Part shown: positions 1 through 35,227 of the stretch, piece by piece
How the letters are laid out: every line of letters begins with the position of its first letter
Numbering within the stretch: position 1 is the stretch's first letter
Position numbers and translations under genes: made by a program
Notes under the pieces: model-generated
Seen by the model: only the letters and a program-made list of their open reading frames with translations
What the model was told of the DNA's origin: nothing
Database searches by the model: none
Assembly: GCA_031459625.1 (NCBI GenBank)
Contig: JAVKIH010000018.1
Location: forward strand, 1 to 35,227
Length of the DNA: 35,227 bases
Direction of reading: 5' to 3'
Source of the DNA: Candidatus Geohabitans tengchongensis
GTDB taxonomy: Bacteria > Sysuimicrobiota > Sysuimicrobiia > Sysuimicrobiales > Humicultoraceae

Positions 1-630
1 CCGGGCGGTCTCGATGGTGCGGTTGGCCACGAGGATCGCGTCGAGATCCTGGCGGCGCAGCGCCCGGGCGGTGAGCATGCCTACCTTGCCGGCACCGACC
101 AGCAGGCGGCGGCGGCCGCGCAGCCCGCCGAGCAGCTCCCCTGCCGCCTGCACGGCCACCCTGGGGATGGTGGGGCGGTCGCGGCCGAGCGGCGTCTCCG
201 CGCGCACCCGACGGCCGGCGACGAGAGCGCGCTGTCCCAGGCGGTCCAGGACCGTGCCCAGCCGGCCTGCCGTCCGCGCCTCCGCGAGAGCCGCCCGCAC
301 CTGGGCCAGCACCTGGGGCTCCCCGACCACCATGGAGTCCAGCCCGGCAGCGACCGCCAGGAGGTGGCGCACCGCCTCGGCGGCGTCCCACACGACCAGC
401 GGGTCGATGGATGCACCGCCGCCGGACCAGCCCGCCGCCGCCAGCAGTCTCTCGGCCAGCTGCGAGGCCGGCGCCGTCCCGTAGAGCTCGGTCCGGTTGC
501 ACGTGGTCAGCAGCAGCGCCTCGCCGGGCAGTGACTGGAGGGCACGGCGCGCGGTGTCGCGGGGGAGGGCGAAGCGTTCGCGCACCGCCAGCGGCGCCGT
601 CTTGTGGGTGATGCCGACCGCCGCGATCAT
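1..630 (-). CDS. hemA: Glutamyl-tRNA reductase, 3' part runs off the window
   Basis: Manual translation (not in ORF track): MIAAVGITHKTAPLAVRERF...LLTTCNRTELYG...HLLAVAAGLDSMVVGEPQVLAQVR...LLVGAGKVG. ATG overlaps the upstream stop (ATGA at 630-627). Confidence 0.95.
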   Translation of the reverse strand, partial: MIAAVGITHKTAPLAVRERFALPRDTARRALQSLPGEALLLTTCNRTELYGTAPASQLAERLLAAAGWSGGGASIDPLVVWDAAEAVRHLLAVAAGLDSMVVGEPQVLAQVRAALAEARTAGRLGTVLDRLGQRALVAGRRVRAETPLGRDRPTIPRVAVQAAGELLGGLRGRRRLLVGAGKVGMLTARALRRQDLDAILVANRTIETAR

Positions 631-1241
631 GCCGGAGCCTCGGGACGGGCCTCGTAGTCGCGCACGATGGTGACCAGGACCTCGTCGAGCAGACGGTTCA
701 CCTGGCGCAGCGTCCGCAGTTGCGCCTCCCCGGGAGGGGCGACCTGCAACGTCCGCAGGAGGAGCGTGCTGCGGAAGAGGCAGAAGGCCTCGGTGGCGTG
801 CGACAGCGACAGCCCCGCCTGCCGCAGCTCGCGCGCGTAGCTGTGGCCGATGGTGCGGATCTTGCGCAGCGCAGCCTTCGCCTCCACCTCTCCCCCCGCC
901 GCCCCCGCCACGAGCTCCAGGACGGCCCGGCCGTAGGCGCGCGCCCGGCGCCGGAAGGCCTCGTCCAATCCGGCGAACCAGGGCTGGGCGCGCAGGCGGC
1001 GGGCCGGGAGCTGGCTGGCCAGCCGGAAGGTCCGGCGCCGCAACGCCCCGGCCACATCCGGGGGCGGCGGGGTCATGAGGGCGCGCAGGTCCTCCTCCAG
1101 GAAGCGCCGGTGGCCACCGGGCGTGCGGAAGGTGCGGACCTTCCCCTGATCGGCCCAGTGGCGCAACGTGCCCTCGTCCACCCCCAGCAGGGCGGCGGCG
1201 TCGCGCAGGGGCAGCCAGCGGGGAGGCGTCGAATCTTGCAT
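627..1241 (-). CDS. Excisionase/MerR-like HTH regulator with C-terminal helical (possibly globin/RsbR-N-like) domain
   Basis: WLPLRDAAALLGVDEGTLRHWADQGKVRTFRTPGGHRRF is a typical HTH_17/excisionase signature. C-terminal domain assignment is tentative. Confidence 0.8.
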   Translation of the reverse strand: MQDSTPPRWLPLRDAAALLGVDEGTLRHWADQGKVRTFRTPGGHRRFLEEDLRALMTPPPPDVAGALRRRTFRLASQLPARRLRAQPWFAGLDEAFRRRARAYGRAVLELVAGAAGGEVEAKAALRKIRTIGHSYARELRQAGLSLSHATEAFCLFRSTLLLRTLQVAPPGEAQLRTLRQVNRLLDEVLVTIVRDYEARPEAPA

Positions 1242-1283
1242 TACTTATACAATTCTACACTTTTCGCCCAGATCCTGTGCAAA
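1242..1283. promoter_or_regulatory. AT-rich divergent promoter region
   Basis: TAGAAT on minus strand (1257-1252) lies 10 nt before the regulator ATG. TACAAT on plus strand at 1248-1253. Confidence 0.5.
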
Positions 1284-1306
1284 CCCCTGGCTCGCGACCG
1301 AGCCGA

Positions 1307-1481
1307 GACGAGCGCGGCCTCGGTCATGCTTCGGACCACAGGGGCCGCCTCGGCCACACCGCCCGAAAGGGGGAAACCTTCCCAGAGCGCTCCCCTCACG
1401 GATCGAGGAAGGGAGGTGCGTGGGAGATGAACCTGTCGAGGTCCCGAGGTGAACCCGGGAGGGGGAGCCGAACTCCTCGTC
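1307..1481 (+). ncRNA. Candidate structured RNA (cis-leader of iaaA or 6S-like RNA)
   Basis: Nested complementarity: GACGAG/CTCGTC, CTTCGG/CCGAGG, ACAGG/CCTGT, TTCCCA/TGGGAG. G-U wobbles favour the plus strand. Confidence 0.3.
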
Positions 1482-1482
1482 C

Positions 1483-2340
1483 ATGCGGGTCATCGTCGTC
1501 CACGGCGGGGCGGGCGCGGCGGATGCGGAGCGCGAGGCGCGCCGGCGGGCCGGCTGTCTGGAGGCCGCCCGGCGAGGGTGGGCGATCTTGCGCCAGGGAG
1601 GGGACGCCGTCGAGGCCGTCGTCGAGGCCGTGGCCGCCCTTGAGGACGACCCGGAGTTCAACGCCGGCCTGGGAGCGGTCCTGACGCGGGACGGGCAGGT
1701 CCAGTTGGACGCGGCGGTGATGCGCGGGTGGGACCGGGCGGCGGGAGCTGTCGCCTGGGTGACGCGGACCCGCAATCCCGTGAGGCTCGCCCGGCTCCTG
1801 CTGGACCGCGAGACCGTCCTGATGGTCGGCCCACCGGCCGATGCGCTGGCCGGCGAGGCCGGACTGCCCCGGGTCGACCCGGCGGCCCTCATCACCCCCC
1901 GCCAGCGAGAGCGCCTGGCAACCTTCCTGGCATCCCGGCGCGTAGAGGAGGGTGGGACGGTCGGCGCGGTGGCCCGCGACAGCTCGGGGGGCTTGGCGGC
2001 AGCGACCTCTACGGGAGGACGGCTCGGGCAACGCTCCGGTCGCGTGGGGGACACCCCCGTCATCGGCGCGGGCACGTATGCCGATCAGCGGGGGGCGGCG
2101 TCGGCGACCGGAACGGGAGAGGCCTTCATCCGCGCCGTGGCCGCGTTCCGGGCGGTCTCCGCGCTCGACCACGCGTCGCCGGACGACGCCGCCACCGCCG
2201 CGCTGGCCACGGTCACCGAGGTCGGCGGTCGCGGAGGGTTGATCGTCGTGAACGCCCGCGGGGAGTTCGGTGTGGCCTTCACGACCGCCCAGATGGTCCA
2301 CGCCTGGATCCGGGAAGGGGAGGAAGGCACCGGCGCGTAA
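1483..2340 (+). CDS. iaaA: Isoaspartyl peptidase/L-asparaginase (Ntn hydrolase)
   Basis: HGGAG, LEDDPEFNAG, GTVGAVA (nucleophile Thr), AATSTGG, GRVGDTP, TGTGE motifs. Confidence 0.92.
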   Translation: MRVIVVHGGAGAADAEREARRRAGCLEAARRGWAILRQGGDAVEAVVEAVAALEDDPEFNAGLGAVLTRDGQVQLDAAVMRGWDRAAGAVAWVTRTRNPVRLARLLLDRETVLMVGPPADALAGEAGLPRVDPAALITPRQRERLATFLASRRVEEGGTVGAVARDSSGGLAAATSTGGRLGQRSGRVGDTPVIGAGTYADQRGAASATGTGEAFIRAVAAFRAVSALDHASPDDAATAALATVTEVGGRGGLIVVNARGEFGVAFTTAQMVHAWIREGEEGTGA

Positions 2341-2350
2341 GGAAGAAGGG

Positions 2351-2779
2351 ATGACGGACTGGCTGCTCACGCCGCCACTGACGGCCTCGGAGCCCCTCGC
2401 CTGGCAGGTGAGCCGGATCGGCGAGGCCGCACTCCTCAGGGTCGACGGCGCCATCGACCTCTCTACCGTCTACCTCTTCCGAGTCGCCCTGCGGCGGGGG
2501 CGGGCGGTGAGTCCCACGGTCATCGTGGACCTGAGCGGGGTCTCCTTCGTCGACCTGGCGGCCGTGCAGGCGCTGGAGCACGCCTATCACCGCTGGCACC
2601 GGACGGGCGGCCGCCTGATCGTGGTGGCCAGCGCTCCTCGGGTGCGGCGGATGCTCGAGTTCGTCCACGGGCGCCGGTTCCTCGTCGTCACTCCATCCGT
2701 GGGGATGGCCCTGCAGCTCCTGGGCCAGGAGGCCGGGGCCGAAACCGGCGCCGACGGTACCCGTCCGGCCGGCCGCTGA
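2351..2779 (+). CDS. STAS-domain protein (anti-sigma factor antagonist-like)
   Basis: LRVDGAIDLST...VIVDLSGVSFVDLAAVQAL. Start set at ATG 2351 after a purine-rich RBS. Confidence 0.8.
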   Translation: MTDWLLTPPLTASEPLAWQVSRIGEAALLRVDGAIDLSTVYLFRVALRRGRAVSPTVIVDLSGVSFVDLAAVQALEHAYHRWHRTGGRLIVVASAPRVRRMLEFVHGRRFLVVTPSVGMALQLLGQEAGAETGADGTRPAGR

Positions 2780-2982
2780 TCCGGCCGGAGCTCCCCCCGG
2801 AGCTCCCACAGGGAGTGGACGATGTCCCCGGACCGGACAGACAATGTTCGGGGGAAATGCGGGATGGAGGAGGAGGAGATGACCACCTCCTCCGCCAATA
2901 TTACTAGTTCATGGTGCCCGCACGTTGCCTGCCGGTCTCGCCAGGGCAAACGAGGGGAGGGGCACTGGTACAGGAGCACGCC

Positions 2983-3246
2983 ATGGAGCACGACTACCTC
3001 GTTCTCGACAGCCGCGGTCACCCACTTGCAGGACCGTTCCGGGACGAGCATGCTGCCCGGCTGTGGATCGCCTTCAACCGCTTCCGCCACCAGGGCCCGC
3101 TTTCCATCCTGCACGTCGGCTCACGCTGGCGGCCGACCGCGGTCTTCAGGCGCGTCCAGGATGTCCCCGAGGCGGTCTGGGAACAGCAGGCGCGGGCGCG
3201 GGCGATCGTCGTCCAGACGGCCGACGGCGCCGAAATTCTCTCCTGA
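2983..3246 (+). CDS. Small hypothetical protein (87 aa)
   Basis: AGGAG RBS, ATG 2983, protein-like composition, followed by a hairpin. Confidence 0.6.
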   Translation: MEHDYLVLDSRGHPLAGPFRDEHAARLWIAFNRFRHQGPLSILHVGSRWRPTAVFRRVQDVPEAVWEQQARARAIVVQTADGAEILS

Positions 3247-3266
3247 GGCGACGAGGCGGGGAGACC

Positions 3267-3294
3267 GAGGGGCGGGGATCAGGCCCCGCCCCTC
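3267..3294. terminator. Hairpin between convergent genes
   Basis: GAGGGGCGGGG-atcagg-CCCCGCCCCTC, an 11-bp perfect stem with no U tract. Confidence 0.55.
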
Positions 3295-3328
3295 GTGACC
3301 GGTTGCGACGATCTGGTGTCCGCGCGGC

Positions 3329-3679
3329 TCAGGTACCGGCGTGAGCAGGCGTCGGCGCCGGCACCTCGCGGGGAACCGTCACCGAGACCCGCTCAGCTTC
3401 CTCGAGGCCAATGCGCAGGTGCTCGGAGTTGACGAGGGGGAAGATCTCCACGTTGGTCAGCCCGTAGACGCGGCACAGCGAGCTGAGACGCTCGGCTTCG
3501 GCCGGGTTGCTGACCTCCGACCAGATCGCGAAGCCGGTGCTGTATCCGGTGAGTCCGAACACCTGTTTGACCCTGGGATCACGGCTCAGCTGCTCCAGGG
3601 CGGCGCGCATGCTCGAGACCTGGGCCCTGGTCGCCTGAGGGATGTCGAACCCGCGGGCAAGGATCAGCACCTGCTCCAT
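3329..3679 (-). CDS. Hypothetical protein (116 aa), possibly ferredoxin-like fold
   Basis: Strong RBS (AGGAGGAGTGGGGAG) and typical codon usage. Fold guess from the beta-alpha-beta pattern only. Confidence 0.7.
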   Translation of the reverse strand: MEQVLILARGFDIPQATRAQVSSMRAALEQLSRDPRVKQVFGLTGYSTGFAIWSEVSNPAEAERLSSLCRVYGLTNVEIFPLVNSEHLRIGLEEAERVSVTVPREVPAPTPAHAGT

Positions 3680-3943
3680 ACCGACTCCCCACTCCTCCTT
3701 TCCGTGCAGATGAGCGTGCGGATGACCTTCAACGCGACGGCAGGCTTCTCACCTCCTTCCTCCCCGAGCTGAGGGGCCCGTGCGGATTCGGAATGGAGGC
3801 GCCCGCCACGGGGGTGGAGGACTGTCGTCATGCCATCCATCGGCGGCTGTCCTCGAGGCATCCCGACCGGACCGGCCGCCCGGGGAGAATCATGATACTC
3901 ACCGCTTCCGGCAGGGCAATGAACGAGACGTGAAAAATGTGCG

Positions 3944-4001
3944 GGCGGACCCGGACGGGTGCACCCGCTATAGGCGGACCCGGGCGGGTGCACCCGCTAT
4001 A
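3944..4001 (+). repeat. Tandem 2 x 29-bp repeat with internal palindrome, ending in the tRNA -10 box
   Basis: GGCGGACCCGG(A/G)CGGGTGCACCCGCTATA twice with 1 mismatch. TATAAT at 3998-4003. Confidence 0.9.
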
Positions 4002-4044
4002 ATCGAAGGCAGAGGCCTGGCCGGAGGCCGGGGCCTGCACCGCC

Positions 4045-4137
4045 GGAGGGGTCGCGTAGCCCGGTAGCGCGCCCGCCTGGAGAGCGGGTAAGCGGTCACA
4101 AGCCGCTTCGCGGGTTCAAATCCCGCCCCCTCCGCCA
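4045..4137 (+). tRNA. tRNA-Ser(GGA)
   Basis: GGAGGGG/CCCCTCC acceptor stem, anticodon arm CCCGC-CT-GGA-GA-GCGGG, long variable arm, GGTTCAAATCC T-arm, encoded CCA. Confidence 0.95.
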
Positions 4138-4179
4138 TCAGGGGTCGAGGTCACCCCCTCTCTTGCGGACCGGCGGGTC

Positions 4180-4908
4180 GTGATGGGATCGCACCGCTTC
4201 GTTGAAGTTCGGGCGCGGTACGCTGCGCTGGCACGGGCGCGCCTCCACGCGGCTCTAGCCCGCGCCGGCCACCGCCTGCACCCGCTCCGCGCCCGGATCG
4301 CCGGGGCCCTGGCGCCCCTCGAGGAGGCCCTGCAGCCGCTCCGCGGTTACCTCAGCCGGGCCCAGCAGCACCTGCCGCCGCTCGACTGGCGACGCACCCG
4401 CCAGAGCGTCCTGGAGGTCACCAAGACGCTCGTCATCGCCTTCCTGCTGGCCCAGCTCATCATGGTCTCGGTGGCCCAGGCGTTCCAGGTGGAGCAGTAC
4501 TCCATGGAGCCGACGCTGCTGCCGCACGACCGGGTGCTCGTGAGCAAATTCATCTATCACCTGCGCCCGCCCCAGCGGGGGGACGTGGTGGTGATGCGCT
4601 ACCCACGCAACCCCGAGCGCAACTACATCAAGCGGGTGGTGGGGCTGCCCGGCGAGCGCGTGGAGATCCGCGACGGGAAGGTCCTGGTGAACGGGCAGCC
4701 GCTCAGCGAACGGTACGTGAACGGGGAGATCGCCGGGGAGTACGGCCCGGTGACCGTCCCGGACGACTCCGTCTTCGTCCTGGGGGACAACCGCAACAAC
4801 AGCGAGGACAGCCGCGCGTTCGGCGCGGTCAAGCGCCACCTCCTCGTGGGGCAGGCGATCCTCATCTACTGGCCCCCGCACCGGGCCCGCCTGCTCCTGG
4901 GCCAATAG
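4180..4908 (+). CDS. lepB: Signal peptidase I
   Basis: SMEPTL (Ser), YIKRVVGLPG (Lys), GDNRNNSEDSR motifs, one TM segment. Exact start uncertain. Confidence 0.95.
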   Translation: MMGSHRFVEVRARYAALARARLHAALARAGHRLHPLRARIAGALAPLEEALQPLRGYLSRAQQHLPPLDWRRTRQSVLEVTKTLVIAFLLAQLIMVSVAQAFQVEQYSMEPTLLPHDRVLVSKFIYHLRPPQRGDVVVMRYPRNPERNYIKRVVGLPGERVEIRDGKVLVNGQPLSERYVNGEIAGEYGPVTVPDDSVFVLGDNRNNSEDSRAFGAVKRHLLVGQAILIYWPPHRARLLLGQ

Positions 4909-4921
4909 GGTACAATGAGGT

Positions 4922-5196
4922 GCGGCCGTGCTAGGTGGGGAGCTAGCGGTTCCCTGTACCCGCAATCCGCTACAGCGGGGCTGAATCCCCGCCCGAGGCC
5001 CGGGGCGTGAGGGCCCGGTCCGCGGCGGTCCGACGACGAAGGTCGGGTCCTGCGCAACGGGATCTGACGAACCCCGCCAGGCCCGGGAGGGAGCAACGGT
5101 AAGTCAGTCCTCCCGTGTGCCGCAGGGGCACCTGACCGGAGCCGGTCCCGCGGCGCCCGCCTCGTGTCCTGGGGTCGACGGTGGGTGCACGGCCGC
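4922..5196 (+). ncRNA. ffs: Large bacterial SRP RNA (Alu plus S domain, Bacillus scRNA type)
   Basis: GCGGCCGTGC/GCACGGCCGC terminal helix, Alu-like 5' region GCTAGGTGGGGAGCTAGCGGTTCCCTGTACCCGCAATCCGCT, helix 8 CAGGCCCGGGAGGGAGCAAC. TACAAT -10 at 4911-4916. Confidence 0.93.
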
Positions 5197-5277
5197 GTTC
5201 CCCGCGTGCGTCCGCTGCGCGCGCCCGCCGAGCCGTCTGCCCTTCCGGTGCCGACCCCCGCGCAACCGATCGGTCAA

Positions 5278-6216
5278 TCATCCGCCGCCCGTGCCCATCC
5301 CCACGGCCCGCCGATGGTGGGGGAGCAGCGCGGCGTAGACCGCGAAGGCCAGCGGGGTAGGCACCCCCGCCTCGCGGCCGTAGCGCACCAGCGTCCCGTG
5401 GAGCGCCTCCACCTCCAGCCGCCGACCGGCCAGCAGGTCGGTGGCCAGAGAGGCCCGGCTGTCCGGCAGCTGGGCCTCCGCCAGGGCCAGGTGACGGTCC
5501 ACCAGGTCCGGCGGCAGGGGCACGCCCCTGGCACGCGCCACCGCCACGCCCTCCTCCAGCAATCCCCGGAAGAGCGCCCAGGTGGGCGGCGAGGCCCGCA
5601 CCTCACCGAGCGGCAGCCGGGTGAGCGCGCTCACGCCCGCCAGCGCGCAGATGAAGATGAACTTGCTCCATTTCTCGGGCCGGATGTCCGCCAGCGCCTC
5701 GGCCTCGAACCCCGCGGCGCGGAAGCGCGCCTCCCAGGCGCGCAGGCGGTCGGTCAGGCCACGCCCGGTCCAGGCGCCGAACCGGATCGCCCGCGGCCCC
5801 CCGGTCTGGCGCACCACCCCGGGGGCCTCGATGGCCGCGAAGATGTACGCCGTCCCGCCCCACACCCGCTCCGGCCCGAAGCGCGCCGCCAGCACCTCTT
5901 CGTTGTCGACCCCGTTCTGCAGGGAGAGGATGACGGTCTGCGGGCCCACCGCCGGAACGATGCGCGCGGCGGCGGTCTCCGTGTCGTAGGCCTTCACGGT
6001 GAAGAGCACCAGCTCGGCCGGCTCGTCCGGTGCGCCCAGGGCGCGGGCCGGGGCGAAGAGCTCGCCGTGGACGGTGTGCAGGCGCACCCCGCCCTGGGCC
6101 TGCAGGGCGTCCAAATGCGCCCCCCGCGCCATGAAGGTGACGCGCTCGCCGGCGCGCGCCAGCAGCCCCCCGAAGTAGCCGCCGACACCGCCTGCGCCGA
6201 CGACCAGGACGCTCAC
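5278..6216 (-). CDS. panE: 2-dehydropantoate 2-reductase (ketopantoate reductase family)
   Basis: VVGAGGVGGYFG, TVKAYD, LSLQNG, KWSKF, SLATDLLAGRRLEVEAL. Confidence 0.9.
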   Translation of the reverse strand: MSVLVVGAGGVGGYFGGLLARAGERVTFMARGAHLDALQAQGGVRLHTVHGELFAPARALGAPDEPAELVLFTVKAYDTETAAARIVPAVGPQTVILSLQNGVDNEEVLAARFGPERVWGGTAYIFAAIEAPGVVRQTGGPRAIRFGAWTGRGLTDRLRAWEARFRAAGFEAEALADIRPEKWSKFIFICALAGVSALTRLPLGEVRASPPTWALFRGLLEEGVAVARARGVPLPPDLVDRHLALAEAQLPDSRASLATDLLAGRRLEVEALHGTLVRYGREAGVPTPLAFAVYAALLPHHRRAVGMGTGGG

Positions 6217-8708
6217 GAGCGGGAGGGCTCGTCCTCTCCACCGGCGGCCGGGATGGGGGCCTCGGCGGGCTGCCGCTCGTCGCGGCCGGGGCGGGGGGCG
6301 AACTGGCGCAGCCGCTCCGCCAGCTCTTCAAGCCGCCGGGCCACGCGCGCGTTTACGGTCCCCTCGGGGAACTTCCCGTCCGGCCCGCGCTCGCCGGCGG
6401 GCAGGCCGGTGAGGATCTCCAGCCCCTCGTCCACGGTGCGCACCGCCCAGATGTGAAACTGGCCGCGGCGGACCGCCTCCACCACCTCGTCGTGCAGCAT
6501 GAGGTTGCGCACGTTCTGGGCGGGGATGATCACGCCCTGGCGCCCGGTCAGCCCCAGGGCCTTGCACACGTAGTAGAACCCCTCGATCTTCTCGTTCACC
6601 CCGCCGATGGGCTGGATCTGGCCGTGCTGGTTCACCGAGCCGGTCACGGCGATCCCCTGCTCGATGGGCACCTGACCGAGGTCGCTCAGCAGCGTGTAGA
6701 GCTCGGTGGAGGAGGCGGAGTCACCCTCCACCTCCTCGTAGGTCTGCTCGAAGGTCAGCGAGGCGTTCAGCGTGAGCGGGCGGTCCTGGGCGTAGCGCCC
6801 CCCCAGGTAGTTGGCCAGGATGAAGACGCCCTTGCTGTGGATGCGCCCGGACATCTGCGTCTCGCGCTCGATGTTCACCACCCCCCGCGAGCCCACGTAG
6901 GTGCGGGCGGTGATGCGGTTGGGGCGCCCGAAGGCGTAGTCGCCCAGCAGGTGGACGGCCAGACCGTTCACCGTCCCCACGCGGGCGCCGTCGATGTCCA
7001 CCAGGAGCTGCCCCTGGGCGATGGCCTCCCGGATTCGCTCCTCGATCCGGTTGCTGCGGTAGACCTTCTCCTCCAGGGCCCGGTCCACGTGCGCCGCCCG
7101 GACCACCGTGGCCCCCTCCCGCTGCGCCCACGCCGAGGCCTCGGCCAGGACTTTGACCACCTCGTGGAAGAGGGCGGTGAGCTTCTCCTGGTCTCCGGCC
7201 ACGCGCACGCTGTACTCCACCAGCCGGGCGACGGCGTCGCGGTGGAAGGGGAGCAGGCCCTGCCGCCGGGCCACGACACCCAGGGCCTGGACGTATTCCC
7301 GCAGGGTGGCCTCGCTGCGAGGCAGGTCGACGTCGAAGTCGGCGCGGATCTTGAACAGCTCCCGGAAGTCCTCGTCGAACAGGTAGAGCAGGTGGTAGAC
7401 CAGCGCGTTGCCGATGAGGACGACCTTCACGTCCAGCGGGATGGGCTCCGGGCGCAGGGTGGCGGTGGGGATGAGGCCCAGCTGCTCGCCCAGGTTCTCG
7501 ATGCGGATCTCCCGGCTGCGCAGCGCCCGCTTCAGCGCCTCCCACGCCATCGGCGCCAGCGCCACGTCCCGCAGCTGCAGCAGTAGGAAGCCGCCGTTGG
7601 CGCGGTGCAGGGCGCCGGGCTTGATCATCGTGAAGTCGGTGACGAGCGCGCCGAACTCCCCCCGGTACTCCACCTTGCCGATGAGGTTGTAGTAGGTGGG
7701 GTTGGGTTCGATCACCACCGGCGCCCCGCGCGTCTCGGCGTGGTCCACCAGCAGGTTCACGCGGTAGCGCAGGAAGGGGTCGCGCCGCCGCACCTCGACC
7801 GGCAGGGGGAAGAGCGGACGCGCCGGCTCCTCCTCCTCTTTGAAGAGGTCGAGGTTCTCCACCACGTCGTGCTTGAGGCCGTCCAGGTAGGCGGCCACGC
7901 GCGGGTTGGCCCCGTACCGCTCCCGGACCGGCTCCACCGCCCGCTCCACCACGCGCTCCACCGCGTCCCGTTCGAGCTGGTGCAGGGCGTCCCGCGCCTC
8001 GCGCTCCAGGTTGCGCACCTGCCGCAGGGCCTCGCCGATGCGCTCGCCCAGCTGCCGGGCCCGCGCCTCCAGGGCCTCGCGTTGCTGCGCCGGCAGGCGC
8101 TCCAGGAGTTCGGGGGCCAGCGGCTCCCCTGAGGGCCCCACGGGCACCGGGAAGACACCCGCGGGCGTCCGCTGGATGGCAAAGCCCAGCTGCCGTCCCT
8201 CGGCCTCCAGCTGCTGCCAGACGGCGTTCACCCGGTCCTCGTAGGCGCGCAGCGTGTCGCGCCGCCGCTTGCCGAAGTGCTCGCTGGCCAGCAGCTGGCG
8301 GATGCCCTCGCGCAGCTCGTCGACCAGCCGGGCCATGTCCCGCCGGAAGCGCCGCCCCTCCCCGGGGGCGAAGCGGATCGCCACCGGCTCGTCGGGCTGC
8401 TGGAAGTTGTAGACGTAGCACCAGTCGGACGGGGTGGGGCGCAGCGCGGCCAGCTGCTCGATCTTCTGGCGGGCGTAGGTGGTGCGCCCGGTGCCGGTGG
8501 GGCCGGTGACGAAGACATTGTAGCCCGGCTGCGGCACGCCCAGGCCGAAGTCCAGGGCGCGGACGGCGCGCTCCTGTCCCACCATGATCTCGTCGTGCGG
8601 CAGCTCGTCGGTAGTCTCGAAGGGGAAGATGGCGGGGTCGCACCACCAGCGCAGCCGCTCGACGGGGACGCGGAGCCGCTCGCGGGCGTCGGTGGCGGGG
8701 ACGCTCAC
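6213..8708 (-). CDS. LonC-like (Lon family S16) protease with AAA-like domain
   Basis: GQERA, GPTGTGRTT, EPNPTYYNLIG, IKPGALHRANGG, EGDSAS (Ser), GGVNEKIEGF (Lys). Confidence 0.92.
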   Translation of the reverse strand: MSVPATDARERLRVPVERLRWWCDPAIFPFETTDELPHDEIMVGQERAVRALDFGLGVPQPGYNVFVTGPTGTGRTTYARQKIEQLAALRPTPSDWCYVYNFQQPDEPVAIRFAPGEGRRFRRDMARLVDELREGIRQLLASEHFGKRRRDTLRAYEDRVNAVWQQLEAEGRQLGFAIQRTPAGVFPVPVGPSGEPLAPELLERLPAQQREALEARARQLGERIGEALRQVRNLEREARDALHQLERDAVERVVERAVEPVRERYGANPRVAAYLDGLKHDVVENLDLFKEEEEPARPLFPLPVEVRRRDPFLRYRVNLLVDHAETRGAPVVIEPNPTYYNLIGKVEYRGEFGALVTDFTMIKPGALHRANGGFLLLQLRDVALAPMAWEALKRALRSREIRIENLGEQLGLIPTATLRPEPIPLDVKVVLIGNALVYHLLYLFDEDFRELFKIRADFDVDLPRSEATLREYVQALGVVARRQGLLPFHRDAVARLVEYSVRVAGDQEKLTALFHEVVKVLAEASAWAQREGATVVRAAHVDRALEEKVYRSNRIEERIREAIAQGQLLVDIDGARVGTVNGLAVHLLGDYAFGRPNRITARTYVGSRGVVNIERETQMSGRIHSKGVFILANYLGGRYAQDRPLTLNASLTFEQTYEEVEGDSASSTELYTLLSDLGQVPIEQGIAVTGSVNQHGQIQPIGGVNEKIEGFYYVCKALGLTGRQGVIIPAQNVRNLMLHDEVVEAVRRGQFHIWAVRTVDEGLEILTGLPAGERGPDGKFPEGTVNARVARRLEELAERLRQFAPRPGRDERQPAEAPIPAAGGEDEPSRS

Positions 8709-8709
8709 G

Positions 8710-9096
8710 TCACGACCCGGCCGTCCCGTGCCCGCCGGCCGGGCCGCCTGCCCGGCCGCGCGGAGCGGCGGGCAGGCTGATGAAGCCGGCCTGTCGCCCT
8801 CTGCTGGTACCTCGCCCCTGGGGGACGCGGGGGTGGTGGGCGATGTTCACGTCGAGGTGCTTGCCGCAGGCGCAGACCACCTGCTGGGTCTCGGCGGCGT
8901 TCACCCAGACGTGCCCCGACGCCTCGGCCCGGCGCCGCGCCGCCTCCACCGCGCCGGAGCGCTCGTCCTCCTCGTCCTCGCGGCGCCCCATCTCCGCCGT
9001 CCCGGTCCCGCTCAACCGGTAGAGGAGGGCTTTCGGGTAATAAACTGTATAGCGGCGCCCGCACCCGCCGCAGGGGAACGTGAAGACGAGAGCCAT
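8710..9096 (-). CDS. Small putative Zn-binding hypothetical protein
   Basis: CGGC near N-terminus and CACG later. TAGAAT -10 lies 8 nt before the ATG. Stop abuts the Lon-like gene start. Confidence 0.65.
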   Translation of the reverse strand: MALVFTFPCGGCGRRYTVYYPKALLYRLSGTGTAEMGRREDEEDERSGAVEAARRRAEASGHVWVNAAETQQVVCACGKHLDVNIAHHPRVPQGRGTSRGRQAGFISLPAAPRGRAGGPAGGHGTAGS

Positions 9097-9165
9097 CGTT
9101 CAGCATTCTAGACCGAAAGGAATGGCAGGCATAGAGCGGGAAGGGTCCTCGGGGAGGCGACGCCG

Positions 9166-9534
9166 ATGCGGATGCTGATGCTGGGGATGGTCCTGGGCAT
9201 GCTGGTGAGCGGGCTGGCGCTGCTCACGCCGATCGTGCTGGCGCAGGGCGTGCCGCCGTTGCAGGAGTTCATCCCCCTCCCCGGCCCCGGTGACCGCACC
9301 CCGGGCACCCGCCCCGGGCAGCCGCAGCCGGGACAGGGCGACTGCCCCATCCTCTTCTACTACAACGGCCAGCTCTACGAACTCCGCCCGGGCCAGGGAC
9401 CCGAGGACGGTCCCGGCCGCCCGGGCAGCCCGCCGGAGTTCTTCTACCTGAACCCGTACCGCGGGCCGGCCATCCCCGGGCTCCCGCAGCCGGGACCGGG
9501 GCCGAACTTCCAGCCGGTCCAGCCGCGCTCCTGA
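9166..9534 (+). CDS. Secreted Pro/Gly-rich hypothetical protein
   Basis: GGGGAGG RBS, hydrophobic signal peptide ending VLA-Q, PG-rich mature part. Confidence 0.7.
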   Translation: MRMLMLGMVLGMLVSGLALLTPIVLAQGVPPLQEFIPLPGPGDRTPGTRPGQPQPGQGDCPILFYYNGQLYELRPGQGPEDGPGRPGSPPEFFYLNPYRGPAIPGLPQPGPGPNFQPVQPRS

Positions 9535-9580
9535 GCGCACCCGCGCCCGCCTCCTGACCGTCCCGGCGCACGCGGCCGGG

Positions 9581-10462
9581 ATGGCGGCCGTCTTCGCGTT
9601 GCTCTCGGCGGCGTTCTTCGCAGGCAACGCCGTCGCCGTCCGCCTGGCCCTGCACGGCTCCACCCCCGAGGTGGTCACGCTCCTCTCCGTGGCCACCAAC
9701 GTCCTGACCCTGTGGACGCTGGCCGCTGTCACCGGCCCGCTCGTGCCGGCCGACCGGGGCGCCGCCCTCATCTTCCTCGCCGCCGGGCTGCTGGCGCCCG
9801 GGCTGGCCCGCCTGGCCATGTACACCGCCATCGGACGCATCGGGATCGCGCCCACGGTGGTGGCCAGCAACACGACGCCGCTCTTCACCGCGGCCGGCGC
9901 GGCCCTGCTCCTCGGGGAGCGGCTGACCGCCGACATCGTGCTCGGGACCGTGGCCGTGGTCCTGGGCGTGGTCCTGACCGCCAGCGCGCCGCCCCTGGGC
10001 CACGGAACGGCCTCTCCACCGGAGGCCCGACCGCGGCGCGGCGGCATAGCCCTCGCCCTCAGCACCGCGGTGCTGGCCGCCGTCTCCTTCCTGCTGCGCA
10101 AGGTGGGGCTGGAGCGCCTGCCGGCCCCGGCGCTCGCGGCGGCGCTGACGCAGACCGGGGCGCTCTTACTGCTGCTGCCCCTGGTCCTGCTGCGCGGGCG
10201 GCGGGAGCGTCCCCGCCTGGCCCGCACGGCCCTCCTCCCGGCGCTGGCTGCGGGGCTGCTCAGCACGGGCGGGTTCCTCACCTACTTCCTCGCCCTCCAC
10301 CAGGGCGAGGTGAGTCGGGTGACGCCGCTCGCCAGCACCACGCCGCTGTTTGCCGTGCTGCTGCTGGGCGTCGGCTACCGTCAGGTCGAGGCGGTGAGCG
10401 CACGCACCGCCGCCGGGGCGGCGCTGACCGTGGCCGGCGTGGTCCTGGTGGTGGCCGGGTAG
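9581..10462 (+). CDS. DMT/EamA family transporter
   Basis: About 10 TM helices in two repeats. TTPLF..LLLGERLT and VSRVTPLASTTPLFAVLL. Confidence 0.88.
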   Translation: MAAVFALLSAAFFAGNAVAVRLALHGSTPEVVTLLSVATNVLTLWTLAAVTGPLVPADRGAALIFLAAGLLAPGLARLAMYTAIGRIGIAPTVVASNTTPLFTAAGAALLLGERLTADIVLGTVAVVLGVVLTASAPPLGHGTASPPEARPRRGGIALALSTAVLAAVSFLLRKVGLERLPAPALAAALTQTGALLLLLPLVLLRGRRERPRLARTALLPALAAGLLSTGGFLTYFLALHQGEVSRVTPLASTTPLFAVLLLGVGYRQVEAVSARTAAGAALTVAGVVLVVAG

Positions 10463-10547
10463 CGGCCCCCACTGTGGAGGGTGGTCAGCCCTGTTAGACT
10501 GGGCGTGATGGTTCATCCAGCTGCAGCCGCAGCGCTGTGTCCCGCCG

Positions 10548-11654
10548 ATGACCCCGGAGCAGCCTGAAGGACGTCCGGCTCGCCGACGCCGCCGCGGTCG
10601 GCGCCGCCGCGGGGCCGCGCAGGCGGCGACTCAGGCCACAGCGGCGGGGGCGCCTGCGCCGGAGCCGGAGCGGGCTGCCGGGACGGGCTCCAGCCCCGAC
10701 GGCAGCGCCGCAGCTGGCGCCGCCCTCCTCCTCCCGCCGGCGCTCTCTGCCGGACCCAGCGCCCCACACCAGGCCGTGCCCCTCCCCGAGGGCAGCCCCC
10801 AGCCCGCACCGTCGGCGGTTGAAGGCGCCCCGGCCCCCGGCGATCTCCGCATCCGCATCCGGGCGGCCATCCTGGACTTCCTGGCGCGCCACCAGGAGAC
10901 CCAGGTCCCCACGCTCCTCGACGCGCTGGCGCGGCAATTCCCGGGCTTCGGCCGGGCCGAGGAGACGGTCGCGCTGGAGGTCCTGCACGAACTGGCCACC
11001 AGCAACATCCTCCTGCCCGCGCTGGACCGCCGGCACCTGGGCTGGCCGTGGGTGCGCGTCACCGAGTACGGTCGGCAGGTGCTGCAGACCGGGCGCCCGG
11101 TCCCCTACGACCCCGACCGGTACCTGGCGGCCGCCCAGCAGCGCCTGCCCACGCTGCCTCCGTTGGTCCTCGACGTCCTGCGCGAGAGCGTAGCCGCCTT
11201 CCACCGGGGGTTGATCCGGGCGAGCGCGCTGCTGCTCGGCGTGGCGTCGGAACTGCTGATGCTGGAGCTGACCGAAGCGTTTTTGGCCACGCTGCCCGAG
11301 GCGGAGCGGCGGTCGCTGTCGGAGTGGTGGGCGGAGAAGAGCCTGTACGCGCGCTACCGCCTCTTCCGGGAGGCCTTCGAGGCCAGGCGGGAGGCGCTGG
11401 CCCTGCCCGACAGCGTCAGCAAGGACATCGACGCCATCCTGGACCTCGTCTTCAACGCGGTACGCCTGCAGCGCAACGAGGCCGGCCACCCCACCGGGGC
11501 GCCCCTCAACCCGGTGCTCATGGCCGCCACGCTCCAGGTCTTCCTGGAGTACGCCGAGCGCATCACCGGGCTCATCGCCTTCCTGCGGCAGACGACAGTC
11601 CGCCCGCCCTCGCGCCGCCGGCGCCGACGCACCCGGTCGTCCCGGGGCGAGTGA
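10548..11654 (+). CDS. Hypothetical protein, winged-helix plus HEPN-like domain, Arg-rich termini
   Basis: WVRVTEYGRQVL (wHTH wing), ESVAAF...ASALLLGVASE, and RNEAGH (Rx4H). Extended -10 TGtTAGACT at 10492-10500. Confidence 0.65.
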   Translation: MTPEQPEGRPARRRRRGRRRRGAAQAATQATAAGAPAPEPERAAGTGSSPDGSAAAGAALLLPPALSAGPSAPHQAVPLPEGSPQPAPSAVEGAPAPGDLRIRIRAAILDFLARHQETQVPTLLDALARQFPGFGRAEETVALEVLHELATSNILLPALDRRHLGWPWVRVTEYGRQVLQTGRPVPYDPDRYLAAAQQRLPTLPPLVLDVLRESVAAFHRGLIRASALLLGVASELLMLELTEAFLATLPEAERRSLSEWWAEKSLYARYRLFREAFEARREALALPDSVSKDIDAILDLVFNAVRLQRNEAGHPTGAPLNPVLMAATLQVFLEYAERITGLIAFLRQTTVRPPSRRRRRRTRSSRGE

Positions 11655-11678
11655 GCCGGCGGCGAGCCGGACCGCGGG

Positions 11679-12188
11679 CTACTCCTCCTCGCTCTCCTCG
11701 TGCGGGTGCCCCTCGCGGGCCAGGAAGTCCTCCACCAGGAGCAGCTGCGGGCCGGCCCGGCGCACCACGCTCAGCAGGCGCTCCATCGTCGAGACCTCCT
11801 CCAGTTGCTCCCGCACGAACCACTGCAGGAACTCCTGCGTCGTGTAGTCCCCTTCCTTGACCGCCTGCGCCAGCAGGCCGTGGATCTGCCGCGTGACCTC
11901 CTGCTCCCACTCCAGGGAGAGGCGCACCGGCTCTTCCGCGCCGCCGAACTCGCCGCGAGCACCGGGCGTGGCGGGCACCTCCACGCGGCCGCCCGCCTCC
12001 ACGACGTAGCGGACGAAGCGCATGGCGTGCTCCCGCTCGTCGTCGGCCTGCTGGAAGAAGAAGCGGGCGAGCCGGGGCAGGTTCTCCGCCTCGAAGTAGG
12101 CCGCGATCGCCACGTACTGGAGCATCGCCCCGAACTCCCGCCCGATCTGCGCGTTGAGGGCGGCGTTCATCTCCCGGCTGATGAGCAT
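11679..12188 (-). CDS. ftn: Non-heme ferritin
   Basis: LNAQIGREF..LQY, FFFQQADDEREHAMRF, EQEVT, FLQWFVREQLEEV. GGAGG RBS and TATAAT at 12234-12229. Confidence 0.92.
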   Translation of the reverse strand: MLISREMNAALNAQIGREFGAMLQYVAIAAYFEAENLPRLARFFFQQADDEREHAMRFVRYVVEAGGRVEVPATPGARGEFGGAEEPVRLSLEWEQEVTRQIHGLLAQAVKEGDYTTQEFLQWFVREQLEEVSTMERLLSVVRRAGPQLLLVEDFLAREGHPHEESEEE

Positions 12189-12250
12189 CGTGGCCTCCAC
12201 CGTGCGACCTGGATCTGTGCCGCGTTCCATTATAGGCGCCGTGGGCACCG

Positions 12251-13426
12251 CTATCGGCGCCACCCCACCGCCCATACCGCCGCCGCCTGCACCCCCACCA
12301 GGGCCAGCCAGGCCGGCGGGTACCCCACGCGCTCGACCAGCCCGCCGAATGCCGGGGAGGCCAGCATCGTGAAGACGTAGAGGACCGTGAAGAGCACCCC
12401 CAGGGTGGCGGCCCGCGCCACGGCGGCGCGCTCGGCCACCGCGGTGAGCGCGAGCCCGTTCCACCCCAGGAACGTGAAGCCCCCGGCAAAGGCGAGCAGT
12501 GCGGCGGCAGCCGGGGAGAGGTGGCCGGACGCCCCCACCGCGGCCAGCGCCGCCGCCGCCCCGCCCCCGGCCAGCGCGGCCAGCGCCAGCGGCCGCCGCC
12601 GGTCGCCGCGGAAGTGCCAGTCGGAGAGCCACCCCCAGGCCAGACGGCCGGCCACGCCGCCCAGGTGCACCAGCAGGAGGAGGCGCGCGGCGGGGGCGAG
12701 CGCCCACCCGAAGCGGTCGACGGCGTACAGCGGCAGGTAGCCGGTCAGGCTGAACTGGCTCACCACCAGCAGGCACGCGGCCGCCGTCGTGGATCGCAGG
12801 ATCGGGTCGCCGGCGAACCGCCGGGCGGTGGCGCCCAGCCCTGTCGCGGGCGGCGGCGCGCCCGTCCCGGCCAGCCCGGGCACGACGAGCCAGGTCACCG
12901 CCGCGGCGACCAGCGCCGCCAGGCCCGAGGCCAGCAGCGCCGTGCGCCATCCCCACGCCTCGGCCAGCCACGGCAGGAGGAGCGCCCCGGCGAAGCCGCC
13001 GAGCGGCAGGCCGGCCTGACGGATCCCCATGGCCACCCCGCGCTCTTCCGCGGGGAACCAGCCCACCACGGCGTGGCTGCCGGTGATCTGGCTGGAGGGG
13101 AACCCCACGCCGGCTGCGGCCATCAGGAGCACCAGGGGAAGGAAACCCGGCGCCGCGGCAGCCAGGCCCACCACCACGCCCGTGGTTGCCGCGCCCAGGG
13201 CCATGACCCGCCGCTCGCCCAGACGGTCTGTGAGCGCGCCCGTGGGAAGGAATGTCAGCAGGGCGCCCAGGTCGAAGGCGGCCAGCAGGACCCCGACCTG
13301 GACCAGCGAGAGGCCGAAGTCGGCGCGGATGAAGCCGACGATGGCCGGGAGCCCGAACCGCACGACGGTCAGCCCGGCCTGGTGGACCGTGGCGGCCGCG
13401 AGCAGCCACCAGCGCGATCGGCTCAG
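12251..13426 (-). CDS. MFS transporter
   Basis: GALTDRLGERRVM (motif A), WFPAEERGVAMGIRQAG, GWLSD, about 12 TM. Start inferred at CTG overlapping the upstream TGA. Confidence 0.88.
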   Translation of the reverse strand: MSRSRWWLLAAATVHQAGLTVVRFGLPAIVGFIRADFGLSLVQVGVLLAAFDLGALLTFLPTGALTDRLGERRVMALGAATTGVVVGLAAAAPGFLPLVLLMAAAGVGFPSSQITGSHAVVGWFPAEERGVAMGIRQAGLPLGGFAGALLLPWLAEAWGWRTALLASGLAALVAAAVTWLVVPGLAGTGAPPPATGLGATARRFAGDPILRSTTAAACLLVVSQFSLTGYLPLYAVDRFGWALAPAARLLLLVHLGGVAGRLAWGWLSDWHFRGDRRRPLALAALAGGGAAAALAAVGASGHLSPAAAALLAFAGGFTFLGWNGLALTAVAERAAVARAATLGVLFTVLYVFTMLASPAFGGLVERVGYPPAWLALVGVQAAAVWAVGWRR

Positions 13427-14184
13427 GGGCGATCTTCCCGCTTCCGCAGGACCGTCAGGCAGAACGGGTCGCGTACGACGATGCGGGCGTCCGGGTCCCG
13501 CCGCAGCTCCCGGATCAGGCGCTCGCGCGTCTGCGGCGGGAGGTGGGCGGCCGTCCACTCCCGACGCAGAAACTCCTCCAGCGCGGCCAGGGAGCGGAAG
13601 ACGGCGGCCAGCATGAACTGCTCCCGCCCTGCGAAGCCGAAGAGCCCCTGCCGGATCACCCGCTCGACCGCCCGCTCGCTTGCGACATAGTCGGCGTGGT
13701 AGTCGCCACGCTCGTGGAGGTGGCCGACAGGGACCGCCCGGCCGGCCACGCGCACTTCGACGGGCAGGTACTTGGTCCGCCGGCCGCCCGGGTCACGGTC
13801 GGGCCGCAGGTCCAGGAGCCAGCCCTCAGGCTGCAGGACCCGGTGCGCCTCTGTCAGGGCATGGACCATGCCCCGGTGGGCGATGCATCAGAGCGACCAC
13901 GAGAAGAGGACGGCGGTGAAGGTGGCATCCGGGAAGGGGAGCGCCTCGGCGCGGCCCACCTCCAGCCGCACCCTGTCCTGCCACCGTCGCAGCCGTGTCC
14001 GGGCCCGGGCGACCTGGTCGGGATCGGGGTCGATACCCACCGCCGACCGGACGAGGGGGGCCAGGCGGCGAGTCAGCCGGCCGTCCCCGCACCCCACGTC
14101 GAGGAGGACGGACCCGCGCAACAGCGCATGCCGGAGGACCGTCCGCACCTCCCGCCGTTCCGGGTCGAGCCGCACGCCGCGCAT
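13423..14184 (-). CDS. Class I SAM-dependent methyltransferase with one in-frame TGA (13890-13888), probable selenocysteine
   Basis: GGAGG RBS, then LLDVGCGDG...GIDPD...AEALPFPDATFTAVLFSWSL*CIAHRGMVHALTEAHRVLQPEGWLL. Track ORFs 13888-14280 and 13423-13869 share a frame and join into one 253-aa domain. Confidence 0.8.
13844..13887 (-). promoter_or_regulatory. Candidate bacterial SECIS element
   Basis: GGGCAUG-GUC-CAUGCCC hairpin (13873-13857) starts 14 nt after the UGA. Lower stem UGC..CGCC/GGCGCA. Confidence 0.6.
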
Positions 14185-14272
14185 GGCGTCACCTCCAGAA
14201 GAGAGTTCGGCTCGGGGAGATGGTGTCCTGTCAGCGCCAGGCTCCTCGCGTGCCCGGGCGCCCCGGGCGGCG

Positions 14273-14288
14273 TGTGACATGGGTCACA
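14273..14288. promoter_or_regulatory. CRP/FNR-family binding site, perfect CRP consensus
   Basis: TGTGA-catggg-TCACA, upstream of extended -10 TGcTAGAGT (14309-14317). Confidence 0.75.
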
Positions 14289-14325
14289 GGGCGCCTGCGG
14301 CCCGGCCCTGCTAGAGTGGAGCCGG

Positions 14326-16575
14326 ATGGACCGCTTCGTGCGCGTCGCCACGCTGGAGGAGTTGCGCGCCGCCGGTCGCCTGGTCGTCCAGGCGGACGGG
14401 TACACGCTGGCCCTGTTCCTGGACGGCGACCAGGTCTTCGCTGTCGACAACCGCTGCCCCCACATGGGCTTTCCGCTCCACCGCGGGACGCTCAAGGACG
14501 GCATCCTCACCTGCCACTGGCACCACGCCCGCTTCGACCTGCACAGCGGCGGGACGTTCGACCGGTGGGCGGACGACGTACGCACCTTCCCCGTGGAGAT
14601 CCGCGACGGCGAGGTGTGGGTGGACGTCACGCCGCGGGGCGACGTGCGCGCCCACCAGCGGGAGCGCCTGTGCGAGGGGCTCGAGTACGACATCCCGCTC
14701 GTCATCGCCAAGGCGGTCGTCACCCTGCTGGAGACGGGCGACGACCCCGACGAGGCCTTCCGCATCGGGCTGGACTTCGGCGTGCGCCACCGCAAGGCGG
14801 GATGGGGGAGCGGCCTCACCATCCTCACCTGCCTGCGCAACCTGCTGCCGGTGCTGGACCGCGAGGACCGGGCGCGGGCCCTCTACCACGGCCTGGCCGC
14901 CGTGGCCGCCGACACCTTCGAGCAGGCGCCCCGCTTCGAGGTGCGGCCCCTGCCCACCCTGGGGGCCAGCCTGCGGGCGCTGAAGCAGTGGTACCGCCGC
15001 TTCATCGAGGTCCGGGACGCCGAGGGCGCGGAGCGGTGCGTCGTCTCGGCGCTGCGCGCCGGCGCCACGCCCGCACAGATGGCCGATCTGCTGCTGGCGG
15101 CCGCCACCGACCACCGCTACCTCAGCGACGGCCACGTCGTCGACTTCACGGTGAAGGCCCTGGAGGCCCTCGACCATGCCGGATGGGCGGGCGCGGAGAT
15201 GGTGCTCACCAGCGTCGTGGGCGCCTGCGCAGGCGCCGAGCGCATGGAGGAGTCGAGCGCCTGGCGCCACCCCGTCGACCTGGTGGCGATCCTGGAGGAG
15301 GCGTTCGAGCGCCTCCCCGATGCCCTGCGGGCCCAGGCGACGGCCGGGGACGGCGCCGTCCCCTGGGAGGGCGGCCCGGCCCTCGTCGATGTCCTCCTGG
15401 GCGAGGACCCGCAGGCGATCGCCGACGCGCTCCTGGCGGCGCTGCGCGAGGGCGCCGCCCCGGAGGCGGTGGCCGCCACGGTGACTTACGCGGCGGCGCT
15501 GCGGTTGGCCCGCTTCCCCACGACCAACGAGTTCACGGACTGGAACACGGCGCTGCACACCTTCTCCTTCGCCAACGCGGTGCAGCAGGCGCTCGGGCGG
15601 GTGCGCTCCCCCGAGCTCGTGCGCGGGGTGTTCGACGCGGCGATGAGCGTCTACCTGGACCGCTTCCTCAACGTGCCGCCGGCGCCCCTCCCCGCCCCGG
15701 CCGAGGGGGAGACGCCCGAAGCCCCCGAGGCGCTGCTGGCGGCGCTACGCGCGGCGCTGGACCGGCAGCAGCAAGTGAACGAGGCCGGGGCCCTGGTGGC
15801 CCGCTACCTCTCCGGGGGCGGCGACCCGGCGCGCTTGCTGGCCACGCTGGGCAGCCTGCTCCTGCGCGAGAACCGCATCTTCCACGCCATCCAGGCGGTG
15901 GAGGCCGCCGTCCGCCAGTTCCAGGCGCTCGGCCCCACGGCGCAGGGCGTGCACACGCTGGTCGCCGCCGCGCGCTTCCTGGCTGCGCACAGTCCCACCA
16001 CCCGGTCGCAGCAGCAGACCTTCCAGATCGCCTACCGCCTCCACCGCGGCGAACGGCTCTACGCCGAGCCCGACCGGGTGCTGCGCACCGTCCTCTTCAT
16101 CGACATCGTCCGCTCCACGGAGGTGGCCGCCGAGCTGGGCGACCGGCGGTGGCGCGACGTCCTGGGCAACTTCCAGGCCCTCGTGCGCAACGAGCTGGGC
16201 CGCTACGGGGGCCGGGCAGTGGACCTGGCCGGCGACGGGGGGCTGGCCACCTTCGACAGCCCGGGCCGGGCCATCCGCTGCGCGCTGGCCATCGCCGCGG
16301 CGGTACGCCGCTGGGGCATCGCGGTGCGGGCCGGGGTCCACACCGGCGAGGTGGAGGTGAGCGGCGACCGGGTCACCGGCATCGCCGTGCACGTGGGCGC
16401 GCGGGCCGCGGCCGCCGCCGCGCCGGGCGAGGTGCTGGTCACCGGCACGGTGCGCGACCTGGTGGCCGGCTCGGACATCCGGTTCGAGGACCGCGGCACC
16501 CACACGCTGCGGGGCGTCCCCGGCACCTGGCACCTCTTCGCCGCCCACGCCGACCACATGGGGCGGCGAGGGTGA
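14326..16575 (+). CDS. Rieske [2Fe-2S] / helical domain / class III adenylate-guanylate cyclase fusion
   Basis: N-terminal NRCPHMGFPL...LTCHWHHARFDL. C-terminal TVLFIDIVRST, AGDGGLATF, RAGVHTGEV, GIAVHVGAR, LRGVPGTWHLF. Confidence 0.88.
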   Translation: MDRFVRVATLEELRAAGRLVVQADGYTLALFLDGDQVFAVDNRCPHMGFPLHRGTLKDGILTCHWHHARFDLHSGGTFDRWADDVRTFPVEIRDGEVWVDVTPRGDVRAHQRERLCEGLEYDIPLVIAKAVVTLLETGDDPDEAFRIGLDFGVRHRKAGWGSGLTILTCLRNLLPVLDREDRARALYHGLAAVAADTFEQAPRFEVRPLPTLGASLRALKQWYRRFIEVRDAEGAERCVVSALRAGATPAQMADLLLAAATDHRYLSDGHVVDFTVKALEALDHAGWAGAEMVLTSVVGACAGAERMEESSAWRHPVDLVAILEEAFERLPDALRAQATAGDGAVPWEGGPALVDVLLGEDPQAIADALLAALREGAAPEAVAATVTYAAALRLARFPTTNEFTDWNTALHTFSFANAVQQALGRVRSPELVRGVFDAAMSVYLDRFLNVPPAPLPAPAEGETPEAPEALLAALRAALDRQQQVNEAGALVARYLSGGGDPARLLATLGSLLLRENRIFHAIQAVEAAVRQFQALGPTAQGVHTLVAAARFLAAHSPTTRSQQQTFQIAYRLHRGERLYAEPDRVLRTVLFIDIVRSTEVAAELGDRRWRDVLGNFQALVRNELGRYGGRAVDLAGDGGLATFDSPGRAIRCALAIAAAVRRWGIAVRAGVHTGEVEVSGDRVTGIAVHVGARAAAAAAPGEVLVTGTVRDLVAGSDIRFEDRGTHTLRGVPGTWHLFAAHADHMGRRG

Positions 16576-16717
16576 CCTCGCCCGCGTGAGTCCGGCCGGC
16601 CGGGTGCTCGGCGGGCCGGGCCTGCACGTCTTCTGGCAGGCCCTGAGGATCTGCGCGTGAGGGCGCATACGCCCGGGCGCGGGGGCGCGGGCTCGTCTGA
16701 CTGCGCCGGGAGCAACA

Positions 16718-16750
16718 CAGGCGGGACGCCGGAGCCCGGCGTCCCGCCTG
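16718..16750. terminator. Hairpin downstream of tRNA-Lys and the cyclase gene
   Basis: CAGGCGGGACGCCGG-agc-CCGGCGTCCCGCCTG, a 15-bp stem. Confidence 0.7.
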
Positions 16751-16755
16751 GATCC

Positions 16756-16831
16756 TGGAGGGCCGTGAGGGACTCGAACCCCCGACGCGCGGGTTAAAAG
16801 CCCGCCGCTCTACCCGCTGAGCTAACGGCCC
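16756..16831 (-). tRNA. tRNA-Lys(TTT)
   Basis: GGGCCGTTAGCTCAGCGGGTAGAGCGGCGGGCTTTTAACCCGCGCGTCGGGGGTTCGAGTCCCTCACGGCCCTCCA, 76 nt with CCA. Confidence 0.96.
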
Positions 16832-16985
16832 CCCTGGTCCACCAAACCATGGTATCCCAACGTTGCCGGTCTCTCAACGCACCGCACTGCCTCAGAATGG
16901 TCCCTCTTTGACCAGCGGGGCAGGCCGTGCAGCGGCCCACCTTCAGCGAAGTCGGCGGCTGCCCGCAGGCCCTGGAGCCCGCGTG

Positions 16986-18263
16986 CTAGCCCAGGACGAG
17001 CCGGGGCAAGAAGAGCACCAGGTCCGGCCACACGGTGATGAGGAGGAGGACGATCACCAGTGGGATCAGGAACGGTGCCGTCGAGCGCACCACCGTCTCA
17101 AAGGGCAGCCCGGCCACCCGGGAGATCACGAACAGCACGATCCCCACGGGTGGAGTGAGCGTCCCGATCATGAGGTTCAGGACCATCACCACCCCGAAGT
17201 GCACGGGGTCGATCCCCAGCAGCTTCGCGGCCGGGAGGAGGACCGGAGTCAGGATGATGATGGCGGCAAGACCCTCCAGGAAGCATCCCACCACCAACAG
17301 AAGGAGGTTGACCGCCAGCAGGAAGACCAGGGGGCTCGGGGCCACGCTGACCAGCCACGCGGCCAGGTTCTGTGGGACCTGAGCCCGGGCGAGCACGAAG
17401 GCGAACAGCGAAGAGGTCATCACCAGGATCAGGATGACCCCGTTGGCCTCCACCGTGTCCAGAAACAGGCGCGGGAGGTCCCGCACCCGCAGCTCCCGGT
17501 GAATCACCAGGCCCAGGAGCAGGGCGTACGCGGCGGCCACCGCACCGGCCTCCGTGGGGGTGAAGACGCCGCTCAGCATGCCGCCGAGGAGGATGGCGGG
17601 GGTGGCGAGGGAGGGCAGCGCTGCCCACGTGCGGGCCGCCACGGTACGCACCGGCGGCAGAGGGTGCCGGGGGTAGCCGCGGCGCCGGCTGACCCACGCG
17701 AGCTGCAGCATGAGCGCCAGAGCCATCAGCAGCCCCGGCACCACGCCGCCCAGAAACAGCCGACCGATGGACGCGTCCGCGGTGACGGCGTACACCAGCA
17801 TGGGCACGCTGGGCGGGATGATGGGGCCGATGGTGGCGCTGGCTGCGGTGACGGCGGCTGCGAAGTCCCGCTCGTACCCTTCGTCCGTCATGGCCTTGAT
17901 CTCGATGGCGCCCAGCCCGACGGCGTCTGCCACCGCAGATCCGGACATCCCCGCGAAGATCACGCTGCCGACCACGTTCACGTGGGCGAGCCCGCCCCTC
18001 AGCCAGCCCACCAGGCACTCCGCAAACGTGTAGATCCGGTTGGTCACGCCGGAAGTGTTCATCAGCATGCCGGCCAGCATGAAGAAGGGGGCGGCGAGGA
18101 GGGTGAAGGAGTTGGCCGCGGCCGTGACCCGCTGCGGGACCGCCAGGAGGACATCCCCCTGCGCCCACAGGTAGAGCGCCGAGGACAGCCCCAGGGTGAC
18201 GAACAGCGGGAGGCCAAGCGCCAGCAGCAGGATCCAGAGAACGAAGAAGGCCCCCGCGCTCAC
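16986..18263 (-). CDS. dctM: TRAP transporter large permease
   Basis: FTLLAAPFFMLAG, FAGMSGSAVAD, IGPIIPPS, GVFTPTEA, GIDPVHFG, TLTPPVG. GTG start overlaps the dctQ stop. Confidence 0.93.
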   Translation of the reverse strand: MSAGAFFVLWILLLALGLPLFVTLGLSSALYLWAQGDVLLAVPQRVTAAANSFTLLAAPFFMLAGMLMNTSGVTNRIYTFAECLVGWLRGGLAHVNVVGSVIFAGMSGSAVADAVGLGAIEIKAMTDEGYERDFAAAVTAASATIGPIIPPSVPMLVYAVTADASIGRLFLGGVVPGLLMALALMLQLAWVSRRRGYPRHPLPPVRTVAARTWAALPSLATPAILLGGMLSGVFTPTEAGAVAAAYALLLGLVIHRELRVRDLPRLFLDTVEANGVILILVMTSSLFAFVLARAQVPQNLAAWLVSVAPSPLVFLLAVNLLLLVVGCFLEGLAAIIILTPVLLPAAKLLGIDPVHFGVVMVLNLMIGTLTPPVGIVLFVISRVAGLPFETVVRSTAPFLIPLVIVLLLITVWPDLVLFLPRLVLG

Positions 18264-18730
18264 CGCTCCCGGGCCTCCCGGAAGTGCTCCCACAACGCCT
18301 CCCATGTGTACAGCAACATCAGGGAGCCGGAGAGCACCGCGGCCGCGTAGATGACCGACCAGGGTAAGGGAAAGGTGATGGCCAGCGTGCTGCGGGACAG
18401 CCAGACCAGCTTGGCGCCCTGCACTGCCAGGACACCCAAGAAGCCAGCCGTGCCCAGCAGCCCCAGCCGGTGCACCCACAGGCGGACCGCGGGGGGCACC
18501 CGGTCGACCATGGCCCCGATCCGGACGTGGGTGCCGCGCCGGAAGGCCATGGCGGCACCCAGGTAGCAGGTCCAGATGTACAGGTAGCGGGCGGCCTCCT
18601 CGGTCCACACGAGCGGTCGGGCCAGGACGTAACGGAACGCCACCTGCGCCAGGATCACGAGGAAGATGGCGAACAGCAGGACAGCCCCCAGGGACGAAGC
18701 GGAGCGGTAAAGGAACTCTCCACCCGACAC
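18260..18730 (-). CDS. dctQ: TRAP transporter small permease
   Basis: QVAFRYVLARPLVWTEEAARYL...GAAMAFRRGTHVRI. Start approximate. Confidence 0.9.
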   Translation of the reverse strand: MSGGEFLYRSASSLGAVLLFAIFLVILAQVAFRYVLARPLVWTEEAARYLYIWTCYLGAAMAFRRGTHVRIGAMVDRVPPAVRLWVHRLGLLGTAGFLGVLAVQGAKLVWLSRSTLAITFPLPWSVIYAAAVLSGSLMLLYTWEALWEHFREARER

Positions 18731-18783
18731 GGAACGGCTCCGGCGGGAAGGCGTCCATCCGGCGGCCCCGGGCCGCGTCGGCT

Positions 18784-19770
18784 TCAGCGGGTGTTCACGA
18801 TCCGCTGGAACAGCCCCGGACCCCACTGCGCCTCGAACTGCTTCGGCAGGCTCTCCAGGACCGGCCTCCGGAAGGACTCCACGTCCGGCTGGATGACCTC
18901 CATGCCAAGCTGGCGGAACTTGTCCAGCAGCGTGCGCTCCCGATTCAGGATCTCCTGGTTGTGCCACGCCACAGCCTCCTCGATCGCCTCCACCAGGGCA
19001 CGCTGGAACGGCCGGCCCAAGGCCCGCCACGTGCGCTCGTTGATGAGGATCAGTCGGGGCGTGAGGATGTGGCCGGTGAGGACCAGGTACTTCTGGACTT
19101 CGTACAGTTTCGCTGCGTCGATGGTCGGCAGAGGGTTCTCCTGACCCTCCACCACATTCTGGCGCAACGCCAGGTACAGCTCCCCGAAGGGGATCGGAGT
19201 GGGCTTGGCACCCCACGCGCGGACCATGGCCACGAACACCTCGTTCTCCGGCACCCGCAACTTGAACTCACGGAGGTCCGCCACGGTGTGCACGGGCTTC
19301 CGTGTCGTGGTGAGGTGGCGGACACCATAGTACGTGGCCGCCAGGATGCGGACCCCGCGCTTCTCGATGAAAGCCCTCGAGAGCTCCTCCGCAATGGGGC
19401 TCTTCATGACCGCGCGGAGGTGCGCCTCGTCACGCCACGCGTAGGGCGCCTCGAGCGCGCCCAGAGGAGGGAAGAACTGACCGATGGCCGCCGCACCCTC
19501 CGTGGTGAGCTGCTGGGTCCCCACCATGACGTTCTCGATCTGGTCCCGAGTAGTGCCCAGCTGGCCCGCGGGGTAGGCCTGGATCTGGAGGTACCCCTGG
19601 GTCCGCTGGGACACGCTGCGCGCGATGCGTTCGACCATCTGAACCGAAGGGTGGTCCGGCGGGAGGACCTCCCCCCACCGCAACACCATGACCGCGCCCG
19701 CGGGCACGCTCCACGTGAGGGCCACGAGTGCCAGGGCAACCCCGAGTGCGCGCCAGACCATGATCCCCAC
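18784..19770 (-). CDS. dctP: TRAP transporter substrate-binding protein
   Basis: Signal peptide, YPAGQLG, GVRH, KLRVP, ELYLALRQNVVEGQENP, LYEVQKY. Confidence 0.93.
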   Translation of the reverse strand: MGIMVWRALGVALALVALTWSVPAGAVMVLRWGEVLPPDHPSVQMVERIARSVSQRTQGYLQIQAYPAGQLGTTRDQIENVMVGTQQLTTEGAAAIGQFFPPLGALEAPYAWRDEAHLRAVMKSPIAEELSRAFIEKRGVRILAATYYGVRHLTTTRKPVHTVADLREFKLRVPENEVFVAMVRAWGAKPTPIPFGELYLALRQNVVEGQENPLPTIDAAKLYEVQKYLVLTGHILTPRLILINERTWRALGRPFQRALVEAIEEAVAWHNQEILNRERTLLDKFRQLGMEVIQPDVESFRRPVLESLPKQFEAQWGPGLFQRIVNTR

Positions 19771-19786
19771 CCCCGGGGGTGCAAGA

Positions 19787-19829
19787 TGTGATAACGATTG
19801 CAGATTATCAGACGCGTCCCGGCTGTCAA
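19787..19829 (-). promoter_or_regulatory. Sigma70 promoter of dctPQM with overlapping LacI-type operator
   Basis: TTGACA (19829-19824), 16 nt, then TAATCT with TGn extension. Operator TGTGATAACGATTGCAGA at 19787-19804. Confidence 0.75.
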
Positions 19830-19973
19830 GGGGCGCATTGCCTCACAACGGATCCAGGTGAGGGCGGGGCCGTCGCCTCGTCGCACATCACTCCGGAGGG
19901 TGCGTGAGGCACCGGGCCCCAGAAACTCAGGTTTCCCTATGAGTCAACCCGCACACCGCATGGCCTCAACCGG

Positions 19974-20984
19974 TCAGCGCCGCTGCAGCACGGCGCCGCA
20001 GGACTCACGGATCACCAGGCGGGTCTTCAGCACGATCTCCTGTACGGGCCGCGCGGGGTTCTCCAGCCGCTGCATCAGCAACTGGGCTGCGCTGGTCCCC
20101 AGCGTGTAGGCCGGCTGGGCCACCGCCGTCAGGGTGGGTGTCAGGATCGGCGCCCAGTCCATGTCATCGAAGCCGATCACGGCCATCTCCTGGGGGACGC
20201 GCACCCCGGCCTCCTTCAGAGCCAGCATGGCGCCGATGGTCATCAGGTTGTTGGCCACGAAGAGGGCCGTAGGCGGACGGTTCATCTCCAGGAACTCCCG
20301 GGCCAGCCGGTAGCCGCTCTGCTGCTTGAAGTCGCCCTCCCGCACCAGGGCCGGATCGGCACGCAGGCCTGCCGCCTGCAGGGCCGCCAGGTAGCCGGCC
20401 AGCCGCTCCCGCCCGGTGAAGACACGGACCGGGCCGCTGATGATGCCGATGCGGCGGTGGCCCAGCGCGATCAGGTGGCTCACCGCGGTGCGGGCCCCCT
20501 CCATGCTGTCCACCAGGGCGGCGTCGGCCCGGATCCCCTCCAGGCGCCGGTCCACCAGCACCAGGGGAAGGCCGGTGCGCAACCAGCGGCGCAGGTGCGG
20601 GGTGACCTGGCCGCTTGACGCCAGGAGCAGCCCGTCCACCTGCTTCTCTCGCAGGATGCGCAGGTAGAGGTCCTCCTTCTCGGGGCTCTCGTCGCTGTTG
20701 CACAGGATCACCGCGTAGCCGTGGCGGCGGACGACGTCCTCCACGCCGCGGACCACCGCGGCGAAGAAGGGGTTGGCGTTGTCGGAGACGATCACCCCGA
20801 TGGCGTGGGTCCGCTTCTTCACCATCCCCCGGGCGAGGGCGTTGGGGGTGTAGTCCAGCTGCCGGGCCGCACGCAGGACCCGTTCCCGCGCCCGCTGGCT
20901 GGCGTAGCCGTACCCGCCCAGCACCCGGGCAGCCGTGGCCACGGACACCCCCGCTTTGCGCGCGACGTCCTTCAGGGTCGCCAT
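19974..20984 (-). CDS. LacI family transcriptional regulator
   Basis: MATLKDVARKAGVSVATAARVL, YTPNALARGM, NPFF, VIGFDD, LTAVAQP. Confidence 0.95.
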   Translation of the reverse strand: MATLKDVARKAGVSVATAARVLGGYGYASQRARERVLRAARQLDYTPNALARGMVKKRTHAIGVIVSDNANPFFAAVVRGVEDVVRRHGYAVILCNSDESPEKEDLYLRILREKQVDGLLLASSGQVTPHLRRWLRTGLPLVLVDRRLEGIRADAALVDSMEGARTAVSHLIALGHRRIGIISGPVRVFTGRERLAGYLAALQAAGLRADPALVREGDFKQQSGYRLAREFLEMNRPPTALFVANNLMTIGAMLALKEAGVRVPQEMAVIGFDDMDWAPILTPTLTAVAQPAYTLGTSAAQLLMQRLENPARPVQEIVLKTRLVIRESCGAVLQRR

Positions 20985-21138
20985 CGAGGCACCATCATAC
21001 TCCGGCTCGTTTGGCCCGTCTCCTGCCGCATCCTGCACCGGCAAGCAGGATCCCACGGCGAACTCCCCCTACTCCGGGACTGGCAACGGACGGCCTCCGG
21101 GCGGGAGGAGTCGGCGGTCCGGCGGCAGAATACCAGGA

Positions 21139-21156
21139 TCTGAAACCGTTATCACA
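21139..21156 (+). promoter_or_regulatory. Second LacI-type operator upstream of the isomerase operon
   Basis: TCTGAAACCGTTATCACA. Its reverse complement matches the first operator at 16/18. CAGAAT -10-like at 21126-21131. Confidence 0.75.
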
Positions 21157-21227
21157 ACCGGGCCGGCGCACGGGGACGGGGCAGGAGGAGGGACCGGCCG
21201 GTCAGGCGTAGGGGGCGAAGGTCAGCC

Positions 21228-22643
21228 ATGGGGTCTCCGAAGGTCGGCATCCTCACCTTCTCCGACGGCAGACCCCACGTCCACGAGGAGCTGCTTCCCC
21301 TCACCCGGCAGTTCCAGGACCGCCTGGCGGCGCGGCTGCGGGCCGCCGGCTGGGAGGTGGTCACCGGCCGGGAGATCGTCTGGACCACCGACCTGGCCCA
21401 GAGCGAAGGGAGGTACCTGGCGGCCCAGGGCGTCGAGGCTACCATCTTCAACTACGCCATCTGGGCCTGGCCGCACTACTCGGCTATCGCCGCCCAGTTC
21501 GTCCCCGGGCCGATCCTGCTCCTCTCCAACGTCAACCCCCGGTATCCCGGGCTGGTAGCCATGCTCGCAGCGGCGGGCAGCCTGGACCAGGTGGGGGTCT
21601 TCCACGGCCGCATCTCCGGCGACATCGACGACGACGCGGTGTTCCTGCGGGTGCAGCAGTTCCTCCGCCCGGCGGTAGCGCGGAACCGGCTGCGCGGCCA
21701 GGTCTATGGGGTGATCGGCGGGCGCTCCATGGGCATGTACACTGCCGTCCCCGCCCTGGACCAGTGGCGGCGGGACTTCGGCATCGACATCGAGCACATC
21801 GACCAGTTCGAGATCGTGCGCCGGGCGGAGCAGGTCCCCGATGCCCGCGCCGAGGCGGCCATCGCCTGGCTGCAACGCCACGGCGCCACCATCCACTACG
21901 ACGGCCAGAAGCTGACGCCGGAGCTGCTGCGGCGCCAGGTCAAGGCCTACCACGCCGTGCGCCAGCTCGTGACCGAGTGGCGGCTGGACTTCTGCGGCAT
22001 CAAGGGCCAGCCGGAGATGACCACCCACTTCGCCACCATGGATGTGGCCGAGGCCTTCCTCAACGACCCCTACGACTGGGAGGGGCCGCACGAGCCCATC
22101 GTCTGCGCCACCGAGGCGGACAGCGACGGTGCGCTGACCATGCAGATCTTCAAACACCTGGCCGGCACACCCGTGCTCTTCGCGGATGTACGGCACTACG
22201 ACGCCGCCGACGACGTCTGGGACCTGTGCAACTCCGGCCAGCACGCCACCTACTTCGCCGGCCGCTCCTTCGACCCGGCGGTGAACCTGAAGCGCGTCCA
22301 CCTCTACCCGGCCATCATCTACTTCCCCGCCGGCGGAGCGTCGGTGATGCACGTGGCCGCCCCGGGGCCGGTGACGCTGGCCCGGCTGGCCCGGCGCAAC
22401 GGCACGTACTGGATGGCCATCGTGCCGGGGGAGTTCGTCGAGTTCCCCCCGGAGGTGCAGGCGGAGAAGGTGGCGGCCACCACCCCGCAGTGGCCGCATG
22501 CGTTCGCCCGCTTCCGCGTTCCCGCCGAGCAGTTCCTGGCCGAGTACGACTCCAACCACATCCACGGGGTCTACGGCGACTGGGTGGCGGACCTGGTCTG
22601 GTTCTGCCGGATGAGCGGCATCGAGCCGCGCGTCTTCGCCTGA
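21228..22643 (+). CDS. L-fucose/L-arabinose isomerase family protein
   Basis: GGRSMGMYT, IKGQPEM, CATEADSDGALTMQI, DLCNSG, GPVTLARL, NHIHGVYGD. Confidence 0.85.
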   Translation: MGSPKVGILTFSDGRPHVHEELLPLTRQFQDRLAARLRAAGWEVVTGREIVWTTDLAQSEGRYLAAQGVEATIFNYAIWAWPHYSAIAAQFVPGPILLLSNVNPRYPGLVAMLAAAGSLDQVGVFHGRISGDIDDDAVFLRVQQFLRPAVARNRLRGQVYGVIGGRSMGMYTAVPALDQWRRDFGIDIEHIDQFEIVRRAEQVPDARAEAAIAWLQRHGATIHYDGQKLTPELLRRQVKAYHAVRQLVTEWRLDFCGIKGQPEMTTHFATMDVAEAFLNDPYDWEGPHEPIVCATEADSDGALTMQIFKHLAGTPVLFADVRHYDAADDVWDLCNSGQHATYFAGRSFDPAVNLKRVHLYPAIIYFPAGGASVMHVAAPGPVTLARLARRNGTYWMAIVPGEFVEFPPEVQAEKVAATTPQWPHAFARFRVPAEQFLAEYDSNHIHGVYGDWVADLVWFCRMSGIEPRVFA

Positions 22644-22652
22644 GGGACTCCC

Positions 22653-24308
22653 GTGGCGCGCTACAGCATCGGGATCGATTTCGGCACCGAGTCGGCGCGG
22701 GCGGTGCTGGTGGACGTCGGCAGCGGCGAGGAGGTGGCCACGGCGGTCCATCCCTACCGCCACAGCGTCATTGACCGCGCCCTGCCCGATGGCACCCCCC
22801 TCGGCCCCGACTGGGCGCTGCAGCACCCCGGGGACTGGCTGGAGGCGCTGGAAGTGCTGCTGCGGCAGATGGCCGCCGCCGGCGGCCACGCGGTGGCCGG
22901 CATCGGTGTGGACTTCACCTCGTGCACGCTGCTGCCGGTCCGGGCCGACGGCACGCCGCTGGCGCTGGAGGAGGCCTTCCGGGACCGGCCGCACGCCTGG
23001 CCCATGCTCTGGAAGCACCACGCCGCCCAACCCTACGCCGACAGGATCAACGCCTCCGGGTGGGAGGGGCTGCGCTGGTACGGGGGCCGGACATCGTCGG
23101 AGTGGCTGTGGGCGAAGGTCTGGCAGGTCCTGGAGGAGGCCCCGGAGGTCTTCGCTGCCGCCGACCGCTTCATCGAAGGGGGAGATTGGATCGTCTGGCA
23201 GCTGGTCGGCCGCGAGGTGCGCAGCGCCTGCCAAGCCGGCTACAAGGCGCACTGGCAGCCGGGCGACGGCTATCCGCCCGCGACCCTGCTGCAGCGGCTG
23301 CGCCCGGGGCTGCCGGCGGTGCTCGACCGCCTGGGCCCACCACACCCGCTGGGCACGCCAGCCGGCGGCCTCACGACGGGATGGGCCGCCCGCAGCGGCC
23401 TGCGGGCGGGTACGCCCGTCGCCGTGGCCATCATCGACGCGCACGCCGCCGTCCCCGCCGTCGGCGTCGCCGAGGCCGGGCGGCTGGTGGCCATCGTGGG
23501 GACGTCCACCTGCCACATGATCCTGGGCGAGCAGCGCCACCCGGTCCCCGGGATCTCGGGAGTGGTACAGGACGGCATCCTGCCGGGGTTCTACGGCTAC
23601 GAAGCGGGCCAGGTGTCGGTGGGCGACATGTTCGAGTGGTTTGTGCAGACGTACGGGGTCCCCCGCTACGGCGCCCCGGTCACGGCCTTTGCCCGTCTGG
23701 AGGGTGAGGCCGCAGCCCTGGCCCCGGGCGAGTCGGGGCTGCTGGCGTTGGACTGGTGGAACGGGTGCCGCACGCCCCTGGTCGATGCCGACCTCTCCGG
23801 CGCGCTGCTGGGCCTGACCCTGGCCACGCGGCCGGCCGAGATCTACCGCGCCCTGCTGGAGGCCACCGCCTTCGGTACCCGGCTGGTCCTCGACACCTTT
23901 GAGGAGGGCGGCGTCGCCATCACGGAAATCCACGCCTGCGGGGGGCCGGCCAGCAGGAGCCCGCTGCTGCTGCAGCTCTACGCCGATGTCACCGGCCGGC
24001 CGCTCTACGCCTATGACGTGCCCCACGCCTCGGCGCTGGGGGCAGCGGTCCACGGAGCGACGGCCGGAGGGGCCTATCCCGACCTGCTCGCGGCGACCCG
24101 AGCCATGGGAGCGCGTGCTGTGCAGCGGTACGAACCGCGTGACGGTCCGCGCCAGGTCTACGATGCCCTGTACGAGGTCTACCGGGAACTGCACGCAGCG
24201 CTCTCCCGGCCGGAGGGGGCCATCAAGCGGCTGCGCCGCCTGCGACGCACGGCCCCGCGCGAGCCGATCCCGACCGGAGCGCGACGCCCGACCACGGCAT
24301 TCTCTTGA
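22653..24308 (+). CDS. araB: Ribulokinase-like FGGY carbohydrate kinase
   Basis: IGIDFGTES, GVDFTSCT, LWKHHAA, IIDAHA, GTSTC, EAGQ, LDWWNGCRTP. True substrate unproven. Confidence 0.85.
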   Translation: MARYSIGIDFGTESARAVLVDVGSGEEVATAVHPYRHSVIDRALPDGTPLGPDWALQHPGDWLEALEVLLRQMAAAGGHAVAGIGVDFTSCTLLPVRADGTPLALEEAFRDRPHAWPMLWKHHAAQPYADRINASGWEGLRWYGGRTSSEWLWAKVWQVLEEAPEVFAAADRFIEGGDWIVWQLVGREVRSACQAGYKAHWQPGDGYPPATLLQRLRPGLPAVLDRLGPPHPLGTPAGGLTTGWAARSGLRAGTPVAVAIIDAHAAVPAVGVAEAGRLVAIVGTSTCHMILGEQRHPVPGISGVVQDGILPGFYGYEAGQVSVGDMFEWFVQTYGVPRYGAPVTAFARLEGEAAALAPGESGLLALDWWNGCRTPLVDADLSGALLGLTLATRPAEIYRALLEATAFGTRLVLDTFEEGGVAITEIHACGGPASRSPLLLQLYADVTGRPLYAYDVPHASALGAAVHGATAGGAYPDLLAATRAMGARAVQRYEPRDGPRQVYDALYEVYRELHAALSRPEGAIKRLRRLRRTAPREPIPTGARRPTTAFS

Positions 24309-24322
24309 TGGGAGGTGCGGGG

Positions 24323-25312
24323 ATGAGACAGTCTGCACTGTTCCGCGGAGCGCTTCTGCTGCTGGGAAGCGCTCTGGTGCTGCTCGCAGCCGCGCCGCTG
24401 AGCTCGGCGCCGCCGCCCTATCCGACCAAGGCGATCACCATCGTCGTGCCCTGGTCCCCCGGGGGTGGGACGGACCGCACGGCCCGGGCCATCGCCGCCG
24501 TGCTGGAGAAAGACCTCCGGGTGCCGGTGGGGGTGGTCAACCGCACGGGCGGTGGGGGCGTCATCGGCCACATGGCCACCGCCACCGCCGACCCCGACGG
24601 GTACACCCTGGGGATGATCACCATCGAGATCACCATGATGAGCTGGCTGGGGCTGACCCACCTGACCTATGCCGACTACAGGCCCATCGCCCTGTTCATC
24701 AACAACCGCGCGGGCATCACCGTGCGCGCCGACGCTCCCTGGAAGGACTACAGGGAGCTGATGGCCTACATCAAGGCCAACCCCGGCAAGCTCAAGGCCT
24801 CCGGCACCGCTGCCGGAGGGATCTGGGACCTGGCCCGGGTCGGCTGGCTCCTGGCCGCCGGCCTGACCGCAGACCACGTCAAGTGGGTCCCCAGCACTGG
24901 GGCGGCCGCCGCCCTGGCGGAGCTGGCCGCGGGTGGCGTGGACATCTGCACCTGCAGCCCGGCCGAGGCCCTGCCCCTGGTGGAGGCGGGCAAAGCGCGG
25001 GTGCTGGCGGTGATGGCGGACAAGCGGTGGGATCCCCTCCCCAAGGTACCCACGCTCAAGGAGATGGGCGTCGACTTCGACATCGGCGGCTGGGCCGGCA
25101 TGGCCGCTCCCGCCAGGACGCCGGACCACATCATCGCGTTCCTGGACGCCGCGGTGGGGAAGGCCGTCCGGTCCGCGGAGTTCACCAACTTCATCAAGAC
25201 CAGCGGATTCTGGTTCGACTACAGGAACGCGAAGGACTTCACCGGGTTCCTGATGCGGGAGCACCTGAAGAACGGCAACCTCCTGAAGGCGGGAGGGTTC
25301 GTCACCAAGTAG
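24323..25312 (+). CDS. tctC: Tripartite tricarboxylate transporter substrate-binding protein
   Basis: YPTKAITIVVPWSPGGGTD, VVNRTGGGG, DPDGYTL, VPTLKEMG. Confidence 0.92.
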   Translation: MRQSALFRGALLLLGSALVLLAAAPLSSAPPPYPTKAITIVVPWSPGGGTDRTARAIAAVLEKDLRVPVGVVNRTGGGGVIGHMATATADPDGYTLGMITIEITMMSWLGLTHLTYADYRPIALFINNRAGITVRADAPWKDYRELMAYIKANPGKLKASGTAAGGIWDLARVGWLLAAGLTADHVKWVPSTGAAAALAELAAGGVDICTCSPAEALPLVEAGKARVLAVMADKRWDPLPKVPTLKEMGVDFDIGGWAGMAAPARTPDHIIAFLDAAVGKAVRSAEFTNFIKTSGFWFDYRNAKDFTGFLMREHLKNGNLLKAGGFVTK

Positions 25313-25322
25313 GCGAGGGGCC

Positions 25323-25778
25323 ATGGGAGCCTGGGACGCCGTAGCAGGTGTGCTGCTGGCGCTCCTGGGCTCCTATGTGTTCCTCGCTGCGCGGACGTTT
25401 CCCCACCTGCCGGGAGGGTATCCCGGGCCGGGCCTGTTCCCCCAACTGCTGGGGGGCCTCCTGGCGCTCTCCGGAGCGGGACTGCTGGCTCACGGTGCGC
25501 TGACGGGCACGCTGCGGCGGCGGATACCGCTGTTGGGGGCTTCGCGGAAGGAGCAGGTTCGCGCGCTCCTGGTGGTCCTGGCGGTCATCCTGTACATCCT
25601 GCTGGTGGACCGCCTGGGCTTCGTCCTCCTCGCCTTCCTGATCCTGGCGGGATTGATGCTCGGACTGGGGGTCCCGGCCCGCTGGAGTGTCGGCCTGGGG
25701 GTCGCGCTGACGGTCCTCTTCTACCTCCTGTTCGGAAGACTCCTGCACGTGCCGCTGCCGGGCGGGCTGGTCCCCTGA
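25323..25778 (+). CDS. tctB: TTT small permease
   Basis: GPGLFP, LGF, FGRLLHVPLPGG. Confidence 0.88.
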   Translation: MGAWDAVAGVLLALLGSYVFLAARTFPHLPGGYPGPGLFPQLLGGLLALSGAGLLAHGALTGTLRRRIPLLGASRKEQVRALLVVLAVILYILLVDRLGFVLLAFLILAGLMLGLGVPARWSVGLGVALTVLFYLLFGRLLHVPLPGGLVP

Positions 25779-25793
25779 GGATGCCCTCCCCCG

Positions 25794-27314
25794 ATGGCTG
25801 AGCTCATCCTCGAGAGCCTGACCGCCCTGGCCGACCCGGGCGTCATCCTGGTCATCCTGCTCGCGGCGCTCTACGGGCTGTTCATCGGCGCGATCCCGGG
25901 GCTGACCGTCACCATGGCCGTGGCCCTCTTCGTCCCCTTCGCCATCTTCCTGGACCCGATCCCGGCCCTGGCGGCGATCATCACCCTGCAGGCGCTGGGG
26001 ATCTTCGCCGGCGACATCCCGGCGGCGCTGGTGCGCATGCCGGGGACGCCGGCCTCCGCCGCCTACGTCAGCGACTCCTACGCCCTCAGCCAGCAGGGCC
26101 AGGCCCGCCTGGTCCTGGGCGTGGATGTGGTGGCCTCGGCGCTCGGGGGCCTGATGGGATCCGTCGCCCTCATCGCCGGGGCATCGGCGCTGGCGGAGTT
26201 CGCCCTCACCTTCAGCAGCTACGAGATCTTCTGGCTGGCCCTGCTGGGGTTGAGCACCACCGCCTTCATCGCCACCGCCTCCCCGCTGAAGGGCCTGGTC
26301 TCCGTCACCCTCGGCCTGCTCCTCTCCACGGTGGGCATCGACATCACCCTGGGATTCCCCCGGTTCACCTATGGCGTGCCCTTCCTGCTGGGCGGGATCA
26401 GCTTCATTCCCGCCATGATCGGCCTCTTCGGGGTGAGCGAGATCCTGCGCACGGTCCTCAAGGGGGAGATGCACCTGGCCTACGCCCGGCTGGAGCGGGG
26501 GCCGTCCTTCCTGCCGGCCCTGCGCACAGTCTGGCGCCACCGGATCAACGCCGTGCGGGGCGGGCTGGTCGGGCTGATCTCTGGGGTGCTGCCGGGTGCG
26601 GGCGCGGACATCGGCGCCTGGCTGGCCTACGGGGTGGCCAAGCGCTTCTCCAGGGAGCCGAGGAAATTCGGCCGGGGATCGATGGAAGCCATCGTCGAAG
26701 CGGGGGTGGCCAACAACTCCGACCTAGCCGCCGAGTGGATCCCCACCCTGGTCTTCGGCATCCCCGGCGACGCCTTCACCGCCGTCGTCCTGGGGATCCT
26801 CATGATGAAGGGGATGCGGCCCGGCCCGGCCATCCTGCACAACTACGCCGACGTCCTGGTGGCCGTCTACATCACCTTCATCCTGGCCAACCTGCTCATG
26901 GTCCCCCTGGGGTTCCTGGCCATTCGCGCCAGCAGCCTGCTGGTGCGCCTGCCGCGCAACGTGCTGGTCCCGGCCATCCTGATGATGTGCGTGGTGGGGG
27001 CCTACGCCATCAATAACAACCTCTCCGACGTGGGCCTGATGCTGGCCATGGGCGTCCTGGGCTTCATCCTGGAGGCGTTAGAGTTTCCCGTAGCGCCCAT
27101 CGTCCTGGGCTTGGTGCTCGGCCCGCTGCTGGAGCAGAACTTCATGATCAGCCTGATCAAGAGCGAGGGCCACCTCGCCCTCTTCTTCAGCCGACCCGTG
27201 AGCGCGGTCCTGGGCGTGCTCACCGTGGCGGTCTGGCTCCTGCCGCCGGCCACGCTGGCCTGGCGGCTGCTGCGGCGTCGCAGGTCCGCCCCACAGCCCG
27301 TTGCCGAGGGGTAA
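25794..27314 (+). CDS. tctA: TTT large permease
   Basis: GAIPGLT, PGTPAS, LPGAGA, PTLVFGIPGD, PIVLGLVLGPLLE. Confidence 0.92.
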   Translation: MAELILESLTALADPGVILVILLAALYGLFIGAIPGLTVTMAVALFVPFAIFLDPIPALAAIITLQALGIFAGDIPAALVRMPGTPASAAYVSDSYALSQQGQARLVLGVDVVASALGGLMGSVALIAGASALAEFALTFSSYEIFWLALLGLSTTAFIATASPLKGLVSVTLGLLLSTVGIDITLGFPRFTYGVPFLLGGISFIPAMIGLFGVSEILRTVLKGEMHLAYARLERGPSFLPALRTVWRHRINAVRGGLVGLISGVLPGAGADIGAWLAYGVAKRFSREPRKFGRGSMEAIVEAGVANNSDLAAEWIPTLVFGIPGDAFTAVVLGILMMKGMRPGPAILHNYADVLVAVYITFILANLLMVPLGFLAIRASSLLVRLPRNVLVPAILMMCVVGAYAINNNLSDVGLMLAMGVLGFILEALEFPVAPIVLGLVLGPLLEQNFMISLIKSEGHLALFFSRPVSAVLGVLTVAVWLLPPATLAWRLLRRRRSAPQPVAEG

Positions 27315-27403
27315 CCGCGGGCCGGCGCGCACGCTTTCTGCCGAGGCCGTCACGCGCTCGGCAGCTGCAGGCTCACCGGGCATAGGAGCATAGGAGGGCA
27401 GCG

Positions 27404-28327
27404 ATGTTCGACCGGACGAAGCTGCGCGGCGTCGTCGTCCCTGCGGTCACCCCCTTCGAGGAGGACGGGTGCACCGTGAGCGAAGCGGGCGTGCGCCAGC
27501 TGGTCGACTTCCTCGTGGAGCAGGGCGTCCACGGGATCTTCGTGGCCGGCACCACCGGGGAGGCGGCCGCCCTGGACGACCTGCAGTGGCGTCGCCTGGT
27601 GCAGGCCGCCAGCAACGCCCTGCGTGGTCGGGTTCCGCTTCTCGCGGGTGTCATCGCCCCCACCACGGCCCTGGCCGCGGCGCGGGCCCGCCAGGCATCC
27701 GACCTGGGTGCAGACGTGGTGGTGGCCACTACGCCCTACTACTACCTGCCCACGCGGACCGAGCTGGTGGCCCACTTCCGGGCAATTGTCCAAGCCACGC
27801 CGCTGCCGGTCCTGCTCTACAACATCCCCCAGAACACCAAGGTGCCCATCACCCTGGCGGCCTGCCGGGAGCTGGCCGACCTGGAGCAGGTCGTGGGCCT
27901 GAAGGACTCCGCGGGCAACGTCACCGAGTTCCGCCAGGCCGTCCTGGCGCTGCGTGCCGGGGGGCGCGACTTCCGCATGTTTCTGGGCACCGACCACCTG
28001 ACGGATGTGGCGGTGCTGGTGGGGGCGCAGGGCACGGTGCCCTCCCTGGGCAATGTGGCCGGGCGGGAACTGGTGGCGGCCTTCGAGGCGGCAGAAGCCG
28101 GCGACTGGGCGCGCAGCGCCCACCACCAGGAGCGGGTGGCCGCCCTGGCCCGCATCTACGACGTGCGGGGGGAGGTTCACCAGACGGGCATCATCGTCGG
28201 GCTGAAGTGCGCGCTGACCCTGCTGGGGGTCGCCGCGGGCCCGCCGGCACCGCCCGCGCTGCCGCCAAGCAGCGAAGAGGTCCGGCGGGTGGAAGCGATC
28301 CTGCGGGAGGGCGGACTGCTCCGTTGA
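27404..28327 (+). CDS. DHDPS/NAL-family aldolase or dehydratase, not DapA
   Basis: VTPF, GTTGE, LYNIP, GLKDS (Schiff-base Lys). YNIPQNT lacks the Arg of the DapA YNVPxRT motif. Confidence 0.85.
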   Translation: MFDRTKLRGVVVPAVTPFEEDGCTVSEAGVRQLVDFLVEQGVHGIFVAGTTGEAAALDDLQWRRLVQAASNALRGRVPLLAGVIAPTTALAAARARQASDLGADVVVATTPYYYLPTRTELVAHFRAIVQATPLPVLLYNIPQNTKVPITLAACRELADLEQVVGLKDSAGNVTEFRQAVLALRAGGRDFRMFLGTDHLTDVAVLVGAQGTVPSLGNVAGRELVAAFEAAEAGDWARSAHHQERVAALARIYDVRGEVHQTGIIVGLKCALTLLGVAAGPPAPPALPPSSEEVRRVEAILREGGLLR

Positions 28328-28357
28328 CGCCGCATCGCGATCGCCTCCTCTCAGTGA

Positions 28358-28642
28358 CTACGGTGAACCCCTCCCGGCATCACCGCGGGAAACGTCGACC
28401 GCCTCAACGACCCGCAGGAACGGGATCTGCGCCGCCCGGCAGACGGCTTCCACGGCCGCAGCGTCGGGGGCCTCGAACAGGTACATCACGCGCCAGTCGC
28501 CCGGCACCCAGATCGCCCGCAGGTAGCGGACGGCCGTTCCCCCCGCACCCGGCGCGCATGCCCGGCGGGCGCGCTCCTCGGTCCCCCTCAGTTGCTCCGG
28601 CGTCATCCCGGGGAAATCGCAGTCGGCCATGTATACCGGCAT
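28358..28642 (-). CDS. DUF4242/SCO4226-like small protein
   Basis: VRYLRAIWVPGDWRVMYLFEAPDAAAVEAVCRAAQIPFLRVVEA pattern. Confidence 0.7.
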   Translation of the reverse strand: MPVYMADCDFPGMTPEQLRGTEERARRACAPGAGGTAVRYLRAIWVPGDWRVMYLFEAPDAAAVEAVCRAAQIPFLRVVEAVDVSRGDAGRGSP

Positions 28643-28684
28643 CGTCCCGATCGAGATGTCACCCAACGGCCGCCAGGACGGCAG

Positions 28685-29358
28685 TCACGATTTCAGCTCG
28701 GCCCGCAGCTCCTCCAGGATCCGGGGATCGATGGTCCGAACCATGTCGGCCACGCTGACCTTCAGCAATCCCACGTCGGCCAGCAGCTGTCCGTAGAAGC
28801 GGAGGCTGCGTTCCGGGCTCAGGTTGCGCCAGTTCGCCGGCACCATGCTCGCGGCGTAAACGACGTTCTGGAAGTTGGCGGGGCCGCCGAAGAGGCCGCG
28901 GTCGGTTGCGCGTTTCACGGCGTCGGCACGGCTCGCCGTCTGCGCGTCCGCCGACCGGAGGATGGCCCGCACAGCGCGCTTTGTCGCCATGGGGTTGGTG
29001 CGGTACCACTCCTGCTTGGCGACAAGCAGGCAGCAGGGCAGCGTGGACCACGGCCGGTCCATGGAAAAGCCACGTCGATGTCAACACGCCCGCTGGCCAG
29101 TTGCCCGCCAGCGAGGAGCTCCGTCCGGGTGAAGCCTTCCTGCTGGAGGAATGGTTCAACCGCCATGACCGGGTGATCGCAGGGAAGCATGCCGAGCCGG
29201 ATCGTGGTGGTCTCGGGCGGGGGCTGCGCCGCGCCCTGCGCGACCTGGCCGGTTTGAGCGGGCGTCATGATGTACTCGGTAAGCCAGGGGACGGCGGCCA
29301 GTCCCGCGGCAATGCCGGCGCCGCGGCGAAGCACCTCACGTCGAGTCAGCATGGGCAT
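28685..29358 (-). pseudogene. Tat-exported NitT/TauT-type ABC substrate-binding protein with internal deletion and frameshift
   Basis: N part MPMLTRREVL...PPETTTIRL...LQQEGFT and C part MDRPWSTLPCC...NPMATKRAVRAIL...SLRFY lie in different frames, junction near 29062. Total too short for the family. Confidence 0.7.
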
Positions 29359-29517
29359 CCCCCTTTCTCCCGCCCACGCCCGAGCCCGTCCGCCGCAGCC
29401 ACCAACCAGGTGGACCGACCTCGGGCCATGGTGCCGGAACCCGCCCCGAGAGCGTAGCAACGGGCGGGCCAGGAGGCGTCACCAGAAGTCAGTAGGACGA
29501 TAGTGATTCTGGCGGGG

Positions 29518-32080
29518 TCAGGAGGAAGGTTTCAGGCTCCGCTCCACAGCCCAGGCGGCGACCTGCGCGCGCGAGGCGAAGTCCAGTTTGCCCAGAATGT
29601 GCTGCACGTGGGTGGCGGCCGTGTTCTCGCTGATGAACAGCCGGCGGGCGATCTCCCGGTTGGGAAGCCCCAGGGCGATCAACGCGGCGACCTCCCTCTC
29701 CCGCGGCGTCAGAGGATCCACCGGGCGCGGCATCCGGCTCGGCGGGGGCAAAGGCATCTCCACGCCCAGGGCCTCGGCCACCGCCACGCTCAGGGAGAGC
29801 CCCGTCCCCGCAGCGACCGCACGGTGGAAGGCTTCGGAGCCCAACTGGTCCTCGGCGCCGGAACGCGCGCGTGCCAGGCGCTCGGGCCGCGGCACGGAGG
29901 GGAACCAGCCCGGCCACCGGGTGATACCGATCCGGTCCAGCAGCGCGTCGGCGGCACCGAACAGTCTGGCCGCCCGTTCCACCTGCCCGTGGTCCGCGGC
30001 CAGCAGGGCCAGTCCTTCCAGGCAGCGGGCCAGCCCCAGCCGGTCCCCGACCTGCTGGAACAGCTCCAAAGATTCCCGGTTGTAGACCATCGCCCGGTCG
30101 TCAGCACCTGCGTCCTGCCAGACGACGGCGAGTTCCCCAAGGGAGGATGCGATCATCCCGGGATCGCCGAGCTCCCGCCGCATCCGCAGGGCTTCCTCAT
30201 GAAACTGCCGTGCTCCGTCATGATCGCCGCGCACCAGCGCCACGCGCCCCAGGTGCACAAGGGCCTGGGCCATACCGTCCCGCTCTCCGAGCGCCTCAAA
30301 CGCGCGCCAGGTGGCTCCACCCAGGGCCGCGGCCTGGACCAGGTCGCCCTCCGCCAGTGCGGTGGCGGCCACGCCGTACGTGGACCAGGCTGCGCCGCGG
30401 TCGTCGCCGAGTTCCCGGGAGAGCGCGAGGCTGCGTTCAAACGGCTCCCGCGCGCTGCGGAAGTCATGCCCCTCGATGGCCACAAGGCCCACCAGCCGCA
30501 GCGCTGTGGCAATCCCCTGCGAGTCCGACAGGGACTCAAAGAGCGCCAGGCTCTGCGCAGCCAGTTCCCGGGCCCGCCCCATCTCCTGCCGGTCCCGGGC
30601 GATCAGGGCAAGCGTACGCAGGCAGTGCGCCGCGGTCTGATGGTCCTCCAATTGCCCGGCGAGAGCAACAGCCTCCCTGGCCAGGGAGGCTGCCGCGGTG
30701 TAGTCGCGCACACGCCAGGCGAGCACGGCCGCGCCGTGCAGGACCCTCAGGCGGAGGGAAGGAGGTGCCGCCTTGACCAGGGGGAGCGCCACCGCGGTCC
30801 AATGATGGCCCTCCATCCAGTATCCGCGGACGTTCCAGAAGCGCCACAGTGCGGCGACGAACCGCAGCAGCGGCGCGGAGTCTCCCCCCTCCGCGCGCAC
30901 TCTGTCCAGAGCGGCGCGGAGGTTGGGGTAGTCGCGATCCAACCGGTGTATGACGCAGGCCTGCTCCCGGCCGGTCAGCGCAGGTTCGGCGCCCTCGACC
31001 AGGGCCAGGTAGAACTCGGTGTGGCGGCGCTGTGCCTGCTCCACGTCGCCGCTGGCGACCAGTTGCTCCAGGGCGAACTCCCGGATGGTTTCCAGCATCC
31101 TGAAGCGCGGAGTCGCCCCGGGTTCCGTCTCCCGCCGCAGCAGGCTCTTATCCACCAGGGCGGCGAGCCCTGAGAGCACATCCTCCTCGAAGTCCGCGCA
31201 CACGGCTTCCGCCGGCATCAAGGGCGAAGTCACCGATGAAGACCGCCAGACGGCGAAAGAGCGCCTGCTGGGATGGTGTCAGACGTGAGTAGCTCCAGCC
31301 CACCGCCGCCCGCAGCGTCCGGTGGCGGGCCGGCAGGTCGCGCGCCGCCCGCTGCAACAGCGTCAGCCGGTGGTCCAGGCGCTCGCGGATCGCTTCCGGG
31401 GAAACCGCCTTGACCTGCCCCGCCGCCAGCTCCAGCGCCAGCGGGAGACCGTCCAGGCGGACACAGATCTCGGCGACGGCGCGCGCGTTTTCGGGGGTCA
31501 CGGCAAAGGCGTAGTCGACGGCCCGGCCGCGGGCGATGAACAGGGCGACCGCGGGAACCGCAGACAGTGCCGCGGGGTCCGGCAGGTTACGCAGGTCGGG
31601 AACCTGCAGGGGCGGGACGGCGATCTGATGCTCCCACATGAGGCGGAGGGGTTCGCGGCTCGTCACCAGAACCTTCAGCTGCGGCGCCGCCGCCAGCAGG
31701 GCGGCCACCTCGGGAGCCGCCTCCACGACGTGCTCGAAATTGTCCAGCAGCAAGAGGAGGTGCCGCTCGCGCAGGGCCCGGATCAGGGCCTCCACCGCGG
31801 ACAGCTTGGCGCGCGGGCGAATTCCCAGCCTCTGCGCGACGGACCAACTGACCCGCGCCGGATCCGTGACCTGAGCGAGATCCACGAAGACCGCGCCGTG
31901 GGCAAACGCTGCGGCCGCGGAGCGGGCTGCCTCCACGGCCAGGCGGGTCTTCCCGATCCCCGGGGCCCCGGTGAGCGTGAGTAACCGGATGTCGGCCCGC
32001 TGCAACGCCGCCGCGATGGTGGCGAGTTCCGCCTCTCGCCCGACAAGCGGAGTGGCGGTGGCCGGTAAATCCACTGGCAC
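29518..32080 (-). pseudogene. STAND ATPase-TPR-LuxR regulator with one +1 frameshift near 31212
   Basis: LVGREAE, GAPGIGKTRLA, LLLDNFEH, TSRE, LDGLPLALELAA in one frame. AEAVC..LVDKSLL, FRMLETIRE, TPR-like repeats and LTPREREVA..GLPNREIA in the next. GATGCCGGCGGAA has one extra base. Confidence 0.85.
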
Positions 32081-32276
32081 GACGGCCCTCTCCCTGGCCT
32101 GCCCCGCTGGGCTGCCGCCCCGGTTGCAGTGTCCGTTCTCGCTGGCGATCCCTTGCTCCTGCGCGGTCGAGGCGCCCGCGCCCAGACCAAGGGCAACGAC
32201 GAGCAAACCAGCAGCTCCCCCCCACACACAGCGCACATTGGGACGATTACTGGTAGTGGAGCGTCTCTCTTCGACC

Positions 32277-32824
32277 ATGGAACCCGTTCCTCTGCCTGCG
32301 GCGGGCCGGTCGGGTCCGCCGCCGCGGCTCCTCGACCGCGTGCGGGACGCCCTCCGCGCGCATCACTACAGCCGACGCACCGAGGAAGCGTACATCGCCT
32401 GGATCCGCCGGTACGTCCTGTTCACGGCAAGCGTCACCCGACCGAGAGGGGCGCCGCGGAGATCGCGCAGTTCCTCACATCGCTGGCCGTGCAGCGCAAC
32501 GTGGCGGCCTCGACCCAGAACCAGGCCCTCAGCAAACTCCCCGGGGCCCTGATGCGGAAGTACCTCAGCGCGGGCCGGGAGTGGGGCTGGCAGTGGCTCT
32601 TCCCGGCCACCCGGATCTACGTCGACCGGGCGACCAGGCAGGCGACCTGCCACACCCTCCGCCCCTCGTTTGCCGCCCACTTGCTGGGGGACGGACATGA
32701 CATCCGTACGGTTCAGGAACTGCTCGGCCACCGCGACGTGAGCCCGACCATGATCTACACCCACGTGCTGAACCGCGGCCCCGGGGCGGTTCGCAGTCCG
32801 GCCGATCGGTTGGCCGGGCTGTAG
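32277..32824 (+). pseudogene. intI: Integron integrase remnant
   Basis: [29 protein letters not shown], frameshift near 32423, HGKRHP...[12 protein letters not shown], deletion, [24 protein letters not shown] (IntI-specific insertion), deletion, [15 protein letters not shown]...[24 protein letters not shown]. Confidence 0.93.
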
Positions 32825-33051
32825 GGGAGGTGGCCAGGCCCCGGCGAGTCACCGGCCGCCAGAGGGCCTTCGGGATTGTAGAAGCAACGTCAGCATGTGA
32901 TGATGGGCGCCAAGGACAGCCGGCATGCCAGCGGTGGCCACAGGTCGGGGCAGGACAGGTTAGGCAGGTCTGCCTATCACGGAGCCGGGTAGCTGGTCGC
33001 GGGCGGGACTCGTTAGGGAAGCGGGTGGGATCAAGGAGAGAAAGGCGACAG

Positions 33052-33115
33052 GTGCTAGACTGCGAGACTCGCTGCGTTGGAAGTGCTAGACAGGTCTACC
33101 CAATTCTTGTTGGGC
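33052..33115 (+). mobile_element. Candidate attI site and cassette promoter
   Basis: Core GTTGGGC (33109-33115) is the exact complement of the first attC inverse core GCCCAAC. It is preceded by inverted ACCCAAT and direct repeats GTGCTAGAC (33052, 33083). TGcTAGACT extended -10. Confidence 0.55.
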
Positions 33116-33199
33116 CCCAGAAGGCGACCCGGGGTGTTGATTTGATCCCTCGTCGTTCGACTGGCGGGTGCGCACCCACGGGCGTTAAAGGAGAGAGAC

Positions 33200-33610
33200 A
33201 TGAAGATCACCGTTGAGATCTTCGTAAAGGCCGACCTGAGCAGGGTCTGGGATGCCTGGAACAACCCGGAGGACATCAAGCAGTGGAATGCCGCCCAGGA
33301 CGACTGGTATACGACCCGGAGCTCCGTCGATTTGCGCGAAGGCGGACGGTTCCTGTCGCGCATGGAAGCCAAGGACGGCAGTAAGGGATTCGACTTCGAG
33401 GGCACATATACCCGTGTCGTGCTCCATAGGATCATCGAATACCGGATGAGTGACGGGCGCGAAGGCACGGTCGCGTTCGTCGGGCAACCCGGGGGCGTTT
33501 TCGTGCAGCAGACGTTCGATGCGGAGACCGAGAACTCGCCTGAGCTCCAGCGAACGGGTTGGCAGGCCATCCTGAACAACTTCAGGCGGTACGTGGAGGC
33601 GAAGAAGTGA
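33200..33610 (+). CDS. SRPBCC/AHSA1 domain protein (cassette 1)
   Basis: VWDAWNNPEDIKQW, DLREGGRF..RMEAKDGSKGFDFEGTY, QRTGWQAILNNF. Confidence 0.9.
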   Translation: MKITVEIFVKADLSRVWDAWNNPEDIKQWNAAQDDWYTTRSSVDLREGGRFLSRMEAKDGSKGFDFEGTYTRVVLHRIIEYRMSDGREGTVAFVGQPGGVFVQQTFDAETENSPELQRTGWQAILNNFRRYVEAKK

Positions 33611-34029
33611 AGCCGCGTATCACGGTTCTCACAATCGGGGTCGCAGACTTGGAGCGGTCGGTCCGGTTCTATCGGGATGGCCTGGGGCTCCCTACCGAAG
33701 GCATCATCGGCAAAGAGTTCGAGTATGGTGCGGTCGCCTTCTTCAGACTCGAAGGTGGACTGACACTGGCGGTGTGGCCGCGCCAAAGCCTCTCACGTGA
33801 TACGGGGCTTCCTGTGGATGCGGTGAGTTCGACCGAGTTCAGCCTCGGTCACAACGTAAGGTCCAAGGCCGAGGTTGACGCAGTTATGAAGGAGGCTCAG
33901 GCGGCGGGAGCGACGATCGTGAAGAAGGCTCAAGACACTTTCTGGGGCGGGTACTCCGGGTACTTCAAAGACCCGGATGGTCATCTCTGGGAGGTCGCTT
34001 GGAATCCACAACTATTACCCGAAGACTGA
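33607..34029 (+). CDS. VOC/glyoxalase family protein (cassette 1)
   Basis: ITVLTIGVADLERSVRFYRDGLG...FWGGYSGYFKDPDGHLWEVAWNP. GTGA overlap with the upstream stop. Confidence 0.92.
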   Translation: MKPRITVLTIGVADLERSVRFYRDGLGLPTEGIIGKEFEYGAVAFFRLEGGLTLAVWPRQSLSRDTGLPVDAVSSTEFSLGHNVRSKAEVDAVMKEAQAAGATIVKKAQDTFWGGYSGYFKDPDGHLWEVAWNPQLLPED

Positions 34030-34030
34030 G

Positions 34031-34090
34031 GCCCAACAGGCGCTTGCAGCCGACGCGGCTACGCCGCGCGGCTGAAGCGCGGCGTTAGGG
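34031..34090 (+). mobile_element. attC site (60 bp)
   Basis: GCCCAAC...GCTTGCAGCCG...CGGCTGAAGC...GTTAGGG, an imperfect inverted repeat with extrahelical base, directly after a stop codon. Confidence 0.92.
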
Positions 34091-34112
34091 AGACGAACTT
34101 CATGTGAGCCGG

Positions 34113-34667
34113 ATGAGCCCGGGGCCCGTGACTATCCGTCTACTTTTGGGTGAACGCTCGGAGATGGCAGAGCTCCAGCGCGTCATCGAAGAGGCGCCCA
34201 CGTACGCTCAGCTCGTGACAGGTGTCCCGCCGGGACCCGCGGACGCTCAGAGCACGTTCACCATTCTGCCTGAAGGCAAGACCTACGAGGACAAGTTCGT
34301 CTTCGGCATCTACCGCGGGAGCGAAATGGTCGGTTGTGCAGACTTGATCCGCGGCTATCCTGACGCGGCGACGGCTTACCTCGGGCTCCTGCTCGTCTCG
34401 GAGAAGCATCAGGACCAGGGAATCGGCCGTCTAGCCTTCCATCTGCTCGAGGAATCCGTCCGAGGCTGGAGGACCTGTGACCGAATTCGCACAGCCGTGG
34501 TATGGACCAACGATCGCGTCATCCCCTTCTTGAAGGGGCTCGGGTTCGAGCCTACCGGGGAGATCAAACCCTACCGCTACGGGTCGGTTGCATCCGAGAG
34601 CATTCTCTTCGAGAAGTCCTTGGATCTCCGGCTGCCTAACACGGGGCTGGAGCGAGCCGGCGGATGA
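34113..34667 (+). CDS. GNAT family N-acetyltransferase (cassette 2)
   Basis: MVGCADLIRGYPDAATAYLGLLLVSEKHQDQGIG, FLKGLGF. The ORF reads into the attC. Confidence 0.85.
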   Translation: MSPGPVTIRLLLGERSEMAELQRVIEEAPTYAQLVTGVPPGPADAQSTFTILPEGKTYEDKFVFGIYRGSEMVGCADLIRGYPDAATAYLGLLLVSEKHQDQGIGRLAFHLLEESVRGWRTCDRIRTAVVWTNDRVIPFLKGLGFEPTGEIKPYRYGSVASESILFEKSLDLRLPNTGLERAGG

Positions 34668-34728
34668 ACGAGCCGTTGTCCGAGCGCGTACCGGTGCCAT
34701 CCGACCGCTCAGCCGCAGGTCGTTGGTT
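34634..34728 (+). mobile_element. attC site (about 95 bp)
   Basis: GCCTAAC-acggg-GCTGGAGC...GCTCAGC-cgcaggtc-GTT. Inverse core matches the cassette's 5' core GTTAGGG at 6/7. Confidence 0.8.
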
Positions 34729-34729
34729 G

Positions 34730-34890
34730 GGCAGCGGCATCGCGTTCGAAGTCGAAGACGTCGATGCCGACTACCGGCGGCTTGCTGCCGCCGGGTATCC
34801 CGTCAAGGGGTCAACGCAGTTCCCCTGGGGGGCCTCAGCCTCCCTCGGAGATCCCGACGGGCGCATGGTTGAGCTGGATGGGCCAGACCT
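34730..34890 (+). pseudogene. 5'-truncated VOC/glyoxalase fragment (cassette remnant)
   Basis: IAFEVEDVDADYRRL...FPWGA...DPDGRMVEL with no start or N-terminal half. Runs into the glnA 3' end. Confidence 0.65.
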
Positions 34891-34901
34891 AGCCGCGTGG
34901 C

Positions 34902-35227
34902 CTACGCGTCGTAGTACAGGTAGAACTCCGCCGGGTGCGGCCGCAGGCGCACGTAGTCGACGTCCCGCCGCCGCTTCGTGGCGATCCAGGTCTCGATGAC
35001 GTCCGGGGTGAAGACCCCGCCCTCCAGCAGGAAGGCGTGGTCCTCCTCCAGCGCCCGCAGCGCCTGGTCGAGCGACCCGGGCACCTGCGGGATAGCCGGA
35101 CCCTCGCCGTCCAGCTCGTAGAGGTCCACGTCCATCGGCTCCCCGGGGTGGATGCGGTTCCGGATGCCGTCCAGCCCGGCCATGAGCATCGCGGCGAACG
35201 CCAGGTAGGGGTTGGCCGTGGGGTCGG
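34902..35227 (-). CDS. glnA: Glutamine synthetase type I, C-terminal part
   Basis: [58 protein letters not shown]. Confidence 0.95.

Follow-up and report, generated by a model that had tools for sequence, protein, structure and literature searches.

The locus

On the minus strand of the window, i.e. the whole 35,227-nucleotide stretch of DNA analysed, a methyltransferase gene runs from an ATG at 14184 to a stop at 13425-13423 with a single in-frame TGA on the way, codon 99 at 13890-13888 in the context SWSL-U-C; the next codon is TGC and the ORF is otherwise intact (Table 1). The first-pass annotation had described two ORFs in one frame, separated by this one TGA and giving an intact 253-aa protein on read-through, and coordinates, sequence and frame were as it had them. 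Within the same study, another sample yielded a contig that spans the 3-kb region, with one difference that lies outside codon 99. (An RNA run, X4, was rejected as evidence of transcription, one 11.8-kb contig in it carrying the whole 3 kb, intergenic parts included.) A scan of the locus for promoter and terminator found none. The C-terminal 148 aa of the protein form a separate database record (P0292).

The Pfam domains Methyltransf_11 and Methyltransf_25 span the TGA (residues 28-124, E about 1e-21), and an AlphaFold2 model, with U entered as C, has one seven-strand methyltransferase fold across it at a mean pLDDT of 94.8. With its GxGxG motif I, an acidic residue after beta2 and the seven-strand fold, the protein is a class I SAM methyltransferase. 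C100 is invariant in alignment A1, as are G31 and R36 of the motif I region, with G33 and G35 nearly so. Strand beta4 comprises residues 89-95 of the model and the U99-C100 pair sits just after it; secondary structure and fold matches suggest that the pair is close to SAM. The top fold matches are YcgJ, TleD and RebM, the structural neighbours being ordinary small-molecule methyltransferases, and the methyltransferase clusters found in the ESM Atlas were generic, the C-terminal fragment leading only to unnamed clusters of 137-142 aa.

Table 1. Features at the methyltransferase locus and beside it (positions in the window)
Feature	Position	Strand	Basis
Methyltransferase CDS, 253 aa, class I SAM, TGA codon 99 read through	13423-14184	-	Translation, Pfam, AlphaFold2
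Shine-Dalgarno-like GGAGG, 7 nt upstream of ATG	14192-14196	-	Sequence; function putative
SAM-binding motif I, LDVGCGDG, aa 28-35	14080-14103	-	Translation; alignment A1
TGA, very probably Sec99, first of the pair after strand beta4	13888-13890	-	TGA in 52/54 genomic copies, TGT in 2/54
TGC, Cys100, second of the pair	13885-13887	-	TGA in 47/54 genomic copies, TGY in 7/54
In-frame SECIS, 6-bp stem GGGCAU/AUGCCC, 5-nt loop GGUCC (13867-13863), encoding G-M-V-H-A-L	13857-13873	-	Covariation, fixed synonymous codons
MFS transporter, co-directional, abutting the stop, start uncertain	12251-13424	-	PF07690, E 5e-40
Ferritin-like gene, downstream, start approximate	11679-12190	-	PF00210, E 1e-35
749-aa Rieske-cyclase protein, divergent from the methyltransferase	14326-16575	+	N-terminal Rieske, C-terminal adenylate/guanylate cyclase; weak DUF6244 between

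Codons at the pair

With TGA written U and a Cys codon C, the 54 genomic copies, from three phyla, comprise 45 UU, 7 UC and 2 CU; all 54 have at least one TGA, and none has TAA, TAG, TGG or CC at the pair. (Genomes G008 and G018, which are unpublished, supply two of the UU copies; if these are excluded the figures are 43, 7 and 2 of 52, and no claim depends on them.) A profile search across 94 genomes from the window's phylum detected the family in 25, the 28 copies that cover the motif being 24 UU, 2 UC and 2 CU, a count that excludes one N-terminal piece lacking the motif column and treats two pieces from one genome (G085) as a single copy. In the class Anaerolineae, with nine candidates per genome scored, 17 of 301 genomes have it (18 copies, 17 UU and 1 UC), and in the class Actinomycetes 6 of 201 (8 copies, 4 UU and 4 UC), with none in the 201 genomes of an archaeal class (Bathyarchaeota). 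The residue after the pair is I, M, V or L in 54/54, which argues that the spacer is translated. Further downstream, the first in-frame stop codon varies (23 TGA, 19 TAG, 12 TAA), and four of the 54 copies are frameshifted elsewhere (L162, L305 and the identical L312 and L313). Some genomes or contigs have two or three paralogs (L342 in G227, L237/L238, G011, G017, G056, G715), and these can be of mixed state, UU with CU in G011 and G017 and UU with UC in G715.

A metagenome scan that fixed only TG at each of the two codons and the hairpin described below, with family membership judged by HMM, yielded at least 121 loci. Among the matches listed, 118 of 121 are family members, 117 of these with distinct 60-mers, and the other three are unrelated chance matches. 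All 118 have TGA (92 UU, 15 UC and 11 CU), none having CC or TGG (Trp) at the pair, and as the codons had been left free this argues that the hairpin travels with the UGA. An earlier peptide-pattern scan of genome contigs gave one family member (L056) among the 80 loci listed. The first-pass annotation had read the site as U-C, and Sec followed by Cys does describe the window's gene; what it overlooked is that the second position is also TGA in most relatives, which makes this a UU/UC/CU/CC family.

The in-frame hairpin

The hairpin GGGCAUGGUCCAUGCCC, at 13873-13857, starts 14 nt after the UGA, where the first-pass annotation had placed it. In an ungapped alignment of the 54 genomic copies, a 6-bp stem is paired in 305 of 306 cells, with compensatory changes at three stem pairs (15 cells; G-C to A-U at two pairs, A-U to G-C at the other), and for cells paired together with covariation it exceeds 500 of 500 shuffles and every slid register. 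Shared ancestry inflates this test, the compensatory cells stemming from few events, namely S-M-V-H-A-L in three Anaerolineae and D/G/S-V-V-H/N/D-V/A-L in Actinomycetota. The 7-bp stem first proposed did not stand: 7 of 51 distinct sequences cannot form the seventh pair, which favours a stem of 6 bp and a loop of 5 nt, and since neither the longer stem nor a GU/AU extension is conserved, both were set aside. G at loop position 2 is invariant in the 54 copies.

Synonymous sites are likewise fixed across the stem, those of the loop being free to vary. G105 is GGC in 42 of 44, H108 CAT in 44 of 48 and A109 GCC in 42 of 46, whereas at the other conserved columns the share of the most frequent codon is 0.32-0.85; CAT accounts for 1030 of the 12,255 His codons of the window's genome overall. 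A peptide compatible with the hairpin is kept in 5 of 50 CC proteins, suggesting that the RNA is the reason for its retention (the search pattern was derived from the Sec copies, whose own 54/54 fit is by construction). Of 46,818 TGA trinucleotides in the window's genome, only 16 are followed at 11 or 14 nt by a hairpin of this kind, the pattern having been set after the hairpin was seen. The folding energy of a 61-mer is not unusual (z -0.42), and the 17-mer itself folds, with 7 pairs, at an MFE of -9.9 kcal/mol.

In the portion of PMC13188914 available, the bacterial SECIS model has a loop of 3-9 nt with G at position 1-2, 16-37 nt from the UGA, a stem of 4-16 bp and an MFE of -7.5 or lower; the window's element, with its 5-nt loop, invariant G2, 20-nt distance, 6-bp stem and -9.9 kcal/mol, lies within it, and so do both loop distances, the loop starting 20 nt past codon 99 and 17 nt past codon 100. 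E. coli fdhF, from its fetched sequence, has UGA, 11 nt and then GGUUGCAGGUCUGCACC, with GGUC at 18 nt, and the apex GCA-GGUC-UGC that the first-pass annotation had given is right. As in fdhF and bacterial SECIS elements, the hairpin lies within coding sequence shortly 3' of the UGA and presents GGUC at its apex, and, counted from the second codon of the pair, the family's 17-nt element also begins after 11 nt. The differences are that the family's stem is a perfect 6 bp whereas that predicted for fdhF is bulged, and that in the family one hairpin would serve two adjacent codons.

Sec machinery and genetic code

In the window's genome (94% complete), selA, selB and a gene for tRNA-Sec(UCA) lie on one contig (C23) and a Sec-type selD, with its own in-frame TGA, on another (C1); selA, selB, selC and selD, for which the first-pass annotation had recommended a search, are all there. 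TGA is the main stop, terminating 802 of 1159 long high-GC3 ORFs, in keeping with the earlier contention that it is an ordinary stop here rather than a sign of a recoded genetic code. Of the 94 genomes of the window's phylum, 77 have selA, as do 23 of the 25 carriers of the family; the two carrier genomes without a selA match are 72% and 68% complete. The machinery, the TGA or Cys of homologs and a conserved, covarying hairpin strongly support the Sec-Cys selenoprotein with in-frame SECIS that had been proposed, and nothing found on any of these three counts speaks against it.

A rough scan of the same genome points to further likely selenoproteins, e.g. a CMD/AhpD-like one with C-T-Y-U (C17:21069, minus strand) and one with the thioredoxin-like motif U-P-H-C (C34:9464, plus strand), each with a hairpin. 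A homolog of the former is 3 kb from the UU gene of another genome, G057 (L331:3385-3633). Two tRNA-like segments of the window, 4045-4133 (+) and 16758-16833 (-), score under the tRNA-Sec cut-off and are probably ordinary tRNAs.

Database proteins and the tree

The 264 proteins compared comprise the query, three listed others counted once, the best 120 of 160 matches and the best 150 of 15,057, with overlaps merged. Fifty are full-length with CC at the pair; this state is known from database proteins alone, with none among the DNA copies, and one CC cluster bears the name of a Kariarchaeaceae archaeon. Another 22 end exactly at L98 and 56 are C-terminal fragments, the majority beginning with MVHAL or MVDAL; the forecast that standard pipelines would split the gene in two is thus borne out. 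His-His is present at the pair columns in 57, the nearest non-family sequences among those compared included, WW in two (P0047, P0130) and a lone Cys in few (AC, YC, CY, SC). TGA or Cys at the column, as seen in UU, UC and CU in DNA and in the CC proteins, is what the homolog comparison that had been called for returned.

In a quick IQ-TREE tree of 178 rows (branch support by SH-aLRT only, rooted at the midpoint, with U treated as C and short copies omitted) the window protein and three other UC rows share a 95% branch within a 97% clade that has 20 UU rows, and from these sequences its U-C appears to be derived within a U-U clade, most simply by U-to-C change at the second position. The starred branches force a minimum of at least 11 state changes for UC, at least 10 for CC and at least 4 for CU. 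Four of the CC proteins (P0038, P0041, P0045, P0138) are nested in the Sec clade.

Gene neighbourhood

None of the MFS, ferritin-like and Rieske-cyclase neighbours is conserved beside homologs. At 13422-13434 of the window, related strains carry an additional 112-116 letters between the end of the methyltransferase and the MFS gene, so that the tight junction is strain-specific. A 368-aa ORF at 10548-11654 (+) has no Pfam match and an N-terminus of low complexity. Across 101 loci (673 kb, simple gene calling) there is no general neighbour, no recurrent ars operon and no recurrent corrinoid genes. YqeB/XdhC flank one Anaerolineae clade, and rhodanese, MBL, DsrE and peroxiredoxin flank some others. 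In G027 and G083 the UU gene has, upstream, a LysR regulator (L319:4110-5033 and L329:2416-3306), whose best NCBIfam match is the selenium-metabolism LysR (188 against a cut-off of 250).

A Sec-bearing ArsM-like gene, with WxG-U-xAG and scoring 233 bits where NF008823 has a cut-off of 263, is within 4 kb in 7 of the 101 loci, from five independent genomes or contigs and three phyla, and absent from the other 94 neighbourhoods, the window's included. In G027, in G239 and in G715, which contributes three loci, two of them identical, it lies right beside the family's gene in the same direction, and in G603 and L237 it is nearby. One Actinomycetota locus has the run ArsR-rhodanese, MBL, MFS, ArsM-like, DsrE, Sec-ArsM-like and UU methyltransferase. 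The ArsM-like genes displayed beside the family have Sec but, after beta4, N-G-V and no Cys. By hand count the window's phylum has 32 copies of TGA-bearing ArsM-like genes in 31 of its 94 genomes, and at the density of that phylum only about 0.1 would be expected by chance in 673 kb. At the level of genomes the two do not co-occur, such a gene being present in 6 of 25 carriers and in 25 of 69 non-carriers (also by hand count), and the adjacency may reflect a general clustering of selenoprotein genes. The window's genome itself has an ArsM-like methyltransferase with WAG-U-ISGA and a hairpin, on a contig other than the window's (C20:4950-5729, plus strand, TGA at 5511).

Relation to known families

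Sec-ArsM proteins (NF008823, NF041536, NF041537, NF047649) are likewise class I SAM methyltransferases with Sec, though theirs is in a C-terminal UxxG motif and the window protein has U-C-I-A after beta4; its scores against these profiles are below the cut-offs (22.9 against 263, 43.2 against 510, 27.5 against 575 and 50.4 against 460). The double selenoprotein MduS (NF045649) combines a methyltransferase domain with two Sec, as UU members do, but its listed motif is CxxU in a 338-position model; the window protein lacks CxxU and scores 25.6 against a cut-off of 380. The METTL7/TMT1 proteins have an LCSV motif whose Cys we take, by way of single-Cys methyltransferases that align to U99, to fall at the same column. 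This equivalence is what survives of the link drawn by the first-pass annotation. METTL7/TMT1A/B and MddH have the same fold and plausibly a Cys at the equivalent column, but a single Cys rather than a CC or UU pair; NCBIfam, PDB and fold searches gave no match to METTL7, TMT1 or MddH, the family appears to be a separate clade, and membership is not supported by the sequence comparison, in which no named METTL7 or MddH sequence stood. TMT1 has an N-terminal hooked helix in the part of PMC11445057 available, where the window model has only a short strand and a helix before beta1.

Adjacent Cys-Sec, as in CU members, is known for SaoC, SaoL, HgcA and MbdU, in unrelated folds, none of them listed as UU and none a class I SAM methyltransferase (Table 1 of PMC13188914), and CU-motif selenoproteins such as SaoC may, according to the same review, use Sec as a metal ligand. 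That table (2026, 119 families) has neither a UU motif nor such a methyltransferase. In NCBIfam 20.0 the window protein is under the cut-off of every model among the best 25 of 41 matches, and no model reaches its cut-off for one UU and two CC members. The accessible text of PMC12013277, PMC9312934, PMC2398784 and PMC10778597 does not describe the family or the UU motif; the literature compared also included parts of PMC11445057, PMC10705543 and 10.64898/2026.03.03.709296. A literature search, weak for consecutive-Sec terms, returned no description of the family or of natural bacterial UU, and supplementary candidate lists could hold the family. That there is an uncatalogued UU/UC/CU/CC selenoprotein family is well supported, its substrate side being a matter of conjecture.

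Interpretation and alternatives

The window gene almost certainly encodes one protein with Sec inserted at UGA99, and this jointly with the pair's place after beta4 is very probable. In the mechanism envisaged, SelB-GTP-Sec-tRNA would bind the in-frame hairpin and Sec would be inserted at UGA99 to give SWSL-U-C; in most relatives one hairpin would serve two consecutive UGA codons, and a loop at 20 and 17 nt implies that one SECIS can serve both. One in-frame SECIS with two adjacent UGAs at two spacings bears on delivery by SelB and on competition by release factor 2, and would be useful for making multi-Sec proteins.

The turn after beta4 lines the methyl-acceptor site in class I methyltransferases, and neighbouring Cys residues are a typical feature of proteins that handle As and Hg. 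Since either position of the pair is Se or S and rarely anything else, the pair is probably a catalytic or ligating dichalcogen. The adjacent selenolate and thiolate might hold the species to be methylated, a soft metalloid or chalcogen (As(III), Sb(III), Se or Te species), in place beside SAM, and the pair may re-reduce the methylated product via a Se-S or Se-Se bond; that the acceptor is of this kind, bound by the pair next to SAM, is a tentative proposal to which somewhat less than an even chance is given. The wider proposition, that one SECIS directs Sec to two consecutive UGAs, that the resulting Se-Se or Se-S pair is the catalytic center of metalloid or chalcogen methylation in a manner unlike ArsM or TMT1, and that UU, UC, CU and CC arose repeatedly, is also held tentatively, a little closer to doubt than to belief. 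Sec at the predicted acceptor site of a class I methyltransferase is at a position unlike that in Sec-ArsM or MduS. The many interchanges of UU, UC, CU and CC on the tree amount to a natural experiment on Sec versus Cys, and if the proposition is true the four forms are a ready-made series on why enzymes use selenium, from a family present in over a quarter of the genomes of the window's phylum as well as in Anaerolineae and Actinomycetota, and held in databases as hypothetical fragments.

Among selenoprotein readings with another acceptor, an ordinary small-molecule O-, N- or C-methyltransferase, with U and C in place of a His-His acid-base pair, draws on the HH of the 57 compared proteins, on the alignment of TleD SLCH with SLCC and on the top folds, with the His residues at these columns presumably catalytic in RebM and TleD (a literature search found no paper on a catalytic His pair in either). 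It is nevertheless unlikely, as it leaves unexplained both the retention of two costly UGA codons across three phyla and the near-exclusive tolerance of S or Se at the pair. A selenolate placed at the acceptor site would be a strong nucleophile, and Sec could itself take the SAM methyl as a Se-methyl intermediate and hand it to a corrinoid, metal center or protein; for two family members the best NCBIfam match is the corrinoid-associated CpaM, but at 73-75 bits this is far under the cut-off of 180, corrinoid genes are not recurrent neighbours, and such a relay seems quite improbable. That the protein methylates a thiol, H2S or HSe-, as TMT1A/B or MddH do, with the substrate held as a mixed persulfide or selenylsulfide or via a metal, is about as unlikely as the small-molecule O-, N- or C-methyltransferase: the fold match to TmtA ties with many unrelated methyltransferases, profile, fold and PDB matches give no clade link to METTL7 or MddH, and the available parts of PMC11445057 and PMC10705543 describe no catalytic Cys for MddH or TMT1A and have MddH as likely metal-free.

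Readings without Sec fare worse. UGA decoded as Trp or Cys, by a changed code or leaky read-through, could account for the two WW database homologs, but these are inside the Sec-bearing clade and are probably automatic UGA=Trp translations; with TGA ending most long ORFs and no TGG at the pair in 54 genomic and 118 metagenomic copies, this is very improbable. The numerous N- and C-terminal database fragments and the four frameshifted copies might suggest a pseudogene, an assembly error or a split two-gene enzyme restarting at MVHAL, which is scarcely credible: the break is always TGA at the Cys columns with an in-frame, conserved spacer, the contig of the second sample agrees at the codon, and in Actinomycetota copies the ATG of the supposed restart is replaced by GTC. 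Conservation refutes this last set of explanations.
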